Part shown: piece by piece, positions 1 to 39,362 of the stretch | Layout of the letters: each line of letters begins with the position of its first letter | Position numbering within the stretch: the stretch's first letter is position 1 | IMG/VR virus record: IMGVR_UViG_3300049732_000090 | Coordinates: 1-39,362 of that record | DNA from: a virus | Taxonomy: Duplodnaviria > Caudoviricetes | Reading direction: 5' to 3' (one strand) | DNA: 39,362 nucleotides | Made by a program: the position numbers and the translations under genes | Notes under the pieces: generated by a model | The model's input: the letters and a program-made list of their open reading frames with translations, nothing else | Told to the model about the DNA's origin: nothing | Databases searched by the model: none

Positions 1-240
1 CTCCTCGACGGCCAGATCGCGCACGGCAACCATCCGGTGCTGGCGATGTGCGCCGCCAACGCCATCGTCACCACCGACCCGGCCGGCAACCGCAAGCTCG
101 ACAAGGCAAGGGCGACCGGCCGCATCGACGGGCTGGTGGCGCTGGCCATGGCACGGGCGGTCGCCGGTACGTTCGAGGTAAAGCCGCAGCCGACCTATCA
201 GGTGGTCTTTTCAGGAGGTGGTCATGGATCGCGCCTATAG
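1..240 (+). CDS. terL: Terminase large subunit, C-terminal end (5' truncated by the window)
   Basis: Frame is open from base 1: LLDGQIAHGNHPVLAMCAANAIV..DPAGNRKLDK..ATGRIDGLVALAMA, typical C-terminal nuclease motifs of HK97-like terminases; directly upstream of the head genes. Confidence 0.9.
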   Translation, partial: LLDGQIAHGNHPVLAMCAANAIVTTDPAGNRKLDKARATGRIDGLVALAMARAVAGTFEVKPQPTYQVVFSGGGHGSRL

Positions 241-2152
241 CGTGCTTGAAGTCAAATCGATCGAGGACGACAAGCGGGAGATCCGCGGCATTGCGACGAC
301 GCCGACGCCGGACCGCATGGGCGACATCGTCGAGCCGCTGGGCATCACCGCCGCCGCCGACCTGCCGCTGTTGCACCAGCACGATGCCAAACGGCCGGTC
401 GGCCGGGTGAAATTCTCCAAGGCGACCAAGGACGGCATCGAGTTCCACGCCAAGCTGGCCAGGGTCGACGAGCCTCGGCAGCTGAAGGACCGCATCGACC
501 TTGCGTGGGGCGAGGTGAAAGCCGGCCTGGTGCGCGGCGTGTCGATCGGCTTCAAGGCGCTGGAGACCGCGCCGCTCGATGCCAAAGATCCGTGGGGTCC
601 GCAGCGCTTCGTCAAAAGCGAGGTGCTGGAATTGTCCCTGGTGACGGTGCCGGCCAACGCCGACGCCACGATTACCCAAATCCGATCCATCGACGAGGCG
701 CAGCGGGCCGCGACCGGCCGTGAGTTGCGCAGCGTCACCACCCGGCCCGGCGTTGCGGGCGCAACTTCGAAAGCAACGACGATGACGAAGACGCTGGCAG
801 ACCAGATCGCCTCCTTCGAGGCGACACGGGCGGCAAAGGCCGCCCGACAGAACGAAATCATGAACAAAACCATGGAGGAAGGCCGCACCACCGACGAGGC
901 CGAGCAGGAAGAATTCGACACCCTGCAAGCTGAAATCGGCGCCATCGATGCTGACCTTGCCCGCTTCAAGAACCTCGAGGCGACCAACCGGACGCAGGCG
1001 AAAGCGGTGGAGCAGACGCCACCCGCCAGCCGCGCCCCGGTGGTCGACGCCCGGCCCTATGCGGCGCCGGTGCAGCTGAAGCAGGAGCTGCCCAAGGGCA
1101 CCGCCTTCACCCGCTATGTGATGGCGTTTGCCAAGGCGCAGGGCAATCTGATGCAGGCGGCCGAGCTTTCGAAACAGTGGCGGGACTCAACACCGGAAGT
1201 CGAGACGGTGCTGAGGGCGGCGGTGACCGCCGGCACCACCACCGACGCCGACTGGGCGGCGCCTCTGGTGGCTTACCGGCAGATGGCCGACGAGCTGATC
1301 GAACTGCTGCAGCCAGCGACCATCATCGGCCGCATTCCCGGCCTGCACCGGGTGCCGTTCAACGTGCGCATTCCCAGGGTGACCCAGGATGCGCTGGTGA
1401 ACTGGGTCGGTGAGGGTCTGGCCAAGCCGGTCGGCGAGATGAAGTTCGATGCCATCACGCTGGGCGTCAACAAGGTGGCCGGCATCGTGGTGCTGACCGA
1501 GGAACTGGTCCGGCTGTCGACGCCGTCGGCGGAAGCCACGGTGCGCCGCAACCTGGTCCAGGTGATCACCAAATTCCTCGACCAGCAGTTCATCGACCCG
1601 GCGATTGCCGCCTCGGCCGGCGTCAAGCCCGGCTCGATCCTCAACGGCATTTCGGCGATTCCGTCGTCCGGAACCAGCCTTGAGGACGCGGTGGCCGACA
1701 TGCAGGCGCTGCTCGGCGCCTTCACCACCACCGGGCTGAACTTCGGCTCAGCGGCGTTCATCACCACGCAGACCATTGCCATGCAACTGGCCTCGCTCAG
1801 GAATCCGCTCGGCCAGCCGGAATTCCCGTCAATGTCGCCGACCGCTTCCACCGGCGGCTCGCTGATGGGCATTCCGGTGATTGCCTCGCAGTCGGTGCCG
1901 ACCGGCATTCTGGCGCTGGTCGATGCCAACTACATCCTGCTCGCAGATGACGGCATGGTGACCATCGATCTCAGCCGCGATGCAACGCTGACGCTGGATT
2001 CGGCGCCGACCAACCCAGCGACGGCAACCTTCTCGCTGTGGCAGAACAACTGCGTCGGCATCCGTGCCGAGCGGTGGATCACCTGGCGGCGTGCGCTCGA
2101 TGGCGCCGTCGCCTACATTTCCGGCGCCGACTATACGGGTGCCGTCGCGTAA
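224..2152 (+). CDS. Prohead protease fused to HK97-fold major capsid protein
   Basis: AGGAGG at 213-218 before ATG 224. N-terminal protease motifs (GIATTPTPDRMGDIV, LLHQHD, GVSIGF, ELSLVTVPANADA), a coiled-coil scaffold-like segment, then capsid motifs (WVGEGLAKP, KVAGIVVLTEEL, SLWQNN..GIRAERWI). Confidence 0.92.
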   Translation: MDRAYSVLEVKSIEDDKREIRGIATTPTPDRMGDIVEPLGITAAADLPLLHQHDAKRPVGRVKFSKATKDGIEFHAKLARVDEPRQLKDRIDLAWGEVKAGLVRGVSIGFKALETAPLDAKDPWGPQRFVKSEVLELSLVTVPANADATITQIRSIDEAQRAATGRELRSVTTRPGVAGATSKATTMTKTLADQIASFEATRAAKAARQNEIMNKTMEEGRTTDEAEQEEFDTLQAEIGAIDADLARFKNLEATNRTQAKAVEQTPPASRAPVVDARPYAAPVQLKQELPKGTAFTRYVMAFAKAQGNLMQAAELSKQWRDSTPEVETVLRAAVTAGTTTDADWAAPLVAYRQMADELIELLQPATIIGRIPGLHRVPFNVRIPRVTQDALVNWVGEGLAKPVGEMKFDAITLGVNKVAGIVVLTEELVRLSTPSAEATVRRNLVQVITKFLDQQFIDPAIAASAGVKPGSILNGISAIPSSGTSLEDAVADMQALLGAFTTTGLNFGSAAFITTQTIAMQLASLRNPLGQPEFPSMSPTASTGGSLMGIPVIASQSVPTGILALVDANYILLADDGMVTIDLSRDATLTLDSAPTNPATATFSLWQNNCVGIRAERWITWRRALDGAVAYISGADYTGAVA

Positions 2153-2165
2153 GTCTCCCTCGCCT

Positions 2166-2227
2166 GGCGGCGCGGCGGTTCCCCTCTCCTTCCACCGCTG
2201 CGCCGTCCCTTTCGGAAAGGATTTTTT
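2166..2227 (+). terminator. Post-capsid stem-loops, possible attenuator or mRNA stabiliser
   Basis: GGCGGCGCGGCGGT (2166-2179) pairs with ACCGCTGCGCCGTC (2194-2207); followed by a CCTTT/AAAGG mini-hairpin and T6 (2222-2227). Confidence 0.45.
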
Positions 2228-2231
2228 GATC

Positions 2232-2489
2232 ATGGTTTCGCTGATCGCGAAGGCCGCCATGCGGATCGGCGGCAAGGTGGTGAAGGCGGGTGACGGCTTT
2301 GAGATCGACGAACGTTATGCGCGGACGCTGATTGCCACCCGCAAGGCGGCGCGGGCGTCCGACAAGCCGGTCAAGGGCAAGGCCGAAACGAAGGCGGAAG
2401 CCAAGGCCGACGCCAAGGTCGAGGTCAAGGCTGAAAGCAAAGAGAACAAAAAATACAAGACGCGGCATCTGAAGGCCGACGACGAATGA
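2232..2489 (+). CDS. Small basic head-associated protein
   Basis: GAAAGGA before ATG 2232; Lys/Ala-rich; ends KYKTRHLKADDE; stop overlaps the portal start (ATGA). Confidence 0.75.
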   Translation: MVSLIAKAAMRIGGKVVKAGDGFEIDERYARTLIATRKAARASDKPVKGKAETKAEAKADAKVEVKAESKENKKYKTRHLKADDE

Positions 2490-3892
2490 ACATTTTCGGG
2501 CTGTCGATCACCCGCGCGGTGCGGCCTGCGCTGCAGCCGGCATCAACCTGGGGCGGCGTCGGCTCCGGCCGCGGCTGGTGGCCGCTGATGGTGCGCGATC
2601 ACTATCCCGGCGCATGGCAGGCGAACGACGAAATCCGCGTCGGTGATGTTTTGTCCTACTGGGCGGTGTTTTCCTGCGTGACGCTGATTGCCTCCGACAT
2701 CGGCAAGTTGCGGGTGAAACTGGTCAGCCAGGACGGCAACGGCATCTGGTCGGAGACAGAAAGCCCGGCTTTCTCTCCGGTGCTGCGCAAGCCGAACCAT
2801 TACCAGACGCGGATCAAATTCTTTGAGCAATGGGTGACCTCGAAACTGGTGTGGGGCAACGCCTATGTGCTGAAGGAACGCGACCAGCGCGGCGTGGTGG
2901 TGGCGCTCTATGTGCTCGATCCCTGCAAGGTGACGCCGCTGATCGCGCCCAACGGTGATGTTTACTACGATCTGCGCCGCCATGACCTGGCCGGGCTGGA
3001 GCGGGACGAAAACATCACCGTGCCGGCGCGCGAGATCATCCACGACCTGATGGTGCCGCTCTACCATCCGCTGGTCGGCGTGTCGCCCATTTATGCTTGC
3101 GGTCTCGCCGCCCTTCAGGGATTAAGAATCCAGGACAATTCGGTCAATTTCTTCACCAACAATTCGCAGCCGAGCGGTCTTCTGCTGGCACCCGGCGCAA
3201 TTTCGGACGGGACAGCGGATTTCGTGAAGAACAGATGGGAGGAAAATTTCAGCGGCGCCAACTATGGGCGGGTCGCCGTGCTGGCCGACAATCTGAAATA
3301 CGAGCCGATGACGATTAATGCCGTCGATGCGCAACTGACCGAGCAGCTCAAGATGACAGCCGAAACGATTTGCGCCACCTTTCACGTGCCGTCCTATATG
3401 ATCGGCGCTGCTGCGGCACCCAGTTACAACAACATTGAGGCGCTATCGCAACAGTACTATTCGCAGTGCCTGCAGTCGCTGATCGAGAACCTGGAACTCT
3501 GCCTCGACGAAGGGCTGGCGCTGCCGGTGCCATACGGCACCGAATTCGATCTTGAAGGGCTGCTGCGGATGGACACCGCTGCCAAGGTGAAGGCGGCGGC
3601 CGACGCCATCGGGGCCGGTTTCCTGGCGCCCAACGAGGCGAGGAAATCGTTCGACCTGACGCCGGTGAAGGGCGGCCAGACGCCGTACCTGCAGCAGCAG
3701 AATTTTTCGCTCGCCGCATTGGACAAGCGGGATCGGGACGATCCGTTCGCCAAGCCGGAACCGGCACCGGCCGCGCCGCCGACGGACGAAAAGACTGAGC
3801 CGGGACCGGTGCCGCCGCCCAACAAGGCGATGATCATTGCGGAGCAAATGGCTGCGCTAGCTGAAATGAAGAAAGGTTTTGCCAATGCTTGA
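2486..3892 (+). CDS. Portal protein, HK97 family
   Basis: AVFSCVTLIASDIGKL, LRKPNHYQT, GNAYVLKERD, GVSPI, ICATFHVP, PNEARKSFDL motifs. Confidence 0.93.
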   Translation: MNIFGLSITRAVRPALQPASTWGGVGSGRGWWPLMVRDHYPGAWQANDEIRVGDVLSYWAVFSCVTLIASDIGKLRVKLVSQDGNGIWSETESPAFSPVLRKPNHYQTRIKFFEQWVTSKLVWGNAYVLKERDQRGVVVALYVLDPCKVTPLIAPNGDVYYDLRRHDLAGLERDENITVPAREIIHDLMVPLYHPLVGVSPIYACGLAALQGLRIQDNSVNFFTNNSQPSGLLLAPGAISDGTADFVKNRWEENFSGANYGRVAVLADNLKYEPMTINAVDAQLTEQLKMTAETICATFHVPSYMIGAAAAPSYNNIEALSQQYYSQCLQSLIENLELCLDEGLALPVPYGTEFDLEGLLRMDTAAKVKAAADAIGAGFLAPNEARKSFDLTPVKGGQTPYLQQQNFSLAALDKRDRDDPFAKPEPAPAAPPTDEKTEPGPVPPPNKAMIIAEQMAALAEMKKGFANA

Positions 3893-4310
3893 TGGCAAGG
3901 CGTTCGGGGCAGAAGTCGTCGAGACGGTCAAGACCTATGTTTCACGGGTGATGCAACCAGTGGAAATTCGGCTGGGCATTCTGGAAGGGCGCGAGATCCC
4001 GAAAGGCGAAAAGGGCGATTCCGGTCAAGACGGCAAGGACGGTCGAGATGGCCGGGATGCCGAGACCGAGGCACCCGACGAGGTGGCTGATCAATTGAAC
4101 GGCGCGCTGAAGCTGCTGGCGGCGCAGCCGGACATGGCCAGGCATGCCGGCGGCAGCGTGCTTCAGATGCCGTCGATCGAACTGCCGGCGCCGGTGGTGC
4201 ATGTGCAGATGCCGGAACCGCCGCCGAAAAAGCGGCTGAAGACGATCGTCAAGGCGCACGACGCCAATGGTCGCATTACCGAACTGGAACAGGTCGAGGT
4301 CGATGACTGA
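3885..4310 (+). CDS. Post-portal protein, N-terminal part with short collagen-like repeat
   Basis: MLDGKAFGAEVV start; G-X-Y run GEKGDSGQDGKDGRDGRD; overlaps the portal end. Confidence 0.7.
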   Translation: MLDGKAFGAEVVETVKTYVSRVMQPVEIRLGILEGREIPKGEKGDSGQDGKDGRDGRDAETEAPDEVADQLNGALKLLAAQPDMARHAGGSVLQMPSIELPAPVVHVQMPEPPPKKRLKTIVKAHDANGRITELEQVEVDD

Positions 4311-4548
4311 TTTTGCCGAAATGGCGGTCGGCCAGGTGACGGTGGCGACCACCGACAACGGAGGCCATTCTCTGGAATATTTCGCTGGCCGCATCGTCGA
4401 GCGGCTGATCCTGGTGGCCGAATCGGCGCCGCAGCCGATTCGCGATCAGGCCTTTGCCTATCGCGAACAGATGCTGGTGATCGTGCTCGACGGACTGAAA
4501 CGGGCGCAGGCCTCCGACCGCGCCTATTTGATCAATGGAAAGGGATGA
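4303..4548 (+). CDS. Conserved hypothetical phage protein
   Basis: ATG 4303 overlaps the upstream gene; TTDNGGHS..IVERLI.V.ESAPQPIRDQAFAY resembles a small protein common in aquatic phages (from recall). Confidence 0.65.
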   Translation: MTDFAEMAVGQVTVATTDNGGHSLEYFAGRIVERLILVAESAPQPIRDQAFAYREQMLVIVLDGLKRAQASDRAYLINGKG

Positions 4549-4551
4549 CCG

Positions 4552-4983
4552 ATGGCGATAACGCAAGCGGTGGCAAACACATTCAAGCCGGAACTGATGC
4601 AGGCGCTGCACAATTTCACGCTGACCACCGGCAACGTCTTCAAAATCGCCATGTACACGAGCAGCGCAACGCTCGGTGCCGGAACGACGGTCTACAGTTC
4701 TTCGAACGAGGTCACCGGCACCGCTTACGTGGCCGGCGGCAATACGCTCACCAATGTGACGCCGACGCTTGCCACCAATACCGGCATCACCGATTTCGCC
4801 GACACCACCTGGTCAACCTCGACCATCACCAACGCGCGCGGCGCGCTGATCTACAATTCGACCAACGGTAACCGGGCGGTGGTGGTGCTGGACTTCGGCG
4901 CCGACAAGTCAAGCTCGGCGGGAGATTTTACCATCCAAATGCCGGCACCCACCGACACCACGGCGATCATCCGGATTGCATGA
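4552..4983 (+). CDS. Putative virion structural protein (MAITQA... family)
   Basis: Thr/Ser-rich beta protein: FKIAMYTSSATLGA.TT.YS..NEV.GT.Y.AGG.TL...ARGALIYNST...AVVVLDFG.DK....GDFTIQ.P; AAAGGGA RBS. Confidence 0.8.
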   Translation: MAITQAVANTFKPELMQALHNFTLTTGNVFKIAMYTSSATLGAGTTVYSSSNEVTGTAYVAGGNTLTNVTPTLATNTGITDFADTTWSTSTITNARGALIYNSTNGNRAVVVLDFGADKSSSAGDFTIQMPAPTDTTAIIRIA

Positions 4984-6300
4984 ATGGCAAATGTCTATGT
5001 CTATTCAGGCGCGGCAGGGGGTGGCACTGGCGCAGACTGGGCGAATGCTTACACGACCCTGTCAGCGGCATGCACTGCCAAAGTGGCAGGCGATACATTC
5101 TGGGTCGCGCATGATCATGCCGAGACGGCGGCGTCTAACGTGACCATCACATCACCCGGTACCGAGGCGACTCCGTGCCGCATTTACTGCGTCAATCGCG
5201 CCGGTAGCGTCCCGCCTGTATCGGCAGATTTGAGGACGACAGCCACGGTGACGGTGACAGGAGCCAGTACGCTTTCGCTTGCCGGCTCAATCGCTGAATG
5301 CAATGGCATCACCTTTCTGGCAGGTAGTTCAACGAATTCAAACACTCTGACTGTCAGCAGTTCAGGATCTCGGACGTGGCAACTTGTGAATTGCGCGTTA
5401 CGGTTGGGCGGAACAGGCGCCTCTGGACGCATTACTATCAGCACTGGGGCCTCTGCAGTTTTTCTGGAAAACACAACTGTTCAGTTTGCCAATGTCAGTC
5501 AGCGGCTTCTCTGCCAGGGCCGCATGATTTGGCGCAATACGGCATCCGCTGTCACCGGAGCTACAATCCCGACAGAATTGATGTCGTTCACCGGTTCGTT
5601 CACCGGTTCGTTTTACGGCGAAGGTATCGACCTGAGCGCTCTGGGTTCCGGCAAGTCGCTAGTCAGAGTTAGTGAGCTGGTTCCCAATCAAGCCATCTTC
5701 AAGGATTGCAAGCTCGGCGCATCAGTAACGGTCGCCGCCAATAATACGGTCGGCCCAGGCGGTGTCGAGGTGGCGCTGATACGCTGCGCCAGTGGCGACA
5801 CCAACTATCGTACCGAAAAATACACTTACGCTGGCACGCAAACCACTGAAACGACCATCGTGAGGAGCGGCGGAGCATCGGATGGTACGACACCAATCAG
5901 CACCAAGATCGTCACGACGGCGAATGCCGAATGGGAATTTCCGTTCGAATGCCTGCCGATCACAATCTGGAACGAGACGGTCGGCTCTGCTGTCACGGCG
6001 ACGATCGAAGGTATTTGGGGCACGGCTTCGGTGCCACTGAACAGCGACATCTGGATCGATGTCGAATATCTCGGCACCTCGGGGTTTCCTCTTGCATTGA
6101 AGGCGACCAGCGGCAAGGCGAGTGGACTTGCGGCAGGAACCAATATCCCGGCCGGCTCTGGCACTTGGGGCGGCTCGACCACCAAGTTCGCGATGAGCGT
6201 CACAATCACACCACAGGAGAAGGGACCGATCACAATCTACGTCAAGGCCGCCAAGATATCCTCGACATTCTATGTCGACCCCAAGCCGGTGATCACCTGA
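4984..6300 (+). CDS. Putative fibre/spike protein, beta-helix-like
   Basis: N-terminal YVYSGAAGGGTGADWANAYTTL motif typical of pectin-lyase-like folds; Ser/Thr/Gly-rich; visibly more A/T-ending codons than neighbouring genes. Confidence 0.65.
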   Translation: MANVYVYSGAAGGGTGADWANAYTTLSAACTAKVAGDTFWVAHDHAETAASNVTITSPGTEATPCRIYCVNRAGSVPPVSADLRTTATVTVTGASTLSLAGSIAECNGITFLAGSSTNSNTLTVSSSGSRTWQLVNCALRLGGTGASGRITISTGASAVFLENTTVQFANVSQRLLCQGRMIWRNTASAVTGATIPTELMSFTGSFTGSFYGEGIDLSALGSGKSLVRVSELVPNQAIFKDCKLGASVTVAANNTVGPGGVEVALIRCASGDTNYRTEKYTYAGTQTTETTIVRSGGASDGTTPISTKIVTTANAEWEFPFECLPITIWNETVGSAVTATIEGIWGTASVPLNSDIWIDVEYLGTSGFPLALKATSGKASGLAAGTNIPAGSGTWGGSTTKFAMSVTITPQEKGPITIYVKAAKISSTFYVDPKPVIT

Positions 6301-7025
6301 TGAGCCGCGAATACATCATTGGCGGGCCGTTTGGCGCGACATACGTCAGTGAAACCGCCGATCGTGAATTCAGTACGTCCGTCAGCTATGTCGCCGAGAC
6401 AAGCAGCGCTGGCGCTGTTTCAGTTACTGTCGCCGTCACCACCAATCTGGTCACCGCCTCAGTCGGCGATGTTTCGGCTGGCGTCAGGGCGATCGTTTCC
6501 GTCACCGGCGAGCAGATCGGCACCTCGGCGGGCAGTGTCAGCGTGGTCGGCAAGGCCAACGTTTCCGTCACCACCAACCTGCTGACTTCTGCAGTCGGTG
6601 ACGAGACCGTCGCAGCGGTCCAGACCGTCGTTGTCCCGGTCACCACCAATCTGCTGACCGCATCGGTCGGCACGGTTTCGGTAACAGCGAAGCAGGCGGT
6701 GACGGTGGCAGTCACCGGCGAGCAGCTGACAACAACCGTTGGCGGCGTTTCCGTCATGGCCGGCGGCTCGATCTCGGTCGGCGTGGCTGGCCAAGAACTC
6801 ACCACCGCAGTCGGGTCAGTCTCAGTCGCCATCGGCGTGCCGGTGCCTGTTCCCGAGCCGGATGACGGCGTCATCTTCATCGAGACTGAACCGCGACAGG
6901 TTCGCGCCTGGGTTCCGGTCCATGGCGTCCAGCTGAGGGTGCGCTGCGGCACCGTGAAGGTGCGGACGGAAAGCTTCGACCCGGTCGACATCGACAACGA
7001 TCTTGTCCTGCTAATGGCGGCATGA
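6300..7025 (+). CDS. Val/Thr-rich repeat protein (putative fibre shaft)
   Basis: ATG overlaps the TGA at 6300; six 22-24 aa repeats V.VT(TNL|GEQ)LT..VG.V.V. Confidence 0.7.
   Translation: MSREYIIGGPFGATYVSETADREFSTSVSYVAETSSAGAVSVTVAVTTNLVTASVGDVSAGVRAIVSVTGEQIGTSAGSVSVVGKANVSVTTNLLTSAVGDETVAAVQTVVVPVTTNLLTASVGTVSVTAKQAVTVAVTGEQLTTTVGGVSVMAGGSISVGVAGQELTTAVGSVSVAIGVPVPVPEPDDGVIFIETEPRQVRAWVPVHGVQLRVRCGTVKVRTESFDPVDIDNDLVLLMAA
6435..6830 (+). repeat. Six degenerate coding tandem repeats (66-72 bp period)
   Basis: Units begin at about 6435, 6501, 6567, 6639, 6711 and 6783 (GTCACCACCAAYCTG or GTCACCGGCGAGCAG; last unit more diverged). Confidence 0.8.
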
Positions 7026-7032
7026 GAGAGCC

Positions 7033-7440
7033 ATGAAACCTCGCTACACGATCTGGGAGGCGATCAGCGTATCGGTCGCTCTGGGCACCCGCGCCCTTGA
7101 GGAGATCCGCGCCCTGGCGCGACTGCCGGGACCGGCCGGCAAAGATGGCCAGGACGGTCTGGGGGTCGAAGATATGGACTGCGAATACGACGGTCACCGC
7201 ACGGTGACGGTGCGCTTTGCCCGCGGCGATGTGCAAAAGAGTTTCACGTTTGTCATCCCGGTGCCGATCTACCGCGGCGTCTACCGGGAGGCCGACAGCT
7301 ACCAGCGCGGCGACATGGCGACCTTCGGCGGCTCGCTGTGGCACTGCAATGCCGATACCGGCGACAAGCCGGGCGACGGCTCGCCAGTGTGGACACTGGC
7401 CGCCAAGCGCGGCCGCGATGCGCAGCGAGTAAAAATATGA
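7033..7440 (+). CDS. Post-portal protein, C-terminal part (collagen-like repeat plus small beta domain)
   Basis: PGPAGKDGQDG; IYRGVYRE..SY.RGD..TFGGSLWHC...T.DKPG.....WTLAAKRGRD. Confidence 0.75.
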   Translation: MKPRYTIWEAISVSVALGTRALEEIRALARLPGPAGKDGQDGLGVEDMDCEYDGHRTVTVRFARGDVQKSFTFVIPVPIYRGVYREADSYQRGDMATFGGSLWHCNADTGDKPGDGSPVWTLAAKRGRDAQRVKI

Positions 7441-7775
7441 ACGAGTTCCTGACGCTGGCCGACGCCAAGCGGCATCTGCGCGTCGACCACACGGACGACG
7501 ACGCCGACATCCAGTCGAAGATCGGCGAGGCTTCAGAGATTGTGCTCGACTACTGCAAGAAAACCGTCGGCACGCTGGATCCGGAAGATTCCTCGATCGT
7601 CGACTGGGCCGAGGGCAACCTGCCCGGTGCCGTCAGGGCGGCGACCGAGCTGGTGCTGTCGAAACTCTATGACGACCGCAATGCCGGCCGCGAGGACAAT
7701 GTGGTGGCGATGGGCTACCTGACGCCGGCGGTGACGGCGCTCTTGCACCGCTACCGGGATCCGGCGCTGGCCTGA
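7437..7775 (+). CDS. Head-tail connector (HK97 gp6 / SPP1 gp15-like)
   Basis: LTLADAKRHLRVDHTDDD...AS..VLDY...VRAA...LYDDR...LLHRYRDPALA. Confidence 0.88.
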   Translation: MNEFLTLADAKRHLRVDHTDDDADIQSKIGEASEIVLDYCKKTVGTLDPEDSSIVDWAEGNLPGAVRAATELVLSKLYDDRNAGREDNVVAMGYLTPAVTALLHRYRDPALA

Positions 7776-7783
7776 CCAAAACA

Positions 7784-8143
7784 ATGGAAAAGCTCAACCA
7801 GACCGGCGCCGGGCGGCTTTACTACCATGTCGCCTTCGACGAGCGGCAGGACGAAGAGGACGAATATGGCAATGTCGTGTCAGGCTGGATCGAGCGCTTC
7901 CAGCGGCGGGCCGAATTCCGCACCCTGCCCGGCTCGGAAACGGTGCTGGCGGCCAGGCTGCAGGGGCGCCAGCCGATGATGATGAACGTCCGCATCGACA
8001 GCCAAGTGGCGCTGGTCGGCAATGACTGGCAGGTGCGCGATGTCCGCAACGGGCTGGCCTACAACATCCGCGACATCCGCCGCGACAATTCGAACCGCGC
8101 CATGATGGTGTTCATGATCGAAGGAGGCGTAGCGACCGGCTGA
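7784..8143 (+). CDS. Head closure / head-tail adaptor (SPP1 gp16-like)
   Basis: AGRL...VAF....DEYGN...W; GSETVLAARLQG.QP; YNIRDI; follows the connector gene. Confidence 0.8.
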   Translation: MEKLNQTGAGRLYYHVAFDERQDEEDEYGNVVSGWIERFQRRAEFRTLPGSETVLAARLQGRQPMMMNVRIDSQVALVGNDWQVRDVRNGLAYNIRDIRRDNSNRAMMVFMIEGGVATG

Positions 8144-9117
8144 TGGCAAGTTTCCTCGCACCGCCGCCTGGCTTCGTCGATGTCGAACAGGATTTTGTTG
8201 CCGATCTCGTCGCCTATTCGGCTGATGTCCGCTGGCGCACCGAGCAGGGCGGCATCGTCGCCTCCAACGGCATGCACATAAAAACCGATGGCGAGGCGCA
8301 GCGGAAGATCGGGCAATTGCGGCTCAGGACCGAGCGCGGCGAAATCCCGGTGCCGTTCAACTTCAAGGCGTTCAACGGCTGGCTGATGATGGACCAGGCC
8401 AACCTCGCCATCATCGATGCCGACATGGCGGCGCATGTGCGGCTTTGCTACGAGGCCGAGCGCAAGCTCTACGACCTGATCGTTGGCGGGGTGGTGACGA
8501 CCGAGCAGCAGGTTTCCGAATATTACCGGACCTTCTGCTTCGAGCCTTACGAGCCGATGACGATCGAAAGCCTGGCGCCGACCGAATATCCGGCCGATGG
8601 CGCGGAACCGCTGGTGCTGACGGTCAAGGGCACCAATTTCTGCGGCCTGGGCCAGATCCTTTTCGATGGCAAGCCGGTGCAGACCTATCTGATCTCGCTC
8701 ACCGAGCTGCGCGGACTGGTCCTTGACTTCAAGTCGAAGGTCGGCGTCATCCCAATCCAGATCGAGCACCCCGGCGATATCAAGTCCAACATCGTGAACT
8801 TCACGGTTACTGCCGTCGGTTCGCCGATGCCGGACCCGGAGCCGGTGCCGCCGCAGCCGGTCATTTCCTCACTGACGCCGAACACGGCGCGCTTCGATAA
8901 GGTCTGGGCGGCATCGATCAACGGCTCGTTCTTTGTCAACGGCGCCGTGGTGTCGATCGGTGGCACGCCGGTGACGACCACCTTCGTCAATGCCAGTCAG
9001 GTCACGGTATCGGCGCCGAAGAACCTGTTCCAGACAATTGGCGCGACGTTTCCGGTGACGGTGACGAATCCGGACGGTCTGATGTCGAACGCCATGACGC
9101 TGACGGTGGTGGCTTAG
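8143..9117 (+). CDS. DUF4376-like domain plus two IPT/TIG Ig-like domains
   Basis: RWRTEQGGI...IKTD..AQ..I...FKA.NGW..MD.......AAHV..CY.AE, then two Ig-like units (IESLAP..LTVKGTNF; PVISSLTP..INGSFF..VTVTNPDG..SN). Confidence 0.7.
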   Translation: MASFLAPPPGFVDVEQDFVADLVAYSADVRWRTEQGGIVASNGMHIKTDGEAQRKIGQLRLRTERGEIPVPFNFKAFNGWLMMDQANLAIIDADMAAHVRLCYEAERKLYDLIVGGVVTTEQQVSEYYRTFCFEPYEPMTIESLAPTEYPADGAEPLVLTVKGTNFCGLGQILFDGKPVQTYLISLTELRGLVLDFKSKVGVIPIQIEHPGDIKSNIVNFTVTAVGSPMPDPEPVPPQPVISSLTPNTARFDKVWAASINGSFFVNGAVVSIGGTPVTTTFVNASQVTVSAPKNLFQTIGATFPVTVTNPDGLMSNAMTLTVVA

Positions 9118-9305
9118 TGGCCTGCGTCGGCTGCCAGAAGCGGCGCGAGCAGATCGCCAGGTTGACGGCCAGCGTCGGCACCATCGTCTTTGGCCGCAAG
9201 CGGCGGCTGGCCGATTTTTCCGAGGAGGCCGCCACAGGCGTGGCCAAGGAAAGCGATGAACCATTGAGACGAGGAACTGTGCCATCCGAAGCCCGGCCGC
9301 GTTAG
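9117..9305 (+). CDS. Small hypothetical protein (MACVGCQKRRE)
   Basis: GTG overlaps the upstream TAG; CxxC at the N-terminus. Confidence 0.5.
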   Translation: MACVGCQKRREQIARLTASVGTIVFGRKRRLADFSEEAATGVAKESDEPLRRGTVPSEARPR

Positions 9306-9316
9306 CGGCCTTTTTT
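9295..9316 (+). terminator. Intrinsic terminator inside the late operon
   Basis: GGCCGC-GTTA-GCGGCC followed by TTTTTT. Confidence 0.7.
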
Positions 9317-9332
9317 GTGGCGGTGAGAGGCC

Positions 9333-9743
9333 ATGGCAAATCCAGAGCTTGAAATCCAGGGCGCTGTGGTGGCGCGGCTGAAAGCCGATCCGGCGGTCAC
9401 TGCGCTGGTCAACGGGCGCATCTATGACTCGGTGCCGAGCAACGCGGCGTTTCCGTACATCTCGATCGGCCCGGTCGATTCGGTGGCCGATGATGCCGAC
9501 TGCATCACCGGGCTGATCGTCGCGCAGCAGATCGACTGCTGGTCGCGCGCGGTCGGCTATCCGGAAGTGAAGAAGATTGCCGACGCGGTGCGAGCCTCGC
9601 TGCACGACCAGGAGTCAGCGCTGCCGTTAGCCACCAATGCGCTGACCTTTTTCGAGCACCGCAATACCCGCATCACCCGTGATCCGGACGGCCTGACGAG
9701 TCACGGCATTTTGGGATTCGAGGCTGGCATTCAAAGGAGTTAA
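9333..9743 (+). CDS. Tail terminator / tail completion protein (DUF3168, GTA-like)
   Basis: ELEIQGAVVARLKAD..V.AL..GRIYD.VP....FPYISIG; IDCWSR..G..EVK.IA..V...LH; DPDGLTSHG. Confidence 0.85.
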   Translation: MANPELEIQGAVVARLKADPAVTALVNGRIYDSVPSNAAFPYISIGPVDSVADDADCITGLIVAQQIDCWSRAVGYPEVKKIADAVRASLHDQESALPLATNALTFFEHRNTRITRDPDGLTSHGILGFEAGIQRS

Positions 9744-9747
9744 ACCA

Positions 9748-10197
9748 ATGGCACAACCGACCGTAGCAAAGCAGGGGAAAATGGTCATTGAAATCGGCGA
9801 TGACGCCACGCCGCCGGTCTACGCGGCGCCGTGCGGCTTTACATCAAAGGGCGTCACCATCTCCAAGAACCTGCAGGAGATCAACATTCCCGACTGCGAC
9901 GACCCGGACGCGCCAGTGTGGGTCGGCCGTACCGTGCAGAGCCAGACTGCAACCATTACGGGGGAAGGCGTGGCGGCGGCTGAGTCGGTTCCCGACTGGG
10001 ATGACATTGCGATGTCGACCGACAGCGTACCGATGCGGGTGACGATTGAATTTGAAGGCGTCGGTACCAAGACCATCACCGGCAATTTCCACGTCGACTC
10101 GGAGGCATTCGCCGCCGAGGCCGGCGGCTATGTAACGCTCGCCATCAATGCAGTGTCGGACGGCGCTGTCACCGCGACCTGGGTGGCGACGCCATGA
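9748..10197 (+). CDS. Major tail tube protein
   Basis: AAGGAG RBS; IGD..TP..Y.APCG.TSK; IPDCDDPDAP.W; ITGEGV; SDG.VT..W. Confidence 0.85.
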   Translation: MAQPTVAKQGKMVIEIGDDATPPVYAAPCGFTSKGVTISKNLQEINIPDCDDPDAPVWVGRTVQSQTATITGEGVAAAESVPDWDDIAMSTDSVPMRVTIEFEGVGTKTITGNFHVDSEAFAAEAGGYVTLAINAVSDGAVTATWVATP

Positions 10198-10661
10198 TCG
10201 GTGACGGATCGGCAGTTCTGACTGCAGCCGGCCGTGACTGGTCGTTCAAGATTACGGTCGGCCAGTGGATGAAATTGCAGCAGAGCTTCGGTGGCGGGCC
10301 GCAGAAGATATCGGGGCGCTTTACCGAGGATTGGCAGATCGAGGACGTGCGCGAGGTGATCGAGCGAGGCCTGGAAGGTGGCGGGCTACCGGCCAATGAG
10401 GCGCGTGAGACGGCGACCGAGATCATGAACTGCCAGCCGCTCGATGCGAACTATAGGCTGGCCATGGACGTGCTTGGCGCGGCGTGGACCGGCCTCGATG
10501 AATATCTGAAAAAAAAAGCCGAAGTCGAACTGGCGACAATCGCCCTATCGAAAATCGGGACGGGCAATGGGACTTCGGCACTATCCTCGGCACAGGACTC
10601 CTTGTCGGTCTCCAACCGTCGCAAACAAAAGCCCTCAGCCTCATCGAGTATTTCGCCGTAA
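10194..10661 (+). CDS. Tail assembly chaperone G (GTA gp10-like)
   Basis: Follows the tail tube gene; W.IEDVREVI..GL.GGG motif; A9 run at 10509-10517. Confidence 0.8.
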   Translation: MIGDGSAVLTAAGRDWSFKITVGQWMKLQQSFGGGPQKISGRFTEDWQIEDVREVIERGLEGGGLPANEARETATEIMNCQPLDANYRLAMDVLGAAWTGLDEYLKKKAEVELATIALSKIGTGNGTSALSSAQDSLSVSNRRKQKPSASSSISP

Positions 10662-10831
10662 TCGATATGTGGACGAAGGCGCATGAGGGTAGCACGGCAA
10701 AAGGCGGCACCCTGAGCGAAGAGGAAAAGGAGGAAATATGGGACTGGATGCGGTCACGTCCAACAACGCCGCTGACGCTGGCAGAAGCGCGCAGGCAAAG
10801 AGGCAATGGTCACGGGCATAGACAAACTTAA
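10194..10831 (+). CDS. Tail assembly chaperone GT, made by -1 frameshift at about 10511-10517
   Basis: A-AAA-AAA heptamer; the -1 frame stays open to TAA 10829-10831 and reads ...WDFGTILGTGLLVGLQPSQTKALSLIEYFAVIDMWTKAHE...LSEEEKEEIWDWM..., which resembles a gpT domain. Confidence 0.8.
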
Positions 10832-11198
10832 GCTGCAGCTGGTGGACAAGATCCCGAAAGCCGTCCGCGCTGCACTGGAACAGGCCATGATGGAATCGGC
10901 TGACCGCATTGTCGCCGGCGCCCGACTGCGGGTGCCGGTGGAGACCGGCGAGGTGCGCGATTCGATCCGGCAGCATGGCGTTAGGGAAGGTAAGCGCGGC
11001 GGGCTGTATATCGCGATTACCGCTGGTGACCAGAGCACGCTGACCGACGAGACGGGCACGCGCTATCAGGTGGCGCGGCTGCTGGAGTTCGGCACCCAGA
11101 AAATGCAGGCCCAACCCTACCTTTTACCTTCTTTCAGAGCGAATCGACGGAGCGCACGCACAAAAATGCGTAAAGCAATCAAAGAAGCAGTGAGATGA
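10806..11198 (+). CDS. HK97 gp10-like neck/tail protein
   Basis: G.DKL..L; AR.RVPVETG..RDSI; ARLLEFGTQKM.AQPYL.P. Confidence 0.85.
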   Translation: MVTGIDKLKLQLVDKIPKAVRAALEQAMMESADRIVAGARLRVPVETGEVRDSIRQHGVREGKRGGLYIAITAGDQSTLTDETGTRYQVARLLEFGTQKMQAQPYLLPSFRANRRSARTKMRKAIKEAVR

Positions 11199-11199
11199 G

Positions 11200-11934
11200 T
11201 TAGGCATGGCTCTTCGGACGTTGATTGACTCGCTGAGTCCGATAGGTCGCCCAGCGGCAATTGTCTGGTTCGTATCCACGATCATTGTCCTTGCGATCTA
11301 TGGTCAGATCATCGCGATAACCGTTGGCGAAAGCCCAGTCTCGAAATGGCTCGAAGTCTTGCCATTCGGGGCAAACCTTGATGCCGCGTCCACCGTAGTA
11401 CTGCCAGGTATTGGTCTTCGGATTCGAGCAGCGAGTCTTCATTCCTGTCCAAATGCGATAGAGGCGTGGCGGGGCTTCACCGAAGGCCGTCAAGCCGTGT
11501 GTCGTAGCCTTCACGCGAAGCGTGTCGAGCTTCAGACATCCACACGACTTGGACGTTCCGTTTCTCAGCCGGGTTCCGGTCGCAGTGAACATAGTTCCGC
11601 AATCGCACCGGCAATCCCAAAAAGCTGTTCGCTTGCTATCCTTGCGTTGGGATCGACCAATCACTGTCAATCTGCTGAAGCGCTGACCGCTGGCGATATT
11701 GATCAGATTGCTCTTGCCGATCGCTCGCCTGAAACACCCGCACGACCTAGTGCCAGGCTTCATGCGGAGAGCATTGCCGGTAACGACTTTCTCATTCCCG
11801 CAATCGCAGATGCACAACCATGCTGGCTCCGATCGTTTGCCAGCCCAGCCATGTCTAGCAATAACTCGCAAATCACCGAAGCGACGACCCACCAGATCGT
11901 GGGTTCGGGCGCGATTGCTATCGGCTATCGACAT
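11200..11934 (-). CDS. Free-standing HNH-type homing endonuclease, antisense to the tail operon
   Basis: Two G.RF..L.V...W.C.CDCG...SCGC repeats; RLYRIW.GMK.RC.NP....YYGGRGIKVC.EW; LTIDR.DND.GY.P.NCRWAT. Confidence 0.82.
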   Translation of the reverse strand: MSIADSNRARTHDLVGRRFGDLRVIARHGWAGKRSEPAWLCICDCGNEKVVTGNALRMKPGTRSCGCFRRAIGKSNLINIASGQRFSRLTVIGRSQRKDSKRTAFWDCRCDCGTMFTATGTRLRNGTSKSCGCLKLDTLRVKATTHGLTAFGEAPPRLYRIWTGMKTRCSNPKTNTWQYYGGRGIKVCPEWQDFEPFRDWAFANGYRDDLTIDRKDNDRGYEPDNCRWATYRTQRVNQRPKSHA

Positions 11935-11985
11935 GCGGACAATGTATCAGACGGCATGTTGATAGTACAGCGGGAGGCATGATAG

Positions 11986-14520
11986 ATGGCCGCCGACGAC
12001 GCCGCCGTAACCGTCACGTTACGCGCCGCACTCAAGGACTACGAAGCGGGGCTGAAGGCGGCCGTTCGCGTGACCGAGAAAAATGCCGCCCAGATTGAAA
12101 AACTGCTGAAGGACATCGGTTCAAACGCGCGACCCAACTTTAAGCCGCTGAACGACAATTTCCAGAAGTCGGCAGGCCAGATCGCCAACGATGCGCGGAT
12201 CATGCAATTCCAGTTGAACGACATCTTTAGCGGCCTGGCTTCGGGTCAGGGCATCCGCGCGCTGCAGATGCAGCTGGGCCAGATCGCGCAGATACTGGGC
12301 GGCGGCGGCCTTGCCGCTGGCGCGCGCACGCTCGGCACAGCAATGCTCGGCATGATCAATCCGATCAACCTGGCGGTGGTGGCATTCGGCCTGGCGGCTG
12401 CGGCGGCGACCGATTACTTCTTCGGTAGCGAGGAAGGCGCCAAGGAAGCCGAGAAAGCGCAGAAGAAACTCAATGAAGAACTGAAGCGGCAGCAAACGCT
12501 GCTCAAGGAAGTGGTGACCGACTGGAAGGAGGCGCCGGCCGCACTCAGAGAGATCGTTGCAGCGCAGGAACGGCTGGAGCAACTGCGTAAAAGTCGGCAA
12601 GGCATCACCATCGGGCGCAAGGAACTGCTGGCGCCGATCACCGATGCGCTACGGAACGCCGAACCGCAGGTGCGGGATTTCTTCGAGCTGTTCGAAAGTC
12701 CGGTCATCTTTCCGCAATTCAGCAAAACGGTCAAAGAGGCAGGCCAGTCAATCGAGTTCATGATCAGCCAACTGGAATCGGGCGGCGGCAGCGTGGCTGA
12801 GATCCGAAAATTCCTGGACGACATGATCGGCGTTCTCAAACAGTTGCCTGGACCCTATGCCGCACAGCTCGCTGAACAACTGGAAAAAATCCGCACGACG
12901 CTGATCGGCGTGACGCCTCAGGTCAATGAACTCGATAAAGCGATGAACACGCTGGGCCAGGATTCCAGCCGTGTTCTGCAAGGCATGCTGCAGGGCTTTC
13001 AGAATCTGCTCGGGCCATTGGGGCCGCTGATTGGCGCAGTGCGGGAACTGGCGGGCGCATTGCCCGGCGACCTCGGCGGCACATTCATGCAGGGCGTCGT
13101 GCAGATGCCGGCTCAGTTCCGTGCAGCGGTCACGGCATCCGGCGATGCGGCGCGGGCGTTTCTCCAGACCAAGGCGGCGACTGACGCAATTGGCGCGAGC
13201 ATGGTCAATCTCACAGACGAGATGGCGATTGCGACAGCCAAGCTGTTCACCATGCTGCCGGAAACGGCACGCATCACCAGTGCGGTTCGCTCTCGTCAGC
13301 AGCAGGCCGAGGCTTATGCCCGATACAGGGCGGGTACCGGTGGTGTCGCGGCACCACCGGGTCGCAGCCGTCACGAAGTCGGTGCCGCTGTCGACATCGG
13401 CCAGGGCGTGTCGATGGAGACGCTGCGCGCCGCCGTGAAAATGGTTCCTGAACTCGAACAGCTCGATAGGGTGAGCGAAAGCCTCTATCAGCGCGACAAG
13501 GTTCACGTGCAGCTCAAAGGCACTGCTGCCAGAATAAACGAAGAGCAGGCACGGACGATCGAGCAGCAGGCTGACGCAACTGCACGGGCGCAGGAAAACC
13601 TGCAGAACTATCTGACATCGCTCGACGAGCAGGCATCACTGGCGACACGCATCAATGAGATCAACACTACCTCAACCCTGAATGCCGATCAGAAACGAGT
13701 CGCCATTGAAGTCGAGACGGAGCTGCAAAGGGCGCTCAACCAGGCGCGGCAGGACGGCATCACGCTGACCGATGCCGACATTGCCAAGATTCGCGAGAAG
13801 GCGGCTGCCAATGCACAGGCGGGCAATGAGGCTCTCGCCATTTCAGAACGACAGAAGTTGGCGGCAGACGCCGCCAGAAACGCCCAGGAATCTGCCATAA
13901 AGGCAGTTCAGAAGCAGGCGCAGGTATTGCAGCAGCTGCAGCAGACACTCGCTGGTATGGCGACTCAGGCCGTTGTCGGCTTCGTCCAGGATCTGAGAAA
14001 CGGCGTATCTGCCGCCGAGGCGCTTTACAACGTGGTGAGCCGGATTGCCGACCAGTTGCTGCAGATGGTGGTGCAGGCGGCAATGATGAAACTCTTCGGC
14101 AGCCTGCTGGGCGTTCCGGCAGTGCCTTTCGTTGGCGGCCCTGGCGGTCTGTACGCCTCCGGCGGCTATACCGGCGACCGGCCGACCGGTCAGGCGGCAG
14201 GCATCGTCCATGGCCAGGAATTCGTGGTTAACGCCAAGGCGACCAGACAGCACCGCGCCTTGCTCGAGGCGATCAACCGCGGCGCGCCGGGCTATTCCAG
14301 CGGCGGCTTTGTGCTGCCGAGACTGCCCGGCTATGCCCGCGGCGGTTTCGTGCAACCGCCGCCGGCGCAGCAGCAGTTCAACACCCGCACCACGGTGGTC
14401 AACACCTTCGACAGCGGCTCCTTCCTCTCGGAAGCCTTGAGCCGGCCTGACGGCGTTAACGTCATCCTCAATGCGGTGCGGGCGCAGCCGGGCGCCTTCC
14501 GCCAGGCGATGCAGGGCTGA
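11986..14520 (+). CDS. Tape measure protein with embedded M15-type peptidase domain
   Basis: GGGAGG RBS; QLNDIFSGLASGQ..ALQ.QLGQI N-terminal motif; long helical Ala/Gln-rich body; C-terminal YASGGYTG...AGIVHGQEFVVNA; internal ITSAVRS..QQ...APPGRSRHEVGAAVD...DKVHVQL. Confidence 0.9.
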   Translation: MAADDAAVTVTLRAALKDYEAGLKAAVRVTEKNAAQIEKLLKDIGSNARPNFKPLNDNFQKSAGQIANDARIMQFQLNDIFSGLASGQGIRALQMQLGQIAQILGGGGLAAGARTLGTAMLGMINPINLAVVAFGLAAAAATDYFFGSEEGAKEAEKAQKKLNEELKRQQTLLKEVVTDWKEAPAALREIVAAQERLEQLRKSRQGITIGRKELLAPITDALRNAEPQVRDFFELFESPVIFPQFSKTVKEAGQSIEFMISQLESGGGSVAEIRKFLDDMIGVLKQLPGPYAAQLAEQLEKIRTTLIGVTPQVNELDKAMNTLGQDSSRVLQGMLQGFQNLLGPLGPLIGAVRELAGALPGDLGGTFMQGVVQMPAQFRAAVTASGDAARAFLQTKAATDAIGASMVNLTDEMAIATAKLFTMLPETARITSAVRSRQQQAEAYARYRAGTGGVAAPPGRSRHEVGAAVDIGQGVSMETLRAAVKMVPELEQLDRVSESLYQRDKVHVQLKGTAARINEEQARTIEQQADATARAQENLQNYLTSLDEQASLATRINEINTTSTLNADQKRVAIEVETELQRALNQARQDGITLTDADIAKIREKAAANAQAGNEALAISERQKLAADAARNAQESAIKAVQKQAQVLQQLQQTLAGMATQAVVGFVQDLRNGVSAAEALYNVVSRIADQLLQMVVQAAMMKLFGSLLGVPAVPFVGGPGGLYASGGYTGDRPTGQAAGIVHGQEFVVNAKATRQHRALLEAINRGAPGYSSGGFVLPRLPGYARGGFVQPPPAQQQFNTRTTVVNTFDSGSFLSEALSRPDGVNVILNAVRAQPGAFRQAMQG

Positions 14521-14524
14521 TTGT

Positions 14525-15706
14525 TTGGCCACGCTGTTCCCGTTCGGGCCGTCCTTCAACCGGGCGCCCTATGACGTTACGCGCGAATACCGCACCGAGA
14601 TTCTGGTGTCACGGTCCGGCAAGGAACAGCGGCGCGCCATGCGGCAGACGCCGCGCAAGCGCATCGAATATCTTTCCGCGCTGTGCGACGACAACGTGCG
14701 GGCCTTCGATCGCGCCATGGTCAACGCGCAGCGCATCGAGCTTGCCATTCCCGAACGGGTGCGCTTCGTCGAGTTCGACGACGGCCTGCCGCCCGGCTTT
14801 TCGGCGCTGACCATCGATCCCGTCCCGAGCTGGATCTTTGAAGGTGCCACGCTGATCCTCGACAGCGGCTTCCGCACCGCCTTCCGCACCGTCGACGACA
14901 TCACCGGCACCACGGTCAGCTTCGAGGAATCCGACGCCACCGCATGGCCGGCGCCCACCCGCCTCTCCCCTTCCCTCACCGGCTATCTCGATCCTTCCAT
15001 TCCGGCGCCGCTGACCTCGCGCACCCATGGCGTCGTCGAGGCGTCGATCACCTTCCATGTCGATCCCGGCTCGGAGCCGGTCGAGGATCCCGGCACGGCT
15101 TCGGCCACGCTGGCCGGCCGCGAGGTCTTTTTAGTCACTCCCAACCGCTGGACCGAAATCGGTATCGACCGGGTGCAGGACGGCGCAGCAACAGTCGACT
15201 TCGGCTTCGGGCGGGTACGGCGGTTCTTCCCCATCGGCTTCTCGACCCGCATATGGGAGGCCAACTACACCGCCTGCGACTTCGAACATGCCGACCTGAT
15301 CCGCGCATTCTTCGATCGCATGCTCGGCCGCCAGCATGAGTTCTACATGCCGACCTGGCAGGCCGACATGATCCCAGTCGGCGGCATTGCTGGCACCACG
15401 CTCACTGTCGAAGGCACCGAGACCGACAGCGTCTATTCCGGCTCGACGGTGTGGAAAGCGGTGGCCATCCGCAAGACCGACGGCACCTGGCTGACCAGCC
15501 TGGTGACCGACATCGCGCCATCCGGCGGCAATTCGGTGCTGACGCTGGGTTCGTCCCTGACGGTGGCGGCAGACGATATCGACCAGGTATCGTGGCTGCC
15601 GCTGTGGCGGTTTTCCTCCGACACCATGACCCAGTCGTGGCCGATGGAGGACGTGGCCGAAATTAAACTTTCGATGCAGATGCTTGAAAATCTGGCGGTG
15701 GAGTAA
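14525..15706 (+). CDS. Distal tail / tail-tip protein
   Basis: Probable TTG start at 14525; EYRTEIL.SRSGKEQRRA.R.TPR; FFDRM.GR..EF.MPTW; directly after the tape measure gene. Confidence 0.75.
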   Translation: MATLFPFGPSFNRAPYDVTREYRTEILVSRSGKEQRRAMRQTPRKRIEYLSALCDDNVRAFDRAMVNAQRIELAIPERVRFVEFDDGLPPGFSALTIDPVPSWIFEGATLILDSGFRTAFRTVDDITGTTVSFEESDATAWPAPTRLSPSLTGYLDPSIPAPLTSRTHGVVEASITFHVDPGSEPVEDPGTASATLAGREVFLVTPNRWTEIGIDRVQDGAATVDFGFGRVRRFFPIGFSTRIWEANYTACDFEHADLIRAFFDRMLGRQHEFYMPTWQADMIPVGGIAGTTLTVEGTETDSVYSGSTVWKAVAIRKTDGTWLTSLVTDIAPSGGNSVLTLGSSLTVAADDIDQVSWLPLWRFSSDTMTQSWPMEDVAEIKLSMQMLENLAVE

Positions 15707-15714
15707 AGCCAACC

Positions 15715-16554
15715 ATGAGTTTCGCGCCGATCGAGGAAAGCCGGCAGAAAGGCCAGCCGGTGACGCTCTACCATTTCATCTATGACGTGACGCCGCTCAC
15801 CTATTTCGCCATTACCGATGCCGAGCAGGGAATCATCAGCGACAGCATCACCTACGAGCCGACGCCAGCGATGCGCGATGCCGTGGTCTCGTCCGGTTCG
15901 CTCGACCGCACGACGCTGGCGATTCGGATGCCGCGCGATGTCGAATTCTCGGAGAAGTTCCGCGTCTATCCGCCGACGCAACCGGTGACGCTGATCATTC
16001 GCCAGGGCCATCTGTCGGACACCGATCCGCCGGAATTCCTCGTCGTCTGGTCGGGCCGCGTGTTGTCGGTCGGCCGCGAGGGCGACGAGTGCATGGCTAC
16101 CTGCGAGCCGGTCTCTTCGTCGCTCAGGCGGCCGGGACTGCGCCGCAACTATCAGCTCGGCTGCCCGCATGTGCTTTACGGCGACGAGTGCAAGGCCAAC
16201 CGCGCCGCCTCGACGGTGGCCGGCACGGTGGCCTCGATCTCCGGTACCTCGGCCACGCTCAACGCCGGCTGGAACGGTTCCTTCGATCCGAGCAAATTCC
16301 GCGAGGGAATCCTCGAATGGATCAATGACGATGGTGGCACCGAAAAGCGCAAGATCCTTTCGGTCAGCGGCAACACGCTGGCGCTCGGCGGCCTCTTGCG
16401 CGATCTCGATCCCGGCGATGCGGTGAGCACGATCCTCGGCTGCAATCACCAGATGGACGACTGCCAGTTCCTGTTCAACAACATTTTGAACCACGGCGGC
16501 TGTCCGTGGATCCCGCTCAACAATCCGACCGGCTACCGCAACCAGTATTATTGA
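15715..16554 (+). CDS. Tail hub protein, DUF2163 / BR0599 family
   Basis: EES...GQPV.LY.F; RRNYQ.GC.HVLYG..C; GCNH...DC...FNN..N.GG.PWIP..NP. Confidence 0.85.
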   Translation: MSFAPIEESRQKGQPVTLYHFIYDVTPLTYFAITDAEQGIISDSITYEPTPAMRDAVVSSGSLDRTTLAIRMPRDVEFSEKFRVYPPTQPVTLIIRQGHLSDTDPPEFLVVWSGRVLSVGREGDECMATCEPVSSSLRRPGLRRNYQLGCPHVLYGDECKANRAASTVAGTVASISGTSATLNAGWNGSFDPSKFREGILEWINDDGGTEKRKILSVSGNTLALGGLLRDLDPGDAVSTILGCNHQMDDCQFLFNNILNHGGCPWIPLNNPTGYRNQYY

Positions 16555-16829
16555 TGAAAAAGATCCTCGATCTTCTCACCCGCTTCTGGCGCGACGAGCG
16601 CGGCGGCTGGTTCATCTGGCTGCTGGTGGCGATCGCCTTCCAGGTCATCGCCTTCCTGCTCAGGCCGAAGCCGAAGACCCAGAAACCGCCGGAAGCCCAG
16701 GATCTGGAAAACCCGGTCGCCGAGCGCGGCAAGCCGGTCCCGGTGGTGTTCGGAACCGTGATCGTGAAAGGTTTGAACGTCCTGTGGTACGGCGACAAAC
16801 AGAAACGGACCTTCCAGATCAATGCCTGA
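16554..16829 (+). CDS. Small tail-tip assembly protein with prepilin-like N-terminal extension
   Basis: Hydrophobic helix, then LLRPKPK...P.AE.G.PVPVVFGTV.V.G.NVLWYGD; leader MKKILDLLTRFWRDERG; ATG overlaps the upstream stop. Confidence 0.8.
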   Translation: MKKILDLLTRFWRDERGGWFIWLLVAIAFQVIAFLLRPKPKTQKPPEAQDLENPVAERGKPVPVVFGTVIVKGLNVLWYGDKQKRTFQINA

Positions 16830-17031
16830 CCGCGGCCAGAAAATCACCATCGACGACATCCGCAAGACCGGCCATTGCGTGGCCGGCGCGCGCGACTGGT
16901 TTTTTCGTCACGATCTCGATTTCAGGGACTTCATCAGGAACGGCATCGAGGAGGAAAAATTCCTGGCGTCCGGCGATGTGATCGCGGCGCAGATCGTGCA
17001 GGCGACACGGGACCGGCGCGGCAATGGGTAA
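16822..17031 (+). CDS. Small conserved tail-tip-associated protein
   Basis: IT.DDIR..GHC..GAR.WF..H.LD..DF...GI....L.SGD, typical of this tail-tip module. Confidence 0.8.
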   Translation: MPDRGQKITIDDIRKTGHCVAGARDWFFRHDLDFRDFIRNGIEEEKFLASGDVIAAQIVQATRDRRGNG

Positions 17032-20000
17032 GAAGAAAAAACCGAAACAGGATGTGACCAAATACGCGATGTCGATGCATTTCGGCATCTGCGCCGGCCC
17101 GGTCGAATACCTGTCGAATATCTTCATCGCTGAAAAACCCGCTTGGCCGGCGGCCACTCCGGTGCTGTGGACGGTTGGCGGAACCGCCGTTCTCAGGAAT
17201 GACAATCTGTTCGGCGGCCTGAAGAAAGAGGGCGGCGTCGACGGCAATGTCACCTGGATGCCGGGAACCGCGACCCAAGTGATGCCGGAAACCCTGGCTG
17301 CCAAGCACGGCCGCACCTCGGCGACCATGCCGGCCTATCGCGGCATCGCCTCGATTTTCTTCGCCAATCGTCCCGGCCAGGACATGCGGGGCTTTTACTG
17401 GCAGGCCAACTCGCCCTATCTGCCCGGCGTCTGGTGCGAGATCGGCCGCGCCTCGATCGGCCTTCCGGCGGCCTATGCCAAGATCTTTCGGTCGGGCGGC
17501 GGCACGCTGACCGATCCCGGCGTGAGTTTCGGGACACTCGGCACCGGCAACGATCCCTATCAGTGGGATAGCAACGGCGACTGGTGCGTTCGTGGCGCCG
17601 GAACCGCACAGGTGTTCACGCTGCCCGGCGGCGAATCGCGCACCATCGCGGTCAGCGACAGTTCGCTGGACGGCGGCACCGTCCATATCACCGACGACGG
17701 CGAGCTGTTCCGCCGCATCGGCGGCGACGGAACCGGCTCGGCGCCGACGTTTTTCGAGATCCGCAATCTGCACGATTCCGACATGGCGGTCAGCCAGTCG
17801 ATCAGCCTGAAGGCGGCGGTCCTCGCGGCCGGCGCGTCAGCCGATCTGAATTTCGGCTTCGCGATGGATGACATCCTGATCGGCGCCACGCGCTATGCCC
17901 TGGCCTGGCTGGGACCAGCCGGCTCCGGCGGTCCGTGGATGCTGCTCAAGAAAAGTGGCGGTGGCGCCTGGGCGATCGAATGGACGCAGCCGCTGACCAT
18001 CACGGCGGGATCGCAGGCGATCGATGAACTGTCGATGGGGGCGACCTACGCCTATTGCCGCCGAAATGGCTATAACGACCTCGTGCTGGTGTGCTGGAAC
18101 GGCACCTTCTCGGCGGCGCACACGACGCCGCCCGGCATCGCCGGCCGCCTGGTGCGGGTGGCGCATTATGTCGAGGACACCGACGAGGTCGTCATCGTCT
18201 GCACCAATGGCGATATTCTCGTCTACGACGCCGCCATCACGACGCTCAAACGATCGAAGACGGGCAACGGGTCCGGCCTCGGTACGCCGGGCGGCATGCT
18301 GGCCAAGCGCATGGACCTCGGCGGCGGCCTGATCGCTCTGCCGGAAAAAGCGCCGACGGCCGTCGAATACATCCGCATTATCAATATCTCCAGCCTGACG
18401 TTTGACCGGACCATCACCATCGACACCTCGCCATTCGTCAATCCAGGCGTTGCCTATTCATGGTGCGGCATCAACAGGACATGGGGCGGCGCCTTCATGG
18501 CAACGCATCTCGGCGCCACCTCGTTCTGGTTTCTGATGCCGGCCGGCAAGTTCGATTCCAACCCGGCCCATATCATCTACGAGTGCCTCAGCAATCCCAA
18601 CTGGGGGATGGGCGCGCCGCCGAGCGCCATCGATTACGACGCCTTCGATGCGGCGGCCGTGGTGCTCTACTCTGAGACTTTCGGCCTGTCGATGATCTGG
18701 ACGCGGCAGAGCGCCATCGAGGATTTCATCCGCGAGGTGCTCGATCACATCGAGGCCACGCTGTTCGTCAATCCGCGCACCGGCCTGCTGACGCTGAAGC
18801 TGATCCGCAACGACTATTCGGTCCCGTCGCTGCCGGTCTTCACGCCGGACAATTCGACGGTGACGAATTTCAGCCGCAAATTATGGGGCGAGACGATCAA
18901 CGAGATCGTGGTCACTTGGACCAACCCGGACAACGAGGAAGAGGAAACCGTCGTCGCTCAGGATCTTGCCAACATCGAGGCGCAGGGCGGCGTGATCAGC
19001 GACGGCCGCAACTATTACGGCGTCCGCAACGCAAGCCTGGCGACCCGCCTGGCGCATCGCGATCTGAGATCAGCCTCGACACCGCTGGCCAAATGCGACC
19101 TGGAGGTCAACCGCACTGCCTGGGCGCTGTTGCCGGGCGACTGCTGCGTGCTGAACAGCCCGGAGGACGGCATCGATTCGATCGTCATGCGCGTCGGGCC
19201 GGTCGACTACGGCAAGCCCGGCGATTCAACGGTGCGCACCTCGCTGGTCGAGGATGTGTTCTCGCTGGCGCTGGCCGACTATTCGGAGCCGCCGGAATCG
19301 GAATGGACCGATACCTCGGAACCGCCATCGGCAGCCGACCACGCCGAGATCATCACGCTGCCCTATTACGTGACCGTCAATCTGGTCGATGCGTCGATCC
19401 TCGAGGGCCTCGACTATCCGGAAGTGTTCGCCGGCGTCCTGGCGGCCGAGGATGGCCAGGACACCGACACGTTTGAACTCTATGGCGAGGCGACCGATGC
19501 CGCCGGCGGCACCGGCTACGAGAACTTCGGCACCAAGACCATCGCCAGCCGCGCCACGCTGCCCGATGCGCTGTCGCCCGAGGTCGAGACGGTGATCCTG
19601 ACCTTTCCCGACCAGACGCAGGGCGACGGCCCGGTGGTCGGCGGTCTGATGCTGATCCAGGGCGATGACGAGACGGAGAGCGAAATCTGCCTGATCGCCG
19701 ATGTCGGCCTCAGCGGCTATACCTTTACGCGCGGCGTGCTGGATACGGTGCCGCGCGCCTGGCCGGCCGGCACGCCGGTGTGGTTCATCAATGCCGACAT
19801 GTCCTTTGTCGACGACATCGACATCCGGGCGGAAGGCGAGACGGTCAATTACAAGATACTGCTATCGACCTCGCAGGGCACGCTGGCCGAAGTCGCGGCG
19901 CCGGTGGAGAGCGCGACGATGACGGCGCGGCCGCATCTGCCGCTCAGGCCGGCGGATGTGAAGGTCGACGGTGATGATGGTTTTGCCGGCATTGTCGATT

Positions 20001-20359
20001 GCGTCGGCGTCAATCCGATCCCGGTCAGCTGGGCGCGCCGCAACCGGGAGACCGAAACCGCGGTCATCAAGGCATGGACGGATGGCGACGTGACGCCGGA
20101 AGCCGGACAGACCACCACGGTGACGCTGACCGATCTGGCAGGCGTGGTGCTCTTTACCTATAGCGGCATTGCCGGCACCTCGCAGGATGTCGACCCGGCC
20201 GATTTCGGCGGCGAAAGCGAGGGCTATATCGTGGTGTCGTCGGAGCGCGACGGGCTGGAGTCGCTGCAGGGCTACCGGATTCGTGTGCTGATCGAACACC
20301 TGACTGCCGACACCACCACCACGGCCGACACGACTGCCCACACAGCGGACGAGGCGTAA
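17024..20359 (+). CDS. Central tail fibre / host-specificity protein
   Basis: MGKKKK..Y.MS.HFGIC.GPV; LFGG.KKEGG; PAYRG; NPAHIIYECL.N..WGMG; LKLIRNDY; RGVLDTVP..W.AG; P.RPA.V.V; SWARRNR. Confidence 0.88.
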   Translation: MGKKKKPKQDVTKYAMSMHFGICAGPVEYLSNIFIAEKPAWPAATPVLWTVGGTAVLRNDNLFGGLKKEGGVDGNVTWMPGTATQVMPETLAAKHGRTSATMPAYRGIASIFFANRPGQDMRGFYWQANSPYLPGVWCEIGRASIGLPAAYAKIFRSGGGTLTDPGVSFGTLGTGNDPYQWDSNGDWCVRGAGTAQVFTLPGGESRTIAVSDSSLDGGTVHITDDGELFRRIGGDGTGSAPTFFEIRNLHDSDMAVSQSISLKAAVLAAGASADLNFGFAMDDILIGATRYALAWLGPAGSGGPWMLLKKSGGGAWAIEWTQPLTITAGSQAIDELSMGATYAYCRRNGYNDLVLVCWNGTFSAAHTTPPGIAGRLVRVAHYVEDTDEVVIVCTNGDILVYDAAITTLKRSKTGNGSGLGTPGGMLAKRMDLGGGLIALPEKAPTAVEYIRIINISSLTFDRTITIDTSPFVNPGVAYSWCGINRTWGGAFMATHLGATSFWFLMPAGKFDSNPAHIIYECLSNPNWGMGAPPSAIDYDAFDAAAVVLYSETFGLSMIWTRQSAIEDFIREVLDHIEATLFVNPRTGLLTLKLIRNDYSVPSLPVFTPDNSTVTNFSRKLWGETINEIVVTWTNPDNEEEETVVAQDLANIEAQGGVISDGRNYYGVRNASLATRLAHRDLRSASTPLAKCDLEVNRTAWALLPGDCCVLNSPEDGIDSIVMRVGPVDYGKPGDSTVRTSLVEDVFSLALADYSEPPESEWTDTSEPPSAADHAEIITLPYYVTVNLVDASILEGLDYPEVFAGVLAAEDGQDTDTFELYGEATDAAGGTGYENFGTKTIASRATLPDALSPEVETVILTFPDQTQGDGPVVGGLMLIQGDDETESEICLIADVGLSGYTFTRGVLDTVPRAWPAGTPVWFINADMSFVDDIDIRAEGETVNYKILLSTSQGTLAEVAAPVESATMTARPHLPLRPADVKVDGDDGFAGIVDCVGVNPIPVSWARRNRETETAVIKAWTDGDVTPEAGQTTTVTLTDLAGVVLFTYSGIAGTSQDVDPADFGGESEGYIVVSSERDGLESLQGYRIRVLIEHLTADTTTTADTTAHTADEA

Positions 20360-20363
20360 GAAA

Positions 20364-20843
20364 ATGGCACAGCAGACCATCAACATCGGCGCGGCACCCA
20401 ACGACGGCACCGGCGATCCGATCCGCGATGCCTTCGACAAGACCAACGACAACTTCACCGAGTTATACGCAGCATCGGCCGGCGGCGTCTTCGAGCTGAT
20501 CGTCGCCTGCTCCGACGAGACCACGGCGCTGACCACCGGCGCCGGCAAGGTGACGTTCCGCATGCCGGATGCGGTGACGCTGACGGCGGTGCGCGCCTCG
20601 CTGACCACCGCGCAGACCTCTGGATCCATCTTCACCGTCGACATCAACGAGGCCGGCGCCTCGATCCTGTCGACCAAGCTCACCATCGACAACACCGAAA
20701 AGACCTCGACCACGGCGGCGACGGCGGCGGTGATCTCCGACAGCGCGCTGGCCGACGACGCCGAGATGACGGTCGACGTGGATCAGATCGGCGACGGCAC
20801 CGCCAAGGGTCTGAAGATCACCCTGATCGGCACCCGCACATGA
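20364..20843 (+). CDS. Tail fibre adaptor with T4 gp9/gp10-like N-terminal motif
   Basis: MAQQTINIGAAPNDGTGDPIRDAFDKTNDNFTELY, followed by a beta-rich domain (ACSDETTALTTG...GLKITLIG). Confidence 0.75.
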   Translation: MAQQTINIGAAPNDGTGDPIRDAFDKTNDNFTELYAASAGGVFELIVACSDETTALTTGAGKVTFRMPDAVTLTAVRASLTTAQTSGSIFTVDINEAGASILSTKLTIDNTEKTSTTAATAAVISDSALADDAEMTVDVDQIGDGTAKGLKITLIGTRT

Positions 20844-21577
20844 GCATGCTCTTGAACCCGTACTGGTTCGGTGCAGCGGGCGCCGACCTCGATCCCTATT
20901 TCGGCCAGGTCGTACTTTTGCTTGGCGCGAACGGCGCCGATGGGTCGACGGCATTCGTCGATGAGAGCAGTTACGGTCGCACGCTGACGCCGGTCAACAA
21001 CGCACGGATGAGCACATCGCAGTTCAAGTTCGGCGTCTCGTCGGCATTCTTCGACGGGACGAACGACGCTGTCACGACGGCCGATCACGCCTCGCTCACC
21101 ATCGGCTCCAGCAACTTCACCATCGAGGCCTGGATCCGGCCTGCGGTGATCGGCGTTCTGCAGCAGATTGCCGGGCAGCGGGCACAATCCGGTATCGATT
21201 CGGACAATGGGTGGTCCTTCCTCATCCTCACCGGCGGCACGCTGGAATTCGCTTTCTGGGATACCGGCGGCACGCAGCGGGGATTCGCTTCGAGCGCCAC
21301 CGTCGCCGCCAACACATGGACCCATGTGGCGGTCGACCGGGACGCCACCGGCAAGTTCCGCGTCTATGTCAACGGGACGATGAGCGGCTCGGCGACCTTC
21401 ACCGGAGCGGACGGCACCATTCGGGACGTCAACACACCGTTCCGCATTGGCCTCAACGGCGCCAGCCAATTCGACTTCAACGGCCACATCGATGAAGTCC
21501 GCTTTACGGTTGGCGCCGCGCGCTATGCTTCCGACAGCGGCTTCAGCGTGCCGACGGCGGCGTTCCCGCGGAGCTAA
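20840..21577 (+). CDS. LamG / concanavalin A-like lectin domain receptor-binding protein
   Basis: LNPY.F; KFG.SS..FDG..D; FTIEAWIRP; NTWTHVAV.R; VYVNG; FNGHIDEVR.T.G.ARY...F..PTA.FP. Confidence 0.85.
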   Translation: MSMLLNPYWFGAAGADLDPYFGQVVLLLGANGADGSTAFVDESSYGRTLTPVNNARMSTSQFKFGVSSAFFDGTNDAVTTADHASLTIGSSNFTIEAWIRPAVIGVLQQIAGQRAQSGIDSDNGWSFLILTGGTLEFAFWDTGGTQRGFASSATVAANTWTHVAVDRDATGKFRVYVNGTMSGSATFTGADGTIRDVNTPFRIGLNGASQFDFNGHIDEVRFTVGAARYASDSGFSVPTAAFPRS

Positions 21578-22029
21578 TGAGTGCGCAGCCGCCGCCGACC
21601 AATGTCACCGCGGGCCTGGGTTTTCTGGAAAGGCTGACACCCAAGAATGCCGTGGCTATCCTTCTCCTGCTCTGTGGCCTGGTGCCGGCTTACGTGGTCT
21701 ATCGGCTGGTCACCGATCCCACCCTTCTGGATCGTTTCCTGTCAAGCTACGCCGTCGAGCCGACCAGCACCGCCTGCCGCCTCGTCAAGGCCAGGGAGCG
21801 GGGCGAAGATTATTCCTATGCCGTCACCACCGGCATCGCCTTCGAGGGCCAGACCCGATATTCGCTCGGCGCCGTCATGACCCACGAGCCGACCGAAGAG
21901 GAGCAGCAGACGCTGTGCGTCATCCTGCAGGCGATGATCGATGCCCTGCATGGGCTGGGCAAGCCGCCGGATATCATCTGGCAATACGAAGACATCCAGA
22001 GACGAGAGGGAGAAAAGGGTGCGCGGTGA
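21577..22029 (+). CDS. Single-pass membrane protein, possibly lysis-related
   Basis: Hydrophobic segment AVAILLLLCGLVPAYVVY near the N-terminus; coupled start; near the end of the late operon. Confidence 0.6.
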   Translation: MSAQPPPTNVTAGLGFLERLTPKNAVAILLLLCGLVPAYVVYRLVTDPTLLDRFLSSYAVEPTSTACRLVKARERGEDYSYAVTTGIAFEGQTRYSLGAVMTHEPTEEEQQTLCVILQAMIDALHGLGKPPDIIWQYEDIQRREGEKGAR

Positions 22030-22475
22030 GGCGACGATATGTTTTTATATTTCCGACTCTGCTGCTCGCCACCTGCTCGATGCAGACGGTGCGGCTGACC
22101 CGCGAACAGTGCCGTCTGCTCGAAAGATGGTACCCGAACACCTGTAACCTGGACTATGGCAGCCGACCCGCAGAACGCCGCAGCGAAGGCGGTACAGCGC
22201 GACCGAGCAACAGAGGCGGCAATGGTGCTGGAACCGGCAACCCTGCTCCTGGTGGGGCTGGCGGGGGAGCGGGCGGCGGCAATAACAATCCTCCTGGCGG
22301 CGGCTCTCCTCCTGCTGGCGGCGGTGGTGGCGGCAGTGAGCCACCCGGCAACGGAGGCGGCGGCCAGCCCGGCGGCGACCACAATAAAGGGCATGGGAAC
22401 GATCCCGGCCATTCGGACCCGGACAACCCCGGCCAGGGCAAGGGCGGACATGGACAGAAAGGAAAGCAGAAATGA
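22026..22475 (+). CDS. Putative lipoprotein with Gly/Pro/Asn-rich tail
   Basis: GTG overlaps the upstream stop; MRRRYVFIFPTLLLATC has a basic N-region, hydrophobic core and lipobox-like LATC; low-complexity C-terminus. Confidence 0.55.
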   Translation: MRRRYVFIFPTLLLATCSMQTVRLTREQCRLLERWYPNTCNLDYGSRPAERRSEGGTARPSNRGGNGAGTGNPAPGGAGGGAGGGNNNPPGGGSPPAGGGGGGSEPPGNGGGGQPGGDHNKGHGNDPGHSDPDNPGQGKGGHGQKGKQK

Positions 22476-22663
22476 TTGAAGCTCTGATTTCGCTGCTGAT
22501 CGTGGTGCTGGTGGTCGGCCTCGTTGCGTGGATCATCATCTACTGCGTCGAACTGCTGCCGCTGGAAGCCAACTTCAAGCAGATCGCGCGCGCCATCATC
22601 CTGGTGATCGCTGTGCTGGTGATCCTGCTGCGGGCACTGCCGCTGCTCGGAATTGCCGTCTAG
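22472..22663 (+). CDS. Small two-TM membrane protein (holin candidate; Thivi_2564-like)
   Basis: 63 aa, two hydrophobic helices separated by LPLEANFKQIAR; last gene of the late operon. Confidence 0.7.
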   Translation: MIEALISLLIVVLVVGLVAWIIIYCVELLPLEANFKQIARAIILVIAVLVILLRALPLLGIAV

Positions 22664-22667
22664 GAAA

Positions 22668-22825
22668 TGGACATGACTGGATGGGATTCGAACCCATGGT
22701 CGCCGACCTTAGCAGCGAACCATCTCCGAGAGAGGTTCTGCGGTTGTTAATCCGCAGCGATACCAGTACGACCTAAATGCTGCGATCGCTCGCATCATCG
22801 TCTAACTGGCCTACGCAATCATGCC
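22668..22825 (-). ncRNA. Expanded tRNA-like structured RNA (158 nt)
   Basis: Minus strand: 5' GGCAUGAUUG pairs with 3' CAGUCAUGUC; perfect T-arm AUGGG-UUCGAAU-CCCAU; ends in CCA; several internal hairpins. Confidence 0.6.
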
Positions 22826-22853
22826 ACTCACAACATAGGCCAAGAAAATCCAG

Positions 22854-22900
22854 AAAAAAACCGGCGGCGAGGAAAAGGGGCTTCAACCCTCGCCGGCCGG
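22854..22900 (-). terminator. Intrinsic terminator of the 22950-23381 gene
   Basis: Minus strand CCGGCCGGCGAGG...CCUCGCCGCCGG followed by U7. Confidence 0.75.
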
Positions 22901-22949
22901 TGAATTGGCAGGTCTTGATGGATCCCACCACGAGCATCCCTATAGCATA

Positions 22950-23381
22950 CTAATATTGCGGGCCGAGCAGTGCCCGCTTGACGATCATCAGGTTCACGGC
23001 GCGATTTCCCCAGGCCTTGACCTTCTTCACCTTCGCCGAGTACTGAGTTGCCCTCTCGAATGCCGCCCATCTGGCTGGCGTGTTGGCGCAGCGTGAGCGG
23101 ACCATCTGGCCGAAGCCATCGGCGCGATAGCCAAGGATTTTGACGTCATTGATAATGCCGCCATAGAGGCTATCCGGCGCTATTGCAGCCATCTCTTGGG
23201 CGGCCTGCCAGCGGGCCGTGATATCGTCCTGCTCGGCCTTCAGTGCCCACGCGGCCGATTGGCATGGCTTCATCCAGGGTGTACGCGCAGCAAAGGCGGT
23301 GACAGTCATCTCGGCAAAAGCCGGCGTGGCGACGGCCGCAGCAATGGCAGCAGCGAATGTGATAGAAAGGATTTTAGGCAT
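22950..23381 (-). CDS. Exported protein, moron next to attP
   Basis: Sec signal MPKILSITFAAAIAAAVATPAFA with A-F-A cleavage site; CAGGA RBS; own promoter and terminator. Confidence 0.75.
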   Translation of the reverse strand: MPKILSITFAAAIAAAVATPAFAEMTVTAFAARTPWMKPCQSAAWALKAEQDDITARWQAAQEMAAIAPDSLYGGIINDVKILGYRADGFGQMVRSRCANTPARWAAFERATQYSAKVKKVKAWGNRAVNLMIVKRALLGPQY

Positions 23382-23449
23382 TTCGAACGGTCCTGTCGTT
23401 TGAGATGTTTAGCGGTTCGTCCGGTCTCAACACCGGACGGGCCGTGCTG

Positions 23450-23479
23450 ATTCTAGTCATGTCAAGCGATTACGATCAA
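23450..23479 (-). promoter_or_regulatory. Putative sigma70 promoter of the moron
   Basis: Minus strand TTGATC-18 nt-TAGAAT. Confidence 0.5.
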
Positions 23480-23545
23480 TCTGTCTCCTTTGCTTTCCGG
23501 TGCCAAAGACTTGTGATGCGATGCCAAGATCGATTGGCGGGTACT

Positions 23546-23706
23546 GCGGGACGCTAACGGAACCTTTTGGAAACGGCGGGCGGGACAGCGTCTTATAAGT
23601 TATTGATTTTGCGTTGATCAAATCTCGACCAATGGGAGATTTTGTCTTAACAAGCTCAATGCTTTGTATTCCGCCGTCCCACACCGTCCCACTTTTGCCG
23701 TCCCAC
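23546..23706. other. attP: attP-like site (arm sites, IHF site, core inverted repeat)
   Basis: CCGTCCCAC x3 (23674, 23684, 23698); inverted GCGGGAC x2 (23546, 23580); TAAGTTATTGATT IHF consensus (23596-23608); AAATCTC-N9-GAGATTT (23620-23642); abuts the integrase stop. Confidence 0.75.
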
Positions 23707-23707
23707 T

Positions 23708-24847
23708 TCATTTCACCACCTTCAGGTCCGGCTTGCGGATCGCCTGCTCAAGTGCGGCCATCTTGCGCATCCCCTTCACCGCCAGCCGCTTCTTGTCGGC
23801 ATCCCTGGTGTAGAGCGCCGCATGCTCGATGCTGGCATGGCCAAGCACTTCCATGATTTCGCGCGTCGTGGCGTCGGCCTCGGCCAGCTTGACACCCAGC
23901 GCCTTGCGCAGACCGTGCATCGAATAGCCAGCCGGGATGCCGGCCTTGGCTGCCCAGTCGATCATCGCCTGCGTCAGTCCATTGTCGGAGAATGTGCGCC
24001 CGAGCCGCGACACCAGCACCCGTTCGGTCGAGCGGTCGAGCGGCGCCAGCGCCTGCGCCAGCATCGGCGTCAGCGGCAAAAACATCTCGCGGCCATACTT
24101 GTTGCGGCCCTTGTGCTGGACGAACTCGAAACCGTCGATCGTCAGCCGCTCGCCGTCGACCGTAAAGGTCTTGGTCTTCAGCTGGTCCCAGCGCAGCCGG
24201 GCGACGTCGCTGGCCCGGTTGCCGAGCCACAGGCCGAGCGCATAGGCGGTGCGCGGCGGCGTGCCGACCGGCCAGCGTCTCTCGAATGCGTCCATCATGT
24301 CTTCCGTCCATGCCGGCCAGCCATCGCGCGGCGGATTGTATTTCAGGGTCGAGGTCGGATCGGCGTCGATCCACTCCTCCTCGATCGCCGTCATGATCAG
24401 CTTGCGGATCGCCTTCAAAGCCACCCTTGCCGCATGCGGCGTCTCGGCCATCGTTTCCAGGTAGGCTTTGACATGCTTGCGGCGCAGTTCGGCCACCGGA
24501 CCGTCGCCCCATGGCTGGCCGCCGTCGGTGTGAGACAGGAAGTTCTCGATGTGACGGGCATCGCGGGTCTTGGTGCGATTGTCCAGCCGCTCCCAGCCGT
24601 CCATCTTCTTCAAGGCGAGATAAGCGGCACGCAGCGATTCCGGCAGCGCGGATCCCGGCAGCCGGACAAGTTGGCCAGGCTTCGGGATTAGCTGGCCATA
24701 GACGGCCGCCTCGTAGGCGTGGTCGAACTCCGGCGAATGCGGCTCTCCCGGCAGCAGGAACTCACGGTGACCGCTCTTGCGAAAGCGCCATCGCTCTCTG
24801 CCGTTGTGGAGTTTCAAAGAGACGTGTGGATAGTCAGGGTGCTTCAT
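23708..24847 (-). CDS. int: Tyrosine integrase
   Basis: G.R.SDV..L.W, K, SMHGLRKA, LGH....A.LYT catalytic residues; N-terminal arm-binding domain (WRFRK...LPGEP.SPEF..AY). Confidence 0.95.
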   Translation of the reverse strand: MKHPDYPHVSLKLHNGRERWRFRKSGHREFLLPGEPHSPEFDHAYEAAVYGQLIPKPGQLVRLPGSALPESLRAAYLALKKMDGWERLDNRTKTRDARHIENFLSHTDGGQPWGDGPVAELRRKHVKAYLETMAETPHAARVALKAIRKLIMTAIEEEWIDADPTSTLKYNPPRDGWPAWTEDMMDAFERRWPVGTPPRTAYALGLWLGNRASDVARLRWDQLKTKTFTVDGERLTIDGFEFVQHKGRNKYGREMFLPLTPMLAQALAPLDRSTERVLVSRLGRTFSDNGLTQAMIDWAAKAGIPAGYSMHGLRKALGVKLAEADATTREIMEVLGHASIEHAALYTRDADKKRLAVKGMRKMAALEQAIRKPDLKVVK

Positions 24848-24858
24848 TTCCTTCCCCT

Positions 24859-25035
24859 CTATGGATCGAAGCTCGGTTCTTTTTTGGGTGGCATGGCAGG
24901 AGTGATTTCATTTGTCTCAGGAATAAAGATCACCTCGCCTTCGCGCGCCTTGATCTTCAGATGCACGCCGGCCTTCGCCGCGCCTTTCAGGATCGCGGTG
25001 ATCTGCTTCTGCGTCACGGCGAGCCGATTGCTCAT
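24859..25035 (-). CDS. 58-aa putative recombination directionality factor (absent from the ORF track)
   Basis: MSNRLAVTQKQITAILKGAAKAGVHLKIKAREGEVIFIP...; directly upstream of int, ATG overlaps the upstream stop; resembles small genes preceding rhizobial integrases. Confidence 0.6.
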   Translation of the reverse strand: MSNRLAVTQKQITAILKGAAKAGVHLKIKAREGEVIFIPETNEITPAMPPKKEPSFDP

Positions 25036-25592
25036 GTCATGTGTCTCTCTTTGACAATCTGCTGCAGGCGCGCTGCGGCGATCTGATCAAAATGAGAGAG
25101 GCCGAAATCGTTCAAGGCCACATTGATGGAGGCGAGGACGACCCGGACATTGTCCCTGGTATATCCGCGCGCGCAATCAATCCGATCGAGGCTTGGCGCA
25201 TAGGGGTTCATTCGGGTGCCGCCAGCGCGGCCAGCTTGAAATGGAATGCCTGTCAGCGCGCAGCAGTAGTTCTGATGCTCAAACTGATGGTTGAGCCATT
25301 CAAGAGTCAGATCAAATTCACGTCGGTTGGCGATGGCTCTCTGCCGGCACTGGACCAGCATGTTTTCGATCCGGCGTGGAAACCTGCGCTTGATAATGTC
25401 TTGCTCGACATCGCCAATGTCGACCGTGATCATCTGGCCGCTCATCAGCGATTGATACGCCGACCAGAATGCTTGCGAACCATAGGGGTGATCGATGCGG
25501 GTGCGCGGACCATGGCCGCGGCGGAAATAGTAACTATCGACGCCATTGCGCGTCTCGACGTTGAGATGCGGCGTCTGGGTCTTGGGCATCAT
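25032..25592 (-). CDS. Integrase arm-binding-like domain fused to an HNH/His-Me-type endonuclease
   Basis: N-terminal PHL..ETRNG...YYFRRGHGPRTRI..PYGS..F..AY; C-terminal RQRA.....FDLT...Q...CALTGIPF...NPYAPSLDRID...GYT.DNVRVV...IN.A.N. Confidence 0.75.
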   Translation of the reverse strand: MMPKTQTPHLNVETRNGVDSYYFRRGHGPRTRIDHPYGSQAFWSAYQSLMSGQMITVDIGDVEQDIIKRRFPRRIENMLVQCRQRAIANRREFDLTLEWLNHQFEHQNYCCALTGIPFQAGRAGGTRMNPYAPSLDRIDCARGYTRDNVRVVLASINVALNDFGLSHFDQIAAARLQQIVKERHMT

Positions 25593-25798
25593 TTCTTCCC
25601 CCTCTCCAATGCGGTCAGCCGCTGGCCTTGAGCAGCGACAATGCGGTGCAGACCATCGACAACCTCGTCGGTTCCGCGCTGCATGTGGAAGGCGCCGTCC
25701 AGCTCAGAGCGCATGCCATCAACGGACTCGCGTAGGCTTCTCACTTCGCCAATCAGCGTGGCGATCTGCTTCCCAAGCAGTTCCAGTGTGATGGTCAT
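25589..25798 (-). CDS. Small coiled-coil protein
   Basis: Heptad pattern; ATGA overlaps with both neighbours. Confidence 0.65.
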   Translation of the reverse strand: MTITLELLGKQIATLIGEVRSLRESVDGMRSELDGAFHMQRGTDEVVDGLHRIVAAQGQRLTALERGKK

Positions 25799-26001
25799 TT
25801 CTTCCCCTCGTCTTTCTGGGTCATTTCCAGCATGGCGAGCAGCATCGAGGGATAGGCGAATCCCCTGCCCTGCTCGATGCCTTCATAGGTGCGCTGCGAA
25901 ATGCCGAGCAGATCGGCGGCCGCCTTCTGCGACAGCATCCATTGGTGGCGCCATGCGCGCGCCTGGGCGGCGAGGTCTTCCTTGCTGATAGTGTTAGTCA
26001 T
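25795..26001 (-). CDS. XRE-family HTH regulator
   Basis: WR....LSQKAAADLLGISQRTYEGIEQGR. Confidence 0.85.
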   Translation of the reverse strand: MTNTISKEDLAAQARAWRHQWMLSQKAAADLLGISQRTYEGIEQGRGFAYPSMLLAMLEMTQKDEGKK

Positions 26002-26201
26002 AGGAACAGCACCTTGCCGAGAACAACCACGGTCAATGCGATATTGACGCCGCCCATCCATTTGAGCAGCGCCACATCGGTTTCGATCTTTGCCAGCCGG
26101 TTCTCGTAGCCGGCAGCCTCTTCAGCGGCCTTGTCGGCCTTGTCTGCGGATGCGCCGGCATCAACCAGCGCATCGCGGAGCGATCCAAGCATGAGGGCCA
26201 T
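25998..26201 (-). CDS. Small coiled-coil protein with C-terminal membrane anchor (DUF1640/CCDC90-like)
   Basis: LRDAL.DAGAS..KA..AAEE...YENRL..IE.D..LLKWM followed by a hydrophobic tail. Confidence 0.7.
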   Translation of the reverse strand: MALMLGSLRDALVDAGASADKADKAAEEAAGYENRLAKIETDVALLKWMGGVNIALTVVVLGKVLFL

Positions 26202-26425
26202 TAGAGCGCCCTCGTTTCGCAGCGGTCGGGGTAGCCTACCCAGCGCGGCAAGCAGGACTCGAAAGTCGGATGGCTCTTGCGGCTAGGCTTGCGGCTCGAA
26301 GTATTCGGGAAGAAGCGATACCCATTCACCATCCACCGGACAGTGCCGAGAAGGACGACATTGTCGGGGTCGCCGCTGTAACGGCGCTCAACTGCCCATT
26401 TGGTCGTTGGTCCATATTTTGTCAT
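26201..26425 (-). CDS. Hypothetical protein, first gene of the inserted cassette
   Basis: GGAG RBS before ATG 26425; stop overlaps the next ATG. Confidence 0.65.
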   Translation of the reverse strand: MTKYGPTTKWAVERRYSGDPDNVVLLGTVRWMVNGYRFFPNTSSRKPSRKSHPTFESCLPRWVGYPDRCETRAL

Positions 26426-26451
26426 TGCCTGTCTCCGTTGTTGATGAGACA

Positions 26452-26503
26452 GATATACGCACTCTGGCGACACGTTGCAAGCGGAAAATACGCAGATTGG
26501 CGA
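26452..26503 (-). promoter_or_regulatory. Sigma70 promoter with two direct-repeat operators
   Basis: Minus strand TTGCAA-17 nt-TATATC; repeats ATACGCACTCTGGCGA (26455-26470) and ATACGCAGATTGGCGA (26488-26503). Confidence 0.7.
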
Positions 26504-26510
26504 ATTATTT

Positions 26511-26747
26511 TCAGGACACCTTGCGGTCGAAGAAATTGCCGGCGCCCTGGTGCGGCAGTTCGGAGAAGGCAATATCCAGCTCAACGCGGTCCCATATCGT
26601 GCGGCCGCGAATCTGCCGCGGTTTCGGCATCTGCCGCTCGGCGATCATCACGTCGAAGGTGCTCGTTCCAACGCCGACATAACGCGCCGCCTCCGCACGG
26701 CTGAGGCCGCGCGGTGGATAGGATAGCGGGTCGGGCTTCAGGGTCAT
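26511..26747 (-). CDS. AlpA/Xis-like winged-helix protein (excisionase candidate)
   Basis: PPRGLSRAEAARYVGVG.STFD.MI....MPKP..I.GR.IWDR.ELD.AF..LP. Confidence 0.82.
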   Translation of the reverse strand: MTLKPDPLSYPPRGLSRAEAARYVGVGTSTFDVMIAERQMPKPRQIRGRTIWDRVELDIAFSELPHQGAGNFFDRKVS

Positions 26748-26809
26748 GCCAAGCCTTTCAGAATGGCGAAGATCTGCTTCTGGGTGGCAGCGAGCGGCCG
26801 GTTGCTCAT
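26744..26809 (-). pseudogene. Truncated duplicate (21 aa) of the 24859-25035 gene
   Basis: MSNRPLAATQKQIFAILKGLA* versus MSNRLAVTQKQITAILKGAA; nucleotide similarity of 26753-26809 to 24982-25035 is visible. Confidence 0.75.
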
Positions 26810-27138
26810 ATGACCGGCCTCTGCTTGTCCGACACCTCACGGAAGCCGGCGATTCTCCGCCAGAACTCGATCGGCCGGTCGTCGGAATAGATGGCTAGTT
26901 CCTCTAGCCGGATGACATGCTTCGCCGTGCCCGACGGGTTGATCAGACGCTTAAGCTCGACATCGTGGCTTCGCCCAGCCAGGTCAAGGATTGCGAACTT
27001 TTGCCCGTCCTTGAATTGCTGGCCGTCGACAGGAAGGCGGAGGAAGCCGAAAAGAACGTCCGGCTGGCAGCAGCAGTTGACCGGAACCCACGTCATGCGG
27101 ACGGTCGTTTCGATTGGAGGATGAAAGGTTTTTATCAT
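26806..27138 (-). CDS. Hypothetical protein
   Basis: Coupled to recT (ATGA overlap) with GAGGG RBS; contains CCCQP. Confidence 0.65.
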   Translation of the reverse strand: MIKTFHPPIETTVRMTWVPVNCCCQPDVLFGFLRLPVDGQQFKDGQKFAILDLAGRSHDVELKRLINPSGTAKHVIRLEELAIYSDDRPIEFWRRIAGFREVSDKQRPVI

Positions 27139-28073
27139 TTCATCCCCTCAAGGAACTTCCGCGCCGCCTCGACCTTCAGCTCGCCGCGCGCTACCTTGCT
27201 GGCGGCAGGAAACAGCTCGGCCAGGAAGTTGGGATCCTCCTTTTCGAACAGCAACTGATAATGCGGCCAGACCTGGTCGATCGCCTCGATGCGCTCGTCT
27301 TCGGTAAGATCGCTGTCGCTGGCCAGCTGCAGCATCTTGCCAATGGCTTCCGACTTGCGGAAGGCGGCAGCAGCGAGGTCGTGCGCCGAGGGGGGTGAAA
27401 CGTCGCTGCTGCCTTCGGCGTCGGCTGGGGGGCGAATGGTGACGCCTGGGTCCGACTCTACCACTGTTGCGCCGAAATCGGGAATGGCATCATCGGGCGG
27501 CGGTCCCGGCTGTGGCGCCGGCTTCACGTCGGCCATTTCCTCGGCCACCGACAGGCCGCGCAGCACATCGGCAAAGCCGTCACGCAGCGCAAAGGCGCGG
27601 GCGCGCATGGCGAGCATCCTTTGGGGATAGTGTTCCCACGGTCCCTTGCGCGTCCACAGTCCGGCCTTCTTGGCGTCGGCAACGGAAAACTGCCGGATGG
27701 TGTCGGTATTCTCGCCACGACGGCGCACGCGGCAGGTCGCGGTCATCGCCTCGCCCTGGCCGTCGAGCCGCTCCTGCATGTCAACGAGCATCCCGGAGGC
27801 GCGGACCAGCGCCAGCGCGCCATCGCCATAGATCGACGGCCGGTTGTTGATGATGGCGATCGACTGGATGGCCTGCATCGGCGGCAAGCCGACCTCCATG
27901 CCGGCCAGGATGGCAATGGTAATTTTCTCAGGGCTTTCCAGTCCCTGCGGCTGCATGCCGGCCTTGGCGATCGCCGAGGCAATGCGCCAGGCGCCTTCGA
28001 AATCCTGCGGGATGATCGGCCGGATGGCGCCGCCGGACACCAGCGCCGGCAGCCGTGTTTCGGGGGTGTTCAT
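27135..28073 (-). CDS. recT: RecT-family single-strand annealing recombinase
   Basis: AILAGMEVGL.PMQA.QSIA.IN.RPSIYGD..LALV..SG; FS..DAK.AGLW...GPW..YP.RML..RAR.FALRD.F.DVL.GL...EE. Confidence 0.85.
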   Translation of the reverse strand: MNTPETRLPALVSGGAIRPIIPQDFEGAWRIASAIAKAGMQPQGLESPEKITIAILAGMEVGLPPMQAIQSIAIINNRPSIYGDGALALVRASGMLVDMQERLDGQGEAMTATCRVRRRGENTDTIRQFSVADAKKAGLWTRKGPWEHYPQRMLAMRARAFALRDGFADVLRGLSVAEEMADVKPAPQPGPPPDDAIPDFGATVVESDPGVTIRPPADAEGSSDVSPPSAHDLAAAAFRKSEAIGKMLQLASDSDLTEDERIEAIDQVWPHYQLLFEKEDPNFLAELFPAASKVARGELKVEAARKFLEGMK

Positions 28074-28258
28074 GACTCCTCCTCCAGCATTGTTGCCACT
28101 TCGTGGATCAGCTCGTTGGTCCGCATCAGGCGGCTATAGACCTCATTTTCCTCGTCAATGCTCATTTTGCGTTTCTGATCGCGCTGGTAGATCTCGATGC
28201 AGGCGCCGATATTGCCGGCCGCGCTGCCCAGCAGTCCCATCATCTGAGACCGTTTCAT
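28070..28258 (-). CDS. Hypothetical protein
   Basis: Overlapping start and stop with both neighbours; GAGG RBS. Confidence 0.65.
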   Translation of the reverse strand: MKRSQMMGLLGSAAGNIGACIEIYQRDQKRKMSIDEENEVYSRLMRTNELIHEVATMLEEES

Positions 28259-29097
28259 ATCGCCCTCGCCTCCTCCCTGATCACCAGGCCTGGCGTCTCG
28301 GCATGCGCGCGGGCCAGTTGGTTCGCCACTTTCTGCAGCGCCTCGCGGACTTCCGGCCGGTCTTTGACGGCGCCGAAGAACAGCTCGGCATTGACGATCT
28401 CGCCAACAAACACCCGCCGCAGCGACACTTTTGCGCCGGTGCGGCCGGCCGATGGTTCGTGGCTGTCAAGCCAGGGCTGCAGGTGTTTTTTCAACAGGGT
28501 GACAGTTTCTGTCACCCCATCGCGGAACCGCCAGCGATCATCGACTTCGCGGCCGGCTTCCAGGTGCGGCCGTTTTTCCTTCGTGTGCTCGAGATCGGCG
28601 CGCTGGCGCAGGCCGGACAGTCTTTTGGACATGATGGCGATCTGATCGGCAATGTCCTGGCTGAGATCCTTGGCCAGCAGATCCTGGGCGATCTCCTGCT
28701 CGGCTTCGAATTCCAGCAGCAGCTGCTCACGCAGGTCGGCCGACAGATTGTGGCCGAGCGATGGCGCCGGTGGCTCGTCGGCAAAGCCGTTGCCGGCAAT
28801 GGCATCCTGATAGGCGGCGTAGGAAATCGGGTGCCGGCAGCAGCGGTGCCAGATATCGCCCATCTTCAGCGGCTCGACGAGGCGGCCGTCGACCTGGCAG
28901 CACAAGATCTCGTCGGCGTCGTCGCTGATGAAGAAGGCCACCGCTTGCCATCTGTCCTTGGACTTAGAGAACATCCTATAAAAACCAATCTCTGGCCGAT
29001 CGACGAACAGCGGCAGCTCATAGGTGCCGATCAGTCCCGGCGCCTGCATGGCGCGCTTCCAGAACAGCCAGGGGTCAGGTTCGGCGTGCTCGGTCAT
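28255..29097 (-). CDS. Conserved rhizobial phage early protein (coiled-coil; recombination-associated by position)
   Basis: W..W..A....P..GFYR...W..VA; GHN; EK.PHLE.GR.VD..W; PG..I.EE; lies upstream of recT. Confidence 0.7.
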   Translation of the reverse strand: MTEHAEPDPWLFWKRAMQAPGLIGTYELPLFVDRPEIGFYRMFSKSKDRWQAVAFFISDDADEILCCQVDGRLVEPLKMGDIWHRCCRHPISYAAYQDAIAGNGFADEPPAPSLGHNLSADLREQLLLEFEAEQEIAQDLLAKDLSQDIADQIAIMSKRLSGLRQRADLEHTKEKRPHLEAGREVDDRWRFRDGVTETVTLLKKHLQPWLDSHEPSAGRTGAKVSLRRVFVGEIVNAELFFGAVKDRPEVREALQKVANQLARAHAETPGLVIREEARAI

Positions 29098-29177
29098 GTC
29101 AGCAACGCCCACAGAAGGATCGCCCACAGCGCCGTGCTGAGGATGAGGCCGTTGAGGATGCCTTTGAGAGGGATCAT
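29094..29177 (-). CDS. 27-aa hydrophobic peptide, first gene of the leftward operon (absent from the ORF track)
   Basis: MIPLKGILNGLILSTALWAILLWALLT*; GGAAAG upstream; stop overlaps the next ATG. Confidence 0.55.
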   Translation of the reverse strand: MIPLKGILNGLILSTALWAILLWALLT

Positions 29178-29199
29178 GGCCGATTTCTTTCCGCAATGC

Positions 29200-29285
29200 G
29201 GTTTAGAAGAAACGGCATTCAAAACCCATCAGGTTTAAATAGCAAGTGAGATTTAAACCCATTCCGGATTAAACGGTTTAGCTAA
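29200..29285 (-). promoter_or_regulatory. PL/OL-like promoter-operator
   Basis: AT-rich; minus strand TTGCTA-17 nt-TTGAAT; repeated TAAACC/GGTTTA half-sites including AAAACC-N5-GGTTTA in the spacer. Confidence 0.6.
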
Positions 29286-29312
29286 CGTATCACGTTTTGT
29301 GACGGGTGCGGC

Positions 29313-29657
29313 CTACTCGTCCTTGTTCTCGTCCCACCATTTGCTGACGTCCGACAGCTCATCGTTGAGCTGCTCACCGGCCAGTTCATGGGCGAGATTG
29401 TAGATCTTGCGCGCAAAGCGGACAAAGTCATGCGGTGCCTTGAGTTCCAACATCACCGCGCGGCCGTCTGCAGCGCGCTGATGGACGATCACGCTGTCCT
29501 TGTCTGTCGATATGGTCTCCAGCGTCGTACGCAGCGGTGTTGGCGATGGCTTGTAGCTAATGGCAATATCGATGCGGTCGGGCAATGTGGCCTCCATATC
29601 GGGGTGCGCTCGGATCTTTCCCTCAAGAAGCATCCGGCGCTTTGTTGTTGGGATCAT
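29313..29657 (-). CDS. Hypothetical protein co-transcribed with the repressor
   Basis: ATGA overlap with the repressor stop; occupies the lambda rex position. Confidence 0.7.
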   Translation of the reverse strand: MIPTTKRRMLLEGKIRAHPDMEATLPDRIDIAISYKPSPTPLRTTLETISTDKDSVIVHQRAADGRAVMLELKAPHDFVRFARKIYNLAHELAGEQLNDELSDVSKWWDENKDE

Positions 29658-30073
29658 TCGTCGGATTTGCGCCGGCCATGCCGCTCAAAATGGCGCGTCA
29701 GGAGGAATTCCAGCGTATCGAAGAATTCCTCCTGAGTGTCTGGAGTGAGCATGCCCAGCATGTGGAAAATCATCTGGCCGCGTTCAGGAATGCCAATACC
29801 TGACTTCAGCCAGGTTTCCGACACGCCGGCGAACTTGGCGAATTTCGTCAGGTTGTCATCGGTGATCAGCGTCTTGCCGTTTTCCCATTTTGACACGGCC
29901 ATTGCACTGACGCCGATCTGCTTCGCTACTGCCTCGACGCTCATTTTCAGCTTGCGCGTGCGCACCAGCTTCATCCGGTGGCCGAGGTCGCGCAAATAAA
30001 TCGTCTGTTCTTCCGCCGCCGCTGTTGAAGCTGACAGCGCCCGGCGGCGGTAGGTCACTCGCTGATGGTCCAT
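29654..30073 (-). CDS. CI-like XRE repressor without a peptidase S24 domain
   Basis: GAGGA RBS before ATG 30073; R.K..R...KMS.E.VA..IGVS..AVSKWENGK...L...A...GVS..WL..G.G; divergent from cro. Confidence 0.85.
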   Translation of the reverse strand: MDHQRVTYRRRALSASTAAAEEQTIYLRDLGHRMKLVRTRKLKMSVEAVAKQIGVSAMAVSKWENGKTLITDDNLTKFAKFAGVSETWLKSGIGIPERGQMIFHMLGMLTPDTQEEFFDTLEFLLTRHFERHGRRKSDE

Positions 30074-30109
30074 GTTTCCTCGTCTGGTCAACGCCCCTGT
30101 CCCATTCCC

Positions 30110-30216
30110 AGGACAGTTTAAACCATGCCCTTTTAAACCTCCTATGACAAGTGAGTTGAACGCAAGGTGCAAGTTTAGGCTTGCGGCATTTCGTAAACCT
30201 GCGCAATAGTGGCGGC
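30110..30216. promoter_or_regulatory. OR-like region with PR
   Basis: Three TAAACC half-sites, the same hexamer as at OL; TTGCGG(30181)-18 nt-AATAGT(30205) ending 6 nt before the cro ATG. Confidence 0.55.
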
Positions 30217-30459
30217 ATGCGAAGCGGTCTGCGCTACCCACCCGACGATCCGCGCGTCGTCGCCTGCAAAGAGGCGGTGAAGCGGGCCGGCGGGCTGACC
30301 AAACTAAGCAGAGTGTTCGGGGTCACGCCGCAGGCCATCTACAAATGGGAGATGGTGCCGCCCGAGCGCTGCCAGGAGCTGGCGATGCTGGCTGGCATGA
30401 GCGTCCACGACCTTCGGCCCGACATTTTCGGCGTCAAGCCGCGCCGGGCCGCCAGTTAA
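30217..30459 (+). CDS. cro: Cro/YdaS-like regulator
   Basis: AV..AGG..KL....GVTPQAI.KW..VP.ERC.......G.S.HDLRPDIFG. Confidence 0.88.
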   Translation: MRSGLRYPPDDPRVVACKEAVKRAGGLTKLSRVFGVTPQAIYKWEMVPPERCQELAMLAGMSVHDLRPDIFGVKPRRAAS

Positions 30460-30584
30460 CCGATTTCCGCAGCAGCCGGCCCGAACGCTGGTCGAGCGGA
30501 AAGGCGCCGCCGGGTTAGCCCGTTCCCCGGTCTGCCCGGCGGTGACCATGGGGAATGAAACCTCTGGCGGGGGCTGGAGGAGAA

Positions 30585-30809
30585 ATGAACGACCTTATTC
30601 AGCACACCTTCGGTGCGCTTACCGACTTCAAACCCGAAGAGGCCAAAGCCATCGACGCCAAGGCCGATGCGCTCATCGCCTACGCCAAGAAGGTGAAGGA
30701 CTGGCCGCTGCTTGAAGAGGCGGTCGAGGTGAAGATCCAGAACCAGCGTGAATTCGTCAAATGGTGGGATGCCAATGTTCGAGGCAGAGGACAGCCTAAA
30801 AAGAAATAA
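30585..30809 (+). CDS. N-terminal segment of the Dam-like gene (frame 0)
   Basis: GGAGGA RBS; [29 protein letters not shown]; ends AAA AAG AAA TAA; protein-like sequence continues in the +1 frame. Confidence 0.65.
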
Positions 30810-31473
30810 CGCAGGACTGCGTTTTTTCTCGCTTGATGAAGCAGAAACGACTGCTGGCATCAAACAGCAGCAGGTCTCGCGCTGGCGCAATCGGCTGGCC
30901 AAGCCGGACAAATACCGGGACCAGCTCGTCGGCAGTCTGATGGCGCAAGCCATGGCCGAAAAAATGGAGCATCGCGTCGAGGCGAACTCCGGCGATTTCG
31001 AATGGTATACGCCGGCCGAATATATTCTGATGGCGCGAAACGTCCTTGGTGCCATCGACCTGGACCCGGCATCCAGCCATCTTGCCAACCGGACTGTGCA
31101 AGCCACCCGGTTCTTCTCATCCGAAACCAACGGCCTTGGCCACTCCTGGGACGGTAGGGTGTGGATGAATCCTCCCTATACCTACCCGCTGATTTCGCAA
31201 TTCGCCGAAAAGCTGGTCGAGGAATATCTGGCTGGTCACGTGACGGCTGCCGTCGTCCTCACCAACGACTGCACTGACACCGGATGGTTTCACACGCTGG
31301 CCACCGCATCGGCGGCACTATGCTTTCTTCGCGGCCGGATTCGCTTCGTGCGCCTGGACGGCGAGAAAAGCACACCCACGCAGGGCCAGACCTTTTTCTA
31401 TTTCGGCCAGGAGACTGACCGTTTCGCCAATGTGTTTGGCGATGCGGGCTTCATCGCGGAGGTGCGGCGATGA
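30805..31473 (+). CDS. DNA N6-adenine methyltransferase, phage Dam-like (start uncertain; +1 continuation of 30585)
   Basis: EWYTP..Y...AR.VLG.IDLDPAS; NGL...[10 protein letters not shown]; TDT.WF; GRIRF; HTH-like [11 protein letters not shown] upstream. Confidence 0.85.
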
Positions 31474-32078
31474 ACGCATACGACCATTGTCTGGAAATTG
31501 AACGGCGCGGCATCGAAATGCTGAAGCCGTTTCTTGACCGTGAATCGGATGGCCGGTGGCAACTGCTAAAGGGGAATCCGCAAGCGGAGCGATTGCAGAA
31601 AGAGTGCGGCGATGTGTTCCTCACATTGCCGAGCGGTCGGGCACCGTTTGTCGAAATCAAGGCGGAAGAAACTTACACCGGCAATCTGGTCTACGAAGAC
31701 TGGAGCAATGCCCGATTCCTGAATGATCCTGTCGGGCATCTGCGCGACGGCTCGACACCCGGCTGGTCATTGACGTGTCGTTCTGAAGTCTTGGCGAATG
31801 CATTTCTGGACCAGCGCATTGCCGTATTTTGCAAGACGGTGGACTTGCTTCGTTTCGCGAACGACCGACGCACTTACAAGTTTCTGTCGCCGCCACTTCC
31901 GCAACGGAAACATACGCAGCGCAACCTGACCGTTATCCGGCTCGTGCTGTTGAAGGAATTTCGGAAGTATTTTCCGGTTCACTCCTATCGGGTCGACCAA
32001 GGTCTTCTCTTTCCTGAAGACCTGCTCGCCATTCATCAACTTGTTGATGAAGGCCAAGTCGCGTGGCACCGGCCATGA
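31470..32078 (+). CDS. PD-(D/E)xK-like nuclease candidate
   Basis: LQK..GD.......VEIKAE...TGNL.YE.WSN.......TPGW; ATGA-coupled to the MTase. Confidence 0.55.
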   Translation: MNAYDHCLEIERRGIEMLKPFLDRESDGRWQLLKGNPQAERLQKECGDVFLTLPSGRAPFVEIKAEETYTGNLVYEDWSNARFLNDPVGHLRDGSTPGWSLTCRSEVLANAFLDQRIAVFCKTVDLLRFANDRRTYKFLSPPLPQRKHTQRNLTVIRLVLLKEFRKYFPVHSYRVDQGLLFPEDLLAIHQLVDEGQVAWHRP

Positions 32079-32590
32079 CCCCCTCCTGGGATCCTTCCCT
32101 CGTGGCGCAGCTGGTGTCGGCCGGCTGCAATGCGCGCGCCATTTCGGTGGTCTTCGGGCTGTCGAAGAACGCCGTGCTGGGAAGGCTGCACCGCGACAAG
32201 CAGTTGAACAAGCTGTGGACGGACAAGGTCGCAGCGGAGCGGCCACGGCGCAAGAAATACAAGCCGGCGCCTGTGCGGAAGACGATCGTTCCGCCTCCGG
32301 AATTATCGGATCCGCCATCGGCCAAAAAGGTCACCGCCGACTGGGGCGCCTGGGAGGAACGCGAAGGGAAAAAGCGCGCCATGGAAGTCAAGATGCACCC
32401 GGCCAAGCCGCATATGCTGCGGGTGCCGCTGCTCAACCTCGGCGCCAATCAATGCCGCTGGCCGGTGGAAGAGGCGGTGGTGACGGGTGGGTATCTTTTT
32501 TGTGCGGCGTCCACGGAGTTCGGTCAGACCTATTGCCGCTATCACCGATCCAAAAGCCTTGCAGGAAAACGCGATGAGCCAAAAAATTGA
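32075..32590 (+). CDS. gcrA: GcrA-like transcriptional regulator
   Basis: W......L...G..A..I....G.SKNAVLG.LHR at the N-terminus; LL.L...QCRWP......FC.......TYC.YH at the C-terminus. Confidence 0.85.
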
Positions 32591-33104
32591 CATGCTGGGT
32601 CAACGCATCGGTCGTCTGCTCGTGATGCAGGATGCTGGTGCCGACGCTTCCGGCAGGACGCAATGGTTCTGCCGCTGCGATTGCGGGGAACAGAAGGTCA
32701 TCAAAGGAAAATATTTGCGCAATGGCGACACGCAGTCGTGCGGCTGTCTGCACCGTGACGGTGTGCAAAAACTGATGACGACGCACGGCGCGACAGTGAA
32801 CCATCAATGGCGGCCGGAATATCGAACCTGGGCGAACATCAAGACCCGCTGCCTCAATCCGCAATTCAAGGACTTCCACTATTACGGCGGCCGTGGCGTC
32901 AAGGTCTGCGACCGGTGGCGCGACAGCTTCGAAGCCTTCTTTGAGGACATGGGTCCAAAGCCTTCGCCAGGGCTGACCATCGACCGTGTGGATCCGTATG
33001 GAGACTACAAGCCGGGCAACTGCCGGTGGGCGACATGGTCGGAGCAGGCCCGCAACAAGCGGTTTCACAAGGCAAGGGCGCTGGCGAAGGGTGGCGTGGG
33101 ATGA
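32574..33104 (+). CDS. HNH-type homing endonuclease, paralogue of 11200-11934
   Basis: GQR.GRL.V...WFC.CDCG...SCGC; EYR.W..IK.RC.NP....YYGGRG.KVC.RW..SF..F..DMG..P...[15 protein letters not shown]. Confidence 0.82.
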
Positions 33105-33904
33105 TCCGGCGGCAAGAGCAAATCGGCGATTGCCGGCTCATCCTCGGTGACTGTCTGGATGTCATTCCGACATTGAAGGCGATCGACGCCGTAATTACCG
33201 ATCCACCCTATAGCAGCGGCGGCATGTTTCGCGGCGACCGCGCCTATCTGCGGACATCAACGAAATACGTTCAGTCCGGCAGCATCTTCAAAGCAGAATT
33301 TTCCGGCGACAATCGCGATCAACGCGCGTTTCTGGCGTGGTCGACGATCTGGCTGGGCCGCTTGCTGCAAGCGTCAAAGCCCGGCGCCGTGTGCATGGTT
33401 TTCACCGATTGGCGCCAACTACCGACGATGACGGATGCCGTGCAATGCGGCGGCTGGGTCTGGCGCAATCTGGTCACGTGGTGGAAACCGGGCATCCGCA
33501 TGCAGCGCGGCCGGTTCTCATCGTCAGCCGAATATATCGTCTATGCGTCCAACGGCATGCCGGCAGATGGCGAACAATCGCCGCAGAACGTGATGATGTT
33601 CGCGCCGGTCGCCGGCGAGGACAAGGAGCACATTGCCGAGAAGCCGAAAGCGCTGCTGCAGGAGCTTGTCAGCGTCACAATTCCCGGCGCGCTGGTCGTG
33701 GATCCATTCATGGGATCGGGCACCACTGGCTTGGCTTGTGTCCAGTCGGGGCGGCGGTTCATCGGCATTGAGCTGGACGAGCATAGTTTTGACCAGGCGT
33801 GCAATCGTATTAGCCAGGCTTATGCACAACCGGACTTTTTCGTGCGCCAACAAGCACCGACGCAGCCGAGATTGCCGGGATTGGAACAGGTGGCCACCGC
33901 ATGA
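33101..33904 (+). CDS. DNA amino-methyltransferase (N6A/N4C, beta order)
   Basis: [32 protein letters not shown].....R.FIGIE. Confidence 0.92.
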
Positions 33905-34305
33905 ACCACCAGCTCCACCTGTTCACCCGACGAAAGGCCCGCAAGCTGCCGCCGGCAAAGGAGTTTGCCACCCACTGCGCTGTTGCAGACCTGCTGCGTG
34001 TGTCGCTTAGTCCTGGCTGGATCTGGTTTCACTATCCGGCCGGTGAAAACCGCGATGCCAGGACCGGCGCACGGCTCAAGAGAATGGGCACCAAGGCCGG
34101 CGTTGCCGACTTCCTTTTCATTAGCCCGCCCAATGGCTTGTTCCATGCGCTTGAGCTAAAGCGCGGCAACCTTAAACCAACGCCTGAACAGCTTGAGTTT
34201 CTGCATCAGGTGAAAGCGGCGGGCGGAAAAGCCAACTGGTGCAACAGCTTCGACGGCGCGGTTGCGGTGCTCAAGCATTGGGGCGCTTTGAGGGTGGCTC
34301 AATGA
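33901..34305 (+). CDS. VRR-NUC domain nuclease
   Basis: WFH.PAGE.R....GA.LKRMG..AGVAD.......LELK......T.EQ..F. Confidence 0.85.
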   Translation: MNHQLHLFTRRKARKLPPAKEFATHCAVADLLRVSLSPGWIWFHYPAGENRDARTGARLKRMGTKAGVADFLFISPPNGLFHALELKRGNLKPTPEQLEFLHQVKAAGGKANWCNSFDGAVAVLKHWGALRVAQ

Positions 34306-35798
34306 TGCGCGTGCTCGACCTGTTCAGCGGCATCGGCGGCTTCAGCCTCGGTCTTGAAAGAACCGGCGGCTTCCGCACGGTCGCCTTCTGCGAGATCGAG
34401 CCTTATTGCCAAAAGGTGCTGGCGAAACATTGGCCTGGGGTGAAATGCTATGACGATGTCCGAAGCCTTTCAGCCGCTGCTCTGGCCAGAGACGGAATTG
34501 CCGTCGATGTCATCTGCGGCGGCTTTCCGTGCCAGGACATTTCCGCAGCTGGACGGGGTGCCGGGATCGACGGCGAGCGGTCGGGACTATGGTCGGAGTT
34601 CGCCCGACTTATTGGCGAGATACGACCGCGCTACGCGATCATCGAAAATGTCTCAAACCTTAGAAGCGGCTTCACCGTTCATGAACGGTGGCATGACCGC
34701 TGCCTATGTGGCTGGGCTTATCGATGGCGAAGGGTGTCTGTACATCGTCAGGCGGAAGAAGTGGTTCTATCCGCGTCTCGATCTCGCAATGGCGGACAAG
34801 GCTCTGCCGCTCTTGCAGAAGCTGCATCACCAGTTTGGCGGGAGCCTCAATCTCCATCGCAAGGCAACGGAACGGTGGGACGGAGCGCATCGCTGGGCGC
34901 TGATGGGCCAGCCTCTGCGGGAGTTGCTGACGAACTGTCTGCCCTTCTTTCAGGTGAAGAAGAGGCAGGCAGAACTATGCCTGAATTTGAACCCCAGGGA
35001 TGCGGAGACGATCAGGGCGCTGCTTACCGAATTGAACCGCAAGGGACCACCTGTGACGCAGGAGGCAGGGTGGTTTGCCCGGCGTGTGGGCGACCAGTGG
35101 CTGACGCCGCAGCAGAACTTCATCGATCCTACTGGTTTCACCGTGTTCTCGGAGACCTGGCCGAGATCGGGTATGACGCAGAATGGCACTGCATACCGGC
35201 TGCCGCCGTTGGCGCCCCTCACCGACGCGACCGGGTCTGGATTGTGGCCTACGCCCAACCTGCCCAACGGCGGCAGGACGCTGCACCATGTGGACGAATG
35301 GCGGGGCAACAGCGCCTATCACAAGGGCAAGAAGGTGCAGGTGGATCTGAACCAGGCAGTGAAGATGCTGCCGACGCCCAGGCCGTGTTCAGGGCTTCGT
35401 TCGTCAGGTGCGAACCGGACAGAGATCATGCGCGCTCTGGAGAAATGGCCGACGCCCAGGACCTTCGCGGCAATGGGAACGACCTTCACCGAGGAATCGC
35501 TGGGCAGGCTGGCAGCGAGGGCGCCCGAAAAGAAAAACCTGGAGGAACTGGTGGCGGCCAGACTGCTGCCGACGCCCACTGTGCAGGATGCGTCGAACAA
35601 TGGCGGCCCCTCCCAGTACGAGCGGAACTCCTTGCCGCTCAATGCGGTGATTGGTGGCGCACTGAACCCGCTGTGGGTAGAGTGGCTCATGGGGTTCCCT
35701 CTCGCGTGGACCGACTTAGCAGCCTCGGCAATGCTGTCGTCCCGCAAATCCCGGAGCTGATCGGCCGCGCCATCCTGGCGAGGGAGGCGGCGGGATGA
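34302..35798 (+). CDS. C5-cytosine DNA methyltransferase, large polypeptide (motifs I-VIII and X) with a ~150-aa insert
   Basis: LDLFSGIGG (I), GGFPCQD (IV), IIENV (VI), GAPHRRDR.W (VIII), LGNAVVP (X); no motif IX in this frame. Confidence 0.9.
   Translation: MMRVLDLFSGIGGFSLGLERTGGFRTVAFCEIEPYCQKVLAKHWPGVKCYDDVRSLSAAALARDGIAVDVICGGFPCQDISAAGRGAGIDGERSGLWSEFARLIGEIRPRYAIIENVSNLRSGFTVHERWHDRCLCGWAYRWRRVSVHRQAEEVVLSASRSRNGGQGSAALAEAASPVWREPQSPSQGNGTVGRSASLGADGPASAGVADELSALLSGEEEAGRTMPEFEPQGCGDDQGAAYRIEPQGTTCDAGGRVVCPACGRPVADAAAELHRSYWFHRVLGDLAEIGYDAEWHCIPAAAVGAPHRRDRVWIVAYAQPAQRRQDAAPCGRMAGQQRLSQGQEGAGGSEPGSEDAADAQAVFRASFVRCEPDRDHARSGEMADAQDLRGNGNDLHRGIAGQAGSEGARKEKPGGTGGGQTAADAHCAGCVEQWRPLPVRAELLAAQCGDWWRTEPAVGRVAHGVPSRVDRLSSLGNAVVPQIPELIGRAILAREAAG
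34450..35760 (+). CDS. Nested +1-frame polypeptide: MTase small subunit (motif IX, xPTP repeats) containing a LAGLIDADG domain
   Basis: 436 open codons; AYVAGLIDGEG; ETWPRSG; four (W/L)PTP units; LNPLWVEWLMGFP..WT is motif IX-like. Confidence 0.8.
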   Translation: MTMSEAFQPLLWPETELPSMSSAAAFRARTFPQLDGVPGSTASGRDYGRSSPDLLARYDRATRSSKMSQTLEAASPFMNGGMTAAYVAGLIDGEGCLYIVRRKKWFYPRLDLAMADKALPLLQKLHHQFGGSLNLHRKATERWDGAHRWALMGQPLRELLTNCLPFFQVKKRQAELCLNLNPRDAETIRALLTELNRKGPPVTQEAGWFARRVGDQWLTPQQNFIDPTGFTVFSETWPRSGMTQNGTAYRLPPLAPLTDATGSGLWPTPNLPNGGRTLHHVDEWRGNSAYHKGKKVQVDLNQAVKMLPTPRPCSGLRSSGANRTEIMRALEKWPTPRTFAAMGTTFTEESLGRLAARAPEKKNLEELVAARLLPTPTVQDASNNGGPSQYERNSLPLNAVIGGALNPLWVEWLMGFPLAWTDLAASAMLSSRKSRS

Positions 35799-36334
35799 GC
35801 TACATTCCCTTCCTGCCAGTAGACTGGCGCGATGAACTTCGGAAGCTCTATTGGGAGACCGATACGCCGGAAGACGAACTGGTCATTCGCTATCGCCTTA
35901 GCTCGCATGCTTCCGTTGTTTATCATGCAGGCCCGGTGGGCTGGGATGACATATGCTGCAAGCGCTGTCATCGGCCGCTGGAGATCAAAACACGCAATGA
36001 GTTGAAACAACTTCTCGCCAGAAGGCGTCCGGCTCTGTGCTTCTACTGTCAAATATTTCGTCGGGATGAGGAGGTTGAGGAAACCCGTCTAACCGACCTG
36101 GCGGAAATGCCTTATTCGGACTATCTGCAGACACCGGAGTGGCAGGAGGTGCGGAAGGCGGCGCTGGAGCGGGCCAACTATCGTTGCCAGGTTTGCAATG
36201 CCGCAGTGCCGCTGGACGTCCACCACCGGACCTATGAGCGGCGTGGCCATGAGCATGCCAACGATGTGATCGCGCTCTGCCGTGAGTGCCACGAGGTTTT
36301 CCACCACCATCGACAGATTGCGAGGCCCGACTAG
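35795..36334 (+). CDS. HNH endonuclease with N-terminal Zn finger
   Basis: Y.DYL.T.EW...R...L.R..Y.CQVC.....LDVHHRTY...G.E...D...LC..CH...H. Confidence 0.85.
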   Translation: MSYIPFLPVDWRDELRKLYWETDTPEDELVIRYRLSSHASVVYHAGPVGWDDICCKRCHRPLEIKTRNELKQLLARRRPALCFYCQIFRRDEEVEETRLTDLAEMPYSDYLQTPEWQEVRKAALERANYRCQVCNAAVPLDVHHRTYERRGHEHANDVIALCRECHEVFHHHRQIARPD

Positions 36335-36336
36335 CC

Positions 36337-36996
36337 ATGGCCCGCAAGAAGATTCCGCACTTCAAGCTCTACATCGACGATTTCATGAACGGCACCAAGG
36401 ACATGTCCGACGAGCAGGTGGGCATCTACATCCGCATGCTGTGCCAGATTTACGACGATGGCGGGGCCACGGACTTCAACCCGAAGAAGCTGAAAAATGT
36501 GCTGCATTGCCGGCCGACGGACGCCGAGAAGAAGGTGCGGCAACTGATTGGGCTGGGCAAGCTGTTCATCGACGACAACGGTCGAATTCACAATGGCCGG
36601 GCGGACGAAGAGGTCGAAAAGCGATCGTTGTGGCTGGGCCGGAAGTCGCTGGCGCAGCAAAAGCGCAAAGCCAGGATTATGGCTCAAATGGCGGCTGAAT
36701 TGGCCGCAAATGAAGCCAGAAAGTGCCCGGAAAAGCCAACGAAAACAAATGGTGATGGTGCATACGCTACGCGCGACTCCCGTACCAGTAAAGATAGTTC
36801 TGATATGGTAGCACCTAGCTTCCACGCGAAAACCGGAGAAGACGGCGCTTCGGCGCCGGACGTCGCGCTCTGCCTGAAGGGCAGCGCGCCGCCGTCGCCT
36901 CACGGGATGAATGCTACGGGACCGCCGCGCGATCCCTTCGCTGCTCTCAACCAACGTCGCGCCCAACGCGGCCAACCACCCGTCGAAAGGAACTGA
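36337..36996 (+). CDS. DUF1376/YdaU-like replication initiator
   Basis: PHFKLYIDDF..GT..MS.EQ.G.YIR.LC..YD; I.N.RAD.E. Confidence 0.82.
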   Translation: MARKKIPHFKLYIDDFMNGTKDMSDEQVGIYIRMLCQIYDDGGATDFNPKKLKNVLHCRPTDAEKKVRQLIGLGKLFIDDNGRIHNGRADEEVEKRSLWLGRKSLAQQKRKARIMAQMAAELAANEARKCPEKPTKTNGDGAYATRDSRTSKDSSDMVAPSFHAKTGEDGASAPDVALCLKGSAPPSPHGMNATGPPRDPFAALNQRRAQRGQPPVERN

Positions 36997-36997
36997 C

Positions 36998-37210
36998 ATG
37001 GACGAAATGGCCAAGGAATTTGATCGCATCCTCGACGCCGATCTGAAGAAGGACTTCCCCAACGCCCCGAAGCTGAAGCATACGCCGCACCCTTCCGGCA
37101 ACGGCGAGCCGCAGCCGCCGCGCACCACGGTGAGCCAGGACATCGATGCGCTGCGGGCCAAGCTGACGGTGATCGCGCGCGACATCGAACTGCTGAAGGG
37201 GCAGCTATGA
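36998..37210 (+). CDS. Hypothetical protein
   Basis: GAAAGGA RBS; coupled to the downstream gene. Confidence 0.65.
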   Translation: MDEMAKEFDRILDADLKKDFPNAPKLKHTPHPSGNGEPQPPRTTVSQDIDALRAKLTVIARDIELLKGQL

Positions 37211-37431
37211 CCGACATCGTGGAGCGGCTGCGGGCGACTGAGCCAAACGCGCGAGACATGCAGGATGCTGCCGACGAGATCGAGCGGCTGCGGGCGCAAC
37301 TGGACTTCGTCATGCAGGATCGGGCCAAGGAGGTGGCGCGGCGCGATGCCGAAATCGAGCGGCTGCGGGTGCTGAACGATGCGCAGGACCGCACCATCGA
37401 CAGGCTGGAAAGGAGGAGCGAAAAACCATGA
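37207..37431 (+). CDS. Small coiled-coil phage protein (DIVERLR...AADEIERLR)
   Basis: Common small phage protein motif; GAGCGGCTGCGGG repeated three times. Confidence 0.7.
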   Translation: MTDIVERLRATEPNARDMQDAADEIERLRAQLDFVMQDRAKEVARRDAEIERLRVLNDAQDRTIDRLERRSEKP

Positions 37432-37637
37432 GCAACGCACTGGACCAGGCCAAGGCCCTGCAGCGGCAGAAGGCGCGCAAGACCACGGTGATCATGCCGC
37501 TCGACGTGCTGCAGGCGCTGATCGCCGAAATCGAGCACCTCAATGCGGAACTCAACGAGACGACCGACCTCTTGGCTGAGGCCAGGCCACGACTGCGGGA
37601 CCTTCCACAGGTCGGCTTTGGGGTGAAGATGCCATGA
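37428..37637 (+). CDS. Hypothetical coiled-coil protein
   Basis: AGGAG RBS; ATGA overlaps on both sides. Confidence 0.65.
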   Translation: MSNALDQAKALQRQKARKTTVIMPLDVLQALIAEIEHLNAELNETTDLLAEARPRLRDLPQVGFGVKMP

Positions 37638-38380
37638 CCAGCTTCGACCGCACGGTGTTCTTCGATAGCGTCAGGGAAAGCCTGTTTTCCGGCTCGATGA
37701 ACCAGGACCAGGTCGATGGCATGGGGTTCATCCTCGATGCCTGGGAGCAGTATGCCAGCGATCATGACGTGCGGTGGTTGGCCAATTTCATGGCCCAGTC
37801 GGCGCATGAGACAGGCTTCGCCATGCAGCCGGTCGAGGAGCATGGGAAAGGAGAAGGACAACCGTATGGTGAGCCGGATAAAACTACAGGTTGTGCGTAC
37901 TATGGCAGAGGCTATGTGCAGCTGACATGGGCTTCCAACTATCAGCGGGCCGACAGCGAGTTTGGGTGGTCTGGAGACGAGAGTTGCTATTGGCACCCCG
38001 AATTGCAGCTGGATGCGTTCACGGCGGCTCGCACAGGCTATCGCGGCATGATGGAAGGCTGGTTCAGGTCAGACAGTGCGGGCAAGCAGACGCTGGGACG
38101 GTATTTCTCGGCCAGCGCGGACGACGCCTATGGGGCGAGGGAGATCATCAACGGCGACAAGAAGACGGTGCCGTCGTGGTCGCACGGGGTGTCGATCGGC
38201 AATCTCATCAAGGGATATCACCAGGACTTTCTAGCCGCATTGCAGGCGGCTGTGATCGTGGTGCCTGAGCCGGTACCGGTACCCGGGCTGGACGTGGTGC
38301 ATGTGAATATTCAGGCGCCGCCCAATGTGCAGGTATCGATCGCACTGAACGGCGAAATCATCGTGGCAGGTCCGGGCTGA
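37634..38380 (+). CDS. Glycoside hydrolase family 19 endolysin
   Basis: LA..MAQ..HET...MQP.EE; YYGRGYVQLTW..NY; AR.IING. Confidence 0.88.
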   Translation: MTSFDRTVFFDSVRESLFSGSMNQDQVDGMGFILDAWEQYASDHDVRWLANFMAQSAHETGFAMQPVEEHGKGEGQPYGEPDKTTGCAYYGRGYVQLTWASNYQRADSEFGWSGDESCYWHPELQLDAFTAARTGYRGMMEGWFRSDSAGKQTLGRYFSASADDAYGAREIINGDKKTVPSWSHGVSIGNLIKGYHQDFLAALQAAVIVVPEPVPVPGLDVVHVNIQAPPNVQVSIALNGEIIVAGPG

Positions 38381-38475
38381 TGGCGGACGGCAATGGCAGT
38401 TTCTGGATCGGCGCCTGGGTCGGGCTGTTCCTGGTGTTCATGATCGTGGCGCTGTTTCTGATGGGATGGCTGTGA
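38380..38475 (+). CDS. 31-aa single-TM peptide (holin candidate; absent from the ORF track)
   Basis: MADGNGSFWIGAWVGLFLVFMIVALFLMGWL*; TGATG overlaps at both ends. Confidence 0.55.
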   Translation: MADGNGSFWIGAWVGLFLVFMIVALFLMGWL

Positions 38476-38957
38476 TGCGCGGTTCGATGCTGGCGGAAGT
38501 GGAGATCGACAATCCGTGGTTTGCTTCCGATCACGCTGAAGGATCCGGAAATCTCCGCAAGGTCCATGTCGTTCTAAGGCCGGATGCGATCCAGTGGCTG
38601 GATGTGCGCGGTCGCTTAAAGCCGCACCAGAAAGCAGCGGCGATGAAATTCCGGCACTACTTCGAACTCAGGGAAGGTATGCGGCTGGGTGGTTTCCATG
38701 AGCATGTGGACCTACGCCATGCGCCATCCATATCCGATGCGGTGCTGGAGGCAGGGCAGGAACTACGGCGCTGTGCGGATGCTCTCAGCAGGGCTGACTA
38801 CATGCTGGTGGTGGACGTATGCGGCAGGGGCAAGGCGCTGACCGAGGTGTTTCCTGGTTATCACTTGAAGCGCAGAAGGCGGACAGCATTGGTCGATCTG
38901 TGCGCTGCGCTCGATGATCTGTCTTGTATGTGGCGGTTCATGTCGCACAAGATGTAG
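38475..38957 (+). CDS. Putative late-transcription regulator (DUF6456-like, Q position)
   Basis: DNP; L..RG.L...Q..AA..FR..FE; LV.DVCG.G; L...LD.L...W; last gene before the late promoter and HNH. Confidence 0.65.
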   Translation: MRGSMLAEVEIDNPWFASDHAEGSGNLRKVHVVLRPDAIQWLDVRGRLKPHQKAAAMKFRHYFELREGMRLGGFHEHVDLRHAPSISDAVLEAGQELRRCADALSRADYMLVVDVCGRGKALTEVFPGYHLKRRRRTALVDLCAALDDLSCMWRFMSHKM

Positions 38958-38990
38958 TTGACAGTCGGTGCCAACTACGACCATAAAGTT
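38954..38990 (+). promoter_or_regulatory. Putative late promoter with overlapping palindrome
   Basis: TTGACA at 38958-38963, weak -10 (CATAAA, 18-nt spacer); inverted repeat GTAGTTGACA-N5-TGCCAACTAC. Confidence 0.5.
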
Positions 38991-39031
38991 CTAGGTGGGG
39001 AACTATTGAAACCCACTCACTCCCTTCACCG

Positions 39032-39319
39032 ATGTCCATTCACGATCTCTGGTATACCAGCCGGCGCTGGCGCAGGCTGCGATGGCAGGTGCTGGTGCGC
39101 GACTGCTTTCGCTGTGCCATCTGCCACCACGTCAACGACTCCTCACAACTGGTCTGTGACCACATCACACCGCATCGAGGCGATGCCACCCTGTTCTGGT
39201 CGGGTCCATTCCAGACTCTGTGCAAGCAGTGCCATGACAGCGTGAAGCAGAGCATCGAGAAGGGTGGAACGAAACAGCCAAAGCCGCAGATCGGGCTGGA
39301 TGGATGGCCGGTGCAATGA
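39032..39319 (+). CDS. Terminase-associated HNH endonuclease (HK97 gp74-like)
   Basis: WY...RW..LR...L.RD...C..C......VCDHI.PHRGD..LFW....QTLC..CHD..KQ.IE.......IGLDGWP; followed by a G7 tract as seen before cos sites. Confidence 0.9.
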   Translation: MSIHDLWYTSRRWRRLRWQVLVRDCFRCAICHHVNDSSQLVCDHITPHRGDATLFWSGPFQTLCKQCHDSVKQSIEKGGTKQPKPQIGLDGWPVQ

Positions 39320-39362
39320 CCGGGGGGGCGTTGAAAGAGCCAGAGGCGTCCGCCCGGACAAG

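Follow-up and report, generated by a model that had tools for sequence, protein, structure and literature searches.

How does a temperate phage come to carry, facing its last late gene head-on, a gene for a minus-strand RNA that is shaped like a tRNA with surplus arms, and what might the phage gain from it? The question arises at one locus of a 39,362-nucleotide stretch of viral DNA (the window; IMG/VR record IMGVR_UViG_3300049732_000090). A first-pass annotation, made from the letters alone, had described a tRNA-like RNA on the minus strand at 22825-22668, and both its sequence and its coordinates proved correct as written.

The phage and its accessory cassette

The window belongs to a temperate tailed phage whose head and tail genes occupy the plus strand up to 22663 (Table 1). 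The IMG/VR record is linear, and CheckV puts its completeness at 65%. The integrase is about 46-55% identical to named relatives from Mesorhizobium, Sinorhizobium and other Rhizobiaceae, which makes a soil rhizobial bacterium the likely host. ARAGORN calls no tRNA anywhere in the window.

Table 1. Features of the RNA locus and its surroundings, in window coordinates.
Feature	Position	Strand	Remarks
Last late gene	22472-22663	+	63 aa, phrog_23151; convergent with the RNA; stop 4 bases from the RNA 3' end
Accessory insertion, approximate extent	22664-22853	.	from comparison with L049 and L051
tRNA-shaped RNA gene	22668-22825	-	158 nt; predicted six-way junction; 157/158 identical in G001
Terminal stem 3' strand (22679-22670) and encoded CCA (22670-22668)	22668-22679	-	first C paired
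RNA-library piece	22679-22810	-	132 nt; adapters joined at both ends; strand as suggested by adapter orientation
Canonical T arm, 5 bp and 7-nt loop	22681-22697	-	T stem P 0.76
Arm 4, 6 bp and 7-nt loop of anticodon-loop shape	22700-22718	-	P 0.89-0.96
Arm 3, weak hairpin, alternative registers	22719-22736	-	P 0.2-0.7
Arm 2, 6 bp and 8-nt loop	22738-22757	-	P 0.98
Arm 1, long irregular hairpin in D-arm position	22762-22810	-	contains the sole allele difference (22771)
Degenerate tRNA D-arm start	22802-22813	-	U8, A9, G10, A14, G15 and G19 kept, G18 lost; overlaps start of arm 1
Terminal (acceptor-like) stem, 5' strand	22816-22825	-	pair probability 0.90
-10-like hexamer, putative promoter inside the insertion	22832-22837	-	6 nt upstream of the RNA; kept in G001
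Terminator-like hairpin and T run	22854-22900	-	predates the insertion; 81-86% identical in RNA-less relatives
Candidate integrase arm repeats	23673-23708	.	at integrase stop, about 0.85 kb from the RNA; likely attP region
Integrase	24847-23708	-	early genes beyond

Three close relatives were found (G001, L049 and L051), and the RNA is present in two of the four close phage records, this one included. In the second carrier, G001, the RNA is altered at a single position, 22771, and the -10-like box and the terminator accompany it. The upstream genes of G001 are different (a ParB-like gene and one gene of no known function), so the RNA has no fixed partner in cis. L049 and L051 carry the same terminator, and in them no more than 3-5 bases part its T run from the stop codon with which the last late gene ends. 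The RNA model has no hit in either record, both of which may be incomplete. Some 190 bp must therefore have been gained or lost in one piece. Judged by this sequence comparison, the RNA is a discrete accessory cassette of about 190 bp, placed after the last late gene and before a terminator that relatives conserve.

The terminator that the first-pass annotation had placed upstream of the RNA is directly visible (hairpin 22900-22861 followed by seven T residues) and conserved in relatives, and the -10-like hexamer is likewise present. As a promoter the hexamer fared less well: a promoter and terminator scan of 22300-23800 listed three promoter sites, none of them at this spot, and no terminator, and no -35 match is visible.

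Comparison of the window with G001 shows one difference in the 158 sites of the RNA and 5 in the roughly 56 synonymous sites of the gene beside it (Fisher p 0.005), and 22637-22900 as a whole, which includes 27 unchanged coding bases, holds two differences. The sole change within the RNA disrupts one predicted pair of arm 1 and is not compensatory. I consider it probable that the RNA is under selection; its low divergence could also mark a recent recombination tract.

Several neighbouring features deserve mention in their own right. The 84-codon frame that follows the integrase (23457-23711) overlaps an AT-rich stretch as well as several short direct repeats and is probably attP region, not a gene; L051 has three short repeats in a like position at its integrase stop. 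The 143-aa orphan upstream (22950-23381) begins with a signal-peptide-like hydrophobic stretch, has three relatives at 71-74% identity, belongs to no family, shows no link to the RNA, and is a second moron candidate. The early region (30748-35798) clusters three DNA methyltransferase genes with two HNH or related nuclease genes.

Predicted fold

The RNA folds better than its composition would predict (z = -3.48, none of 200 shuffles as good, for 159 nt from 22826). Pair probabilities were computed twice, freely and with the T stem forced. The 10-bp terminal stem (22825-22816/22679-22670), arm 2 and the T arm, all proposed in the first-pass annotation, hold in these models with probabilities of 0.90, 0.98 and 0.76. 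Its long hairpin in the D-arm position keeps its outer helix (22810-22805/22767-22762, P 0.99), with the inside pairs in a different register, and the hairpin at 22736-22719 is predicted as well, albeit weakly and with alternative registers (P 0.2-0.6 free, 0.5-0.7 with the T stem forced). Of the proposed arms, the small GGUC/GACC one is probably wrong: once the T stem is forced it reaches P 0.04, and the ensemble favours arm 4 in its place. Compared as single hand-built structures, though, the earlier fold is no worse than the present one (-62.2 against -60.4 kcal/mol; the best fold with a forced T stem reaches -65.6). The loop of arm 4 (22712-22706) would read AAG (Leu), and two unpaired bases separate this arm from the T stem. 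The 3' CCA is indeed encoded, although its first C lies in the 10-bp stem, leaving CA single-stranded unless the 5' end is trimmed.

Likeness to tRNA and probable origin

At normal thresholds neither ARAGORN nor Rfam matches the RNA, which, as the first-pass annotation stated, fits neither a standard tRNA nor tmRNA nor the permuted YrlA. The Rfam tRNA model (RF00005) matches the T arm alone, at 14.6 bits (E 3.9), short of the cloverleaf above 29 bits or ARAGORN call that I took to define a canonical tRNA; at half threshold ARAGORN reports Leu(AAG) at arm 4, among eight calls in 500 nt. The T arm has the expected 5-bp stem and TTCRANY loop. As 12 of 100 shuffled windows also contained such an arm, it is weak evidence by itself and the case for the RNA rests on other evidence. 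The D loop departs from the tRNA pattern, with A for G18 and no G18-G19 in a D arm of 3-4 bp, so that no D-loop GG is free for the elbow and no standard cloverleaf forms. The acceptor departs too, being a 10-bp stem with a CA overhang as encoded, where a tRNA has 7 bp and a free NCCA.

What points to a tRNA is how the two ends combine. With one bulged C allowed, 22821-22814 and 22680-22674 make a 7-bp acceptor stacked directly on the T stem; the D-arm residues listed in Table 1 then fall in place, and four further pairs lengthen this acceptor to the encoded CCA. Against a profile built from 44 tRNAs of one alphaproteobacterium, the D-arm start has P 0.006 at this fixed position and P 0.48 as a free scan. 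Because both ends are tRNA-like, an expanded whole tRNA gene is a likelier source than a captured 3' half. Together with the discrete insertion, the low divergence and the contigs in RNA libraries, the D-arm start supports a tRNA-derived, non-standard RNA gene.

Some finer readings were tried and set aside. Alignment with a plasmid tRNA-Cys hinted at a further acceptor inside the RNA, at 22770-22763, which fails on both counts examined: its best match over 131 tRNAs was equalled in 112 of 200 shuffles, and its fold (-30.9 kcal/mol) has P 0.005 even in the allele that favours it. A 4-bp D stem with an expanded loop would cost about 11 kcal/mol more than arm 1. The candidates for parent isotype (Cys and Ser) are best matches selected by similarity, and a 26-nt likeness to T4 rnaD, reached in 10 of 1000 shuffles, carries no weight in the argument.

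Contigs from RNA libraries

Is the RNA made? Twenty-one sequencing runs are listed for this locus, all selected for containing it, and four of them are RNA. Compared over 1.8 kb, three of the four have contigs on the RNA element, covering 22677-22810; the fourth (X18) has contigs on the flanks and none on the element, and uncovered parts in contigs alone prove nothing. In X19 and X20 the read-1 adapter is joined at 22679, its last two letters being equal to 22677-22678, and in X19 and X21 the read-2 adapter is joined after 22810, whereas a contig from a DNA run passes through both joints. Both alleles at 22771 occur in the RNA-library contigs. Across 18 kb, 2, 8 and 1 of 30 bins have any cover in the three RNA runs with contigs on the element, against 27 of 30 in the DNA run. 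Contig depth is 16-180 on the RNA element and at most 12 elsewhere, which gives no ranking of genes, since the runs were chosen for containing this locus. The RNA-library runs are all of soil from 2023 and may come from one campaign.

Stray DNA would not be expected to yield a single insert of 132 bp whose joints recur from one library to another. Contigs cannot establish ends, strand, level or stability; the single adapter orientation fits a minus-strand RNA, provided that the library chemistry, which the records do not give, is the usual stranded one. The 132-nt piece runs from the outermost paired base of arm 1 to a point 2 nt past the T stem, and so has neither the 5' strand of the terminal stem nor the CCA and keeps one base of the 3' strand. 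It could be the product of trimming during library making or a genuine core trimmed by exonucleases. The first-pass annotation had counted the lack of a discrete transcript against itself; with fixed adapter joints in three of the four RNA runs, the contigs suggest instead a discrete minus-strand RNA, possibly without its CCA stem. Altogether I regard it as very likely that this is a real transcribed non-coding RNA.

Searches for homologues

In the searches made, G001 holds the only other copy of the RNA. Pattern searches of viral sequences returned 1, 5, 12 and 6 loci, with G001 the sole true copy each time, and a search with the terminator pattern returned 16 loci, of which three are the true relatives and 13 chance matches. 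None of the 33 loci from a metagenome pattern search and none of the 12 from 185,579 species genomes is homologous. Named phages and plasmids gave nothing beyond short T-arm matches, 50,697 phage records no full-length match, and seven more distant relatives of the 63-aa late gene no T arm behind that gene. A two-allele model scores 196-198 bits on both alleles and at most 21 bits on the other 51 of the 53 sources scanned, a subset of the collected loci. Every pattern needs exact words, so diverged copies may escape. The 401 genomes of one alphaproteobacterial order gave no match; as that order is probably not the host's, such blanks show little. The covarying homologues that the first-pass annotation called for have thus not appeared, the near-identical copy in G001 being the only one so far.

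The literature searched, older T4 papers excepted, gave no description of the RNA. One source lists tRNA-like phage candidates, none shown to be identical to it, and the six of its supplementary files that were searched hold no match (PMC10690425).

Other irregular tRNA-like elements were seen along the way. L016 (minus strand, about 170 nt, ending at match 1501-1521), L018, L025, L033 and L034 share an element of about 170 nt with a T arm and complementary 5' and 3' ends, of which several copies differ and which draws no ARAGORN or Rfam call; it is possibly a second family of expanded tRNA-like RNAs, with natural variation. L039 (1411-1525) has about 115 nt with a perfect terminal stem of 9-10 bp, a T arm and CCA, again without a call from ARAGORN or Rfam, and L040 (1432-1526) and L043 have a tRNA-like element of about 95 nt with T arm and CCA, missed by ARAGORN, in a phage-like tRNA cluster. 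In L094 (591-737) and L095 the anticodon region of a tRNA gene is lengthened by an insert of about 70 nt; the gene scores 50 bits with the Rfam tRNA model and is not called by ARAGORN. Phage tRNA-like genes in L089-L092, L096-L098 and L100 combine a Ser(GCU) anticodon with a short-variable-arm body, and several have broken acceptor stems. Phage tRNAs with A34 anticodons include Ser(ACU) in a Rhizobium phage (L101, 3942-4031) and Ile(AAU) in a gut contig (L020, 1445-1523). An irregular long-arm tRNA in a Stellaceae genome (L063, 936-1023) looks allo-tRNA-like, and a Rhizobium leguminosarum plasmid record without annotation holds four tRNA genes in 500 bp (L054, 89-579).

What might the RNA do?

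The acceptor stem and T arm form the half of a tRNA that is read by RNase P, the CCA enzyme and the T-loop modifiers, and morons adjoining attP are usually active in the lysogen. An RNA that is small and abundant, has a promoter of its own and lies beside attP would fit such a moron. My preferred reading, offered tentatively, is that this add-on RNA of the phage is a stable decoy, occupying host proteins that grip tRNA by the acceptor stem and T arm. A tRNA gene would have gained about 80 nt between its D-arm start and its T arm and been captured, thus expanded, at the junction between late genes and integrase. The RNA would be produced in the lysogen, likely from its own promoter, and RNase P, 3' trimming and the T-loop modifiers of the host may treat its top half as a tRNA and so stabilise it; host enzymes do process the tRNA-like domains of YrlA, according to passages of PMC4201824. 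It might then titrate a protein that recognises tRNAs, for instance a defence nuclease that cuts their tails, a toxin that modifies them, or a synthetase, and the prophage would gain by it. With elbow and anticodon geometry lost in the predicted fold, decoding is unlikely. Anticodon nucleases, one of the targets suggested in the first-pass annotation, are less convincing as the object of a decoy, since what remains tRNA-like is the acceptor and the T arm. Phage counter-defence by tRNA, as far as passages of PMC11455837 describe it, replaces the cut tRNA and does no decoying. The 132-nt piece, lacking as it does the terminal stem, could be the trace left by an attack or a matured second form; if it is the cellular form, a top-half decoy fails.

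That same piece invites a different reading, in which the internal arms do the work by base pairing or protein binding, the tRNA shell merely guides processing and confers stability, and activity resides in the 132-nt core. Its ends would match exonuclease trimming to the first stable hairpins, and the predicted fold exposes loops of 7 and 8 nt, but library preparation may also trim ends, and within the phage, where the search was made, the RNA finds no complementary stretch longer than 12 nt; I think this somewhat unlikely. A neutrally carried, degenerate tRNA gene, transcribed and stable thanks to its structure and without function, would account for the absence of the RNA from two of four close records, the lack of a diverged homologue in the scans, the lost G18 and the non-compensatory allele change. 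It is unlikely all the same, because hairpins in every segment are not expected to survive decay alone, divergence lies under the neighbouring synonymous rate and the promoter-like box is conserved. That the RNA is instead a charged or decoding tRNA of unusual build seems to me very doubtful. Arm 4 does resemble a Leu(AAG) anticodon arm, its 7-nt loop having U33 and G37 in place, and one register of the end would give G3-U70 and A73, the marks of alanine; irregular tRNAs can be charged, some without translating, as passages of PMC5389517 report. Yet the decoding version has to accommodate three extra arms, a 10-bp acceptor, no D/T elbow, a gap of no more than 2-3 nt from arm 4 to the T stem and negative results from ARAGORN and Rfam, and the alanine register requires a start at 22826, a mismatched first pair and an added CCA.

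The position of the RNA, between the last late gene and its terminator, raises the thought of a cis element of the late transcript (an antisense 3' UTR, a terminator or a processing signal), and a 29-codon frame on the minus strand (22798-22709) that of a small message. Both are highly improbable, since the plus strand folds worse (-53.2 against -65.9), the adapter orientation favours the minus strand if the libraries are of the usual stranded kind, and relatives end their late operon without the RNA, while the start codon of the frame would be tied up in the pairing of arm 1 and lacks a clear ribosome site. The first-pass annotation had itself raised a relic attachment core made of the 3' end of a host tRNA. 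An integrase does lie upstream, at a distance of 0.9 kb here and of about 3 kb in G001, and the last 45 nt of the RNA do resemble tRNA ends. But none of the 12 matches to T loop and acceptor strand in 185,579 species genomes, among which the actual host is not certain to be, has this T stem; the 5' end is tRNA-like as well and pairs with the 3' end; the arm-like repeats are at the integrase stop; and L051 has an integrase 79% identical and no RNA. An attachment relic is therefore hardly credible.

If the RNA is indeed a decoy for tRNA-directed immunity, it would give phages a second RNA route past such defences, beside replacement tRNAs; if it is neutral, it illustrates how tRNA genes expand into new structured RNAs. 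Either way a single short synthetic gene would be enough to test the question, as there are natural phages with and without the RNA, the cassette is a clean 190 bp, and soil samples show signs that it is transcribed.

Comparison with known systems

Which known RNAs does this one resemble? YrlA, as far as passages of PMC4201824 describe it, likewise does not decode, has a T arm and has its two ends held together by a long stem, but its order is T arm, closed acceptor loop and D arm, whereas here the T arm abuts the 3' strand. Those passages also place YrlA beside Ro60, and none of the four phage records, all incomplete by CheckV, has a TROVE (Ro60) gene. The tmRNAs (RF00023 and permuted forms) share tRNA-like ends enclosing an insert. 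The soil-phage RNA is under half the usual tmRNA length, draws no Rfam or ARAGORN call, lacks G3-U70 in the 7-bp register and has no tag-like frame in place. The allo-tRNAs and other irregular tRNAs, in the passages of Mukai et al. (PMC5389517), are similar in their non-standard acceptor length, their soil origin and the occurrence of some in alphaproteobacterial phages; they keep a cloverleaf with a long V arm, and their acceptor branch has 12 bp (8/4 or 9/3), whereas the branch here is 10+5 with three extra arms, which places the RNA outside that class. The tRNA-Lys with which T5 answers PARIS may have a purpose in common, the countering of tRNA-directed immunity; it is a working tRNA that replaces a cut host tRNA (passages of PMC11455837), whereas the soil-phage RNA is unlikely to decode. 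Family models for DUF3800, GOLLD, ROOL and other Rfam motifs gave no match, and the passages of PMC5737381 on such motifs contain no tRNA-like description.

The closest known kind is T4 species 1 RNA (rnaC; AF158101, 70908-71046), annotated as a 'small, stable RNA', kept in more than 700 phage records and without an Rfam family; its function is listed as unknown in PMC9697503. The two are similar in size (139 and 158 nt) and in predicted layout, with a terminal stem, a long irregular hairpin in the D-arm position, one or more further hairpins and a T arm beside the 3' strand. They have an identical 13-nt T-arm core and no sequence similarity beyond the T arm, and rnaC was not among the matches of the R1 model search. 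They differ in that rnaC has two arms before the T arm rather than four, a short, imperfect terminal stem without an encoded CCA rather than a 10-bp stem with one, and a place in the tRNA cluster of a lytic phage rather than a solitary one in a temperate phage. The soil-phage RNA is therefore like the rnaC kind in shape, and no member of it by sequence; tRNA finders overlook this kind altogether.

Follow-up and report, generated by a model that had tools for sequence, protein, structure and literature searches.

How might a phage methyltransferase carry a homing endonuclease inside its conserved core and still work? A homing endonuclease that sits in a gene normally depends on an intron or an intein to spare the host protein, and the few non-splicing cases so far have been explained only as tolerated. 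The locus considered here lies in a 39,362-base linear virus record (the window, by which we mean the whole stretch of DNA that was analysed). We assigned the window to a temperate tailed phage because it holds capsid, portal, tape-measure, integrase, RecT and repressor genes. In our reading, a mobile LAGLIDADG element sits, likely unspliced, in a two-frame phage C5 methyltransferase gene, and four cysteines of the host frame likely bind one zinc ion, closing a 121-residue passenger into a loop. Closing the loop would leave the helices of motifs VI and VII able to pack and the enzyme able to function. We put the probability of this whole account, the clasp role included, at roughly 0.65 on sequence evidence. 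The features of the locus are collected in Table 1.

Table 1. Features of the methyltransferase locus in window coordinates; the motif numbers of alpha are our own assignment to its positions.
Feature	Coordinates	Strand	Remarks
Alpha subunit ORF, C5 cytosine methyltransferase	34305..35798	+	497 aa, frame 0; Pfam PF00145, E 1e-40
Alpha motifs	I 34320; IV 34524; VI (ENV) 34644; VII 35157; VIII 35211; X 35724		no motif IX
Beta ORF: leader, LAGLIDADG domain, beta core with PTP repeats and motif IX	34450..35760	+	436 aa, +1 frame
Mobile insertion in motif VI-VII loop	34671..35132	+	about 462 nt; ends approximate
18-nt perfect palindrome, ATG 34681 in hairpin loop	34673..34690	+	window allele only
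Single-motif LAGLIDADG endonuclease	34681..35046	+	+1 frame; Pfam PF00961, 23.5 bits (cut-off 23.1)
Possible own ATG of nuclease	34681 or 34693
First Cys pair, CLCG	34701..34712	+	frame 0; overprinted on first codons of LAGLIDADG helix
Passenger loop, 121 aa	34713..35075	+	frame 0; predicted disordered
Predicted catalytic residues of nuclease	Glu 34729-34731; Lys 34957-34959		active-site residues from the accessible text of PMC2655683
Rebuilt beta-core start (FARRVGDQWLTPQ)	35074..35112	+	+1 frame; degenerate copy of beta segment overlapping motif VI in empty alleles
Second Cys pair, CPACG	35076..35090	+	frame 0
Motif IX on beta (LNPLWVEWLMGFP)	35662..35700	+	+1 frame; beta profile match to canonical motif IX

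The host methyltransferase

The beta ORF lies entirely within the alpha ORF. According to the accessible text of PMC2836561, M.EcoHK31I consists of an alpha that bears motifs I-VIII plus X and a beta that bears motif IX, encoded within alpha in another frame, and the window gene shares this arrangement. Motif IX was in frame in 0 of 106 comparison alphas, and a motif IX-like pattern was present in 59 of the 80 beta ORFs from the viral loci nearest the alpha N-terminus. In single-chain relatives, the beta-core profile aligned with the canonical motif IX immediately preceding motif X; the beta core itself matched phrog_1008, a DNA methyltransferase family (E 2e-20). No match was found for this profile among PDB sequences, the ESM Atlas held only unnamed viral clusters for the beta core, and a profile comparison of alpha with beta gave an empty result. 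Alleles lacking the insert (empty alleles) also keep the beta core and carry a conserved +1 ORF, indicating that the host gene was two-framed before any insertion. The motif content confirmed the host as a predicted two-frame C5 methyltransferase of the M.EcoHK31I type, with alpha in frame 0 and beta, bearing motif IX, in +1. By analogy with M.EcoHK31I, alpha and beta would assemble into one enzyme. Unlike that bacterial system, for which the accessible text describes no mobile insert, the methyltransferase here holds one. Overlapped beta ORFs were common across phage C5 methyltransferases (L151-L230), and Pfam has no model for them.

The catalytic PC was kept in 50 of 51 alphas that carry the insert (filled alleles). 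The predicted model of alpha aligned with M.HhaI over 209 residues (Z 24.7, rmsd 2.6). AlphaFold2 gave high confidence for the core of alpha and less than 50 for the passenger, with strands 123-128 and 271-276 leading to the Cys pairs; this core fold rests partly on 40 comparison proteins in the alignment, nearly all of them empty alleles, and is not proof of tolerance. Structure prediction of a short form gave an unreliable model (pTM 0.29).

Three methyltransferase genes lie within 5 kb of one another (Dam-like, 30748-31473; N6/N4, 33104-33904; C5, 34305-35798), and a GcrA-like gene (32063-32590) adjoins them, presumably pointing to an alphaproteobacterial host. The ORFs at 32571-33104 and 31470-32078 had no Pfam match at E<=0.05; the former has Cys pairs and, judged by eye, an HNH-like look. 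Elsewhere in the window, two long ORFs on the same strand (4984-6300 and 5931-7025) overlap by 370 nt, with no PHROG match for either.

The insertion and its nuclease

Frames 0 and +1 were without a stop from 34665 to 35135, whereas the third frame had 10 stops. An earlier sequence-only reading of the window had described these two open frames and a LAGLIDADG protein in +1, and both were borne out, with AYVAGLIDGEG at 34702-34734 and LNRKG at 35032-35046, each in +1. Alignment with insert-free alleles, as that reading had proposed, gave the approximate ends of the insertion, whose length was 441-462 nt against the three commonest empty length classes. A contig of the independent run X11 spans 34248-35579 with zero differences, and the insert is therefore no assembly artefact.

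Among solved structures, the nuclease was closest to I-MsoI (E 5e-7); we take I-MsoI and I-CreI to be intron-encoded themselves. An acidic residue closes the LAGLIDADG motif and the domain is of I-CreI size, as in a single-motif homing endonuclease. The accessible text of PMC2655683 gives the active site of I-MsoI as Asp22, Gln50 and Lys104, to which Glu, Met and Lys correspond in the window. Like I-MsoI and I-CreI, the element's nuclease has one motif per chain, an acidic residue corresponding to Asp22 and a Lys corresponding to Lys104, and the Glu and the Lys were each present in 23 of 23 alleles. Unlike I-MsoI, it has a near-invariant Met in place of Gln50, and for this reason nuclease activity is not assured.

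The single nuclease sequence had no match when searched directly against viral contigs, and alignment queries were needed; tblastn of the frame-0 passenger against phages also gave no match. One search returned 64 matches, most spanning the nuclease and the 3' flank, of which 40 were aligned. In 19 of 26 alleles, among them the window allele, nuclease and beta core formed one fused ORF, and in 7 of 26 the nuclease ended in a stop adjoining a new beta start codon. Trp was kept by the rebuilt copy of the beta segment in 21 of 23 alleles, while the original copy had it in 62 of 79 empty alleles versus 1 of 26 filled ones. These alignments show the 3' end of the element rebuilding, in the predicted protein, the beta segment displaced by the insertion.

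A purine-rich patch preceded a start 3-8 codons upstream of the motif in 12 of 24 alleles, by a loose pattern with no chance control. In the window allele, the loose pattern found no ribosome-binding site before the nuclease ATG, and there was no promoter-like site. The palindrome was considered as a conserved control hairpin and rejected as not conserved; in the window allele only, its hairpin could damp translation. An 11-nt direct repeat (34668/35134, spacing 466) was considered as a signal for ribosome hopping. This was also rejected, because hopping there would fuse alpha to beta without motifs VII-VIII and because none of 23 other alleles has an equal repeat.

Mobility of the element

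Of the 80 viral loci nearest the alpha N-terminus, 79 had no insert, and the single filled locus (L175) is the contig of L003. In phage DotProduct, the flanks of the insert shared 98.8% and 96.5% identity with Batiatus, which has an empty allele, compared to 68% and 76% with Gordonia phage Ailee; the insert region itself, an additional 486 nt relative to Batiatus, was 84% identical to the insert of Ailee. In a tree of the alpha core (126 rows), filled and empty alleles were interleaved, with 11 changes. A single clade of filled alleles was rejected (p-AU 1e-84) in a test on 41 of the 126 rows, hand-picked after the first tree had been seen and with empty alleles sampled mostly near the window. 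These data indicate that the element almost certainly moves between methyltransferase alleles. We infer that it would spread by homing, with a homodimeric nuclease cutting the empty allele.

Related LAGLIDADG elements were found elsewhere in C5 methyltransferases (L060:2003, L063:497, L068:2000, L107:236 and L130:683), out of frame and without Cys pairs. These other insertions lie either in the interval from motif III to motif IV or past motif VIII, and frame 0 was open in 5 of 6 such loci and broken in L107. Single-chain alphas with a canonical motif IX were invaded at the same site as the window gene (L055:1515-3068, P0195, P0200, P0213, P0225 and P0231); the +1 frame of L055 ends in a different conserved tail, which is shared with P0019, P0021, P0028 and P0043. 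Gordonia phage Whitney gp80 (L232:1116-1979) is a decayed allele in which pair 1 and most of the nuclease are left and the 3' end and motifs VII-VIII are gone.

As an alternative, the sequence-only reading had suggested that a nuclease-methyltransferase fusion could act as a compact self/non-self system, which would make the pair a domesticated, restriction-like unit. The in-frame fusion of nuclease to beta in most alleles and the retained catalytic PC would fit such a unit. However, patchy spread, transfer between hosts, a separate nuclease ORF in 7 of 26 alleles, repeated loss of the nuclease and the use of several sites fit a selfish element, and, according to PMC9957025, the sites of LAGLIDADG enzymes are long and no restriction system is described as using one. 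We regard this alternative as unsupported and highly improbable.

The two cysteine pairs

Both Cys pairs were confirmed in frame 0 at the positions first reported for them. Hydrophobic residues make up 19% of the passenger that they bracket versus 33% of the core. When the +1 frame of the window allele was reshuffled synonymously, only 1 of 20,000 reshuffles kept frame 0 open with both pairs; thus, this combination is not due to chance. No Cys pair was present between motifs VI and VIII in any of the 79 empty alleles.

For the key test, loci were collected through the +1 frame alone, identical copies were dropped, and frame 0 was then read. This sample comprised 139 motif sites: 26 occupied the motif VI-VII loop, 6 lay in methyltransferase genes at other positions, and 107 were elsewhere. 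Frame 0 was open over 100 codons in all 26 alleles compared to 3 of the 107 other LAGLIDADG sites (3 of 31 at GC>=0.5). Both Cys pairs were present in 25 of the 26, L053 having lost both; the alleles share ancestry, and these counts are not independent events. The nuclease frames were 26-59% identical among alleles.

The pairs could instead be a by-product of nuclease or beta codons or of a nucleotide signal, with the passenger just tolerated, as proposed for the published ShiLan insertion. CLCG is indeed written over the Ala-Tyr-Val codons of AYVAG, and pair 1 arose by chance in 7 of the 107 control sites. However, the deciding bases are synonymous in +1. The two synonymous positions that make pair 1 were T in 24 of 26 alleles each; in GC-matched controls the counts were 5 of 31 for one and 14 of 28 for the other, and comparable positions within the element gave 40 of 134. 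Cysteine is encoded by TGT as well as TGC, and the register shifts: CxC has become CxxC in L051, L057 and L059, and where the Tyr codon has changed (L051 and L057) the next codon gives the Cys. For pair 2, the +1 residues that it overprints differ from allele to allele and are unrelated. Synonymous recoding of +1 in 24 alleles gave an expectation of 0.41 alleles with an open frame 0 and 0.28 with both pairs, and 24 and 23 were observed, which largely refutes the by-product explanation and leaves it scarcely credible. Taken together, these comparisons indicate that the Cys pairs are very probably under selection in frame 0 and not a shadow of nuclease codons. If the cysteines are selected in the host protein, the passenger must be translated. 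The Tyr codon that makes Cys was found in 0 of the 6 insertions at other methyltransferase sites; absence of the pairs there is what one would expect if a clasp mattered only within the catalytic core.

A wider sample was drawn with a profile of the frame-0 insert, which gave 76 representatives. Proteins with the insert elsewhere (4), no motif VIII match (13) or no motif VI (6) were dropped, and 53 were kept. Both pairs were present in 47 (46 by script and P0191 by eye), neither in 5 and a single pair in 1; the profile was built from Cys-bearing alleles and favours such alleles, so that the 5 without pairs are a floor. A clasp would not always be needed, since the 5 of 53 proteins and the 1 of 26 loci that have neither pair still look intact. 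Homologues with and without the LAGLIDADG domain were compared, as had been suggested for this locus, and the short forms L038, P0231 and P0244 have kept both pairs after loss of the nuclease; an in-frame nuclease deletion is seen in the DNA of L038, and P0231 and P0244 were judged by length. About 25 residues separate the pairs in P0244. P0235 and P0243 have no end pairs and hold CxxC and CCxC clusters within the passenger, possibly a second metal site.

Splicing

Inteins have a Hint domain, a Cys or Ser start, and a His-Asn end before Cys, Ser or Thr. No intein end of the form [HKF][NQ][CST] was found in frame 0 or +1 across the insert, in agreement with what had been noted from the window alone, and Pfam gave no Hint domain match. 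Removal or cutting of the passenger at the protein level by a non-canonical, Cys-dependent reaction would account for conserved Cys at both ends and for short forms that resemble mini-inteins. That scheme is at odds with the missing end motif and Hint match, with the disordered passenger and with P0244, whose pairs are too close together to hold a splicing domain; we consider it extremely improbable.

Rfam gave no match on 33500-36500 at E<=1. The insert is coding in two frames throughout, and the earlier statement that there is little non-coding room for a group I core was borne out. No conserved RNA fold was detected at either insert end or between them (mean z 0.19, -0.33 and -0.51 in 24 alleles), and the fold of the whole insert was ordinary (z -0.9). 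In RNA run X13, the 5' junction is spanned, unspliced, by one contig of 151 nt; this is weak evidence, as DNA or precursor could be its source. In GenBank, Ailee gene 4 is a join of two pieces and the Inspectinfecti gene is whole with a nested endonuclease; no experiment was found behind either annotation. A compact, unrecognised self-splicing intron would agree with the Ailee join, and small unorthodox phage introns do exist (BAKA, PMC11855218). However, an intron has no need of an open host frame, yet the frame is open in 26 of 26 alleles with selection on its Cys, and the Rfam, folding and X13 results also argue against an intron, which we consider very unlikely. We hold with good confidence, from these sequence data, that the insert is not removed from RNA or protein.

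Proposed mechanism

In the mechanism that we favor, overlapping alpha (frame 0) and beta (+1, with motif IX) would form the enzyme, and the element would move between alleles by homing into the empty ones. The +1 nuclease would be made either fused to the beta core or stopping beside a new beta start, with the 3' end of the element supplying the beta segment again. Frame 0 would stay open with both Cys pairs selected in it, and neither RNA nor protein would be spliced. The last step, zinc binding, would give the pairs their clasp role.

The four cysteines are likely to bind zinc. They might, in an unspliced element, bind metal for some other job, such as an alpha-alpha zinc hook, docking of either beta or nuclease, binding of DNA or redox switching. 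Conservation reports selection on the Cys and not geometry, six alleles persist without the pairs, and the Cys clusters of P0235 and P0243 lie inside the passenger, all of which would suit another job. However, one pair stands at each end of the passenger, pair 1 about 15-26 residues after motif VI and pair 2 mostly 42-47 before motif VIII, whatever the loop length. In addition, loss affects both pairs at once, insertions outside the VI-VII loop have no pairs, and empty enzymes need none. We therefore consider another metal job unlikely. The zinc clasp, which the sequence-only reading had put forward, stood insofar as empty alleles lack the pairs and filled alleles select them in frame 0; the 5 of 53 alleles without both pairs count against it.

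Relation to known systems

Actinophage ShiLan (2025, PMC11855218) carries a non-splicing, out-of-frame HNH endonuclease in a methylase, and its passenger was proposed to loop out. As in ShiLan, the element here is a homing-type nuclease in the other frame of a phage methylase, with the host frame open and no intron or intein signal. Unlike in ShiLan, where no host-frame Cys clasp or overlapped beta was described, the nuclease is a LAGLIDADG protein. The ShiLan methylase pham includes Taj_79, an N6/N4-type sequence, whereas the host here is a C5 enzyme. In Taj_79 (Gosselin et al. 2023, PMC9957025), a lone in-frame LAGLIDADG sits within an actinophage methylase and no splicing apparatus accompanies it; lodging in a phage methylase without such apparatus is what the two have in common. 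In Taj_79, however, the LAGLIDADG is in frame with an amino-methyltransferase, forms its own folded domain and has little evidence of transfer, whereas the present element occupies another frame of a C5 enzyme and shows transfer between hosts. DotProduct and Ailee are absent from the supplement of PMC9957025.

According to the accessible text of Crona et al. (2010, PMC3045599), tails derived from the mobE element rescue a split NrdA. Rescue of a host protein by element-derived peptide sequence without splicing is what we propose here as well. The nrdA gene is split, giving two tailed chains, whereas the methyltransferase would be one chain with a loop closed by Cys. Out-of-frame nucleases inside inteins are the subject, as far as their accessible text goes, of bioRxiv 2025.01.02.630785 and 10.64898/2026.09.14.751524.

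In the literature covered, which lay mostly outside subscription journals, no report of the Cys clasp or of the element was found, and no published study of the element was found under Gordonia phage names or DotProduct. The clasp is the new part of our account; non-splicing, out-of-frame nucleases in phage methylases have already been published (PMC11855218). To call the locus an undescribed system, as had been done from the window alone, was too strong, as similar insertions are in print and GenBank holds members from cultured phages with a nested endonuclease annotation.

Significance

We think it somewhat better than an even chance that, alongside RNA splicing and protein splicing, the element represents a third means by which a homing endonuclease can persist in the conserved core of an enzyme. 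An element-borne zinc clasp, written in the host frame over the catalytic helix of the nuclease, would close a passenger of whatever length into a loop that does no harm, and the element would also rebuild the beta start. The clasp would outlive the nuclease as a "mini" element, leaving the host with a new zinc module. This proposed, specific rescue device leaves a measurable signal of selection in about 50 protein clusters, from actinophages to uncultured phages, and near-identical cultured phages with filled and empty alleles exist in DotProduct and Batiatus. Protein engineering would also profit from a portable four-Cys clasp that lets an enzyme core take long insertions. For the phages themselves, the case would be one in which overprinted junk has become a selected structural module.
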